This document shows, piece after piece, positions 1-64,000 of a stretch of DNA of 64,000 bases; position 1 is the first letter of the stretch; every line of letters starts with the position of its first letter. The notes beneath the pieces are model-generated. The model worked only from the letters and a program-made list of their open reading frames with translations. It had not been told where the DNA came from and did no database searches. Both the position numbers and the translations under genes were made by a program. The stretch lies in NCBI GenBank assembly GCA_023334545.1, contig JAADVB010000031.1:1-64000 (forward strand), in the 5' to 3' direction. This DNA comes from Salisapilia sapeloensis CBS 127946 (lineage: Eukaryota; Protista; Oomycota).

Positions 1-524
1 GATTACTCGTGGGATAACTTCAAACTGGTCGTCATGGCGCTCTCCTGTGTCGCTGCTGCCGTATCCCACTTCTACAAGCCGCAAGGCATGTCGGAAGACA
101 CGCTCGTCATCATCTGCGTCAGCATGTACGTATCTTTCCACCTCGTCAGCCATACACTCAACGCTAATCCATCCACAGCTTCTTTGCACTCCAAGGTGTA
201 CTACTCGCCTACTCTACTTTTATCGAACGAGACATCCTCCTCCGTCTTACGATCAAGAAAGAGGTACTCGATCTACTTTAGCCGTAAACCAAGACCGAAT
301 GACCTTATACTTTTACTCTGCAGAGTACTACGCTACACGTCTCCAGTAGCTTCCCGTACGGAGAAGAGAACTACAAGCTCGGCGTCAACCCTCCAGGCAA
401 CAAGCACGAGACAGAGCTGTACGTCGGCCAATTTTTTGACAAGGAAGGGTACTTTGCCAGCGACAAGTTCAAGGACAGTCTCAAGGAGGTCGTATCGAGA
501 GCGACGAAAAAGAAGACACAGTAG
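1..524 (+). CDS. SPCS2: Signal peptidase complex subunit 2 (SPC25 family), 5'-truncated by window edge, 2 introns
   Basis: Spliced reading (introns ~126-178 and ~264-323) gives DYSWDNFKLVVMALSCVAAAVSHFY...LYVGQFFDKEGYFASDKFKDSL...KKKTQ*. This has the two-TM SPC25 pattern and the C-terminal YVGxFFDxEG motif. Confidence 0.8.
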
Positions 525-568
525 CGAAAGCTGAATTCAACGTCCATTTCAAAAAACCTACGTGCTCT

Positions 569-1405
569 TCACACACCATCGGCGTTTGGGTTCTTGTACG
601 ATACCATCGTATCCACTTTATGAATCTACTCCATGTTACTATCTCGCAATATACGTGGCAAAAAGATAGAATACCTTGGTGTCAAAGGACCGAAGACGGA
701 CTTCTGATGAGTCCTGGATGATACGAGGCTCCGAGTGCTCCCACAGAGACGGAGCGTCCGTATCGGACGTTGTGTACACCTGCAAGTCGAATGTCGCGTC
801 CTCCTGGAGCAACGGCAGGAACGTTACGGCAGATGTAATTTGTCGAATGATGGCCTGTATTTCGGCCATAATGTCCTTGGTAGCTTTCCCTTGCTCTCTA
901 CACAACACCACACTCCTGTAAGCAGTCTTGGAGGAAACTAGAGCATGTAAAAGGACATACGGGTCTGCTGGTGGCGTCTCGGTATGGACGTCGAACGCCC
1001 ATCGCTCCAACACTTCCTTTGACTCGATACCTGTGATGACCACGACCATCTTCTCTACCTCTCCCTTCTCCAACCACACTAGACACTCCTGTCAACATTC
1101 AACCTCATCAAGTACATCCACTAGCTACATACTCTGTGTCTGCTCCATAAACTGCTTTAGAAAGCTCTCGAGCTTATGATCGTCCGTCACGAGCATATTG
1201 AGTCCATACTTGGTCACCATCTTGAAGCTTTCCGGTGGACAGATCGCTCGCTGGTACAAAATGCTACACGATTGTCATCCATGCATCGGACTATCACTCG
1301 TGGAAAACCATACCTGTTGATCGCATACGAAAAGAACTCGGCCACGATCGTAGCCGAGCCTTTCAGCGTAATAACCTTGTCGGAAGATACTGCCTGTGTC
1401 TGCAT
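569..1405 (-). CDS. MAD2: Spindle checkpoint HORMA protein MAD2 (spliced)
   Basis: ORF fragments contain ITLKGSATIVAEFFSYAIN, KMVVVITGIESKEVLERWAFDV and IQAIIRQITSAVTFLPLL...EVRLRSFDT, all hallmark MAD2 segments. Confidence 0.93.
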
Positions 1406-1597
1406 CGTGCCGAACTGCGTTCCACACTCACCAACAGCAGGACAAGCTGCATGCAGGTGGGCAGGACGAGGTGTACCTTTAACAATATGTTATAACAGAC
1501 TAAACGTTGAAGTTACTAAAGGTTCAGAAGTACTGTACGAAATATGTTGTAAAGGACGCTTCCGTTGAAGTTACCATTAGCTCTTTCGCGCGCAAAG

Positions 1598-4500
1598 ATG
1601 CAAGTGGCCGAGGTCCTGTCTGTGTGTCTTTGGAGCTTAGTAGAAACTTATAAGTAGACTAGATAGGAGAAAATGAGATACAAGAGTGTGACTTGGATAC
1701 GGACGAAGCGCTGACTTATCTCTCGCTCTTTGTCGAGAGAAACGAGGTCGGTGCCGCGTGCTTCAACGCACTCGATGCGTCGCTCAAGATGATGCAGAGC
1801 GGAGCAGCTGATGATAGAGACTTGCAAGATGTTGCCTTTCGTGTGTGAAAGTGATGAATCGTGTCTGAGATGTGCATGCGCAAGTAGGTAGTTGCGAGAC
1901 TGTATACGCAGATGGAAGCACATACTGTGCTGGTTTCGTCACGAAATGCAAACGCGGCCGGACTCTTGACGCTATTGAAGAGGCTGGATCGTGACCTTGA
2001 GCGTCAAACGGAAATCATCATGCGCAAGGTGGAACATGTTGATAGTGTACGTGTGACATTCTCTCACTTCAATATGATGCATGCAGCATTCAGGTGACTG
2101 CGTATCAGTGTCTTCTCTTTAGATGATATGAATGACAATTATATGAATACGCTATCGCCAGACTTTGGCTATGTAAAAGCTTGTAGAACCATAGAGCAAG
2201 TCCGAGTCGGATCTACAGACTCCGAGCAAGCCATGCCGACGAGCAACATACCGAGGTAGTATACTTAATTTAGTGTTATAGTCATAGTAATCGGACATTA
2301 AACGCATCGCACAGGAAAGATATGAATCGCTATATTACGAGCTACTTTGATTTTGATCGGCCTCAACTCATCCGAGCAACGGGCGGTATGACTTCTACTA
2401 CCTAGCAGCGAAGTTACATAGCTTATCACTTGCCTTTGAAACCAAATTCGATCTGCTGCTCCTACATTGGACAACACCAGCTCTGCTCAGCTTTGTCATG
2501 AAAGAAAAGGTATGGTCATCCTAGTATCTACCAACTACCCTGCTGTCATGAATTCAAATGTGTGTGATACGGCAGATTGGCAACCAACTCGAGGATGTGT
2601 CCCATCTCTACTTGTCCTCAGCCGAGAATATTACCCTTGAAGGCTCCATGTTCATTGACCCTGGGACGTACCAAGCACTCCAGATCTTCAACAAAGTTCG
2701 TTTCCTTTCCTTTTGACTACCATCGCAAGCAGGCCATACCGTACTATATAACGTGCACCTTTTTAATCTGTAGGAATGTCATCCATCACAAGTCAAAGTA
2801 CCTTTTCAAGCAGCATTGTACCATACAAACTGTTATTCAAGTTTATATCATAGGGCCATGGTCGAGGAAAAGAAGGATTGAGGTACATGATCATAATCTT
2901 TAGAAGCATATATCCCAACTCTAAAACATACACAGTCTCCTAGGTCTTTTGGATCAGACCATCACCAAGTCAGGAGCTGCGATGCTTCGAAGATGGATGC
3001 TGAGTCCACTTGTGGAAATCGAAGACATCGAAAGACGGTTATCTTTCGTACAGTTCTTCTACTCGCCACAAAATGACGAGATGCTATCTCTTTTCGTACG
3101 TATTCATCTAATAAATGCTGCATGATATGTTACTTTAGCTGAAAAACTTGCACATAGACCACTTGCCTCAAGCAATTCAAGAATGCAGCGGAAGGTTTCT
3201 TCCGCATCCAAAGAAGAAGCTACTCTGTTTACGACTGGTGCCACTTCCATGACGCTATCGCCGGATACGTCACTGCACAGTACAAACGCACGCTCTGCTC
3301 CACTTCCTTTCCATAGCCAACTTTTCTCTTGGTCCAGATCACAAATTGAAGACCTCTACGATGGTCGTCGATACCACGGTCCAGTCGACTCGATCCTTTT
3401 CCAAGAAATGCTGCAGAATCGAAGCATCATGCAGGTCGCAAACCTCCTGGATAACATGATCGACTTTGAACAAAGCCAGCAAGAAGGCAGTGTCGTCATC
3501 CGCGCAGGCGTCTCAGATGTGTTGGACCAAGCTCGCATGCGGTATCAAGACCTGAATCATGTAGCGGCATCACTATCTACTATCCAGACTACATGAATGC
3601 GTAACTAGACTGTCACGGTAGGTTCTAACAGAAGTGGCGTACCAAATCCAGGAAGCCAACCCTCGACTTCCATCACTTGTCGTTCAGTACATTCCGCAGA
3701 TAGGATACGTCCTCTCGTGCGACTCTCAAATCTCCATGTCCGGATTCGAATACCAATTCCAAGAAAACGAGTCCACATTCTACTACAAAGTATATCCTTC
3801 ATTCCAACCGGACCAGGGTAGATGGTAACGATATCATGCGCGATGTGTAGGAGGAATGTTGTCATGACTTGGACGAAAGCATTGGAGACATCTTTGGTAC
3901 TCGATCTCGTACCTCGGTATCGATACATGTACTTGCTCATCCTTTTTTGAACTACAGGATTCATCATGGACGCTCAACGCGGTTCGTACAATCTAACCAT
4001 CCATCATAACCTCACAAAGTCTCACTGGTTACATGCAATACGACAGAACTGCAAGAGGAGATTATCATGGCGATTCTAAAGCACGAGGAAGCCATTTACA
4101 GTAACCTCTTACGCTCTTCTTATCCTCACACAAACTCCAACTCCCACTTCACTATCCAAGGAATGATCAAACTCATGTCCAAAATGGACTGCTACATGGC
4201 TTTAGCAAAGTGCGCCAAGAACTACAACTTTACAAGGTTCCTCTTTCTACACCACTCTCTGCATATCCCCAATCCCATCTATCATCCATCTCTAGACCCA
4301 AATTAACTCCAGACAATGCTCTCCGCATCCAAAACGGACGCCATCCGCTACAAGAACTACTCGTAGATCAGTACATGGCCAACGACATCGTGCTAAGCGC
4401 CACTAGCACCGACTCGCTACTAAAGCTCGTCACGGGTCCGAACGGATCCGGCAAATCCGTCTACCTAAAGACCATCGGCGTGCTCCAATACCTCACTCAA

Positions 4501-5582
4501 ATCGGTAGCTTCGTCCCTGCTGAACATGGTACGACACCATCCACCACATCCTTATGCATCTACTCAACATGTCGATTGACGTGCTGGTCGTAGCTGAAGT
4601 GGGTGTAGTAAAAAAGATCTTTTCTCGCATCCAAAGCCTAGAAACGAGTACCATCAACCAAAGTTCCTTTACCATCGACTGCGGACAAGTCCTCAGACAA
4701 TCCACTGGCATTGTCATCTCCTTTATTCATCGTACTCTAGATCGCCTGGATGATCAACAACTGCACCGACAGAGCTCTCCTACTCATCGATGAGTTCGGC
4801 AAAGGTCTTACACCCATCAACCTTCATACCCATTACCCTCTTCCTTCCTAACTCGTACAAGGCACGGCTGAGCTAGACGGCATCGCATTGCTGGTACCAA
4901 GGAAGAAACCTAGTACCCTCCTTGCATTCCTCTTATATTCCTGTTATCAGAGTGCTACCATCAACTACTTGGCACGAAAGACACTCGAGCCTTCTGGTCC
5001 AAGAGTCATCATTACCACTCATCTACTAGTAGAATTCAAAACCCATCCATCTCCATACCTTTCAGTAGAATCCTCATAGAACTACTAGGAAGTACTCCGA
5101 TATCATCTACTTCAAGACCCACACACCTCTCTAGAACACAATCAAGAGGATTCATCTAGAAGCTTTCAAGACAAAGTCTGTCTGACGATGGAAACCCTCT
5201 GTACGTCGACAGAGGACTCTGCCATTAGTCAAACGACTCCACTCTACCAAATCAAAAGAGGAAACTCTATCCGAAGTCATGCTTTCGCCTGTGCACTTGG
5301 ATGTGGTACATTGACATGACTAGACAAACGCTTGGAAACATACCTTGATACATTTGCTCATCGTTTCCAGGGATCGCTAAGCATGTCATTGCGAGAGCGA
5401 AAGAACGAGAGAAGGCGTTGCTTCATGGAAGTAGCGTTCAACCACTAGCAGAGCTACGATCCAAAGGATCTCTTATTGAAGAACAAGTCGCAGACTTCTT
5501 CTCGTCCATACGTGACTGGTCGAATGCTTCAGATGAACAAGTAAACAGATTCATCACACTTGCGAGGATGACGGATCCTTAG
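1598..5582 (+). CDS. MSH5: MutS homolog 5 (meiotic MutS-gamma subunit), highly intron-rich
   Basis: Exons encode GRHPLQEL, Walker A LVTGPNGSGKSVYLK, QIGSFVPAE, SSFTID and LLIDEFGKG. The N-terminal EVGAACFN and absence of a mismatch-binding domain fit MSH5. Ends are approximate. Confidence 0.86.
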
Positions 5583-5701
5583 CCATAGTAGCTACCTAAG
5601 AGAACAAGTAACATCTTATCTACTTTTACTCGTTTTCATTTCTATATGAATCCGTTTCATCTTGAGCTACATCCTCAACACTACTTCCAGCATATACAAA
5701 G

Positions 5702-7891
5702 ATGACAGCAACGACATTGGAGCACTCAAATAGTACTCAAGGTATTAAACCTTCTCTAGAAGACACGACAATCGATGATGAGGACGATGAAGAAGAGAAT
5801 GAAGAGCCGGAGGAAATTGAGATCCGAATTGATCCATTAGCAGAAGCGGATGCGTCGATAGAAGACGCTGCATCTGGACTAAAGCTCATTCAAATGTGTC
5901 GAAGTGGAGACTTGTTGGCAGTTGAAGACCTAGTCAAGGCTGGGGCACCCGCAGGATTCATATCGAACAGCGACTGGACACCTGTTGCTGCCGCTGCCTT
6001 TGCTGGTCATCTTCCGATCGTCAACTTTCTCATGGAGATCGGTGCAGATAGCATGTACAAGAGTGCTGCAAGCCAGGATGAACTACAAGAGTCCACGAGC
6101 GACAAAAATGAGGAACATAGGCTCCACTTTACAAACAGCGGCATCAACACTCCTCTCCACTGGGCTTGCTACAAAGGTCATAGTAACATCGCTCTTGCAC
6201 TCTTGCATGCTGGATACAGCCCAGAGGATGTGGATCCAGTCGGCAATCGATGTCTTCATCTAGCAGTCTCGGGTGGTCACCTGAATATCGTCGAGCTCTT
6301 GCTTGCAAACTCCGTTGTAACGAATGAACGCAACAACTATGGAAACCTGCCTGTCGACCTGTCGACGGACCCTACGTGCACCAACATCCTGCTCAAGTTT
6401 GAGACCCAGACGCACTGTGAATGGTGTCTAGAGAGCTTCGGACCACTCAAACGTCCGAGTCTGTGTCAAAACTGCCGCAATATATTTTGTAATTCAACGC
6501 CATGCTCGATCACTGCTCAGGAGGCAACAACCAGTGGCTCTAGGTCATTCAGCTCACGTGGTGATGAAACGGGGAATACTCAACCTGTGGAAGGTAGGGT
6601 GAGGCGGTACTGTCAAGAATGTGCTGACGAAACAAACAAGGCAGAGCAAAACTTATCGTTCCAAGTTCATTCGAGACTCGCACTTATTCAGAACTCCATG
6701 GCAAAATTGCCATGGTACAGAGAAGAGGATGCGGTCCTACAAAAGACAATCATAGAGGCTCCATCGACCGCCACACTGCACGTTGAGGAGGAAAAGGTAG
6801 AGCCGTCTAACGAGATTACCACTGGAAGTGAAGAAGTAGAGGCTGATGCTACTACGAAAGATCAGTCGGATGAGCCGTCCAACGGTGGTGAAGAAGCAGA
6901 GCAACCACAAGCAGATGTCGACAACGACGGCGATGCTGCAAAGCCTACAGCAGTAGGTGATCAGGAGCAAAGTACAGTCGAAGAAATGGAACCAGGCGCT
7001 GACATCAAGACGAAGGACGATCCACATAACCAAGTGCTTTCCTCCGATCAAGTCCTAGAGGCCTTGACGCTGAAGCATGCGGATGCCGAGTCCTTGTTCA
7101 CTGCCATGGAAGCAGCTCAGAACAAAGCAGTTGGCCATTCAGTGGTCAATCAAGCAAAAGAAGTGTACCAACTACTCCTCTCACAGATAGCTCTAGAGGA
7201 AGAGATCAAGTCCTTGATGGCTGTTCGACCGATCGGCATTCGGTCGCAAGTAGCTCCGCTCATGAAAGCCCTCCGTCGCGCTAAGCAAGAGCGAGTGAAC
7301 CCAGCAACTCTCAAGCTCGCAGCTCAAGTAGTCAAGAGCGCAGAAGCAGAGTGCGCTCTCTTTGGTTCCTACGAGCAATGCGCCAAGATCGAAACCGGAT
7401 CAAAGCACCATCTCTCCACCCTCGACCGTTTGGACGCAGCTGTCAAGGTAGCTCTCAAGGCAGGCTGCACAGTTAGTCTCGCAGACAAGGCGACGGCGCT
7501 ACTGCACAAGCTAAAGGCTGAAGTGGCGCTTGAGGCGAGCTTACTCCCATTCACGGAAAGCTCATCCGGATCCTCGACCATTTACAGGTTCGAAGACGGC
7601 ACGGAAGCTCTGAGTCTGCTTGCAGCGTTGGAGACTCGAGCCGACAAGCTCACGTCTGCAATCGTACGCTTCCATCTATCTCTTCTGTAGACTCACCTAA
7701 CGGATATGGAAACCTAGGAAGCCGGTAGCCAGTTGGAAGGTGTATCGGCCGAGATGCTGGAGGAAGGTGCGAATATCCTCAAGCAGCTAAAGAAAGAGAT
7801 TCGGGAGGAGACGAAGAATGAGGAAGAGCGTCGACGACTGGAGGAGGAAGCGGCGTTGAAGGCTGCTCGGAAAGGCAAGAAGAAAAAGTAG
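5702..7891 (+). CDS. Ankyrin-repeat protein with FYVE-like Cys-rich zinc finger and acidic/coiled-coil C-terminus
   Basis: 662-aa ORF with ankyrin repeats (TPVAAAAFAGHLPIVNFL, TPLHWACYKGH, CLHLAVSGGHLNIVELLL) and CEWC...CQNC...CNSTPC...YCQEC. A final exon after an intron ends ...GKKKK*. Confidence 0.75.
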
Positions 7892-7989
7892 AGCTATAAA
7901 AATAATGACGAAAGAAAAATGCATTTGCAAGCACCGCGATTCTCGAGTGTATTCCGGAAATACCCAAAGGCTGTCCACTTAGACTAGAC

Positions 7990-8474
7990 TTAGACAATGG
8001 AACCAGCGTTGGAAGCAATACGCGGCCAGAGGTCAGCGCACTCCTTACCGACAGGGCCGGTGATGGCAGATCCCTTCATCTCACCCTTGGGGTTGACGAT
8101 GACACCGGCGTTGTCCTCAAAGTAGAGGTAGACACCGTCCTTTCGGCGGAAGGCCTTGCGCTGGCGGATGACGACGGCCGGCATGACCTTCTTACGGAGG
8201 TCCGGCTTACCCTTCTTCACCGAAGCGAGCACCATGTCACCGATAGCGGCGGCCGGGAGACGGTTCAATCGGCCCTTGATGCCGCACACGGCGATGATGT
8301 ACAGGTTCTTGGCGCCCGAGTTGTCGGCGCAGTTCATGACGGCGCCCGTCGGGAGACCGAGGGTGATACGGTACTTGTTACCAGAGTTTCCTCCACGTCC
8401 TATAGGGAATCCGTGTAAATATATCTACCAAGTGCACATCTACATAGACGAATAAACGTACCGCGCTTGCTCAT
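7990..8474 (-). CDS. RPL23: 60S ribosomal protein L23 (uL14)
   Basis: Near-canonical sequence [15 protein letters not shown]...[11 protein letters not shown]...[24 protein letters not shown]. Short first exon MSKR at 8474. Confidence 0.97.
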
Positions 8475-8551
8475 TGTTGCTAGTGTCGAGAATCAAACTT
8501 GAGCTCGTCGACCCGAGGGCGAGAGCAGTGAGAGCCAACCACGATTTTCCA

Positions 8552-8557
8552 CCAATC
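8552..8557. promoter_or_regulatory. Candidate CCAAT box in the RPL23 / zinc-finger gene divergent promoter
   Basis: CCAATC lies in the 168-bp spacer between divergent starts. The same hexamer (or GATTGG) lies 50-90 bp upstream of several other genes here. CCAAT is a described oomycete core-promoter element. A 6-mer can occur by chance. Confidence 0.4.
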
Positions 8558-8642
8558 GTAAGTCTGTAAATTCAATTACAGCGAATCAGAAGACGAGAGA
8601 GGGAGTACCGTGAATTGACAACAAAAGCTGGACACGAAAAAC

Positions 8643-9885
8643 ATGACGGACTATTGGAAGTCGAATGAACGACACTACTGCCAGTACTGCAACCAGTGGA
8701 CACAGGGAGATAAGTTGGTGCGTCTCATAGACCTCATAGATATATATGAAGAAGCTAAAGGGACTAAGGTGGATGTATAGAGCATTCGAAGGCATGAACA
8801 AGGCAATAAGCACAAGGGTGCTGTCCAGACCACACTGAAGAAAAAGCGAGACGCCAAGACAGCGACGGAAAAGGAGCAGCAGAACCTCCAGAAGCAGCTA
8901 AAGCAGATAGAACAGGTCTATTATAAAATAAACGTCTGTATAGGAGAGATAGATAACCTGAAGCGTATTCTCAGGCAGCACAAGCCAAGTTCGCACAAGA
9001 CGTCTCTGCTTCTGGTCAGCCTCCTCCACCTCCACCGCCTAGTAGACGCCCGCCACCTCCCCCACGCCAAAATAGCCAGCCTTCCCATTCCTACCACCAA
9101 GAGCTCGAAGAAGATGGTCCTCCAGCTGAAGATGACAGTGGCGTGTACATGGTCCGAGGCCGCGTCTACCTCGATGGGAAACTTCATGCCGTACGCCTCC
9201 TCCTTCTTTCTCCTCTACCTCGTCTAAAGTCTATCTCTAGGACAAACTAGGCACAGGCGCTGCGTGTCAGATATGGGTGGAGAACGGTCAGGTGGACGAC
9301 TGGATCGACGCACTGATCGACCAGAAGATCGTTCGGGAGGTCCCGAACACAGACATTTCGCTCAACCGCTTCACCATCACCTACATGCTCCCTGGTGACA
9401 CCACACCTACGACGGAGAGAGAAGTCTCGCCCGACCGACTGCGACTGCCCATGCCTCCAGACGTGACGCTGGAACAGGCAGAACACATGGCAGTCCATGG
9501 CTTTCCTGCTCCAGACGAACCTCCGCCGGTGGACGTCGATGAGACCACTGGCATGGGCGAATGGAGCACCGTGAGCGTACAAGAGATCGACGAGAGTGAC
9601 GAGGCAGTCGCCAAGCGAGAGGCGGAGGAAAAGGCCAAGCAAGAGGCAGAAGAGGAGGAACGGAAGCGACAGGATCAAGCGGACGCACAGCTCGATCAGC
9701 AGACAGACGACGCCTTCGGAGCGTACAATCCGTTTGGAGGGACGTACAAGGGTGTGGACATCGAGAGCAGTCATCAGAGACGAGAAGAGCTGCGAGGGTT
9801 TAACACGTCTGGTACTGTTGGATTTAAGAAACGCAAGAAGGAAGCAACTAGTAAGAAATCCAAGAGAGTACGTAGAGAGGAATAA
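8643..9885 (+). CDS. U1C/matrin-type zinc-finger spliceosomal protein (WBP4/FBP21- or ZOP1-like), spliced
   Basis: N-terminus MTDYWKSNERHYCQYCNQWTQGDKL-SIRRHEQGNKHKG is a C2H2 U1-type finger. C-terminus has the basic FKKRK motif. No clear WW domain seen. Confidence 0.7.
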
Positions 9886-9946
9886 CAAAAGCTAAAGCAT
9901 TTTTTCTTCCGAACAAAGTCTACCTCCATGTTACGACGGACGATGC

Positions 9947-10825
9947 TTAGAGCTTGCCTCCCTCCTTCTTCACTCGCTCAGCCTATATGCATGTTCATTA
10001 GATCCGGGAATAAAGTAGTTTTAACAAGTAGCTTACGTCGAGGTAGACCGTGCCAAAAGGCAGGAACTCGTCGCTGTGGGTAGATGCGACGGCCGTGTAG
10101 TCCTTGGCCTGCTTGGTGATGTCCTTGATTTCATCATCCGATAGATCACGCACGTACTTAGCAGGGTTGCCGGCCCAGAGCTGGCCGGACGGGATGCGGC
10201 GGCCAGGCGGCACGACCGTTCCGGCCGCCAGCATCGTGTTGGACTCGACCAGAGCTCCGTCCAGGATGATGGAGCCCATGCCGATGAGCGAGTTGTTCTC
10301 GATCGTGCAAGAGTACAAGGTGCAGCCGTGTCCGATCGTCACGTCGTTCCCGATCGACGTACCGGGGGCAAGACCCGGCTTGCTCTCGCTCGACGTGTGG
10401 ATGACCGTCCGGTCCTGTACGTTGGTCCGGTTACCAATGCGCACTTGGTTCAAGTCGCCTATTTTCTCATGATCAGAAAAGGATCGAGACGAGATACGGA
10501 TAAGAAAGCTACCTCGAATGACCGAGTTATAAAAGACCGAGGCGTCGTTACAGATCTCAACGTCCCCAACGATCGTGGCGTTCGGAGCGACCCAGACGTC
10601 GTGCGCGATCGCAGGACGCTTGTCGTACAAGTTCATGACCTGACGGTGGCGGGAGACTAGCATACAATACACAAGTCATTCGACATCCTCCATCCCTACT
10701 TTCGAATGCACTCTACATTGCTCCTTGAAGGCATTGTCGCCAAGGACGCGGAGTCCGAGACGGTCGAGCGCCTGGCCGGTCTCTCTGACAGCTCGGCCGA
10801 ATTCAAACGTCACACGGCGCATCAT
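9947..10825 (-). CDS. Gamma carbonic anhydrase-like subunit of mitochondrial complex I (hexapeptide repeat)
   Basis: MMRRVTFEFGRAVRETGQALDRLGLRVLG, SRHRQVMNLYDKRP, WVAPNATIVGDV, GDLNQVRIG, NVQDRTVIH, IGHGCTL and WAGNPAKYVRDL. Confidence 0.93.
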
Positions 10826-10995
10826 GGTATCTGGTCTTCCGGCGGTCTCCTACGGAATCAAATGTGGCCACAAACGCCTTGTCTACGGATACTTTCCGGA
10901 TATTGTGTCTCTTACAACATACGAGGACACCTCCGCGCTCGAGGTGTCCAAGTGTCCATCCTCCTTCCATCTACTTCCATCCGTTTCACTTGATC

Positions 10996-12706
10996 ATGGC
11001 CACACAAGATGATGGAGAAGACGACAACACTAGAAACCAAGCTGGGGTTACGCAGGAAAGAGCCTCGTACTTTGCCACTGGCGGACAGACGAATCGACAG
11101 CGACGGTCTCGCGTCCCGGTCGAATCATGGCCCGGGTATTATAATACTGCGAGAGAATTGAGTGACAATCGGTCCGTTGCACAGGCTCGACGGCAGCAGC
11201 AGCTAGAGCAGCAGGAGAAAGATGCAGAGAAACCGACGTGGGTGCCTAGGAAGAAACCTCGGACGAGTGTTTTGACACCCATGCACCAAGCTCCGTCCTT
11301 GCAAAAGCTTAGCTTGGATATGATCGCCACATACATCGATCAGATGCCGACGCTAGAGTACTTGGACCCAGCATCTCGTCATCGAGTCGCGTCCGTCGTC
11401 ATTGAGCAGCGACGGATGAAGTCCGAAGGTAGCATTCATCTTCATCTCCATCTCGATTTCGTCTCACTCTTGAATCTAGTCCTCCCGCTCTTCATCTTTC
11501 CAGGCGTATCAGAAATCGACATCCCAGACTGCTCCAACGTAGAGGAAGTAGCCATGCTAGATGCTTTGCAAAAGTGCCAGACAGACGACTTTTCACTCAC
11601 GACCTTGCGTCTCGGCATGTGCGGCCGATGCGTCAACGACCGAGTCATCTCCGAGCTAGGGTGCGTCTTCCTCTCATAAATTCCTCAACCCATCGACCTT
11701 ATGATTGTCTAGACAATCGCTAACGTCAGTGGAACTTCTGAGTCTACGTGGCTGCTACCGTCTCTCGGACGCTGGCATGGAAACCCTCGTCCGCCAGTGC
11801 GCTCCGTCCCTCCGTGTCTTTGAGATCTCGTGTGACCAGCGACTCACTCGCGCCTCTATCAATCATCTAGCTGAGCTTGAGCACTTGGAAGCACTGACAC
11901 TAGCGGAATGTCCACAGATGACTGATGAGTCGCTCCAGGCGCTGCTTAAGATGAACAAGCTACGGAAACTGACGCTGGATCAGATGGAGAACATTTCGGA
12001 CGCTTTCGTCGCAGACCTGGCGAGCCACCTGCCTCAGCTGGAAGAGCTGTCTCTCGCCCGATGCCCTCAGCTGACGGACAAGGCCGTCCGGAGCGTGCTG
12101 GAGCACTGCCAACAGCTCCGAGTGCTCGACGTCTCTGGCCTCCACTTGCTCACAGACGACAGCTTCGAACCTGTACGTCTCTCTTGGTTGTACTCGATCC
12201 CCGTTACTAAAGGAAGGTGGTAGATCCGACGGTTGGGACACTCACTACGACGTGTGTCGATACGAGGCTGTCTCGGCATGACAGATGCAGGGGTAGAGCA
12301 CTTGGCTGTGGGCGCACACAAGTTTCTCCAAGTGCTGGAAATGTCCAGTCTATCCGTACGCCTCTTGTTGATATCGTCTATTGCTGCTTCTAAGACAAGT
12401 GTAGATGGCGACGGATGCTAGCTTAAAGGCGCTCGAAGACCATTGTACTGAAGGACTGCATGCGCTGGACGTGTCCTTCTGTCGGAAGCTCTCGGAGGAT
12501 GGACTCGGACTCTTCATCGACAAGGCCAAAGCACTCACATCTCTCGTCTTATGGGGATGCACACAGGTACTTGTATTCTTTATCAACATATTCACGAGCG
12601 ACTTACATGGCTCTAGATCTCTGCGAGACTATTGACATGCCACGCCCAAGATGATTTAGTTCTCAGTGGACATCCATTGCTGACTGGACTAACTCTAAAG
12701 CATTAA
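10996..12706 (+). CDS. RAD7-like / RNI-type leucine-rich-repeat protein
   Basis: N-terminal WPGYYNTARE and APSLQKLSLDMIATYID (RAD7-like), followed by many LRRs of the LxLxxCxxLTD type. Confidence 0.7.
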
Positions 12707-12742
12707 CACGAACAACGTTTCCATTCATATTCCTTATGCCTC

Positions 12743-14973
12743 CTACCATGGACTGATGGCTGACAGCCCTTCCTGCAGCATCGTCCAGTTGCCTTGGTCT
12801 CTCTGGCTCCCATCTTCCGAAGATGACTCATCGAACGATCCATAGTCCACGTCCTCCTCTTCCGACGGCAACAAGGCTTCCTCCAACTCCCCTCTCGCTC
12901 CTTGCTCAGAGCTCACGCTCTTCTCTCCTTTCGTCGCACTCAGACGACGAATACTATCTTCCCCAGTCACAAAGCTCTTGCCTCGTAACGATCGCCGCCT
13001 CGCCTTTGGACGATTCGCGACAAAGTAGACGGAGAAGAGGAAGCAGCCGATCGCGACACCAAACGCTACCACCAGCTCCACGCACATGACGGCCGTCAAC
13101 ATCCGATGGTCGATCGGAGGAGCATCCGGACTCGGTGGTGGCGTCACTATCAACGCACATGAGTTCTTATAGCAGACGTACAAGGTAAGCGGACCTACCT
13201 GCTGGAAGAAGGATGTTGACAAGAGCAGAAGCTGCCAGAGTAGACCCGACGAAGCTATCTTCCACGTAACTGATGGGAGATCCGTTCTGCGTGTAAAAGG
13301 CAGGAGAAAAGCTAGGCGTCTCCTTCGCCAGCGTCATGACTTCTGTCATACGTGGCACAGAAGAGGTGCAGACCATGTCACGCGTGCTGTTCCGGATGAA
13401 CTCTCCGACGCCAGGAAAGTCATTCTAGGTCGAGGAAGACAAGTTGAAACGCTATAGGTGACGATAGGGAAGACTCGACGTACGTGGATGAAGCCTCGTT
13501 GGGTGAAGTAGTTGTACACTAGGATCGAGACGGCAGGCGAATCGGTCGGTGGACTGCAGCTATTAAATGGCACTGGGAAGTGCGTACAAAAGAAGTGGAA
13601 CGTCTCGGATGGCGCTAGGAAATGGGACATGATGCTACTGCGACTTTCAGACGACAGCTTAGCAGCGTATGCTGGGAGAAACCCTCGAAGCGACGTACTT
13701 TCATCCGTCTCGTTCGGTGTATCGTCGAAGAACTAGTAGAGCAAGAGGTATGTAAGGTCCATTTCCAGTAGATACAGTCTCGATATGTTTCACCTGCGTG
13801 TGAGGATTCCAGAGGCCTGTCGTGTTACTCGAGCCAAAGATCCCTCGCTTGAGGTGATGGACGACCTTGTCCAGCTGCTTGACGTGGACGGCCATCTCGT
13901 CCTTGGACATATCCAGATTCGAACACGAGTGCAGGTTGGCGAATACAACGCGAGCAATCGTGGACAGCGCTTCGGCCGATCTCAGTGCCAAGGAGTTAAA
14001 CTCGACGTCTTGGACGCCAAAGCCATGTTCAGACGGCTCCAGTGTGGATCGATTGTACGCGAGGTAGATCATCGGTTCATATACGTCTTTAACCGCTACT
14101 TGTGCCGGTAGAAATGGAGATGCACCAATGGCAAAGCGGTCTTTAGCGGACTTTGGGATCCTCCTGATGACACTCGCGTAGTCTTCTTTTCGTTTTAACT
14201 CTCCAAGAGGCTGTTTCCAGTGGGACGAGAGAGAGGAAAATGTCTCCCATGGATGCTACTCGAGTGTCAGTCGTGGTGAAAGAGGTGAAGATCAAAGTAG
14301 CGTACAGAGGTGTAGAGGAGAGTGCTGGTATCGTTTGACGTCGCGTTCGACTGACGACGTGTCCAGAGGTAGTCTTGGAACCTGGAGAGGGACGGATAGG
14401 CTTCGCACAAGAAGTCCACAGCTTCATCCGTGTGGTGGACGACGTCTATTCCTGTTTCGTACGGCGACAGACGAAACATCTCCCACGCCACATCCGCCAC
14501 GATTGGAGGTGTCAAGATATCCGATGTCGAGAGACGACTGCTGTTGTACTCATTCTCTGCATTCCAGAAAGCAGGTCCTGGGAGGTACGTCCTATCACTA
14601 TCAATCCATTCCAGCGAAGAGTTGACCGACGGTCCGTAGACGACATGAGCGAGGAATCCATCCGATCGCTGGTGTTTCATAACATTCCTATCAAAATCTA
14701 AGCACACATTCGCCTATACGGCTCCATGCAGATACCTAAACTGAGCTGCAGCCTTGTGAAAGTCGACATGCGCCAAGGCTTGCGCTGCCATGAGCGCATC
14801 AGGCGTTTTCTATCCGCATCTCAATCCCTCTCCACTTTCTACTTGTATATCTTTCGTACCAGATACTGAAACCCAACGTCCTGGATGGATCCTGGTGTGA
14901 CAGCCCCGAGTGTATCATCCGTGTGATTCGAAAGTATCTCTAGAGCCTGGATCTGTATCTCGTGGTCGCACAT
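12743..14973 (-). CDS. GH63/mannosylglycerate-hydrolase-like (alpha/alpha)6 protein with C-terminal transmembrane anchor, spliced
   Basis: Exons give DALMAAQALAHVDFHKA, QRSDGFLAHVVY, TPPIVADVAWEMF, HPWE, VQDVEFNSL...GLWN, GFLPAY and a late hydrophobic helix (VMCVELVVAFGVAIGCFLFSVYFV). Start codon uncertain. Confidence 0.62.
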
Positions 14974-15088
14974 GTCGTCGGAGAACGCGAGGTGTCTAGA
15001 AAAGTATCAGCTCGGATAAGAATATTCTGATATATTCTTGAAGGTACAGCCGGCTGAATGGTCACTAACCAACTATCTCGTCAGCAGC

Positions 15089-16048
15089 ATGAGCGAACCA
15101 GCGACTAAGAAGCAAAAGACGGACGAGACCCAGGCCGAAAACCTCACGGAGAATGCTGCTGTCCAGGGTGTCCTCGAGAATGTCCAGAAAATCGATGAGG
15201 AACTCGAGGCCGATAACATGCAGCTGAGCAAGGAAGTCCTGGCGCTCGAAGCTAAGCATAACTTTAATAAGCGTCCGTTGTTCGTGAAACGCCTAGAGCT
15301 CCTGCGGCAAGTCCCTGGCTTCTGGAAGCAGACAGTACGTCTAGGTCGTACTTATATCGTGTCAAGTCGTTTAATGCTGTGCTCGTAGCTTCTCAACCAT
15401 CCGCTGATCGTCCACTTTATCGATGAGCAGGATGAGGAGATCATGGCGTACTTGAAAGAGGTCGACGTCACCTTTACGGACGATCGTGGTGGCTTCAAGA
15501 TCGATTTGGTACGACCGATATGTGTGTTTAGATCAATATGAAACTCATCTCGTGATAGACTATGGAGAAGAATCCTTTCCTGACGAACGAAAAGCTCTGG
15601 AAGGAGATTACATACGCAGAGGATGGTGAGCTAGAGGTCGAGGTGTCTCCTATTGAATGGACGGAAGAAGGCAAGAAGCTCCAGGACAAGGACGCCGAGT
15701 CGCCTTCCTTTTTCAACGTACGTCCTGCTACTGCCTTGTCACTCTCTCTCTTACACACACATGTCTCCATCTAGTGGTTCGCTTCGGAAGAAGGCGACCA
15801 GATCGCGTCGGAGGTCTTCAAGGACGACATCTGGAAGGACCCCGTGCAGTTCTACCTGAACAAGGCAGTACGTATGATCTCTTGTGCATGTAAAACCTAC
15901 CTAACGCTTGTCGCGACAGTTGGAGGATGTCGATACGGATGACGAAGAGGAAGACGACGAGGAAGAAGAGAATGAAGAAGCCGATGGGGAGAAAGACACT
16001 GAGGAGGAAGCAGGTGGAGAGAAAGAGAATGGGGAGGAAGACGAGTAG
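15089..16048 (+). CDS. Nucleosome assembly protein (NAP/SET family histone chaperone)
   Basis: KRPLFVKRLELLRQVPGFWKQT, LNHPLI, EKNPFLTNEKLWKEI, SFFN and an acidic DE-rich tail. Confidence 0.85.
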
Positions 16049-16120
16049 GAAAGGTGTAGATTTTGGAGATTGGTTCGTTTAGACCGTACGAATGCAAAGC
16101 GATGTCACCCACTTCTTCCC

Positions 16121-16408
16121 TCACGTAGCTTTGCTCTTGTACTTGGCACTTCGTAGCCACTTGATCTCGTTCTTATTGAACATGCCCCAGTCCGGAAGTA
16201 CCACCTAGATCACACATTACTCCACGCGTTCCACCTTCGAGCTATTCATACGTACGATCGCAGCGAGGCACGTGGCAGCTCCCCAGCCTTGAACAGCAAG
16301 CTTAAAGTCCTGCTGGAGGTACCCATAGATCCAAGCAGGCACGCATCCGATGATCAGACACGCCACGAGACACCGTTCGACGACGAGCTGGCCGCGATAG
16401 TCCACCAT
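16121..16408 (-). CDS. SPCS1: Signal peptidase complex subunit 1 (SPC12 family)
   Basis: MVDYRGQLVVE...AWIYGYLQQDF...(intron)VVLPDWGMFNKNEIKW matches the SPC12 DYxGQ and PxWPxxxxxxxxW pattern. Confidence 0.85.
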
Positions 16409-16505
16409 GATCCAACGCTCGAGTCCTTGTTAATTCGTATCAAGTGCTTACGTTTGATTCGACAGGACGTGAGACAAATCAAATTGAGCTCTTCCAATAG
16501 CAAGC

Positions 16506-16940
16506 ATGGGGATACATGGAGAACCAGCGGAGGGCATGGAGTGCCTTGCCACCATGGACGACATTACGAAAGAAAACTACTGCGAGTACCAAACAGCGCC
16601 GAGTGGTAAGTGGCACCCGTCGCTCTTTGCAGCTGAAGTCGTGACGCAGCTGCAGCAGACGCAGTTCCACTCGTACATGAAGGCTGTGCAGCAGCCTGAT
16701 TGCAAGGCCGAACTTCGGCGCTTGGTGGCCAAAGGACCGCCGGTCTGGGTCGAGGACAAACACGCCTTGTCGCTGCCCGAAGGCGACACGCACGTGTGTC
16801 AGCTCTGGTTCGCGAATGAGGACAAGGAGGTGAGTGCCAAGCTCGACGGTGCGGTCGAAGGAGAGGAACGAGAGGCGTTGTGGGCAGAGCTGCGTGAGAT
16901 GCTAGACGCCATGGAAGAGGACAAGGAAGAAGTACGATAA
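16506..16940 (+). CDS. Conserved-looking hypothetical protein, 144 aa, intronless
   Basis: Clean ORF with genic codon usage and globular-looking sequence (HGEPAEGMECLATMDDIT...GPPVWVEDKHAL). No function recognised. Confidence 0.65.
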   Translation: MGIHGEPAEGMECLATMDDITKENYCEYQTAPSGKWHPSLFAAEVVTQLQQTQFHSYMKAVQQPDCKAELRRLVAKGPPVWVEDKHALSLPEGDTHVCQLWFANEDKEVSAKLDGAVEGEEREALWAELREMLDAMEEDKEEVR

Positions 16941-17101
16941 GGTGGTAGAATGAAAGCTAGAAGAACTCGTACGTTCCGTTCGCATGTGTGTTGGTTGTTA
17001 GCTCTAGTAGACTGCTACGATACGCTCTTTGTCTTCTATCAAACGATAGAAGAGTACCTCTCCCTCTTCGTATCCAACCGTGTAAGATCACACGTGGCAA
17101 A

Positions 17102-18397
17102 ATGAACGCCAAGCCGATCATCGTCGAGATCGGCTCTCAGTTCCTCCGCGCTGGACTCGCCGGAGAGCGAGGACCACGCTGCGTACAGCCATGGGAGGTG
17201 ATCTCTACATACAGAACTTCATAGCGCACAGCTCTAACAAGATACAGATCTATGAGCTCCTACAAATGCCGAGGACGAAGGAAGAATGGGTCGAAGAACT
17301 ACAGCAGCCACTGTACGACGTATGCTTCGAGTACGTCCTCTAGCTCTAGAATAGTCGGAACTTATCTTCATGGCGAGTGGTAATTATATAGATCGCTGCT
17401 CGTGAATCCACACCAGCGCCGGGTCGTCGTGTGCGAAGGCGACATGGTCTTCCCACACGCACTTCGAGAAGCCATCGTCACGGTATTCCTGCGCGATCTA
17501 AAGGCTGCGAGTGTAGCCTTCGCCCCTGGGATGCTTATGGCGATCTACGGGACGTCCAACCAGACGGCGCTGATCATCGACTGCGGATACAAAGAGACTC
17601 GACTCTTTCCCATCTTTCAAGGCATCCCCCTCCGACACTTGTACACTGTTGTTCCGACAGGCAGTCTTCGGTCCTCTCTGATGCTCCAGAAGAGTCTCCA
17701 GGTCGACTTGTCCAATGCCAGAGACATTCTCGAGCGAGCGTGCTTCGTCCAGCCCATGGTACGTCCATTTCGATACTTTTCCTCGTCCACACTCTCAATC
17801 GTAGCGTAGGAGCCTGTGCAAGACGTCTCAGACGCAACGATTCGTCTGAGTCAGGAGCATACCATTCACGTAAGTAGTGTCTGTAGATGGATGTAAGCAC
17901 GATCTCATCATGGAAAACCATAGGTACCTGCCGCACTTCGGTCCCAAGTTACCGAGCATCTCTTCGTCGGTACCTTTCACTTGCGCTTGCCTCCTCCACT
18001 TGCCTTGTCTAACGCTATAATATCGTGCTTAGGAAACGATCAAGACGGTGCTTCTATCGTGGAAGCAGTGGCAGACCTGGCAGAGCGCCTGCCAGTCGAT
18101 GCTCGGCTCGGATGTCTTTCCAATCTCCTCCTCCTGGGTGGTACAGCCATGCTCCCTGGGTTCTCTCTACGCCTGGTGGAACAAGTACGCTCCAGTCTGC
18201 AGCAGAAGAACGTCTCGAAGAAACTAACGGAGGAAGGCTCCGTCGCTGCTGTCGCCACCCACTTCCCACCGAATATACTCGGATGGGTCGGCACATCCGT
18301 CTACGCCAGTGCTGCAGACTTACAGCCTCAGAGCATCACGATGGAGCAGCACACATCTGGCACGTTCGCTCTCCCAGATTGGCTCTCCGTCGCCTGA
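17102..18397 (+). CDS. Actin-related protein, most like dynactin ARP10/Arp11 (ACTR10)
   Basis: PIIVEIGSQFLRAGLAGE (phosphate-1 loop), TALIIDCGYKETRLFPIF, NLLLLGGTAMLPGF and LGWVGTSVYAS are divergent actin-fold motifs. Confidence 0.75.
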
Positions 18398-18473
18398 TAA
18401 ATCCAATGCAAACATGTAGAGTTCGTTCTCAAGTAGTCAACCCATGTTATACCTTTCCATATCTACTCTTCCT

Positions 18474-20332
18474 CTACTTGCTGCTACGTAGTCCAAGCGG
18501 TCGACCGGTGCTGTCCCACGGAGCCTTCACGCCCAAGTCAGGGATCTTCTGCAGTGTAACCGCGGTGTTCGATGAGCCCAATGGCGCAATGTGGTGCGGG
18601 AAACGCTTGTTCGTTCCACCCACAGCTAACTTGGAGTCCAGCTGACCTGTCACGCGCTTCACGTCCGCATCTTCACTGCGCTTCTCATTCGCCTTCGCAT
18701 CCGCCTGGAGGTTGTCACTAACCGCAGCCGGGGTCTTGCTTGAAGACACTGGAAGCACAGAAGTGGCCGGTTGCTCTTCCGAATCACTGTCATCGCTACC
18801 GAAGGGCTCGTCCAGCACTCGCCACAGACTAAGTCGACGTAGTTCCTCGCATCCACCGACACCCTGTGCATACGTCTGCAACTGCACTCCCTCTTTCGGA
18901 TAAGACACGTCTGGGAAACTCGTGTCGAGAAGAGGCTGTTCCTCATCGTTCTGCTCGATGTAGACGTAAAAGGTCGAGTCAAAGTAGATTGCCACGAGCA
19001 CGACCTCTCCGAGGTACGACTTGCTCGCGATCGCCTCCACGTCCTTCAGCTGCTCGCTGGGTGCGACGCCAGCCTCGAAGAAACAGTCGATACCTTCTCC
19101 TTCGAGCCACCAACTAGCTCGCTTGCCACTTTCTCCATTCTTGGCTAGCTCTCGGACAATCTGCTCCGCTCTAGATAGCTCACCTTGTAGCGCTGGCATG
19201 GCTTGAGCCAAGTATGACATGGATGGCGTAAAGAGCGACGTTGCGGGCATCTTGGTTGCTTCGCACATGAACGTCTACGAGGTTTCCATAAGTTTCTACA
19301 TATATCGAACCGATAAATAATGTTAAATACCAAGGCGCTTTGTTGCCGACGAAGGAGAGGGATGATGACTGGAACGTCACCAAGCTCCAGCTTTGGACCG
19401 AGATCGACGTGACCATTGTAGCACCAATTACCAAATCGAAATAGCACTTCTCTAAGACTGCCAGTTCCTCCGTCAGTTCTCGGTGTGCGTCGGATGACAA
19501 AAGTTTGATTATATCCTTGCCCACTCACATCTTTACACTCGAGTTTGAGTGTCTTTGGAGGGCTCCGGACAGCGAGTTCACTTCTTTCACCAGCTTGCCA
19601 TATCATTAGCTTTTTCATGTTGGTGCAATCGTCGTCTTTATACGTCTGCAGATGAACTCCTTGTAAGTGAGCGGTGAGGTCCGGAAAGCGTACATCGAGT
19701 AGGGGCTGCTCTCCTTCTCCTTCCTGCAGCACGATATAAAAGCTTCTCTGGTAGTAGATGATGAGCAAAACAAGCCCACGAACAAAGGTTTTGCTCGCAA
19801 CGAGGTCGACGTCGTCAAAGCACTCATAACCTCCACTTACGAGCTCAAAGAAGTGCTTGTTGCTCGAATCCTCTTCGATCCAACTGTTATCGTCCTGGAT
19901 GGCACGCTGGAGCTTCTTTTCAATACGTTCGCTTGCGAGCTCAGACCCGATAAAGTCGAAAGCGTCGTATAGCGTTTCGAGAGGCACACTGTATGGCGAT
20001 GTGGACGGAAGAGCCCGCCATTCGCACAGATACTGGAGAGAGCCTTGCTGCTTCTGCAACGCAGGGATGACCATCGGCAGGTCTGCTAGCTCGAGGGCTG
20101 GACTTCCCAGGTCGACTTTACCCGCATAGCACCAGTTGCCACATCGGAAGAGGACTTCATGGATGTTGGATTTACTCGACCGAATGATGTAGGATTGGTT
20201 GTAACCGTGTCGAAGAGCAACGACATTTGGCGAAGGAGCACCTGCAGTGTCCACTTCACAGTCCGAATCGCTCTTATCGTCCGTGTGCTTAGAGGTAGGA
20301 CGGGAGTCGTCGCTGCTGGATTTGGCTTCCAT
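18474..20332 (-). CDS. Hypothetical protein built from two tandem copies of a ~190-aa domain
   Basis: Two ORFs join across a ~57-nt intron near 19280-19337. The repeats share GYNQ..I.R, EVLFR.GNWCY.G.VDLG, IASK, EQPLLD..FPD and GV.LQTY. Confidence 0.72.
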
Positions 20333-20508
20333 CGTACCTCGACGCTTTCGCTGTAAATAATCTCTCGCGTAGTGTGAAACCTACGGACGGGTGCATGGGA
20401 GTGGAAGTTTGAAACCGATACGAGAGATGAAAAATAGTGTATTCCCATTCGAGCTGTCTTTTATCTACTCTTATGACACCAATCTTCTCTCTTGTTGTTG
20501 CCGTCAAG

Positions 20509-22079
20509 CTATTCCTCTCCGACAACTGAGGCAAAGGTACGGCCGCCACCCCACGCACCACCACTTTCCTCTTCATCATCACAACGGTCTTCCGACGGCG
20601 TAGGTGGAGGGCCCCAAGCACCACCACTCGTTTCCTCATGCTCGTGGGGATCACCCGAAGACGGAAGCGGAGGACCCCACGCACTGAGCGGTGGAGGTGG
20701 GGGCGGTGACTCTCCACGGCTCAGTCGACTGCGCGTGCGACTTCCACGGAAGCGAGATTGGATCCGAGTGGCTGCCTGTCGCTCGTCCGGCGGCAGTGCT
20801 TCCGGGAAGGCCGATCCGATCTTGATATTATCGCCACGGCCGAAGGGGTAGCACTTGATGTTGCAGCGGTAGGGTCCGCAGTCAACATGGTTCTCCTCCT
20901 TCCCGTTCAAAAAGCACAACGTGTAGAGTGCAAGTTCAAACTCCGGACTGACACCGATGAAGCTACTCGGTTCTAGATGAGACAAGAGGCAAGACAGAAA
21001 CGCTACTGGACATACCTGGTCGACACAGGCTTGATCTCGTCCTCCCACTTGAACTGGAAGGTCAGGAGCTGCTCATAGCTGTCCGGTTCCATGAATTTGC
21101 GTCCACGCTAGTCGCATCGTAACCGAATGAACAGAATCTTTTTGGACAACTAGCTTACCTTCTTCGGGTGGACGTAGCCTCGGTAGTTGACCCGACCTTC
21201 GCGCTCTTCGTTGTAGATCTGGATCCAGTTGTGACAGCCAGAGACTTTTCCCTGCACACATACGCTTCTCAGAAGTACGTAAGATAAGGATAGTCCAGGT
21301 TTCCACACGTACGTCTCTTTCTTCACCGACGAAGACATGCTCAAAGCCGGACGAGTCGTTCCGGACTTCTCGACGGTAGAATCCAAACCTAGTTAACGAA
21401 AAGATAAGCACTAATTCAATAATGAAATGGGAAGTGAGGATGGTACCAGATATCGTCTAGCTTTTTGACAAAGTCTCGCATGTCCCCATCAAACTTCTTC
21501 TTCTTCACAAGCCACCTAGAACCAAAGCGTAAGCATGTACACCTGCGGAGTAAATGTCAGTGCCCAATACTTGTGGACGTAGCGAATGGGAAGTGTCTCT
21601 GAGACGGCGTGGAGGAAGTTCCGGTTCTCCGACAGCTCCTCCTCCGTCACGGTCTCTCTCGTCCCAGTCTACTTGGCCGTCAATACAGGCCGCGGATGGC
21701 GTCGTAACAATCGTATCAACGTACGCTACGCGAGTAATTGTCCAGCAGCATTCGGAAGCACTGGAACGTCGGTCTCTCCAACAGACTCTGGTCGACGAAC
21801 GTAAACAGAGGCTCGTCCGCGACGTCCCCGTGCTCCCACATGTGCTTTCCCTCCTGCAAATTCAGCTCATAGTCGATCCCAGGCTCCAGTCTAGTGTATA
21901 TCAGACGCATGAGATCGCTGCCATCGCCACCAATCTATAAAGTAGACCTGTTCGCGTCTAGAAGCCAGAGCTTAGTGCAAGCCTTGGACAGGTCGTGCAG
22001 CTCCTCGACTACACCAGTGTAAGCAGGACGACAAAGAACCAAAGCTAGTCGACGTACACGTAGGATCTTCTGGTGCCAT
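20509..22079 (-). CDS. ENDOU: EndoU/XendoU uridylate-specific endoribonuclease with C-terminal IQ motif and Pro-rich tail
   Basis: LWLLDANR, SSGFEHVFVGE, GCHNWIQIYNEEREGRVNYRGY and GVSPEFELALYTLCFL, followed by AATRIQSRFRGSRTR and PPPPPP. Confidence 0.87.
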
Positions 22080-22129
22080 TTTGATCTGAAGCTCAGGTCC
22101 AAAGTGTTTGGACAATCAGATCCAAAATG
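22077..22129. repeat. Imperfect palindrome joining the EndoU and ArgA start codons
   Basis: Outer arms CATTTTGATCTGA / TCAGATCCAAAATG (13 bp, 1-nt bulge). Inner arms GTCCAAA / TTTGGAC around a GTG loop. Confidence 0.8.
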
Positions 22130-23733
22130 CTCCGACTGCAGAGGTGGGTGCGACGCGTGCGACCAACTCCAGCTTTGAAGACACTTCGATGCGCTGCTTT
22201 CAATTCTTCAGCAAGCAATAGACCGACGCAAGCCACTGTGACGGACACGCTGCCAGAGGTGCCTGTGAAGTGCCTCGAGCTGGTGCAGCGCAGAGAGCCA
22301 TCGGCCGACGCCAGGAGCTCCGTTGGGACCTTTATCAACATGTTCCGAGACATGTCGCCATACATCACCTTCCATCGAGGCAGCACCATGGTCATCCACA
22401 TTCCTGGCGAGCTCTTCGACTCGGACCTCTTCGGTGCCACCATGCAGGACCTGACCCTGCTTCAGACTTTCGGCATCCGATTGGTCCTCGTGGCCGGGTG
22501 TAGGCCACAGCTCAATCGGCAACTGGAGCTACGAGGGCTATCGCAGCGCTTTGATGGCGGCCTCCGGATCACTGGACCCGAAGAACTCAAGGCAGCCATG
22601 GATGCCGCAGGGACGGTGCGATTCCAAATCGAGAGCTGCCTCGGCCGTGGACTGATCAATTCGCCCAGCCGCCAGCGACCCGTCAGCGTCTCGTCTGGAA
22701 ACTTCATCACTGCCCAGCCGATCGGTGTTCGGTCCGGTGTCGACTTCAAGAACACGGGCGAGATGCGTCGAGTGAACGTCGAAAAGGTGCAGGACGCGCT
22801 TGACAATCAGGACATCGTCCTGATATCTAACATCGGCTACAGTGCCAGCGGAGAAGTCTTCAATTGCATGTCCGAGAGCGTTGCAAGCAAAGCGGCGAGT
22901 CAGCTGCAAGCAGACAAGCTCATCTTCCTCCACAACGGAGAAGAGATGATCGACAATCGGTCTGGTCAGGTGGTGCAGGCGCTAACTATTCAGCAGGCGC
23001 AAGAGTACGCTGAGATAGCTCGGAACGATCCCAAGATCGACTCCAACTTCCTTACCTACCTCAAGCAGTCGCTCAAGGCCTGTGTGAACGGAGTGACGAG
23101 AGCACACCTCGTCAGCAGCCATGTGGACGGAGCGCTCTTGCAGGAGCTCTTCACTCGAGACGGCGAAGGGCTCATGGTCTCTAAGAATATCTACGAAGGC
23201 ATCCGCATGGCCACGAGAAGCGACATCCCGAGCATCATGCGACTCATCCAGCCGCTCCTGGACAAGGACGTACTAGTGTCTCGCTCCCAGGAACAGATCG
23301 AGTCGGATGTCCATACGTTTGCTGTCGTCGAGAGAGACGGAGCTCTCATCGCTTGTGCTGCACTACAGCCGTACGAGAACAAGCATGCTGAAATGGCTTG
23401 TGTAGCTGTCGACCCTGCCTACCGAAGTCTAGGAAAGGTACGTGTATGAATTTTGAAAGAACCGGCCAAGAGCTCATATTAGTGTAGGGTAATGCGCTGC
23501 TGGGATTTATACTGCGAAAGGCTCGAGCGGTTGGAGTGACAAAGGTCTTTGTCATGACGACGAGGACGTCTCACTGGTTCCTCGAGCGCGGCTTTCAAGA
23601 GGCGACGGTGGACGACCTTCCTGTGTCGAAGCAGAACAAGATCGACCGCAAACGCCAGTCCAAGGTGTATATTATGGACATTAGCTCCAAACGCCTTCTA
23701 GACGAAAAAGAGTTGCTGCTCAATATGGTTTAA
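22127..23733 (+). CDS. argA: ArgA-type N-acetylglutamate synthase (amino-acid-kinase domain + GNAT), N-terminal organellar targeting-like peptide
   Basis: FRDMSPYITFHRGSTMVI, LVLVAGCRPQL, SGNFITAQPIGVRSGVDFKNTGEMR, GYSASGEVFN, LLQELFTRDG, EMACVAVDPAYR and HWFLERGF. Confidence 0.92.
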
Positions 23734-24399
23734 TGTAGCTAGACATAGACGTACATTGGACTTTCATCTGTTGGTCAACTTTCTCTGTAGCTGCTTACGG
23801 CAGATTACCAAGCAAACAAACTTAATCTGACGATACATGTTTTCCAATCTTGAAATACTTTAAAGTCACAGCCAGCTGTAGGCCAGCAATTAGAACGCAG
23901 GAAACATCGTGTTAGCCTACTTGGACGAAAGTAGACTAGGAAATATATTGTTAATGCTTTTGGACTTAGGACGTAGTGGTGACAACAAGCATCGCGAGTA
24001 TTCATGATGAACTCAGAGCAACCTTACCAGCAATACGAGTCCTTTAAGTAGTCGTTACAAAATTTAAAACATGGCAGATTCTTGCCAAAGCAATAGACTC
24101 TTAGGGCCATCAAACTAATGATCTAGCTAAGCAAATACACGATGCCCAAGAAATCACAACCAAATTACAGAACGAGAAAGCAAACACAAGCAGTGTAGAA
24201 ACCCATCAGTATGTAAACTGTAACAATGACTAAAATACATTAAGGATCAGCGCATTGCGTGCATATAGTATTGTTCGTTCATTAGAATAGACTCATGTCT
24301 ATAATATTTTGGTACATTTCGACTGTAGTCGTGTTTGACACTCCCACATCACAAATTCGACTGAGATAGATTCTGTCCCAAATAAAGCAACTATCTAGC

Positions 24400-27300
24400 G
24401 TGTCTTTTTTGCAAATAACAAAAGCACCCTTAGGCGCAAATAACTGTATATATCTCAACTTGAATACGTTCTAAGCCGCATTGATCCGTCTTGTAAAAAT
24501 GTAGCTAAACAAAATTTGAATTGGCACGCATATTGCTTGGCTTCTAACAACATACACTCGAAGACAACTATGGTAACCGTCTCAGTTGCTAATATAGTAA
24601 CAATCGCAAATTTATTATCAACACATCAATTGCAGCAGATTTATGTTTGTAAAGACAGCTAAATAATCACATAATCTCTAAATTATCAATAAAATAAATG
24701 CCAGGTTACAAAATATTTCAACTAAAATACAAGACTATATATGCAGTAAGTAGCAACAAGGTAAAACCGTTTAATAAACAAATGCTGTATCTAGTAAATG
24801 TCGTTTTACAACAGATATTCGTTATTTACAAACTTTTTTATTAATTAATTTGAGTTATAAAATACAAAACGATAGTTAGTGCTAAAATGAGGTTAATTGA
24901 CGTAAATGTTTTGTGTACTTCTTTTAGTTTAATATTATACCAAAAGAAATTTTTCTTTGCAATAATATAAAACTAAGAACATAAAAAGCTTATCGTTTGC
25001 AGTATATACAAAAGTAAATATGTCAGCTTAGTTATTTTGAAAACGTACATGACAACATACAATGCTTGCTAACTCATATATTAAAAGGTCGTATATGTTA
25101 AATATATTCTAACAATTAAATTAATGACTTTATATGTTGTTAGCTTTTGTACTAAAAATTATTTTTACTCAGCTAGTTGTATTACCTAAATTTAAAACAA
25201 ATACACTGTAAAACAGTTTTAAGCAAAAGATTAACAAAATAATCACAACCAAAATCTTTACATTGCCTTGAAAAACTGTGAATGATGCATCAATACTAAA
25301 TCAATGTATGTTGTCATTCAATTCAAACATAAAAAAGACCTTTTAAGTAAAAAAGATACGAAGCGTTCACGTAGTAACAAATTGCCGAAGACCAAGCAAA
25401 CCTTAACATCAGTTTTACCTAAACATATAGAAGGCCAGTTTTAACATTGCTTACAAGAATATATACAAAAAGTGTGGAATTCCAGCAATGCTAATCAACC
25501 TTACAATTCTAAAATGCGGCAACATTATTCTACTTATATAAAAATAAAAGTTAGAATTTATAACAAATCAATCCGTAAATTTTAATGCTTTAAACAACCA
25601 GCAAATCGTAGTATACAAAGCATTATAAAACTTTTGCTAGTTTGTGCAATCGTCTTAAAGTTTTACAAACTACTTTAAAATAAAAATAGAGAAAATATAA
25701 TTAAATTTGTACATTACATAATAAGCATTGTTAAAAAAGAAAGTAAATAGATTTAACAATAACTGTATTATAGACAATAACATCTTCAATGTTTTCAAAC
25801 AAGCTGTATTCTTAATCAATAAACTTTTTGCAGACCTTGATACAACAATTGATAGGCACTGTTTAAGCTTTAAAGTTGTTTTGTCGTTTTGTGTAAGCAA
25901 AAATAATTACAAAATTTTATTTTTTATTCTAAATAAATGCAAACGGTTTTGTTAACATGTTAATATTATTAGTGTTAAAAGTAATGCATATATTTAATAT
26001 CAGGAGCTTTTATTTTTGTAGACATAGTCTTGTTATAAATTAGTTGCTATTTTTGTTGTATAAGTTTTGCTTTAAAGCATGATCAAAAATGTATAAACCT
26101 TTAACGTAAATGAATCATTAATGCTTAATGCACAAATCTATTCGGTTTAATCGTATTAAGCTCTATAAATGACCTGCTTGCAAGCTGTCATTTTAAATTG
26201 GTGATAAAATTTTAGTTACAGACATATGCCCAATCAATAACGATATTTTGAATTACAGTATGTTTTTGTTAAAATGTATCGTAGTTTAGTTTATTATTAG
26301 AAGATGTTTGCAAATTTTGTCTAATAGCTTTATATGGTTAATTACAATGTTTCGTTTTTTGTCAAAGTTTACCTGTGCATTTAGCTTTTGTAAGTTTAAT
26401 TAAAAAGTAGGTAAAACAATATTTAACGTTGTAAAAAACATACATATTTTTAGTTTTTATAAATGCACTTCTAAATTTTTGTATTATATCAGCTCGTTAT
26501 TTTATTTAAACCAGATATAAAAAAGATTTAATATACAAAGCTAAATTTTTTGTATTCTTGTGAAAACTTTACAGAACAATATACTAGTACCTTGTTAACA
26601 ACGTTAGTTTTTTTTGTGTGATTTGTTTAAGAAAACATTGTACTGTAGAAAAAAAACTTTTTAAATAATAGTGAGTTTCTAATACTTCTTAAATGTTTTA
26701 CTTTATGTTGATAAAACATAATGATTAGACTAAAACAGATCAAATAATATATTAGTTTTAAACTATCTATGATGTATTTATGTTAGCTTATTTTTAAGAT
26801 TAAGGAATCTTTACTTGCTTTTAAAATTACAAATATTATTTAATTGTACAATATCTATCGTTACAATTTATTATTTCATTTGTTTAGAGTGTTGCTGTTA
26901 AGCGTAAAAATACAGATTTAGTTTATTGACGTATTGTATGGTTGTTTTGTATGTGTCAAATTGTATTCACTATATAAACTTTAGCAAATTGCTCGTAGCA
27001 TGTGCACAGTATGCGCTGTATGCTGAGTTTGTGTAATGAATTTTATATTGTATGTGTTGAAAAAGAAAAATAGAAAAGCTATATTATATTCTTGTATACA
27101 TACCATAAATATTAATATAAGTTTGCAGCTAAAAATATTTGAGTTCGCTAATTTCAATTTTTATCAACATATTAGATTTTTGCTATAAAATTTTTTTATG
27201 AGAATAGAGTTTTACTTAATGTTTTTTATCTATAAACAGATTTAGTTGTTGACAAAATAAACAATTGATTTAAGCATTTGTTTTTAGAGCCAATTATAAG

Positions 27301-27480
27301 CGTTGATCTCGCTGCCATTTTCAACAGCCTTTAGAAAAGAATATAATACACTTTTACAAAGATATGTTAGCAATTTAGATACGATAGTCTTGTGACAGAA
27401 ATCTAGGACGTACAGCATGTATTATGTTTTTATATTTTTGTCAAATAGTGGTTATTTGTGTAGCGTTTGGTGTCATATTA
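24400..27480. other. Extremely AT-rich, ORF-free core of a gene-free island (~22% GC in samples)
   Basis: Hand-counted 300-nt samples gave 23% and 21% GC, against roughly 50% in flanking genes. Stops occur in all frames and the dinucleotide bias is strong (see findings). Boundaries are gradual. Confidence 0.9.
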
Positions 27481-28237
27481 CATCATTTAATAAGATGTAC
27501 TGGGTGGTGAAGTATGGCTGAGCTGTTAGCGCGAACTTTTATACAATCAGTGTAGGGATCAGAAGCCGGTCTGTACGTGACTCCATGTCAAAGTCAGTAC
27601 TACTGCAACACCAGCATCACAGAGCTAGATATGTCTTGCCATTGAACGAATTTTGCGATTTTATATTGCCTTCTCAAGCCAGCATTCTAGAAATTAGAGA
27701 CGGATGACAAGCGTCCTCTTGTTACATCTTGCTTCGCGAGCACAGCCTGATCTGATCAATGACGTAGAGTTCATATAGTCCACTTTTTTATGTTGGTAAA
27801 ATTGATCGTTATGCAGTTGTCGTACAAATGAAAGACATGAATGAATAATTTTGTTGTAGAACTTGCTGCTCAAGTCTGGATCATTAAGCCTGTATGAGTC
27901 AGGTATTACCGCTATACTCTAATTCATGACACTATCAAGATACTGTCATCTCCTGTAAAGTGCCTCTCGAGATGTACTCCTACTACTTGCAAGTCTACAT
28001 CATGTAGCTGCAATGCTTTTACGTCCATGCAGTCTGGGCTCAGCATGCACGATCTTCAGAGTCGACCGTTTTAAACAAGGTTTGCTGCATAGCTGCTTTA
28101 CCTAGGTGCCTAGATCTAGTGAATGTTGATATTAGGTGGGAACTATCTGCAGAAAGCAGATAGCCCCGGCGCACAGGAGAGAGAGCGTATTTGGGGGTAG
28201 ACATAAATGAGTCAGGTATGGTCAATGGTCCATACCT

Positions 28238-28884
28238 CTACCAATGTCTGATGTCATCCGGAAGTATGTTCTGGACTGCCTCAAGTTCCGGCCGTAGCTC
28301 TGTATAAGCCATTTTGTCGTAAGCACGCAGGTGGTATGTCCAGGAGAGCACCAATACGTGTGCCGCAAGCGATCTGTATTTGTGAAACGATTGTTTCAGA
28401 CGTGAAGCCTTTGGGTCCACTCCGCGCTGAAGTTGCCATAGGATGACGGCATTGTCTCCTACGGCATGAAGGCGACTTAAATGTAGAGATTTTGCCCCTT
28501 GAAGTCCAGTCAGCAAGCTCCAGTATTCAGCTTTGTTATTCGTCGTCCGACGATTTGCGAGAAAGGTACTACCTATCAAAGGAACTCCCCGCTCCAGAGT
28601 CAACGTTTCGCGAGCTCGACCATTCTGTACCAAGTACAGTCTAATGCTTTAAGCTTGGCACTGTATCTTCTAGGATGCTGTTGTAGTCGTTTTAACCAAC
28701 AATTATACTTTAGCGTAATTATCATTATCATCCAGCCGTAATTGGCATAGTAGAATATATTAAAAGTTATATATATGTGATGGAGAGCCGCAGCATTAGT
28801 GTATGGCAGTAAAGATGTTAACATTCTAACGGCGATCTGCGGAAGTAGACATCGCAGCACTCTTTCTAGTCCATGAGAACACAT
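28238..28884 (-). mobile_element. Degenerate retroelement relic with archaeal-type RNase H domain (probably the C-terminus of an L1-like non-LTR element; Ty3/gypsy not excluded)
   Basis: TTNNKAEYWSLLTGL...LHAVGDNAVIL...SWTYHLRAYDKMAY matches the RNase HI NNxAEY / GDS / HxxRxxNxxAD layout. An upstream frame reads LHHIYITFNIF...RLQQHP, resembling an L1 ORF2 C-terminus. It is frameshifted. Confidence 0.72.
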
Positions 28885-30016
28885 ATCAATGCTTCATTTG
28901 ACCTTAAAAGTACAAAGCAAACAACATGACCAATTCACTCAGTTCTGTAGGTAGCCACTGTTCCTTAAATTCACCGCAGGAAGCAAAATCGAAGTTATGA
29001 CGTTGAGGTTTTCTGCTAGCAGACGCAGTCTTGTGTTATACGGAAGTTTTCTGCTTGCTCGCATGTCGCAAAATCTAGCGAATGGCAGCCTAGTGCGTGG
29101 TCGCGTTTAGTTTAGTTTATTAGAGAATCAATTCGCGGTACTGCTAATGTGTCCATTGCGCAGTAGTTGTCGTGCTTGTATAGGGCTTATTGAAGCTTAC
29201 AAGTTTTTCTCGTACACCAAGGATCGGTGTCGGTGACAAGGAGAATAAATTTCAACACTGCTCAGCGACGTAGCTTACAAAGTTGTCGATAAACGGCTGC
29301 TACGACATGTTCAGATCTATCTCTTCTATCTTTAGACTCAACACTTTCACTTACCTGCTACATGACCTGCACGATTAAATCTGCTACAGGAACTCTGGAC
29401 TATTCTGCTAGAACAACGGCAGCCACCTTAGAGTGCAATCTACACCAAGTACCTTTCGCCTGTTGTGACGTATGATGCGCCTATGAAGGTGCTGGATAAT
29501 AGAGATTGCTACTTAGTCTCAAGACGTAACGCAGTTTGACATCTCTATTTCACTACTCCATCTTATGTAGACTTGCATGAACCATCAAGATCTACCCGAT
29601 AACAGATAATATATGTGTGCTTCGCTGCTGTAAATCACTGCCTAACAAAGTAAATTCGTAGTAGCTGTGAACGGAGAGTTGCTTTCTGCATCTCTACGTT
29701 TGCTTCAATAGTGCACTTGTTTGATGCGTCCCTAATGGCTAAACCAATCCACCACATACCAATTCAACTGAATCTAATTACATAATCAGACGAGTACTTG
29801 TAAAGGCACCCGAGAAGCTCATGCGGAAAAACGAGATAAAAGGTAGTAAAATGGCCATTTATTCAGAAAGACTCGATGTACGCTGCCTAGTAGTCGTATG
29901 TACGTCACATCATCCCTTCCGAACTTCGACAAGGTCATCTATTCTTTCAATAGGAAGAGGAAACTTCGGTACGAACTCTGAAAAAGTTTACTTTTGATTC
30001 TAGAACTTTGGCTAGT

Positions 30017-30022
30017 GATTGG
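30017..30022. promoter_or_regulatory. Candidate CCAAT box (GATTGG) upstream of the DNL-zinc-finger gene
   Basis: GATTGG lies ~55 bp before the ATG at 30078. Confidence 0.4.
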
Positions 30023-30077
30023 GTGAAAATGGTCGGATGGTAGTATAAAGAATTGACACTTAACTAGGAAGCAAACG

Positions 30078-30637
30078 ATGGCGAGTACTTATCGAGGCGT
30101 TGCGCGTGCACTGGCGCGAGTGGTGCAGACAAAGGCACCCAAGCGGACGCTCGTTCAGCTGCAATCTCAAGCTTTTGCTCCGACGTTCCAGAAGCCGATT
30201 ACATGGCGTAGTTTGAGTACGTCACCTCCGACAGTCGGCAGTGGCGATGCATCGGACCCGACAAAAGGCTTCGAGGACGTCCCAGGGACGAAACTCGCGG
30301 GTGACAAGTTCACCATGGTCTACACGTGCAACGGTAGTCTCCTTTCGTGTCTACTCCCTTGTAGTGCGTGCTGACGTTGGCGATAGTGTGCGAGACGAGG
30401 GCAGCCAAGACGATCAGTAAGAACGCGTATGACAACGGGGTGGTGCTAGTGCGATGTCCTGGCTGTGAGAACCTACACCTGGTCGCCGACCGCCTCGGCT
30501 GGTTCGATGACGACTCGACGGACGTGGAGAGCATTTTGAGCGACAAGGGCGAGCAGGTGCGCGTCGTGACAGGGGACAACGTGCTGGAGCTGACGGACAA
30601 GGACCTACTAGGCGACAAAGCTCCGAAAGACGAATAG
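30078..30637 (+). CDS. DNLZ: Mitochondrial DNL-type zinc-finger Hsp70 escort protein (Zim17/Tim15/HEP1)
   Basis: FTMVYTC-(intron)-VCETRAAKTISKNAYDNGVVLVRCPGCENLHLVADRLGWF, with an Arg/Ala-rich presequence. Confidence 0.9.
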
Positions 30638-30690
30638 AAACAGTCTCTAGTAGATATGATGTGGCAAGTAGGTTTTTATTCTTGAGCAGA

Positions 30691-32296
30691 CTACACATTG
30701 TCTCCTTCCTTGAGGTACTTGAGCCAAGGCCGTCGTCCGCCGCCTCGGAAGAGCACTTGCTCGTGCGTATTCACCTGGACGGACGGGTTCGCAGACGCCA
30801 GCTTGGACGCCTTGTTCCTGCGCGTGGAGTCCATGCCGTTGGTCTCAATGTGCTCCTTGCGCTTCTTGCTCTGGTTCTGGTGCCGCCGCATGTGCTCTCT
30901 CCAGCCGTCCTCTTTGCCGTAGACTCTGGAGCACACGGCGCATCGGAACCACTTGCGGCCGTCCTTCTCCTCCACGATCGGCGCCACCTCGTCCGGGACG
31001 TCCATGGGCTGGAGCTCCTCTTGCTTGGCGTTGGCATCCGTCTTGGACGTGTCTTTGCCAGGGCAGTTGTGGAACTGGAGGCCTCGTCGGGCGTTGAACT
31101 TCATGTTGCAGGTGGGGCACGTGAACACCGGGAGGGGCTTGTCGTCCGTCCGTCGAGTCATGCCGCCCATGTACTTATTGGTGGCGCCTCCAGACGTCTG
31201 CGCAGCGTACATCTCTTTGCCTGTCTCGAGGTAGGCTGCGATGACGCACCCAGCCACGACGGCGTGGAACTGATGGACATGCTCTCTCAGGTCTCTGAAC
31301 TCGGCGAACATCTTCTTGGCTCTCGTCCCGACGATCTCGTGCAGGTCCAAGTTGCTGATGGTGTGGTCGATCAGTCGACAGGCTTTTTGTTTCATCTTGA
31401 ATGGCGTTAGTCGACTCGTATCACTAGAGTACGAGACAGCCTACCTGGTCCTTGTACCCGATTCGAGTCCTTCGCTCGTCCTTGCCCATCTGACTCAGGT
31501 TCATCTCGACGAACTCTGCCGCTCGTCGCAGGTTCCCGGACATGTCTCCATCCTAGGCTAGTCTTAGTCCTACCACCCTATGTCTAGACATGAAAGAGGT
31601 ACTTGGGAGATGAGTGTCCGGAGGTTGTGGCCGCTCGAGAAGAGCTTGTTAGGTGCAGGGCCGTGGTGGGACTTGTCTTCTTCGCCCTCGAACTTGCGGA
31701 AGGCGCTGCCTTCGTGGACGATGTGGTCCTGCACGACCGTTCCGCAGCCGTTGCCGTCGGGTCCGTTGCAGATCGTGTCTCCTCGCGCGTAGTCCGTGAT
31801 GAAATAGTTCTGCTCCGTGTTCCCACACGTCTCGCAGCGGAAGCGAGGAGCTATATGTTGTACACAGGACGACAAGACAAAGCTATTGAGTACTTGATGC
31901 GCACGTGTGTATTCGATATACAAGAGAGCACACACCCGTCTTTTGCTCCACGTCTCGCTCCGAGAACTCGTCTGCGTCCGACTTGCCTGCCTGACGCATC
32001 TTTTTGATTAAGACCATGACGTCCCCCACCTTCATCTCCGGCACGAGGAGGTTGACGATCTGGTCCTCCATGGGCAACGCAGGCGTATTGTCCGGCACAT
32101 GCTTCTTGGCTGGGGCTTTGGTCGGCACAGGCGCCTTCTTCACAGGCTCTTCTTGCGGCGCTGGCGACGGAGGTTTGCTGCTCGTGGCCTAGTGTAGAGG
32201 TCATGGAAATTATGGCAATGTCTAGAATAGAGCAAGTGGACAGCGTACCTGGTTGAGGGCCGCGAAGAAGTCGGCGGCGTTTTCGTCCAAGTCCAT
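30691..32296 (-). CDS. TFIIB-like protein (Zn ribbon + cyclin-like helix bundle) with C-terminal C2H2-type zinc fingers
   Basis: RCETCGN...DYARGDTICNGPDGNGCGTVVQDHIVHEGSAFRKF (TFIIB ribbon/B-reader). Later FTCPTCNMKF...HNC and FRCAVCSRVY...HMRRH. Confidence 0.75.
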
Positions 32297-32347
32297 TCTC
32301 GGTACAAACAAAAGTGATTCAGAGGAGCCAAGAGAGACGTATTTCAG

Positions 32348-32353
32348 CCAATC
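32348..32353. promoter_or_regulatory. Candidate CCAAT box upstream of the TFIIB-like gene
   Basis: AGCCAATCA lies ~52 bp upstream of the minus-strand ATG at 32296. Confidence 0.4.
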
Positions 32354-32579
32354 ACAACTGTAAACAGGGATTTTCACCCTATCAAATGAGCTGACGGGAC
32401 GAGTGCAAGATGTCGAGAGGACGAGTACTCTTTCTCGGTGTGCTATGGCGACGGACAAGAGTTTATGAGGTACAAGAGTGGATGGAGTAGACTGGTGGAT
32501 TGTATTGTCGTTTTCTACTGAATGAAGGAGGGATGCTGAGCGATCGACTGGACTGATTCTTTGGTCTGGATGGAGGTTG

Positions 32580-33024
32580 CTACTGCTGCTCTTCGTCTCG
32601 CTTTGGCGGAGGACCACAGGGCTGGAGCATCTTTTCCAGCATCGAGTACTGCATGCGCCCGATGGCTTCGTTCTCGGCCACGGCAAAGTAGCTCAGCATG
32701 TCGTAGTGGCCCAAGTGCGACGCCAGGGTGTCACGTTGCTGGTTCACTGCCCATTCACTAAGCGTACATGATACATGAGTGGATTGAAGACCGTAAAGAA
32801 GAAAGAAAGAGCCTACAATTTCGTAATGTCCGCATGACCGGTGCCGACGTATTTGGCCTGGAGATGCTCCCACTGGCGGTTGATGTTGTAGCGATCGGCA
32901 GCCTACAGCTAGCTCATCAGTACGTCTGCTTGGTAACGTGCCTATGCAGGTGTATTATTGAGCCGTAGAGCTTGCATACAAGCAAGGCATGGCTAGACAA
33001 GTGCCCCTAACGAATACTCACCAT
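32580..33024 (-). CDS. SF3B5: Splicing factor 3B subunit 5 (SF3b10)
   Basis: Spliced M-AADRYNINRQWEHLQAKYVGTGHADITKF-EWAVNQQRDTLASHLGHYDMLSYFAVAENE...EKMLQPCGPPP. The ATG-only first exon is inferred. Confidence 0.93.
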
Positions 33025-33271
33025 TTGGACTTTGGCAGTCCTGGTCAAGTCGTCCCACAGAAATATAAATAATTGATCTAAGCAGCTCTATGCTGCATCC
33101 TAAATTAGTTACCTCGTTACATTGAAGTTACATGGAAGCGTGGAAGACAAAGGGATACAAGTTTACTACGGTGCTTCCTTCGCAGAGGAAGCACGGGAGA
33201 CGTTATACAGTTAAATCCATAGCATCAAGCAAGTAAGGATATCGGCTGTGTATTTCAGATCGAAACGAAAC

Positions 33272-34932
33272 TTACGATGTCAATAAGTCAGCGCAACAGC
33301 GACTTCGGTAGGCCATTCGACACATCGGACACAGTGGACACTCGTAGATGTTAAAGGTTTCAAAGGAAGAGAGGCAGTTATCGTGGAACATGTGGGAGCA
33401 ACTGAGCAGGCGAGTCGATGCTGGGGTTCTGTACAAAGCGCCGTCAGTACACAACATAGAACGCTAGACCGTAAGACGCGTACCCGAACGCATTAAGACA
33501 GATCGCGCAGTCCGACTCATTTCGTGACATCGCCTGATCGAAAAATCAAATTAGCAAGACTTCAATTGAAAAGGCAGCAATAGTTCAACACCTTGGCGTA
33601 GATTGATGCCCAGTCTTCTTTCGATCCTACTTCATCATCTTGGCCAAACATTCGTCGACTTAGTGATAGCGACCGATCGAACTCTTGCAAGAACGCGTCG
33701 ATCGAATCGTCGTGCTTTTGATTCGCCTTTAAAAGCCGATCTGCAGCCCGACTCATTCTACCGAAATACAGCATCAAACATCTTGACTGATATATGGGCT
33801 TTGCTCTACCTATAAGCTACCTGTTTGCTAGAAAGGTGCGTCGACGCTGAGGATCACCTTTGCCTTCACGATAGAACTATTGATAGCACAAGTGGTGTCT
33901 GTTAGTAGTGGCAGGAAACAGGATAGAATAACAGCACCAAGTACCTGTCGGTAGAGAAGTTCTGCCTTGCGCCGAGCAAGGAAGCCTCGACAAGCAGCTT
34001 GGAGAGTGATGGCACTCTGCTGCCTATGATACTCAAAAGCTATCGTCGTCTTCTTGGCCTCATAGTTTTGCTTTCGACAGAGCGGACACACTCGATCTTT
34101 TACTTGTAGAAACCTGAGAGCTGTCAATATAAAGAAATTAAACCAAACCAAGCATTGCAGCTCGTACCGTTCAAAGCTAGCAAGACAATCGACGTGGAAA
34201 ACATGAGAGCAGCTTAGGATCACAGGCTCTTTTGAACCAAACGACTCCCAACAAATAGAGCACGGATGCTTCAAGTCGTTACGCTTACTAGCTAGCTGTT
34301 CACACAGACTCCATTCGGTGCTTGATAGTTTCGACGAAGATATCCTACTCTATTGTTACATGGATTGGCGATAGATTCATAAACGTGATTCTAGTGAGCT
34401 AGTACGTTGCACCCCTTGTCTGGGACTTCCTTTTCGGTTGATGCTTGATTCGATATTGGGTCTCGACGGGTATGACACAGAGAACAGTAATCTCGATAAT
34501 CGTCACCTCGATCTACGTTCTCCGTTGCGCATGATTCACAGACCCAAAGTTGCGATGAAGTAGCCTCTTGGTTATACCTTGCTGCAATCAGGGATTTCGC
34601 CGAGATGACGATCTTGCTCGAAGTTGAGATCTGTCCACCCATCAATTGTTAGTGCTACCTTTAATCCATTTGCATTCCGGACTTACTTTAGTCTGGGTAG
34701 TGCGAATGCAATCTTTGAGACTCGGCGCTAGGCCCAAGCCAACAGACCGAGCTAGATTTCTCTACTTCCCATCAGGAATTGATAAAAACACAAAGCAGAT
34801 AAGCGTAAATAATATATTGATCTTTACTTGGATTGCAGCAGAGTTTGTGGGAAAAGACGATCTTGCTATCCTGTTTGGCATGGTGCTCCATTCAAATGGT
34901 AGGCGCTTTGCATTATCAGCAGGCGTTTCCAT
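33272..34932 (-). CDS. RNF32-like double-RING + IQ protein with a RanBP2-type zinc finger in the N-terminal part
   Basis: CSICWESF...LSCSHVFHVDCLASFE...CPLCR, IQ-like AITLQAACRGFLARRK, second RING LSCSHMFHDNCLSSFE...CPMCR and upstream WVCESCATEN...CSLCHT. Confidence 0.75.
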
Positions 34933-35053
34933 CTCTACCTTTATAAATAGTCCTGGTACAAGTTGTTTTGCAGTCCGTTACTCCATAATCCTTTTTCTTC
35001 TCAGGCTGGGTCCGTAACACCCACGCGCTTTGCATTATATTGTGCAATTGATA

Positions 35054-36043
35054 ATGGTTCGACCCATGTACTCTACAGCCGCGGATACGAAATCTAGTTC
35101 TTCTCATGCGTACGAACGAGGTGAAAAGATGTCTCGGCTACCAAAGCTCGAAGCGAGTGAGATGATGGATGAGAAGGAGTCGTACCACAAAGAGGACATG
35201 ACCCGAGCAGCTGAAGCCAAGTTGGATCTTGAGGTCGAACGAGAATGGAAGCAGATTCAGAGTGATAGCTGCACACCAAAAGTAGAAGTTTCAAGGAATC
35301 CCCTCGCACGAAAGATTTGTCGAGGACTTGTCATGTATATTTCCAATTAATACAAAGGTATACTGTGGTTCTCATCTCTACGATAGCAACCACATGAACA
35401 TGCGGTGCGCAGATACCGGTAGACTGATGTGGCAATCGGATGAATGGTGAGAATGTTTCCATGGCTCTCTTGATACGGTTGGATCTAGACTTTGCGATCT
35501 TACCAATAATGACGTAGGGCAGAGGATGTCTTTGAAGTGGAGCAAGAGGGTACTTGCATGAATTATATGCTACAAGTCGTCGTCCTAGTTCCTAACTTTT
35601 AAATTTACTTGTAGCGAAGATCCCGGCAGAGATCTTGAGATGCCCAGCAGTGTCACGAGAAATCAACTTTAGCTCTGTCGAGTCCATCGATCACTTCCGG
35701 TTAGAACAACGACTGTACCTCGATGGTTCTTGCGTTGAAGGTATTATATGCTTTGCAGCAGCATCGACTTGGAATCTCATGAAATATATTAGAGTGGATC
35801 TTTAATTTCGGCTTTGTGATGCCAAACTCGACCAACTCGTGGCAGCAAACGATAGAAGCAGAGGATACGGATAACATGTTTGACCCAGAGCTGATCAGGT
35901 AATCGATATTAGACTAGTCTGGCGGATTGATACCAGTGATGTCTGACAATACGCAATACAGCGGCAAATTGGTGATTGAAACAGGTTTTTATGATGGAGA
36001 CATGACGATCGCCAAGACCGTCTACCGGATATACTACGTCTAG
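35054..36043 (+). CDS. PDE6D: PDE-delta (prenyl-binding ciliary trafficking protein) with acidic N-terminal extension, many short exons
   Basis: Exons give NHMNMRCADTGRLMW, KIPAEILRCPAVSREINFSS, FRLEQR, FNFGFVMPNSTNSWQQTIEA and GKLVIETGFYDG...RIYYV*. Confidence 0.88.
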
Positions 36044-36898
36044 CGAAGATACCAGTTGCGTGTGGGCTGCGGAGATGAATTAGTGACTTACAGAAACTCT
36101 AGCAAGAGATGGGGAGAGACAATATTGAAGCGAATGATGCATGATGCATGAATATAAAATTAAAGTTTATCTTTAGTTTATCAATTGTCATGACAAAGTT
36201 GCATGCATTGCATGTGGTGCAGCCGTCTTGGCTTCATAACCAAACTGGTATATGGGTCCCATTTAGAAATGCTCAAGAGAAGTTAGGGATAGAGCGCTAC
36301 ATGCTTGTCGCGGTAGCTTTCTATAATAAAAGATCGTAACAGCGATCTAGGATGAAACTCGAAAGCGTATTCTCAGCGGTCTATTGTCGTTCTTGGAGAA
36401 ATATATTCGCATGACACTAATAGCCAAAGTCTATCAAGCTCCTTGTACATATATACTAACATTATAAAAGTCTATCCTGAGTCATCTGAGTCCTTGAGCT
36501 ACATAGGAACATGATCAAACGACTCTAAACATCATTAACTGGTAAAGCTTCCAATGAAGTAAAGAAGACCATCGATGGGTCATTCCCTCCTTGCAGTATG
36601 AAAGTTGCTAAGTTTAATCACACGACGGTTTCTGCTTGCAATCAAGAGCTTACAGAGGTAAATAGTAGATTGGCTGAGAGGTGCATCCAGGCTGTGTATA
36701 CTACCCGATATAGTTTATACGACCATAGTTGGTGTAAAGGCTATAGACACCACAATTGGGTGTAAGTTTATTCTTGCATTACTAGTCCGTCGACTACATG
36801 AGTAAATAAAGACGAGACCATACCAGTAAAGTATTGTATTCAGCAATCTATCCATTCATTCTGCTCATCCTACTTTGAATGATACGCGTCCAGCACAC

Positions 36899-38326
36899 TT
36901 ACTCGCAACAGCTGTACGGGGTCTCTGGTTCGACATGCTCTTCAATTTTCTCTTTCTTGTCCAGACTAGACCATTGCGATGGCTTTAGTAGTCGATCCAT
37001 CGACATCATACTAGCAAGTTCCGGATGCATCTGCCACGCCGACAACCATTCCTCCTCTCCAATGCTATCATCCTGCCCCAGGTTTGCCTCCGTGAAGATC
37101 TGGTCCATCATCGATGGAACCTCTTTCCCCACCTTCACTAGCGTCCTTTGGACTGCTTCCGCTTGGTCCGCGTACTTGTCATTATCTGCAAACTTCATTG
37201 ACCTCTTTTCTTGATCTTTGGAAAGCGCATTCTTTGTATCCAAAATTAATGTCGAAAACGTGTTTTCAATGGACTGGATACGTCGCTGCATGACTACTGT
37301 CAACTCTTCCTGATTGATGCGCCCACACTTGAATGTACTTGTTTCGAATTGATGGAAAAGGCACTGAGCTTTCTCCTGTGTGGATGCTTTCGTCATTAGG
37401 TATACACCAACAACGAATTCATCCATCGTCAGCCTCGCCTTCTTTCCACTCGCAATCAGACTGCATAGTACTGCGCCGGCCAACGAAGGATTCTGAAATA
37501 GCTCATCCAACTTTGGAAACTGTTCGCTGAGCTGATGACAGGAGGACAAGAAGCCGTCTATGTACATCTTTTTTCCTTCTTCTTCCTGCACGGAATACTT
37601 TTCAAACACATTCTTCAGTTCCTCATAGTCTTCCACAGACATTCTTCGCTTGATAAACGCAGTCCCGCTTTGTCTCGCTACTATGGCTTCAGCGTCCTCT
37701 CTGTCCATGGAGCCAGCAGACACGGGCGTACTACTCGTCGATGCATTTGAACAGTTCTCCTTGTTATTGGAATGAGTGAAACGGCTAGACTCGATCGCAA
37801 TAGACTCCTCTGGCATGCTCGCTCGACGCTTTTTCAACGCATCCGCGCGACCGATGAAGGCTTTGAGCTGAGCTGCAACGACGTCGTCAAAGAAGAGTCG
37901 TATCGCATTCGCATGCAGCGCTGAGTCGACTGTAAAGGTCACTTGGAAGTCCACTTGGCACTCGCCCGGTTCGTCCGCCGATGTGAACTTCCATTCGCTA
38001 TCGATCGTTTTGAAAATAGGTGAGTCGACGACTCTCGTGCGAATGAGCTCCGGCTTGCTCATCGTCACGCGTGATGTGAAGGATTCGTGGAAGATCTTGA
38101 AGCCAATGGACAACTCTGCATCCATCTCTTCTTGTCCATGCTGACTCTTAATAGTCGATCCGACGCAAAACGGTAAGAACTCGTGGTACTTGCTGACATC
38201 TGCCACGACATCGAACATCTCTTCTTGCGTAAAGGGCACGACCTTTTGCATCGCGTGGGACTTGGTCAATGCACTCGACGAGGCCGGACCTGTCATCCAG
38301 GAGAAAAAGGAGCGCTTTGATGTCAT
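36899..38326 (-). CDS. COQ10-like START-domain protein fused to a C-terminal EF-hand (NCS/calcineurin-B-like) region, intronless
   Basis: VPFTQEEMFDVVADVSKYHEFLPFCVGS...AELSIGFKIFHESFTSRV (COQ10/RatA). Later LTMDEFVVGVYLMTKASTQEKAQCLFHQF...GRINQEEL and IFTEANLGQDDSIGEEEW. Confidence 0.8.
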   Translation of the reverse strand: MTSKRSFFSWMTGPASSSALTKSHAMQKVVPFTQEEMFDVVADVSKYHEFLPFCVGSTIKSQHGQEEMDAELSIGFKIFHESFTSRVTMSKPELIRTRVVDSPIFKTIDSEWKFTSADEPGECQVDFQVTFTVDSALHANAIRLFFDDVVAAQLKAFIGRADALKKRRASMPEESIAIESSRFTHSNNKENCSNASTSSTPVSAGSMDREDAEAIVARQSGTAFIKRRMSVEDYEELKNVFEKYSVQEEEGKKMYIDGFLSSCHQLSEQFPKLDELFQNPSLAGAVLCSLIASGKKARLTMDEFVVGVYLMTKASTQEKAQCLFHQFETSTFKCGRINQEELTVVMQRRIQSIENTFSTLILDTKNALSKDQEKRSMKFADNDKYADQAEAVQRTLVKVGKEVPSMMDQIFTEANLGQDDSIGEEEWLSAWQMHPELASMMSMDRLLKPSQWSSLDKKEKIEEHVEPETPYSCCE

Positions 38327-38585
38327 TTTCGATCGTGTCCGGTGGAAACAGAGAAATAGGTGGAATGAAGAAATATATGTAAAGGAGTAATGAAACGGAT
38401 GTGCTTGAAATGATACTTTCGAACGAGTCGTAACCTAGGTATAGAGAAGAAACAGTCACGTCATCCGGTGCAATCAACGTAGGTTTCCACATCTCCGAGT
38501 GTCCATTTGTAGGTCTGGTCTGGTATTTTCTGCCAATCACGAAGCCTGTCAAGGCCCATCACCTCGTCTCAATGCAGTGACCAAT

Positions 38586-39938
38586 ATGCCTGCTGACGCT
38601 GTCTATACGTCCGTGTCGACACCGACGAATGCTGGGGGAGTCCTACGTTCCGTCCCGAGTCATCAACATAACCTGCCTGTGCGTGATTTGCATCCACGTC
38701 CGGCACGATCCGAGGACGATGCTGAAGACATGGCATTAGAGCGAGAAGGCGTGGAGACGACGATTCGCCGTGCTCGAGCGCTCCAGTCGGATAAACTGGA
38801 CGCGTGGATGCCAGTGATTAGCGGCATTAGCATCGGAGCCTACTTTGGTGTGGGCGTGCGAGTGCTTTTAAACGAGTTTGGCAAAGTGCTCCCGACGTCC
38901 GAGACGCACTTGCTGGAGCTCCTCGGCTTTGGCTTCTTCTTAGCAAACATACTCGGGTGCTTCGTCATGGGATTCACAGGCAGGATGAAGCCTCTGCTAT
39001 CGAATCAATATGCAGTTCTATTGACAGCGATTACGACTGGCTTTTGCGGCTGCTGTACGACGTTTGCGAGCTGGATGGTCGCCACGGCCGCCATGTTCGT
39101 CCATGGCAAGTGGCTCGACGCGCTCTTAAGTCTTGGCATCCAGTTCGTCGTGGCGTACGGAGGCTTCCGATGCGGCATCCATGCTGCAGAAGCTGTCGTC
39201 CGTGTGCTCGTGCGTCGGTCCTTCCCGTTCAAAAAGTCTCCTCTCTACCTCCAGCAGATGCAGACGAGTCTGGACTGGCATCTCGACGACGTTCGGACCG
39301 CCAAGTCAGACCACTACAGCCACAATGTTAGTGACCTGATGGAGTCCACCGAGAGGTCGCTCGTGTCTGCTCGAGATAATAGTAGCTCTCTACTGGAGCA
39401 GCTAAATGCAGAGGAGAGCGCTCGCTGGACGGTGGATCACGACTGGAAGAAGTGGAGTGTCTTGCTTGTTCTTTTCACGGCCTTGTTCTGGTGTCTAGCC
39501 TTTGTCGGTTTCAGTACGTACCTCAGCTCTCGCCTCTTGGCCATAGCTGTCGCTCCGTTTGGTGCTTTAGCCAGATATCTCTTATCTCTTCTGAACACTC
39601 GATCCGAGTGCAAACACATTCCTCTCTTTACGCTCCTCCCGAACGTCCTGGCGACGTTTATCGGAAGTCTCATCCAATTGATTGGCAGTGCGACTGCTTC
39701 AGACAGTGGCAATGCAACCGATACGTTTATGTTGCTGGGAGACGGTATGGCTATCACCGGCTTCCTTGGCTCACTATCGACGGTGTCCACTTGGATCAAT
39801 GAACTCGACGCCCTGGCATCCAAACGACTCTTCTGGGCATATAGATACGCCGTCGCGAGTCTCGTCGTCTCTCTCCTCGGCAGTGTCTTCATCCTGGGAC
39901 TGTGGAACGCCCATGGGACACATCCTCTCCTCATTTAA
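38586..39938 (+). CDS. FEX: FEX fluoride export protein (two CrcB/Fluc domains)
   Basis: GAYFGVGVR...FLANILGCFVMG...TTGFCGCCTTFASW, then APFGALARY...GFLGSLSTVSTW. Start may be further upstream (ORF from 38499). Confidence 0.88.
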   Translation: MPADAVYTSVSTPTNAGGVLRSVPSHQHNLPVRDLHPRPARSEDDAEDMALEREGVETTIRRARALQSDKLDAWMPVISGISIGAYFGVGVRVLLNEFGKVLPTSETHLLELLGFGFFLANILGCFVMGFTGRMKPLLSNQYAVLLTAITTGFCGCCTTFASWMVATAAMFVHGKWLDALLSLGIQFVVAYGGFRCGIHAAEAVVRVLVRRSFPFKKSPLYLQQMQTSLDWHLDDVRTAKSDHYSHNVSDLMESTERSLVSARDNSSSLLEQLNAEESARWTVDHDWKKWSVLLVLFTALFWCLAFVGFSTYLSSRLLAIAVAPFGALARYLLSLLNTRSECKHIPLFTLLPNVLATFIGSLIQLIGSATASDSGNATDTFMLLGDGMAITGFLGSLSTVSTWINELDALASKRLFWAYRYAVASLVVSLLGSVFILGLWNAHGTHPLLI

Positions 39939-40126
39939 CGCCAATACACGCTCTAGACGCTACTTCTAGTCCATCTTCAAGTTCACAACACATAATGCCA
40001 CTACTTGGATAACTTCAAGTTCGAGGTCTCAAATACCATGCTTGCTGTAACTTCAAGTTGGGATCATAGGATGCCACTGCTTTCGGACATGGAAAACGGA
40101 AAAAGGAAGAAAGCGAGGCGCAGACG

Positions 40127-41824
40127 ATGGGGCTACTCGCACCTTTGTATACGCTCTTACTAGTCGTTTTCATCTCCTTTGTGCACGCATGGTCCTTCGG
40201 CAGTCGAATGCAAACGTATGTGGAGCGTCTGGGATACTACTCTGGTTTGGGGTGTACGTTATCGATCGAATCGATGCTATCGAGCAGCATGGAGGCAAAT
40301 GCTGATGGTTTCAAGCGTAGATCAGTGCACGTATGTCGACCATCCATCGCAATCTGTCCGTGAGACCTTGTCGAAGCAACTCAAGGCTCAGGAGCGAGCG
40401 CTCGAGTCCGTCGCGGACGCTATTGAGGCATGGGAGTTCTCGTACGTCCTCTTTCTAGAATTTGTCGCCCATAGGTAGTCATAGGAAGTGTATGAGTATA
40501 GCCACACATCTACCAAGGACCGTACACCTCTGGTGATGGCTGTGACAGGTCCGACAGGCACCGGGAAGACGGAGCTGTCGTACGTTTTGGCCGAAAGTCT
40601 CTTTAAGCGTCGTCGGAAGCTTCCAAACAGTGAGAAGCAGGTCGCATCCGGCCTGCTCATCTTCCGGTAGACTCGGTATAGATGATGTAGATTTACAGGT
40701 AGCTAAGAGCGTGGGGTAGAGGTGAAGATTTTGGTGATAACTACACGTACCCGATCTCCGAGTACCATACGCAGATCAAGACCAGGTAGACGCTTGGGAG
40801 GTGTACTTTGTAGGATAGAGACTTAGTTGCAAGTGTAGAATGGCAGAGCATCTACATACGTGTGGAGGGAAGGCTGTGATCGTGTTTGACGAAGTGCAAA
40901 AGGTCATCCCGAACACGCTGGACGGTACGCTTGTGCTTTTTATAACAGATCGACTCGACTATATCTCTTCATGTGGTCTAGTTTTGATGGAAGCAGTGGG
41001 GCCTCGAGCGCAGCTGACGTACTACAAGAACGGCGTGACGAAGCGCATCGACACGAGCAACGTTTGCCCTTTTGATACGAGGCGTCTCGTAGCATACTCA
41101 CCGTGTCTCTAGGTGATTTTCATCTTGGTGTCGGACATTGGTGTGTCCGAGATGGAAAAGGTGATGGTGCAGTACGAGACGAGGCAGGAGGTGCCTAGCA
41201 GTGCGTTGGAAAAGGTGGTCAAGACGGCTCTGGACGCCCAGTGGAAGCGTCTGCACTTTGGCAAGGTCATCGACAAGGTACCTCTGTCTCTCTTGTAGGG
41301 AGGCAAGACTCTCATACGTGCACTAGGTCGTTCCTTTCCTGCCGTTTGAGCAGCAGCACATCTCGGAGATCATCGGGCTCAAGCTGCGGCAGTTGGATGA
41401 AAACTACGGCGGCGTCTACTGGCACCGATTGTGGGTGCAGGACGGCATCGCCGACTACATGTCTCGCCTCGACTCTGTCCACTACGAAGTCCGGTCGGCG
41501 CGTGTGGGTGGGCTGGTCAAGAGCACCAAGGTCTTTGCCAAGTACGGCGCGCGGAACGTCGAGACGGGACCCATCCAGCTGCTCAAGTCCAAGCTCCTGC
41601 GCTACCTCCGGCCCTTTGATCCAGGTATTTTATGTAGTATATAAAGTATAGTGTAGTCGCTCAAGAAATGAGTAGAAGCTGAAGTTCGGATCTCTCAGGA
41701 CCCGAGTACGAGCGAGATCGTCATCACGTCGTGTGCGGCGCAACCGAAGGAGGCGAGTAGGGAGCAGGATGGAGATTTCGTCGGACTGGCCTGTGCAGTC
41801 AAGTGGCAAGGCAAATTCGAATAA
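40127..41824 (+). CDS. Signal-peptide-bearing torsin-like AAA+ ATPase, spliced
   Basis: Hydrophobic N-terminus MGLLAPLYTLLLVVFISFVHA, Walker A GPTGTGKT, Walker B IVFDEVQKV and IFILVSDIG. Confidence 0.68.
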
Positions 41825-42005
41825 GTAGACGCAATCCATTTCTCCATCTTTCCTATGTACTATGTCCGCTAGTCCTTTGGTCGTACTCGTCTACTAGTGT
41901 CTAGTGCCACCGACTCCTCGCTTGGATGGTACTATGAGGGTACAGTCAACAACCGTCGCTGCGTGTCTGTCTTTTTGTCCAATGGGAGTGTGTCTCCTTC
42001 CATGT

Positions 42006-42011
42006 GATTGG
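42006..42011. promoter_or_regulatory. Candidate CCAAT box (GATTGG) upstream of RPT5
   Basis: TGATTGGTT lies ~75 bp before the ATG at 42086. Confidence 0.4.
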
Positions 42012-42085
42012 TTGAAAAGGAGGTAAAAGATAGCACGACACAAGCGGAAGAAGGAGTATCTGCAGAGAGGTTCTCGACGGACGGT

Positions 42086-43605
42086 ATGAGTGCATCAGAG
42101 ACAAATGCGAGTATGCATGCAGAGGAAGAAGAGCTTGACCCAGAAGTCTTGCTCATGTCGAATGAAGAGCTGCGGCAGCGCATTCGGCTTTTGGACAATG
42201 ACATTCGGATCATGCGGAGTGACGTCCAACGCATCAACCACGAGTCGAACTCGCAGAAGGAGCACATCAAGGAGAATAATGAAAAAGTGAAGCTGAATAA
42301 ACAGCTTCCGTACCTCGTAGGGAACATCGTAGAGGTACGTTTAATCTTCTATCGCTTATGGAAAGATCTACTTTGGCTAAGCTACGATTAGATTCTCGAG
42401 CTAGAGGACGATGAGGATGAGCAGGATGGAGCTGCCACGGACGTCGACGCCGCGAGAAAAGGCAAGAGCGCTGTCATCAAGACCTCGACGCGCCAGACGA
42501 TCTTCCTGCCCATCCCAGGACTCGTCGATTCGCAGGAACTCGAACCGAACGACCTCGTCGGGACGAATAAGGACAGCTACTTGATCCTGGAAAAGCTTCC
42601 GGCAGAGTATGACTCGCGAGTCAAGGCCATGGAGGTGGATGAGAAGCCGTCGGAAGAGTACAGCGACATTGGCGGTCTCGACAAGCAGATCCAGGAGCTC
42701 GTCGAGGCCGTCGTGCTGCCCATTACGCACAAGGAGCGTTTCGATGCCGTAGGTATCGCGCCACCCAAGGGTGTCCTCCTCCACGGTCCTCCTGGCACAG
42801 GCAAGACGCTGCTCGCTCGCGCCTGTGCCAAGCAGACGGACGCGATCTTTCTCAAGCTCGCCGCGCCGCAGCTCGTGCAGATGTTCATCGGAGACGGCGC
42901 CAAGCTCGTGCGCGACGCGTTTGAGCTCGCAAAGGAAAAGTGCCAGGAGCAGGACATCGGCGGCGCGATTATCTTTATCGACGAGCTCGACGCGATCGGA
43001 ACGAAGCGGTTTGGAGGAGAGCAGTCGGGCGACCGGGAGGTCCAGCGGACGATGCTGGAGCTCTTGAACCAACTGGATGGCTTCACTAGTAACACCAAGA
43101 TCAAGGTCATTGCCGCCACGAACCGTCCGGACGTCTTGGACCCTGCGCTCTTGCGATCCGGACGTCTCGACCGAAAGGTATGCTTGGTAGGAGATGAGGT
43201 AGGAGGGAGGTACTTATAAGGAACTAGATTGAGCTCCCGCACCCGACAGAAGAGGCACGTGCGCGTATTCTGCAGATCCACTCGCGCAAGATGAACGTCG
43301 ACTTGGACGGTATTTCTTATCAATTGTATTCTCGTTGGATAGGACTTGACGATGGAAATAGATGTGAACTTTGATGAGTTGGCTCGAAGCACGGACGACT
43401 TTAACGGAGCACAACTCAAGGCGGTAGGGTCTCGTGGCAGTGGTAACCTAGAGGACTTGAATCTGATTTGTCGAGCTAGGTGTGTGTGGAGGCTGGCATG
43501 CTCGCGCTTCGTCGCGAGTCTTCTTCTATCAAGCACGAGGACTTTATGGAAGGCATCTCGGTCGTATCGGCCAAGAAGAAGGCCAATCTACAGTACTACG
43601 CCTAG
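42086..43605 (+). CDS. PSMC3: 26S proteasome regulatory ATPase RPT5 (subunit 6A)
   Basis: [73 protein letters not shown] and C-terminal LQYYA*. Confidence 0.96.
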
Positions 43606-43720
43606 AATGGACAGCTCCGTCTGGATGCTTGGAATACAATCTACTTTGCTCCAGACATTTTTATACCTCGTCCGTTTCATCCATACTAGTTGTACCTTTA
43701 CACACGATCTGTCTGCTGTC

Positions 43721-46464
43721 ATGACGGATGAGGACGACCGACTGCGGTCGCTACGACGACACTCGTCCTATAGTTCCTCCGTCCGGAACCTACTTAACAG
43801 CAGAGCAGCAGAGTCAGCTATTGTACGGCCACTTGTCTTTCCGTCTGCTTCCTGTCGCTCACTCTCTCCTAGGATGGCGTACGGAAAGGATCGGCAGCTA
43901 TCAAGCACTTGTTCGACGTCAAGCACCAGGAGGGGGATGTACGACTCTTATCTCTGCTAGATGTGGTAACCTGACGTGATGTGCGTAGCCGCTGGATCTA
44001 GACACGTACTATAAGTCTCGTCAGCGACGACGGACGGTACTTGGAGATGACATAACGAGCTCTCTTGCGAAAGGAGGGATTCTGACGTCGCCTTCGATAA
44101 GCAGTCTGACGCAGAAAGTGGACTATAGCTCCAGTGCGCCTGCGAGACGGAGCTTACACGTGACGCTGTCACCGGGAGAAGAGTACGAGAACTATCAGAA
44201 GGTGTATGCTGCCACGAGTACCCTCGAAGTGAATGCGATACAGGAGGAGACAGAGGATGAGGTGGAGGGTGCCGGAGTTGACAAGAACACGATCGAGACG
44301 TTTCAACATAGCCTTGGCGAGGCGAGCAGCAAGGGAGACAGTAGTCAAAGAGCAGAATCGGATACGAAGGATAATGATAGTGTACGCCAACCGGATAGGG
44401 CGGCTCGGATGACAGGCATCGCACCGGGACTCCAGCACGTTCATAGCAGACTCGGGAAGCGGCATGACGCCAAGCTGCACACACACTTGGCGACGCGAAA
44501 GAAACCAGAGAGACTCATGTTCAGTCCGCTCGGTCGCTTCAGACTCGTATGGGACGTCCTCAGCATCGGCTTCATCTTCTATAATGCTATTGCGCTGCCT
44601 GTAGATTCCTTCTAAACATACTTGTACGATGTGGTAACTTAGTGTTCATAAATGTAGTTTGATGCGTCCTTCGACACGTCAGCTTGGTCGAAGAGCGCGA
44701 TCGAGACCTGCGTCGACATCTTTTTCATGTTTGACATTGTAGAAACTTCCTACCACCTTTACTTGTAGTAGCGTCTCATGTTGATATATGTAGTTTATCA
44801 CGTTCAACACGGCAGCAGAGATTGGCGGGTCACTTCGATACAGTCGGAAGGAGGCGGCTAGAACGTACTTGACGTCGTGGTTTATCGTGGACCTGACGGC
44901 CGCGCTTCCGTATGACTTGTTCTTCTCCGACCAGGACGTCGAGGACAGCTCTTCCTCCTATACACTACTGCAGACGCTTCGATTGCTTCGACTCGTCCGA
45001 CTATTGCGTCTCTTTCGAGTGTCTCGCATCCTGCGTCGCATCCAGAACACCATCTTCATTCGCTCGACGCTCAGTTCCTTACTCAAGTACTGCCTCATGG
45101 TCATGTTCATCGCCCACTGGTTCAGCTGTATCTTCCACGCCATCGCCGTATCATCCACGTATGAAAAGAACTGGGTAACCGAGCAAAGACTTCAGGAGCC
45201 GAACGCTAACAAGTGGGACCGATACGTCGCTGCACTCTACTTCTCCGTCATGACACTGTAAGCTACGTAGGCAAAGGTAGTCGATAGACCACGTAATCTC
45301 TTGTATCAATCTAGAGCGACCATTGGATTCGGCGACGTCGCTGGGACCAACCCAGACGAACGCTTCTTCTGCATCTTTGCCATGATCGTCGGAGGTGGCG
45401 TCTTTGCCTATGGAATCACGAATGTAACCTCTACATTATCCTGCTGCTGTGCAGTATCTCTGACTATGTCACTTGACTGCTAGATCGTGGAGCTCGTGTC
45501 GAGTCTGACGATCCACGAGACACGGTTTCGACAGAAGATGGACGAAGTGAACGAATACATGACTGCACGCGAGCTACCGATGCGTCTTCGGATGGAAATC
45601 CGAGAGTTCTATCACAACACACGGTTGTCTCGCGAAAGCAAGTTGAACGCTGAGCAACGTATTTTGAATGACTTGTCGTCCAAACTCCGGTCGAAGATCG
45701 CGTTAAGCATAAATGATCAGTTTCTACGTAAATTCAAGTTCTTTGCTGGGAGCGACCCTGACTTTCTCATGGAGCTGGCACTGAATATGCGCATGATCCA
45801 CTTTGCACCTTTGGAAGACGTAATTGTCGAAGGCGAGGTCGGGTACGAGATGTTCTTCATCTTCCGAGGCGCCGTCGAAGTCATTCGAGGTGGAAGGCAG
45901 TTGGGGATCATGGGAGAGAACCAGTACTTTGGAGAGCTCGCGATCTTGAATGATGACAATCGACGGACAGCTACCGTGCGTACGATTTGCTTTTGCGAAT
46001 TGAGATTGCTGTCGCGAACCAGGTTTCTCGATGCCCTTGCGCTGTTTCCAGCGATGCAGGCAAAGATGGAGGAGCTGGCTGCTCAGAGGAACAAACAGAA
46101 GAGTCCTCGACCGAGACTTGCGTCAATGCGGGCAGCGGGGACTCCGGAAGAAAAGGACCTGTCAGCTCCTGTCAAGCTGCGAGCAGGACCACAGCACGCC
46201 AATTCCCAGTCTCGACTGAATGTAACGATGCAAAGGAGACAATCGGCAGCCAAGACAGCTCCGCTCGGGGCCACTGCACGCATGCCAACTGCCAAGTTAC
46301 CATCGTACACGGTGAACGAAGGGAGCAACGAGTCGGTGCCGGCGTCGATATCAAGCGCCATCGCCGAAACGTGCACCTTGCTTGACGAAGCCACGCGTCG
46401 CCAAGAGCTCTTGCTTCAACGCATCAACCGAGTTACCGGGACAATGCGTCAGAATCGCTCTTGA
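43721..46464 (+). CDS. Voltage-gated/cyclic-nucleotide-binding-domain cation channel (EAG/HCN/CNG-like)
   Basis: YLTSWFIVDLTAALP, S4 LRLLRLVRLLRLFR, YVAALYFSVMTL-TIGFGD pore, C-linker and cNMP domain YFGELAIL...RRTATVRT. Confidence 0.88.
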
Positions 46465-46488
46465 TAAATCAACACGTGCTTTTATTCT

Positions 46489-46850
46489 TCATATCAAGGA
46501 CGATGGTGTCAAGAGCATGTAGCAAAGTCTACTTATTCGTCTCTGGTCTTCTTCTTGGATGTGGCAGTATCTTTAGAAGCAACAAACACACACCATGTAT
46601 TCGTTCGTACCGCTTTCTCTCACCTGACTGGATCTGGTAACCCAGCATTTTCAATCAAGTCTTCCAAGCTTTGCATCGAAATTTCTAGTCTAGTATACTT
46701 TTTCCCATACCGTTTGCTATCAAAAACGCATGTCGTCCCCTACCTCGACATCCTATACTCTCGCCAAGTCGTTTACCCGCAGAGAGCGTCCATGCCATCC
46801 AGTAACCTCGCATCCAGTCTTCGGAGCTCTCCAATGATCGTTCGTCATGG
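46489..46850 (-). other. Possible small spliced gene hidden between the channel gene and metH
   Basis: Two intron-like segments on the minus strand (GTAAAC...GATAG, 60 nt; GTGAG...CTAAAG) join to MDALCGKRYGKKYTRLEISMQSLEDLIENAGLPDPVRYCH.... No family recognised. Confidence 0.2.
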
Positions 46851-46936
46851 GACAGCGCCTCCACACCTCAATTCAAGTATGGCCCATAAAACCTGCGAAA
46901 GACAGGTGGACTGACACAAGCAGAAGAGGACAAGAG

Positions 46937-49900
46937 ATGGCAAGTCGACGCGAGGTGAGTCCGGCCGAGGTGCAGATGCTCCAGCAGCCCTTCGTCCGTG
47001 GCGAGACGGACATCTTTGCCTACTTGACTGCCTTGATGAAGCAAAAGCCGCTCATCTTTGACGGTGGCATGGGCACCATGATCCAGCAGCACAAGCTGTC
47101 GGAAGAAGACTTTCGAGGCGACCGCTTTAAAGACTTTGACGTGCTCGTGCGTGGCAACAACGACTTGTTGTCTATCACGCAGCCAAAGCTGATCAAGGAC
47201 ATTCACAAGCAGTACATGGAGGTCGGTGGCTCGCAGCTCATCGGGACCAATACCTTCAGTGGTACGTGGGTGGCACAGGCCGACTACAAGATGGAGGACC
47301 TCGTGTACGAGCTCAACTACGAGTCAGCTCGAGTGGCACGAGAGGCAGCAGACGAGGTGGCTGCCAAGAACCCTCTTTTGCCCCGTTTCGTCGCCGGTTC
47401 CATCGGCCCAACGAACCGGACGCTGTCGATATCGCCCAACGTAGAGGACCCTGGCTTTCGTAACATCACGTTCGATGAGCTCGTGGACGCGTACTATACG
47501 CAGGTGGAGGCTCTGGTGGACGGCGGGAGTGACGTGTTACTCGTCGAGACGATCTTTGACACTTTAAACGCCAAAGCCGCCGTCTACGCCATCGATGTAT
47601 TCCAGGAGAAGACTGGCAAGAAGCTCCCGCTCTTCATCTCCGGTACTATTGTCGACATGAGCGGACGGACCTTGTCTGGGCAGACGACGGAAGCTTTCTA
47701 CGTCAGTCTACGCCACTCGAAGCCCTTCTGCATCGGTCTCAACTGCGCTCTCGGCGCGAATCAGATGAAGCCCTTCCTCCAGCGCCTCGCCAACGTCGCC
47801 GAGTGCTTCGTCTCGGTCTATGCGAACGCAGGTCTTCCGAACGCCATGGGCGGATACGACGACAGTCCGGAGCTCATGGCCGAGTACTGCGGCGAATTCT
47901 GCAAGGACGGACTGATCAACATGATCGGCGGCTGCTGTGGCACGACGCCAGAGCACATTCGAGCCATCGCAGACATCGCCGCGACGTACCCCGTGCGTCC
48001 TCTCCCGGACCTATCCGATCCGTACATGTGGCTGTCTGGGCTGGAAGACATGGTCGTCACAAAGGATCGATTCCAGTTTTTAAACGTCGGAGAGAGGTGT
48101 AACATCTCTGGTAGCATCCGTTTCAAGCGGCTGATCCTCAAGGGTGACTATGGTACAGCCATGGACGTAGCTCGACAGCAAGTCGAGGACGGTGCGATGG
48201 TCATCGACGTGAATGTGGACGACGGCATGCTGGATGGTGTCAAGGCGATGGAGAGATTTTTGAAGATCGCTGTGACGGAGCCAGATGTGTCTAAAGTGCC
48301 GTTCATGGTAGACTCGAGCAAGTTCCACGTTGTGGAAGCTGGTCTCAAGTGCGTCCAGGGCAAGTGCATCGTGAATAGCATCAGTCTGAAGGTCGGTGAA
48401 GACGAGTTTTGTAAGCAGGCAAAGATCATGAAGCGTCACGGAGCTGCGATCGTCGTCATGGCGTTTGATGAAGAAGGGCAGGCCGCGACGGAATCGGAAA
48501 AGGTGCGTATTTGCAAGCGGTCGTACGATGTCTTGGTGGACAAGGTCGGCTTCCCACCGGAAGACATTGTCTTTGATCCGAACATTCTGACGATTGCGAC
48601 GGGCATGGAGGAACATAACAACTATGCGGTGGACTTTATCAACGCCACGAGACGTATTAAGGAAGAGTGCCCGTATGCCAAGATCAGTGGTGGCGTGTCG
48701 AATCTGTCGTTTGGCTTTCGAGGCGTCAATGTCATTCGAGAAGCCATACACAGTGTCTTCCTCTACCACGCAGTCCACGCAGGCATGGACATGGGCATCG
48801 TGAACGCTGCGCAGTTGGAAGTGTATGACGACATTCCGTCGGACCTATTAAAGCTCGTAGAAGACGTCGTGCTCAATCGGCATGACGGCGCGACGGAGGC
48901 CTTGTTAGATCGCAGTTTAATCGAAAAGGAAAAGATGGAAGCTGCCAAGAAGGGGGGAGCGAGTGCTGTCGTGAACAAGCAAGAGTGGCGAACCAAGTCG
49001 ATTCAGGAGCGACTGACGCACTCGCTCGTCAAGGGCATCTCCGAGTTCATCCATCAGGACGTCGAGGAGATGCGCGTCGAGTGCTCTCGTCCGTTGGACG
49101 TGATCGAAGGGCCGTTGATGGCTGGCATGAATGTCGTGGGCGAGTTGTTCGGCAGTGGCAAGATGTTTCTGCCGCAGGTGATCAAGTCTGCTCGTGTCAT
49201 GAAGAAGGCAGTCGCGTACCTCTTGCCGTACATGGAAGAGGAAAAGAAGAGGAAGCTGGCGGAGGAAGGAGTGGACCCGGAGGCGGATGACGACTCGCAG
49301 TACGCTGGCAAAGTGCTGCTGGCGACCGTCAAGGGGGACGTGCATGACATTGGCAAGAACATCGTCGGCGTCGTCCTTGGCTGTAACAACTACAAGGTCA
49401 TCGACATGGGCGTCATGGTGCCTGCAGAGGACATTCTGGCTCGAGCAAAGGAGGAGAAAGTGGATGTCATCGGCTTGTCTGGGCTCATCACGCCTTCGCT
49501 AGACGAAATGGTAACTGTCGCGCGGGAGATGAAGAAGCAGAACATGCCGCAGCCGCTCCTGATCGGCGGCGCGACCACGAGTAAGATGCACGCGGCCGTC
49601 AAGATCGCTCCTCAGTTCTCGAATGAAGCGCATCCGGTCATTCACGTCTTAGACGCTTCTCGTAGCGTCGTGGTGGTCGGCAACCTCCTTCGGTATGGAG
49701 AGGAGAGGGAGGAGTATGTGGAGGAAGTGCTGGAGGACTATGAGGACATGCGGGAAGAGTACTACGCTTCTCTCGACGACATTAAGCTCGTGTCGTATGA
49801 GAGTGCCAAGAGCAAGAGGTGTGCGATCGACTTTGATACGCGACGTCCGTTCCAGCACCCACGTCGCTTAGGTGTACACAAGGTAGAGGACGTGCCGCTG

Positions 49901-50785
49901 GAAGAAGTCGTGCCGTTTATCGACTGGAACCCATTCTTCCAGACGTGGGAGCTGCGTGGTAGGTATCCGAATCGAGGGTACCCTAAGATCTTTGACGACG
50001 ACCGTGTCGGAGTCGAAGCTAGGAAGGTGTTCGACGAAGGGCAGAAGCTCCTGCAGGAGATTATCGACAAGAAGCTCTTGAGCGTACGTGGTGTCTCGGG
50101 TGTCTTTCCAGCGTATCGACAGGAAGAAGACGTCGTCGTGTGTGATCCGAATGACATGACGACGCCCGTGAGCAAGTTCTGTATGCTCCGACAGCAAGCG
50201 GAGAAGGAGACGTCGGACCCGTTCATGAGCATGGCGGACTTTATCGCACCGAAGAGTGACGACTACAAGGACTTTATCGGAGGCTTTGCCGTTGGTGTCT
50301 TTGGCGTCGAGGAGCTCGTGGCCAAGTTCGAGGCCGAGCACGATGACTTCAATAAGATCATGACGCAGGCCATTGGCGATCGACTGGCAGAAGCTTTTGC
50401 AGAGTACATGCACCGGCAGATGCGTGTGTTCGACTGGGGATATGCGTCGGAAGAGGACTTGAGCCAGGAAGATCTGCTGAAAGTCAAGTACGACGGCATC
50501 CGTCCGGCGCCTGGGTACCCGTCCCAGCCGGATCATACCGAGAAGCGAGTGCTGTGGGAACTGCTCAAGGCAGAGGACATCGGGCTGACGCTGACGGATA
50601 GCTGCATGATGCTGCCTGGATCGGCCGTCAGTGCCCTGTGCTTTGCGCACCCGGACTCGCAGTACTTTGCCGTGGGGAAAATCAGTAAGGAGCAAGTGGA
50701 GGAGTATGCTGGTCGAAAGAAGCAGTCACTGGAAGAGACGGAAAAGTGGCTGGCTCCGATCTTGGGGTACGAGCGAGGTGCTTAG
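46937..50785 (+). CDS. metH: Cobalamin-dependent methionine synthase, intronless
   Basis: [41 protein letters not shown], cobalamin motif [29 protein letters not shown] and RPAPGYP. Start could be 46847. Confidence 0.98.
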
Positions 50786-50924
50786 TGGGAAGGATAGAGT
50801 AGGGTCTAGTGTACTGGTGACGGAGGTGCCATGATAGCATGCCATCTCTGCTGACGTTCAGGAGTTCTTCGCTCGATTCTGCTTCTTGGAGCAAAGGACC
50901 AAGCTATGTCGCTCGAAATCTACT

Positions 50925-50949
50925 TTTTCTTTTCTTTTCTTTTCTTTTC
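50925..50949. repeat. (TTTTC)5 microsatellite in the metH-MUT spacer
   Basis: TTTTCTTTTCTTTTCTTTTCTTTTC read directly. Confidence 0.85.
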
Positions 50950-51071
50950 TGATCGTCTCTAGTTCGGTCGTGCTGGATGGACCTATAGAGGTCCTTGTGG
51001 TCAGTCCTGTCACTAATCTGTGGACGATATACTTGAACTTGAGGCCGGAAGGGCGGAGAGACGAGACCAAG

Positions 51072-53630
51072 ATGCTGGCGATGCGACGTGCACAAGAGAA
51101 GGCCGTGCGAGGCGTGATTGCACGGCATGGACGACTGTCGTTCTGGAGGAGTTTAAGTGATCGACCGACGAATTTAAGTGCAGATGCGTACCCGGAAGAG
51201 TGGCTGAAGAACGCGACGAAAGAGATCAAGGGACAGGACCCGACGGAAAAGCTCGTCTGGCATACCCCCGAGGGCATTCCCATCAAGCCTTTGTATACGC
51301 AACAGGACCTCGAGGTTACCACATGAAAAGAGGTATGTAGATAAAGACTAACGATAGTACGTCCGTAGGATCTGGAGATCTCACAGGCCCCCTCGACCTT
51401 CCCGTTCACGAGAGGACCCTACGCGAGTATGTACACTGCCAAGCCATGGACCATCCGACAGGTACCTCTATAAGATACGCCCAAATTACCATGACGTGAC
51501 GTCGGCTGTAGTACGCAGGTTTTAGCACAGCGGAAGAGTCGAACGCGTTCTACCGTCGAAACTTGGCGGCAGGACAGCAAGGACTCAGCGTAGCGTTTGA
51601 CTTGGCGACTCATCGAGGCTACGACTCGGACCATCCACGCGTGACGGGTGATGTCGGGATGGCTGGCGTCCCCATCGATTCGATCGAAGACATGAAAATC
51701 CTCTTTGACGGCATTCCTCTCGACAAAATGTCCGTGTCCATGACCATGAATGGAGCTGTCTTACCGGTGTTAGCCATGTACATTGTGGCTGCAGAGGAGC
51801 AGGGTGTGGATAAGAAACTACTGTCGGGTACGATCCAGAACGACATTTTAAAGGAGTTCATGGTCCGCAACACGTTCATCTACCCCCCTGAACCGTCCAT
51901 GCGGATCATCCAGGACATCTTCGGATACACGTCCGAGTACATGCCCAAGTACAATTCGATTTCGATCTCAGGTTACCACATGCAAGAAGCTGGGGCCGAT
52001 GCGGTCTTGGAGCTCGCTTTTACCATTGCAGACGGTATCGAGTACGTCAAGGCGGCACAGGCAGCAGGACTAGATGTAGACTCGGTTGCGCCGCGTCTGT
52101 CGTTCTTCTTTGCGATAGGCATGAACTTTTACATGGAAGTGGCCAAACTACGTGCTGCTCGTACTTTATGGGCAAAGCTGATGCAGGACAAGTTCCAGCC
52201 GAAAAATAAGAAGAGTCTGCTCTTACGAACGCATTGCCAAACGTCTGGGTACTCTTTGACGGAGCAGGATCCGTTTAATAATATCATTCGGACGACAGTG
52301 GAGGCCATGGCGGCTGTCATGGGTGGTACGCAGAGTCTACATACGAATGCGCTGGATGAAGCACTGGGACTCCCGACGGAGTTTAGTGCTCGTATGGCAC
52401 GTAACACGCAGTTGGTGCTTCAGGAAGAAACTGGGATTCCGAAAGTTGCGGATCCATGGGGAGGTTCGTACTTGATGGAATCGCTTACGAATGATCTGGT
52501 GGATGCGGCGATGAAGGTGATCGAGGAAGTGGATGAACTGGGAGGTATGGCGAAAGCGATCGAGTCTGGCATGGCCAAGCACCGAATCGAAGAGAGTGCA
52601 ACGAGGAAGCAGGCACGCATTGATTCAAGAGAAGAGACAATCGTAGGTGTCAACAAGTATGTCGCGGAAGATGTAGATGCCGTGGATGTCTTATCGATTG
52701 ATAATACGTCGGTGCGGAAGAAGCAGATTAAGCGGCTGGAGGACACGAGAGCGAATCGGAATGAACAAAAAGCGCAAGAGTGTCTGGATAGATTGAAGGA
52801 ATCGGCGGCTTTGACCGAGAGCACAGGCGCTGGGTCACATCCGATGAACCTTTTGAAGCTGGCGGTGGACGCAGCCAGAGAGCGGTGCACGGTGGGAGAG
52901 ATCTCTGGTGCACTGGAATCCGCGTGGGGACGTCACGTGCCAAAGGTAGTGTCTTGTGTAGCTATAGGAAGGACGTGGCTCATGCGTGCGGTAGAGTGAT
53001 GTCGTGTCCGGAGCGTACCGGACGTCGTACCAGCATAATCAGCAAGCAGAGGACGAGTATGAGGCCGTTGTGCGGGAGATTGAGGAATTTGCTGAGCGTG
53101 AAGGTCGCCGTCCGCGTCTGCTTGTGGCCAAGATGGGGCAGGACGGTCATGATCGCGGTGCGAAGGTCGTCGCATCCAGTTACTCTGACCTGGGCTTTGA
53201 CGTAGATGTCGGCCCGCTCTTCTCCGTACGTACCTCACTAATTGTAGGGTCTAATTTAAAAGATTCATAATGGTTGCAGACACCGGAGGAAGCGGCGAGA
53301 CAAGCGGTGGATGCCGATGTTCACTGCGTAGGTGTGAGTTCCCAAGCTGCTGGCCACAAGACGCTGGTGCCGGCACTGTTGGAGGCTTTAAAGAAGGAGA
53401 ATGCCGAGCACATTCTCGTCATCTGTGGAGGTGTCATTCCTCCAAAGGTACTCGTTCTACTACCCTCATCGACGATAGAAACCTCACCTCGATCCTAGGA
53501 CTATGACTACTTGTACGACTTGGGCGTCGGCGCTATCTTCGGTCCAGGCACGAGACTGACGGAAGCAGCGCACGATACGCTCGTGGCTATCTCGAAGCGT
53601 TTGGAAGAGAATCGAGCGAAAGACATGTAA
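51072..53630 (+). CDS. MUT: Methylmalonyl-CoA mutase (adenosylcobalamin-dependent), spliced, with mitochondrial-type presequence
   Basis: [68 protein letters not shown] and B12 motif [12 protein letters not shown]. Confidence 0.97.
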
Positions 53631-53713
53631 AGCGACGAGAGAGGAATAAGGTCTTCCTGGCATCTTGTTTCGACTTACTTGGCAACTTTACTACGCTACT
53701 TCATAAAAATATA

Positions 53714-55372
53714 TCATTGCTCCTTGGTCTTTTCCTTCTTGGCTCGTTGAAACTCCTCCGACATGCTCCGCAAGGCAAAGTTCGGGAACACTTGCTTCGT
53801 CGGCATCTTGGCACCCGTCATCGGCGACTTGTCACTCGTCGAGAACCAGTGCAGAATCGCCTTCCGGTCGTACGTGTGTCCATCGGCTGCGACTACAGGG
53901 TCCAGCATCGGACAGCCTGTGATGGGGCAGATGAGTTGCTCTGGACAGTCCTCGTCGTCCGTCCAGTCGTCCATGTCTGCCTCCTTGACCTCTTCCTCTT
54001 CAAGAGAGAGAGAGGACAATCGAGCAGCAGGCTTCTCCTCTGTCTCGTCATTTATGCCAGTCGAATCAGCCACTGCATCGTTGATCTCCTGCGTCGTGAC
54101 AAACCCAGCGACGATGCGTCCACGACCTCGAGACCCACCAGTGATCTGCGGATCTCCGTCCTCAGCACTCGTGTCTCGAGACCAAATGGCGTGATAGCTA
54201 TTGACTAGTTCCTGTCGAATGGTATGATACGCTTCTTCCGACTTGGCTCTCGACGTCCGGAAGCCAGAAACTGGACCTTCCGAGACAGTGGACCTAGCCG
54301 TCTCGTACGCTGCTCCGACCACGGAGGAGCCAGAGACTTTGGAAAAGTGGTAGACGATGCCAATCTGTCGTCTGCTCCAGGACGGGAGTTTCATGTACAT
54401 CTTATTGGCCTCTGACACGAGCGGCGAGTCCCGGACGCGGGTCATTTGCCCTTGTATCTGCGTCTGGGCGTCCTGGAGCATCGATGGCCGACGCTCGAGA
54501 TGCAGGAGGTTGCGATGGCACTCCAGGACGATCGGCCATCCCTCGACACTCTGTGTCTCGACGACAGCTTCGTCCTGGAACGTATCCACGACCTCGAGCC
54601 TCGCGCCTGGTGGCAGCAGCTTGCCATAGTACTCCATGCCACCAAAGCCAGTTATGCGGACGATGTCCCCTTTCTCCAGCATCACATCGGCACAGTCATA
54701 GTTGAGCGATAGCTGGATCTGCCCTGCGGTCTGGAACTCGTCGTCCACGAGTGTATGCCAGCCTCGATGGCTGGACGATTGGGACAGCAGACAAGGTAAA
54801 AGAGGAACAAGAACAGAACCTATGAGTTTATCATTCGTATGTGCCGAATCGCCTTCTCGGCCTTGTCCATGCAGCTCGACGGAGCCGTCTGATCCGGCAG
54901 ATGCAGCCGATGGAGACGTGTTCTCGGCGCGATGGAAAACTCGGATCACAAGTTCCGGCGTGCAAGGTTTATAGTGTTGCATGGAAGCGTTTGCCTGATC
55001 GCCTGCAGCTAGCTTGCCCACTGTCTTACCGTTTTTACTGGCTTTCGTGAGCACGCCGAGGCTGTTTATGGTGGACTGCTCATCGCCAAAGGATGAGAGC
55101 GTCTGTAGGAGCTCTTGCTCCGTCGGCAATGGGACGGAAACGACTCCAGACTCTTTCCACGTCGGATTCAGCGTCTGTGACTGAGGTCTCGTGACGAACT
55201 CTTCTTTGCCGAGTGCGACTGCGACGTACGGATTGGAGTAGCTCGGTGTCCACTTGAGTAGACTGCCGAGTACTGCTGGTTGTAGATTGCGAGCTCCTAG
55301 CACTTCGATGCTGAGTGTCCCAGCCGTACGCAACGCTTTGGGCGCCGGTTCCGATGACGTCTTGGACGCCAT
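53714..55372 (-). CDS. C2-domain / U-box E3 ligase-like protein, intronless
   Basis: LSIEVLGARNL...SNPYVAV...TLNPTW (C2). C-terminal CPEQLICPITGCPMLDPVVAADGHTYDRKAILHW...SPMT...PNFALR (U-box). Confidence 0.85.
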   Translation of the reverse strand: MASKTSSEPAPKALRTAGTLSIEVLGARNLQPAVLGSLLKWTPSYSNPYVAVALGKEEFVTRPQSQTLNPTWKESGVVSVPLPTEQELLQTLSSFGDEQSTINSLGVLTKASKNGKTVGKLAAGDQANASMQHYKPCTPELVIRVFHRAENTSPSAASAGSDGSVELHGQGREGDSAHTNDKLIGSVLVPLLPCLLSQSSSHRGWHTLVDDEFQTAGQIQLSLNYDCADVMLEKGDIVRITGFGGMEYYGKLLPPGARLEVVDTFQDEAVVETQSVEGWPIVLECHRNLLHLERRPSMLQDAQTQIQGQMTRVRDSPLVSEANKMYMKLPSWSRRQIGIVYHFSKVSGSSVVGAAYETARSTVSEGPVSGFRTSRAKSEEAYHTIRQELVNSYHAIWSRDTSAEDGDPQITGGSRGRGRIVAGFVTTQEINDAVADSTGINDETEEKPAARLSSLSLEEEEVKEADMDDWTDDEDCPEQLICPITGCPMLDPVVAADGHTYDRKAILHWFSTSDKSPMTGAKMPTKQVFPNFALRSMSEEFQRAKKEKTKEQ

Positions 55373-57423
55373 GAAAGAAGACGAATGAGCTCTCTTCCGA
55401 CTCGACTTGGGAAGCTACGTCCCGCCGTGTCACTATCTGACAGCTATTTTGCAGCGAAAGGGTTAAATTGACTCTATTGGTCTTTTCATAGAGACCTAAT
55501 TTGGACTTGATTTTTGTATACACTTGGGAGGTATGTTTTATGTACGGTCCTACGTGGGAATTAGGTAATATTCTACTAAACAGGTTGCTTTAGGCGACGC
55601 GCTGCGAGATCGATGCGTTTTTATCTTTTCACCTGGAGGAGATGGATCTTGTCTAGAGTATACTCATGTATGCTGCTTAAAGGCAAAGATAGATGCTGAG
55701 ATAATTGTCGAGCTTTTTGTCTGCTTACTAAAGTGGGTTCGACTTGTTCGTCATGTAGATAAATCAGCCATGTAATCGAATGTGGCTTCCACATCCTCTC
55801 CCGGCTTGCATGCACTACCACGTTAGCTCTAGCAGAGCTTTATCTAAGTTTCTGCTCTTTCAGCTTTGTGTCCGATGCAGGGGTTGTAGAGGCCGAAGAT
55901 AAAGAGGTAGATGTTTTGCCATTTAACCTGCAATCGAAATAAATAACATACGGTCATAACCTTTCATACGCTCCGAACCATCACGGTAGCTTCATGCCAA
56001 ATCCTGAAAAGGTTTGCTCCAATCAGGATAATTTGGATTGACAACATGTCTTTTGCGTCTGTCTTTTTGTCCGATACGAAGAATTGCTATTTGACCCTTG
56101 ACGTGGTCCACTACGCCTTGCAACCTTAGCTACAAGACAAGAGACTATGGCTGCGATTGCACTGAATACCGATTCGGCATGGTTCGGATTCACCTTTTGT
56201 AATTACATTAACGACCATCAAATAGGACAGCTCTATATTCGTTGCAAATTACCGATTCGGAGTAGCTGCATGCTATGGAAACCTAACATAGCACTTCAAT
56301 ATATCTTTCTCCCGCTACGCCGAAGGCATAAGCGAGTGTTCTGAACTGTGAACGGAGATGCCACTCTATATTCTTGATCTATGTATACCTTGATCTTTGT
56401 GAAATCAAGAGGAAAGGATCGTCGAGAAGACTTCCAGTCACGTCGGATGCTCGAAGTGTGCAAATTCGAGAAAGCGCGCGAAAGACTGAGCTCTTCGCTT
56501 TACTTGCGCTAGTTAGCTCTTCGCTATTATTTCGGAACAGGCGTAGCACAGTGGTGGACGAAATAATTGGATGGCATTTGTGACTCGCACTGTAACCGTC
56601 CCAGTGAAATGACGAAGAGCTCAATGTTGCAAGTAAATCGAATGACACTTCAACCTGAAGGACTTCGATGATCAACCACGATGAGCTCGATACTAGCCTC
56701 ACTAAAGCATGGCAGAGGAGCGGACGATACATGTGCATAGGCTTAGAAAGATAAATAGCAGCGTAAGAATAACGCGAAACGCCAAAGACTTAAGCATTGA
56801 CTCTTACTATAGTTTGTACATCTTTGTTCACATGATGCCTAATATTACTAGCTTAACACTTGATTGTCTGCTTAACGAACACGGCCTACGTGTCGGTTTA
56901 AACTGTCACCAACTTCTCCAATTCTATTAGTGAGGCTGCCAAGTCGACAAACGATGATGCATCGACTAGACTGGAAATCTACGCGAGTACAACTTCAAAT
57001 GGCAAGATGACATCGTAGCGATAGCATTGCTCTGCACTGCAATTCATCTTGTGACCTCATGTAAATGTACACTGCCTCAAGTTCGATGCAGCATGATTGG
57101 TTCTGCACAGTAAACTATCATCCAATTTCTGCGATCAAGTTCATACATCACGTTATCCCCACCAAGTTTCATGAATTGCCATCGCTCGTTGTACTCGCAC
57201 TAGTCAAGGTCTAAAAGTAAACCAGTAGACCAGCATATCTTCCAATATTTCCTACACTATACACTAGAGGTCGATCGACCACCAACGGAAGCCCCCATCT
57301 CCGTTTCCATCCAGTCACGATCAACTCAGACGTAATCGACCATCACTCATCCCCACTCCCATACAAAGTCTAGTATACACGCTTCCGACTAGGTCTATCG
57401 GCCGCCACGAGCACCAAGTCTGA

Positions 57424-58553
57424 ATGGAGCAAGTGAATTCGAATGCACCAAAGAAACGAGTGCATACGCCGTTCGAATGGGCTCTAGGTATCTTCTACAT
57501 CGTCTGCGTGGCACTCATCTGGACGTTCGCCAGCGTACTTGTGCAGTACATTTTCCAAGAGATGGAACTCGATGCGTACAACTCGTTTATTATTATGCCA
57601 TGTCGAGGTAGTGACCGTATCTTTATGATAGACCCTTCTTCCTCACGTATGTCTGTGCCTCGCTATTTGCCGTCAATCTACCGATATGGTGGATCGGGCG
57701 AGTAGTGTACCCTCGAGTAGCTCGCTACTTGGGCTTAACTAGCCGCATGCTGTATGAACCGCTAGCCGAGCCAGCAGTCGATCGAAAGTATTATACGCGA
57801 GTCCTTCGGGTCAGTGCAATCGTCGCGCCGATCTGGTTCCTCGCGAGTTACGCGTACAATGAAAGTCTGAACGAAACGAGCATCACAAGCAGTACGCTCA
57901 TCTCATCGACGTCGACGATTTTCACCTTTTTACTCAGTCTACTCGTACTCGGCGAGCGGTTCTTTATGGTGAAACTAGTTGGCGTACTACTCTGTGTCGC
58001 TGGGTGCATGACAACGATATTCAATGAAGACAAGAGCCACGGACCGGTGTTAAAAGACCATGTCGGAGGCGACGTGCTTGCTCTGCTATCCGCCGTCTTG
58101 TATGGTGTCTACACTGTGGTCATCCGGCGTTTGATTCCGGACGACGACAGCATCAGCGTCGCGCTTTTCTTTGGTTTCCTAGGAGCTCTCCACTTTATCT
58201 TCCTCCTACCGCTCGTCATCGCTAACCACTACTCTGGCTTTGAACCGCTCGATCGGCTCACATGGCAACACATTGGCCTGATCTGCGTCAAAGGTCTGTT
58301 TGACAATGTCCTGTCTGACTACCTTTGGGCCAAGGCGATTTTGCTGACGTCGCCGACCGTGGCCACCGTCGGTCTCTCCTTGACCGTTCCGCTGGCTATC
58401 GTCGCCGACCTCATTTTCCGTCACGTCGGGCCGACGATCGTGACGTGGCTCGCCTCATTCCTCGTTGTCGCTGGCTTCTTACTCATCAACGTGAGCACGC
58501 GCCGACATGAGGCCGAGGACGCGGATCCGAGCAAGTCATTGGTCATTTCCTAG
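57424..58553 (+). CDS. DMT/EamA-family solute carrier, SLC35F5/THI74-like
   Basis: ALIWTFASVLVQYIF, PFFLTYV, IWFLASYAYN...STLISSTSTIFT and SDYLWAKAILLTSPTVATVGLSLTVPLA. Confidence 0.85.
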
Positions 58554-58702
58554 TTTTTTGGATTTGTCGTGGCTAGTTTGGGAAACCATGTTGAAGTGTC
58601 AGGTAGAACAAATAGGCGACAAGAAATTCCTGAAACGAACTTGATTATTCCTCGTGCTTGTCACACGATTCTCATTTCATCTTTTTCTTCTATTCGTCTA
58701 CG

Positions 58703-59904
58703 ATGACAGCAAAAATGTCGACCTCTATGTTTTCACAAGACATGGACATTGCTCAGCAAGATGCATATGCTATGGCAACCGTCGCCATGGTTGCAGGCGC
58801 GATGCTCGCTTTTAAACGGACGTCGATGAATGTTCAAGCACCGGAAGTATCCCTTGTAGCATCTCGGTCCAAGATGACCATGTTGCCAACGGATATGTTA
58901 CAGCACGTCCTGTCCTTCGTCGGACATTCTGATCTACACGCAGTGGAGCAAGTGTCCGTCGCGTCCTTCCGACTCGTAAATGAAAATCGTAAGCTGCTTT
59001 CTTGTAGACTCAATGTACCTATATGAACCCTCAATTTCTTAGCTTTCGTATGGAGACAACATGCTCTCCGGTCTCTCGTCTCTTCCGCTTCTACTCGACA
59101 TCTTATGTCATTCAAGCAGCAGGCATGTCTCGCCCATCGAAGGGAGCAAGACTCGGACCTCCTGACTTCCATACAAGGTAAACTCGTCCTGCATCTGATT
59201 CCTACGTTTCCTAGTCTTACAATCTATTTATAGGATTCTCGTCAGAAGATCGACCGACAGAGAGCGTCCATAACACATTACGCCAGTCGAAATGCTGGCG
59301 AGAGTTTCAGAATCTAGCGATTAGCACCCCATCGCGCAATCCACAGCAGTCGCTATGGAAACAAGTTACGTGCGAACGCATCCAGCGTGTCTGTGGCTGC
59401 ATGCACGGTCGAGCTTGTTACTGGAGTAGCTCCCCTTCGTCTCTCCCGGATGCGTCGGATTACATCGACTATGGCTTCGACGCGACTTGTATCGTCAGTC
59501 GCGTTCAGCTATCGCCTTACCAAGTGTACTGGCATCCGAATAACCCGACGTACGGCCCGCAGAGCATCTCGATCGAGTTCCGAACCAAAGACGGCAGTGT
59601 CTTGTACCACTCCCGTCGCTACAGCGTCGACAATCGGATGACTCTACAGGAGTTTGCGCTCGGATCTAAAGTTCTCGTGACGACCGACACTGTCATGCGG
59701 GTGAACCTCATCGGTCGACAGCAGGAGCAGACGTACCATAACGCTAGTCTCCAAGGCTATCCCTCGGCCGAGGCACCAGAGTACTATTGCTGCATCAGCT
59801 ATGTGGGTGCTGTTGGTATCCGATGTGATAACCAGAGCATGGAGAAACGTCGTGACCAGGTGCGAAAGACACTGCTGGACTGGTGGACGTCGCGGAACGT
59901 GTAA
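58703..59904 (+). CDS. F-box-like protein with C-terminal carbohydrate-binding-like beta-sandwich domain
   Basis: LPTDMLQHVLSFV F-box-like motif. CYWSSSPS...VSRVQLSPYQ...YGPQ...LIGRQQEQ...YYCCISYV resembles plant At4g00755-type F-box proteins (from memory). Confidence 0.65.
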
Positions 59905-59938
59905 AGAGTATCTTAACGATATAGATTTATTCTGTCTT

Positions 59939-60565
59939 CTAGAGCTTTTCGATTTCCACACGTAATCCACAGACACATTTTTTATACCATTGTAACGTCT
60001 GAGGGTTTTGCTCTTCCTCGAATGTATGTTGATGGTCTGTAGTAGAGATCGGAGTGTAGTCTTTGTGTGCGTTCTGTTCGAGCTTGGGATCTAGTCGACG
60101 AACCTTTTTCTTCGGAGCAATGTCAGAAGCATGTCGGAGATAGCCTTTGGTTTTGATAGCTGCTTTCGAGTAAGATTCTTTCCGTCGACGACGTACCTCT
60201 GCTTCGAGACCATTTTTGTCTTTATATCGGCGATAGGCTTCTTCTAAAAGAGTCTTTTTCAAGTAGAGTTTGACTGGTGCAAAGCTTTCGTGACGAGGGT
60301 TTGGACGTGTAGCGTATGGTAGGGACCGAGACGGATCGAAGAAGCTTTCTGGAAGAGCAAACTCGATCTTGGCTCGGCCTTTGGCGACGAGCTCATAGCG
60401 TCCGTCAAGCATATTTAAGTCGTGTTTGCAATGAGAGCATACTTGGATGTGGAAAGTGTCTTGTAGAGTACGATCCAAGTATCTATCAGGAAGTTCACAC
60501 TCGCTGCATTCGCCACGAGGTAGTTCAGCCTTTTGCATGCTCGTGTCGTCCGGATTGCTGGTCAT
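59939..60565 (-). CDS. XPA: XPA-like DNA damage recognition protein
   Basis: CSEC...FHIQVCSHC zinc finger, YELVAKGRAKIEFAL, RPNPRHESFAPVKLYLK and C-terminal HQHTF...KKCVCG. Confidence 0.78.
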   Translation of the reverse strand: MTSNPDDTSMQKAELPRGECSECELPDRYLDRTLQDTFHIQVCSHCKHDLNMLDGRYELVAKGRAKIEFALPESFFDPSRSLPYATRPNPRHESFAPVKLYLKKTLLEEAYRRYKDKNGLEAEVRRRRKESYSKAAIKTKGYLRHASDIAPKKKVRRLDPKLEQNAHKDYTPISTTDHQHTFEEEQNPQTLQWYKKCVCGLRVEIEKL

Positions 60566-61212
60566 GATGTACAGAATTTCTTTTCTTTGATGAGGTAGTG
60601 GGGCTTTATTGGTTGAAAAGATAGATAATAGCGAATCAGTGGAGAGAGATTGGCGGGAAATGGAAGCAGCTCCTGGTACCACCAAGAGCTCTTTCTGCTT
60701 GAACTCTTCAAGCAGAGATTATAGGCCTGTAAAAGGGGGTTGGAATGGACATTGGTATTAGGATGATTCTTAATTGGTGGGGATGAACAGTGGTTGGTCG
60801 TATCGATCGCCATGATGTACTCGAAAGTACATTCTTAGGTCAAGATGGTAGAAAACACTTTAAAGTTGATATAGGGTGCCGAAAAGAGTCCTTAGAGCTT
60901 TGATCTATTGCTAGTGTATTGGTGTCGAAGAATGACTTGACTCAGTTTCTTGAGGCAGTCCTTCGAAAGAATATTCCGAATGAAATACCTATCAATATAA
61001 AGTCACTTCTGTGTACACGGCTGAGTCATCCAGCGAAGACAAGACACGTGGATATGTCGTGGAAGCCACCTTGTTTTCACAACTTGCCCAAGCTTCCTGT
61101 CCTCGTGTCGTTCGTGCAACCTCCACCGAGCCACATTTCTAACAGCCCAAAGCTAGATAACTGTGATATTTGTTGTTCGTAACACCACCATATTCAGCTC
61201 CTTTAACTCGCC

Positions 61213-62296
<1,084 letters not shown>

Positions 62297-62623
62297 CTGC
62301 GAAAACGAATACAAAGAGTGTTTTCTTTTCTTTGTTGGCAGTTTGGATAGTAGGTTGCACGAAGGTATGGATACAATCGCACTTGATTGAAATCGAGGAG
62401 CTACGGATGTGATTTGGGAACCGAGCGTCTTGGGCGAAGGCGGTGCATACTCTCCGTCGCGCTTCTCGTCCTTTACTAGTTTAGTCGTCCGCGTTACAGA
62501 CGAAAAGGTTGAGGGGAGACTCGCGTTTTCTGATTGCAATTTGTGGCATTCATACTAGTGTCCAAGACATTTTTCATCGGCGAAAAGGGAGAGCAGCTCC
62601 CATCCTTATAAGTGTGGTAACTC

Positions 62624-64000
62624 ATGTCTTCTGAGCAAGACAAGACCGTATCTACTTTTCTACAAGACTTACGTACGTATATCTTCTTATTCCTCTTGTA
62701 TGGTCAAATCTGACTTTGATATGTAGTTGGTGGAAAGGAGTATGTCGAGGCAGATGCGAGTAAGCTGCACATCTCCCACCCGTCGACTCTCCAGTCGCTC
62801 TTCACCTCTATCATCGGCGTACTGGATGAAGCTCACCAGGTATACTCGTCTCTATATCGTCCTGTCAATCAAAAATTAATCGCATACGTTTGTATTAAAG
62901 ATCTCGACACTCGAGGCGTTAATCAGTCTCGTTCGGAGTAATTGTACCAACGTCGAGGCCTGTGCAAGCGTCGGTCTGCCACAAGACGTGTTATCTTTTC
63001 TAAGTGAGCGAGGGCTCTTTGTCGATCCGTCCTTCACCATTCGTGTGCTCAAGAAAATCTATCGTTTGTTCCTTTACTTGTCCAGCTACTCGGTCACGAG
63101 TCAGGACATCCAGTCGATGCTATCTGTCTTCCAAAGCTCTCGTATGCAGAAAGAAGCACCAGACGATGCAGCCGTCAGCTACTTTCTAGCGACCATGGAG
63201 ATGATCGCTCGTGACTCGTTCGGCCCGCCGTCCTACTTTGACTTGAGTGGCGAGTACTCTGGTTTGAACATGGAGGCATTAGATGCCTTCCCGACAAATG
63301 GATACACGTTCTGTGCCTGGATCAAGTTCGAATGTCTTCCGGACGTCCCGGCGCCGCTTTACACTTTCTGTGGCAAGTCAGACGTCGGTGTCTCTTGCTC
63401 CTTCACTCGTTCCTCTTTGCTCCTCTCAACGTTCGATAAGAAAAAGAACGACGGACATGTCGAAGTTCCAGACTTGTTGACACCTGGGAGGTGGCACTTT
63501 GTCTGCATCGCACATACGCACCGGCAGTTCCGTGGCTCCAAGGTCGACGTCTTTTTGAACGGAGAGCTGCGACATAGTAGTAAGCTCGTGTACCCGAACG
63601 CAGCGCTCATGTCTCCCGTGGAAAAGTCGTTAATCGGGATGCGAGACAGCAAGGGCAGTAACTCGTTACGCGTCCTCCTCGGTCCCACAGCGCTCTTCGG
63701 CCAAGCACTGTCAGCGACAACCATCTCTGGCATCCGCAGTGCTGAAGAGTACGACGCGCTTGTCTTCCAATTCAATTCGTACATTTCATCCTCTTCGACG
63801 TCCGGCGGTACGACATCCACCGCTGCTTCGAACACTGCGGCAAGTTCTCCGAACGCAAATGACGGGCTGCTCTTTGCCTTTGACGCCCGCAACTGCGACA
63901 AGTCGAAGGGCGTCTGCTACGATTCGAGCGGGAACGACCATCACGCATCGGCTATCAGCGCTGGCGTGCGACTGCGTCACGCAGGTACGTTCAAGCAGGC
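62624..64000 (+). CDS. N-terminal part of a neurobeachin/LRBA-like (BEACH family) protein with ConA/laminin-G-like domain; runs off the window
   Basis: YFDLSGEYSGL...NGYTFCAWIKFE...WHFVCIAH...VDVFLNGEL. The BEACH domain itself is not in the window. Confidence 0.62.

Follow-up and report, generated by a model that had tools for sequence, protein, structure and literature searches.

AT-rich islands of uniform size in Salisapilia sapeloensis: a probable context-dependent mutation bias and a putative role as small regional centromeres

What keeps a gene-free stretch of some 3 kb at a GC content far below that of its surroundings, and why does it contain so few cytosines preceded by a pyrimidine? 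These questions are raised by a locus of the oomycete Salisapilia sapeloensis CBS 127946 (contig JAADVB010000031.1). The window, by which we mean the whole stretch of 64,000 nucleotides that was analyzed, contains only one region below 33% GC in 300-nt windows, the threshold by which the limits of the island (24399-27556) were set. An earlier note on this DNA had interpreted the island as a once GC-normal repeat that was hypermutated from C to T by a RIP-like or APOBEC-like genome defense. We favor a different reading, to which we assign a probability of about 0.55: the island would be one of ~15-21 small regional centromeres, each combined with a fixed replication origin, that became AT-rich through local mutation of YC to YT (Y = pyrimidine, R = purine). 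The features of the locus are as follows.

22127..23836, + strand: left neighbor, N-acetylglutamate synthase (ArgA) gene, 3' end toward the island
24399..27556, no strand: AT-rich island, 3158 bp, 25.9% GC; gene-free, single-copy, 5'-pyrimidine-C deficit on both strands
24399..25848, no strand: left arm of the island; top strand A>T (+0.10) and C>G (GC skew -0.09)
25849..27556, no strand: right arm of the island; top strand T>A (-0.10) and G>C (+0.17)
27557..30400, no strand: right flank, 43-45% GC; no ordinary gene recognized; without YC bias
28238..28633, - strand: RNase H-like retroelement relic (Pfam RVT_3), ~700 bp from the island edge

Composition and surroundings of the island

With 25.9% GC as compared to 51%, the island lies far below the genome average. 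The hand counts on which the earlier note was based, made in two 300-nt samples, could be reproduced exactly: C follows a purine in 29/39 and 21/29 cases (50/68 together), G precedes a pyrimidine in 24/30 and 24/33 cases (48/63), CpA accounts for 19 of the 39 cytosines in the first sample, CpG occurs 3 + 3 = 6 times, and the genic control yields 17/37. The strand-symmetric depletion of C after a pyrimidine that had been proposed from these samples also holds for the entire island. Counted on both strands, 562 of 815 cytosines follow a purine (0.690; binomial p = 9e-28), whereas 107 windows of 3 kb taken from the remainder of the 64 kb have a fraction of 0.494 +/- 0.016, which gives the island a z of 12.5. 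Strand-symmetrized observed/expected ratios confirm that TC/CC and GA/GG are below expectation (GA/TC 0.63, CC/GG 0.58); the GC dinucleotide (1.91) and AC/GT (1.19) are in excess, and the most strongly enriched trinucleotides are GCA/TGC (1.88), ACA/TGT (1.58) and GCT/AGC (1.54). Since CC/GG is low already across the genome (0.77), the island-specific parts of this pattern are the deficit of TC/GA and the excess of GC and AC/GT. As the note had stated, the signature is unlike that of RIP, with CpA being enriched (CA/TG 1.23), and unlike that of CpG decay. CG is not depleted (0.93), and decay of 5-methylcytosine was rejected as an explanation on these grounds.

This bias is not shared by the AT-rich DNA of the genome in general. 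In 500-nt windows of the same genome with 35-45% GC, the fraction of C after purine is 0.52-0.53 and GA/TC is 1.06-1.13. The mitochondrial contig is close to the island in its GC content (23.5% vs. 26%), a resemblance that would fit foreign or organellar AT-rich DNA, be it a mitochondrial insert or of viral or bacterial origin. However, its dinucleotide pattern differs from that of the island (C after purine 0.505, CC/GG 1.46), the depth of the assembly contig that spans the island equals the depth of its nuclear flanks, and ~15-21 equal-sized islands of this kind exist. Moreover, tRNA and Rfam families were sought in the island without result, and a Pfam scan of ten island ORFs (44-76 aa) gave no match better than E 0.04. 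A foreign source is thus extremely improbable, and a mitochondrial insert (NUMT), one of the AT-rich sources that the earlier note had named as a possible objection to its own reading, was rejected on composition and depth. Direct and inverted repeats within the island are at chance level, and a search for a 10-bp AA/TT periodicity in it was negative.

The ArgA gene to the left has a 50-nt intron (GT..AG, 23436-23485) and is covered by spliced RNA contigs, with a depth of 71-342, that end at 23821-23836. Although this gene is covered, there are no RNA contigs on 24000-28700, where rare RNA could be missed by contigs. The adjacency of ArgA and an EGF gene, which is conserved in Pythium and Phytophthora, breaks exactly at the island, and no orthologue of the EGF gene was detected in the S. 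sapeloensis genome. In Pythium oligandrum, Phytophthora infestans and a Logan relative, EndoU-ArgA or ArgA-EGF adjacency is intact, and no AT island is present at the conserved ArgA locus of these three. In the right flank, a short repeat (28088-28131) is a break point of assembly contigs. The retroelement relic described in the note as lying beside the island proved to be an RVT_3 RNase H, and a kindred RNase H-like relic (41% aa identity) is located at a distance of ~450 bp from the right end of the island on contig C1122.

A class of islands with a central skew switch

A census was carried out with three spaced-W pattern searches; plain W-run patterns lacked specificity. It gave matches on 24 contigs, 15 of which were sequence-checked; islands or alleles of islands were present in 15/15, and the matches on any one contig were confined to ~3 kb. 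The number of islands is estimated at ~15-21 in 22.4 Mb, a density of ~1 per 1.1-1.5 Mb. Two islands were never found on one contig, which has little power with contigs of at most ~140 kb and an assembly of 1365 contigs. Thirteen island sequences were examined, nine of them complete. The complete islands measure 2884-3339 bp and have 24.5-26.8% GC, and the fraction of C after purine is 0.62-0.69 across all 13. A BLAST search of the island of this window against its own genome found no match but itself, no words of 12 or more nucleotides are common to three islands, and transition-blind (purine/pyrimidine-recoded) alignments between islands score no better than shuffles. The islands are unrelated sequences of uniform size with the same bias. 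Ordinary genes adjoin at least two of them, and a dispersed repeat lies close to two islands other than that of this window. In the flanks of eight other islands, where long ORFs were inspected, no Copia domain or relic was found.

The two arms of the island differ in strand composition. The switch point at ~25848 is the maximum of the cumulative skew, and in both arms the strand that runs outward from the middle is rich in T and G. GC skew changes sign mid-island in 9/9 complete islands and AT skew in 8/9; the left arm has C>G in 9/9 and A>T in 8/9, and the right arm has G>C as well as T>A in 9/9. A pooled 12-bin skew profile changes its sign at mid-length, and the pooled composition of the outward-running strand is 40.5% T, 33.9% A, 13.9% G and 11.7% C (n = 28377). 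The same skew would also be expected from transcription that diverges from the island center.

Mutation in allelic copies and the question of genome defense

Two other islands are represented by diverged allelic copies (contig pairs C159/C631 and C1213/C1322, with a divergence of 3.3% and 5.2%), so that unpolarized differences could be sorted by context. C/T differences amount to 0.164 per unchanged C if the preceding base is Y and to 0.047 if it is R (odds ratio 3.5, p = 6e-7), and the excess is present in each pair and also with clean flanks. Under a context-free equilibrium null, 31 such differences are expected as compared to 46/72 observed (p = 5e-4). Alignment of homologous copies, in the form of allelic pairs of two sister islands, thus bears out the C/T excess in YC context that the note had predicted. 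These counts suggest that C/T change affects YC cytosines in islands ~3.5 times as readily as RC cytosines, and we infer that the direction of change is C to T. The effect of the 5' neighbor is general, in that T and C are both disfavored and A and G both favored, and the 3' neighbor has little effect on allelic polymorphism. About one third of the allelic differences are A/T transversions. A single CC/TT change among 15 tandem pairs lends no support to a simple UV reading.

The allelic excess supports a real local mutation bias, but selection could mimic it. Instead of a context-dependent mutation rate, selection or biased gene conversion might maintain the YC deficit by acting on sequence properties, such as DNA mechanics or protein-binding words like GCA/TGC. 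Even weak forces of this kind against YC could produce the allelic pattern, since disfavored YC alleles would be young and thus more often polymorphic, and the three enriched trinucleotides given above would fit preferred words. However, the islands have no common motifs or longer words, the 10-bp periodicity is absent, the 5' effect is a general one with little 3' effect on polymorphism, and selection on hundreds of single dinucleotides per 3 kb would have to be very efficient. We thus consider this explanation unlikely.

RIP requires duplicated DNA as well as a C5 methyltransferase of the RID type and leaves CpA depleted, and deamination of the AID/APOBEC3 type occurs in TC or CC context with a preference for the lagging-strand template. 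The idea of a defense of either kind gains from the YC-specific C/T bias, which is real, from the retroelement relic that adjoins the island, and from the dispersed repeat near two other islands. The postulated repeat, on the other hand, could not be traced. The island is single-copy, its ORFs contain no protein-domain relic, and purine/pyrimidine-recoded local alignment to 124 kb of own DNA scores no better than shuffles; C/T-tolerant alignment found intact source copies neither in these 124 kb nor among the other islands. Adjacent transposon relics and old dispersed repeats (35-45% GC) are without the YC signature. Due to the uniform 3-kb size and the central skew switch in 9/9 islands, which are unexpected for decayed repeats, this class of sequences points to a chromosomal function and not to decayed transposons.

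The genes for such a defense were also sought in the Salisapilia genome, where neither a methyltransferase of the RID/Masc1 type nor an AID/APOBEC gene was detected. PF00145 (C5 methyltransferase) gave 0 matches with control genomes positive, in an assembly that may be incomplete; PF08210 (APOBEC_N) and PF18778 gave 0 matches with weak or no positive controls; and NAD1 and OTT_1508 deaminase genes were not detected. These absences are weak evidence, as some of the searches had no positive control. Like the products of fungal RIP, the island is AT-rich, ORF-free DNA with presumed C-to-T transitions on both strands, but it is single-copy, has enriched CpA (1.23) and comes from a genome in which no PF00145 gene was found, and RIP was rejected for the lack of duplication, CpA depletion and a RID/Masc1-type methyltransferase. 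The resemblance to AID/APOBEC3 activity extends to the preference for C/T change after a 5' pyrimidine (in composition as well as in the allelic odds ratio of 3.5) and to its occurrence on both strands with more change on the would-be lagging-strand template. Unlike the targets of these enzymes, the islands are fixed, unique, non-coding chromosomal DNA and not foreign or retroelement DNA, nearby relics are without the signature, a gene of the family was not found, and the one third of allelic differences that are A/T transversions is not explained by a cytosine deaminase. Of the claim that hypermutation of YC to YT serves defense, the YC bias stands, while no support was obtained for the repeat target and the defense genes, and a RIP-like or APOBEC-like defense appears very unlikely.

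Putative small regional centromeres and fixed origins

A putative centromere is what each island most likely represents, and a putative origin appears to be active in its middle. In detail, we propose that each island would be a small regional centromere like those of diatoms, Plasmodium and Cyanidioschyzon in a compact peronosporalean oomycete genome, and that a replication origin would coincide with it and would long have fired from its middle, as at Candida and Yarrowia centromeres. The composition of the islands would be the near-equilibrium outcome of a local mutation regime in which, on either strand, C changes to T ~3.5 times faster if a pyrimidine precedes it, the strand that leads 5'-3' outward from the center, as the would-be template of lagging-strand synthesis, changes somewhat more often, and A/T transversions are frequent. 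The biochemical cause may be chemical or enzymatic deamination of DNA exposed in single-stranded form, or inefficient repair in a special type of chromatin.

Several known systems resemble the islands. Diatom centromeres have been described as low in GC, unique and motif-free, with a class of 2-4 kb (10.1101/096016). The islands likewise extend over a few kb at low GC, are unique and motif-free, and contain no genes; on the island of this window there are no RNA contigs either. With the centromeres of Phaeodactylum tricornutum, Plasmodium falciparum and Cyanidioschyzon merolae they have in common a length of a few kb, a GC content far below the genome average, unique sequence without repeats or a conserved motif, and perhaps a frequency of ~1 per chromosome-sized unit. 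P. tricornutum is moreover a stramenopile like Salisapilia (10.1101/096016). In the diatom, CENP-A binding and episome maintenance have been demonstrated, whereas the islands are known from their sequence; conversely, the central skew switch and the YC deficit are features of the islands for which we found no counterpart reported in the accessible part of the diatom article (10.1101/096016).

A skew switch is known from fungi. Small Candida centromeres have the same switch in GC and AT skew, which was read as the trace of a constitutive origin (Koren et al. 2010, PMC2924309). The centromere-origins of C. albicans, C. dubliniensis and Yarrowia are small, regional and unique, and their outward strand has G>C as well as T>A; they occur once per chromosome and are interpreted as constitutive early origins (PMC2924309). 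The islands match them in switching both skews at a central point with a G/T-rich outward strand. Apart from being fungal, these systems differ in that the skewed regions of C. albicans are GC-rich whereas the islands are AT-rich, and in that no YC context component has been described for them (PMC2924309).

The oomycete centromeres described so far stand against the centromere reading. They span 100-350 kb or more, are rich in Copia-like transposons and have an average GC content (PMC7082073, PMC11139960, PMC9584435), with the Copia-like element CoLT enriched in centromeres of 115 to >270 kb, and of Mb size in P. infestans (PMC7082073, PMC9584435). The centromeres of Phytophthora sojae, P. 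infestans, Globisporangium, Pythium and Peronospora share with the islands the lineage, poor transcription and a position at synteny changes (PMC11139960), but they are repetitive and have the GC content of the genome, whereas the islands are unique, 3 kb long, at 25% GC and, in at least two cases, adjoined by ordinary genes. A centromere of the CoLT type was rejected for this island (3 kb, unique, 25.9% GC, no Copia domain in sampled flank ORFs).

It is therefore possible, though clearly less probable than our preferred reading, that the islands are fixed efficient origins or other special chromatin, such as attachment sites to the nuclear envelope or a scaffold, and that the centromeres lie elsewhere and are perhaps transposon-rich. 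A skew switch in the center is the kind of footprint that origins leave (PMC2924309), and the centromeres known from oomycetes bear little resemblance to the islands (PMC7082073). However, ~15-21 sites in 22 Mb are far too few for a eukaryotic set of origins, and this number is near the chromosome numbers of oomycetes (12-18, PMC11139960). The islands match small regional centromeres in that they are uniform in size, extremely AT-rich, unique and silent, and a Copia relic was not found in the sampled long flank ORFs of eight other islands.

If the islands are centromeres, oomycetes would have two very different designs, a long transposon-rich one as in Phytophthora and a diatom-like one of 3 kb in the compact genome of Salisapilia, which would be relevant to the relationship between the type of centromere and genome size in a single lineage. 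They are also well suited to the old question of why centromeres are often AT-rich, with ~15-21 independent, unique and equal-sized replicates that carry a readable context-specific mutation footprint; the strand asymmetry points to replication, and the diverged alleles allow the process to be measured. A 3-kb centromere and origin could underpin stable episomes in oomycetes, as in diatoms.

A more speculative and improbable extension is that the AT-richness is actively made by a deaminase with a 5'-pyrimidine preference that is targeted to chromatin or origins and acts on exposed single-stranded DNA, so that the cell would write its own centromere sequence. Among the PF00383 matches, which comprise RibD-like proteins, two that resemble tRNA adenosine deaminases (TadA/MafB19 family) and one of CDA type, the last is a candidate for such an enzyme. 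Its domain, an apparently intact cytidine-deaminase domain that comparison with a protein atlas classifies as 'CDA-like' only, is part of a lineage-restricted 1272-aa protein, encoded on contig C247 (41166-44984), that also contains SAM, EF-hand and Tudor domains.

Composition of the island and its class

The window has a mean GC content of 51%, and a drop to 24-34% is confined to about 24.0-28.0 kb. With a limit of GC below 33% in 300-nt windows, positions 24399-27556 form the sole such region in the 64 kb; this AT-rich, gene-free segment is called the island here. The earlier note had described a shortage of C after pyrimidine (YC) from hand counts, all of which were reproduced exactly (50 of 68 C after purine, 48 of 63 G before pyrimidine, 17 of 37 in the control, 19 of 39 C in CpA, and 6 CpG). 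Full counts confirm and extend this observation, with TC/GA and CC/GG both below expectation.

Table. Observed/expected dinucleotide ratios of the whole island, strand-symmetrised
GA/TC: 0.63
CC/GG: 0.58
GC: 1.91
AC/GT: 1.19
CA/TG: 1.23
CG: 0.93

On both strands together, 562 of 815 C (0.690) follow a purine. Across the rest of the 64 kb, sampled in 107 windows of 3 kb, the corresponding share is 0.494 +/- 0.016, which places the island 12.5 standard deviations away. Trinucleotide frequencies are governed chiefly by the 5' neighbour (GCA 1.88, ACA 1.58, TCC 0.40, CCC 0.41). The bias is not a mere consequence of AT-richness in this organism, because it is missing from a mitochondrial contig with 23.5% GC (nad11, nad1, nad4L; C-after-purine 0.505, CC/GG 1.46) and from 500-nt windows of the same genome at 35-45% GC, old transposon relics included (C-after-purine 0.52-0.53, GA/TC 1.06-1.13). 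The mitochondrial fragment with these three genes (L011, contig C952, 5291 bp) lies inside the nuclear assembly set, and pattern matches suggest that the set holds scant further mitochondrial DNA.

Spaced A/T patterns were used to search the whole genome and match 24 contigs. Fifteen of these were checked by sequence, and all 15 carry islands of the same kind or allelic copies of such islands. Matches on any one contig span at most about 3 kb. Nine islands are complete (2884-3339 bp, 24.5-26.8% GC), and the thirteen complete and partial sequences have a C-after-purine share of 0.62-0.69, a GA/TC ratio of 0.63-0.77 and a GC observed/expected ratio of 1.2-1.9. They have neither a 12-mer in common nor alignable sequence among them, and island-against-island alignments after purine/pyrimidine recoding, in which every transition is erased before local alignment, also score at null level. 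With alleles and contig-end splits taken into account, the distinct loci number about 15-21 (one per 1.1-1.5 Mb), in line with a rough capture-recapture estimate.

Ordinary genes reach the border of some islands: an LRR-IQ gene ends at that of C590, and a short-chain dehydrogenase gene lies at that of C1167. The small AT-rich contigs C1228 and C1253 (L029, L030) carry a terminal inverted copy of their first 146-153 bases at 98.7-99.3% identity, probably an assembly artefact at islands that are hard to assemble. A dispersed repeat about 500 bp long was noted 350-850 bp left of the C863 island (L021:2478-3031); it has at least 40 genome copies at 67-79% identity, including copies near the C1289 and C358 islands and one on the contig of the window, though outside the window (C601:87264-87611).

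Allelic differences and the origin of the bias

Two islands on larger contigs have diverged copies on small all-AT contigs, which most simply represent the second haplotype. Haplotype splitting by the assembler seems to be confined to islands.

Table. Allelic island copies
C159 / C631: 1450 aligned bases, 48 differences (3.3%)
C1213 / C1322: 2551 aligned bases, 132 differences (5.2%) and a 169-bp indel
Location of the copies: L005 against L027:691-2142; L028 against L024:4377-6931

When only sites with unchanged neighbours are counted, the differences comprise 72 C/T, 49 A/T, 30 A:C or G:T and 1 C/G. C/T differences are commoner after pyrimidine (0.164 per unchanged C, against 0.047 after purine; odds ratio 3.5, Fisher p 6e-7), so that the YC deficit is matched by a C/T excess at YC. 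Per unchanged T, the pyrimidine/purine ratio is only 1.6 (p 0.07), and the 3' neighbour has no effect on C/T differences in the two pairs. The excess is present in each pair separately (odds ratios 2.4 and 4.6) and amounts to an odds ratio of 4.0 when five identical bases are demanded on either side. Because the odds ratio depends in part on composition, a context-free null was also tested: with half of the differences being C-to-T, 31.1 of 72 are expected after pyrimidine and 46 were observed (p 5e-4). Only if all changes were T-to-C, an unrealistic case, does this null become non-significant (p 0.08). These data support a YC deficit paired with higher YC turnover, as mutation bias predicts, and thus uphold the earlier suggestion of C-to-T mutation specific to YC. 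A similar allelic pattern could arise if YC were disfavoured by weak selection or by biased conversion. Overall, transitions do not dominate (83, with 97 transversions), because A/T transversions are common and make up about a third of all differences. A plain UV signature is unsupported, since only 1 of 15 tandem changes is CC/TT.

The same note had proposed, as a possible source of the bias, a RIP-like or APOBEC-like genome defence acting on a once GC-normal repeat. This origin is not supported: the island is single-copy in the 22.4-Mb assembly, no parent sequence aligns to it after recoding (best score 34 in 124 kb sampled elsewhere in the genome, shuffles 30-35), and no known mutator gene was matched. 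Genome searches gave no match to the C5 cytosine methyltransferase PF00145 (controls positive), to APOBEC_N, or to the NAD1 and OTT_1508 deaminases, the last two searched without a positive control. In a public assembly of the source sample, one contig spans the island at depth 63, equal to its nuclear flanks; the island is therefore nuclear and single-copy rather than a collapsed repeat or an insert of organellar DNA. Ten scanned island ORFs (44-76 aa) have no Pfam match, and the island contains no tRNA or Rfam family.

Neighbourhood, strand skew and the centromere reading

Features around the island (window positions)
22127-23836, + strand: ArgA, the N-acetylglutamate synthase gene, left neighbour of the island
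23436-23485: 50-nt GT..AG intron near the 3' end of ArgA
24399-27556: the island
28310-28504: RNase H-like (RVT_3) relic

The host is a peronosporalean oomycete, and its ArgA protein has 70-72% identity with the Nothophytophthora, Pythium and Phytophthora proteins and 60% with the Saprolegnia protein. The intron is borne out by spliced RNA contigs of three runs, which are identical to the assembly over about 790 nt and stop at 23821-23836. To the right of the island lie 2.8 kb at 43-45% GC with the RVT_3 relic, which shares 41% amino-acid identity with another at about L004:6985-7179; such relics are found less than 1 kb from the right edge of two islands (C601, C1122).

Pythium oligandrum (L012) retains the order EndoU-ArgA-EGF with a gap of just 87 bp between ArgA and EGF, and P. 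infestans retains the ArgA-EGF adjacency. A relative from a Logan run has EndoU on the upstream side of ArgA, while the place of EGF is taken by an unannotated 667-aa gene. None of these three has an AT island at the locus. In the present genome EndoU-ArgA is followed by the island and then by other genes (zinc-finger, TFIIB-ribbon, SF3b10), and no orthologue of the EGF/teneurin-like gene was found in it; the island thus lies at a synteny break. In oomycetes, karyotype changes are reported to be concentrated at centromeres (PMC11139960), and the break is consistent with a centromere, though not decisive. In P. oligandrum, 6 kb without a called gene begin 3.5 kb past ArgA (L012:15287-21728), about 3 kb of them at 42-45% GC, and end in a chromodomain ORF that is probably part of a retrotransposon.

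On the top strand of the window island, A exceeds T and C exceeds G on the left, T exceeds A and G exceeds C on the right, and the cumulative skew reverses near position 25848. The left side shows C>G and the right side G>C with T>A in every one of the nine complete islands; eight of them also have A>T on the left. In a pooled 12-bin profile, both skews reverse between bins 5 and 6. The outward-running (5'-3') strand contains 40.5% T, 33.9% A, 13.9% G and 11.7% C (n=28377). The YC deficit is equal by strand (0.646 vs 0.643), and therefore the context rule is strand-symmetric while the amount of change is asymmetric. By its polarity, the skew appears to have been left by a replication origin in constant use through evolution; Koren et al. 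(PMC2924309) found the same pattern once per chromosome in Candida albicans, C. dubliniensis and Yarrowia, at their small regional centromeres. Divergent transcription starting in the middle of the island would produce an identical skew, but transcripts were not observed, and positions 24000-28700 have no RNA contig.

The best-supported reading is that the islands may be small regional centromeres of the kind known from the diatom Phaeodactylum, with a centromere-linked constitutive origin of the Candida kind. Phaeodactylum centromeres are likewise low in GC, unique and motif-free, in a 2-4 kb class common to Plasmodium and Cyanidioschyzon (10.1101/096016). Oomycetes have 12-18 chromosomes (PMC11139960). 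The oomycete centromeres described so far measure 115 to >270 kb, have average GC and abound in Copia-like elements (PMC7082073), with those of P. infestans reaching megabases (PMC9584435), and the islands are unlike every one of them. Centromere identity is inferred. A local mutation regime best accounts for the composition; in it, C-to-T change would be favoured after pyrimidine and would be stronger on the lagging-strand template, where single-strandedness lasts longest.

A candidate deaminase

The genes of the CDA fold that were found (RibD-like, two tRNA adenosine deaminase-like of the TadA/MafB19 family, and one unusual protein) look mostly like housekeeping genes. The last is the sole non-housekeeping one.

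Features of the 1272-aa open frame at C247:41166-44984, + strand (L019:3667-7485)
Cytidine-deaminase domain: zinc-binding and catalytic motifs CAER and PCGDCRQ present
SAM-like segment: from sequence reading and the orthologue's Pfam list, with no scan score of its own
EF-hand domain
Tudor domain: C-terminal

As a candidate behind the YC rule this protein is a lead only, because nothing ties it to the islands. The closest solved structures to its deaminase domain are homotetrameric CDAs, and the joining of a nucleoside-type deaminase to a chromatin-reader domain is unusual. In a word search, the only full-length orthologue with an identical layout was P0121 from a Logan run (29% identity), and a single further, partial match fell in the Tudor region.
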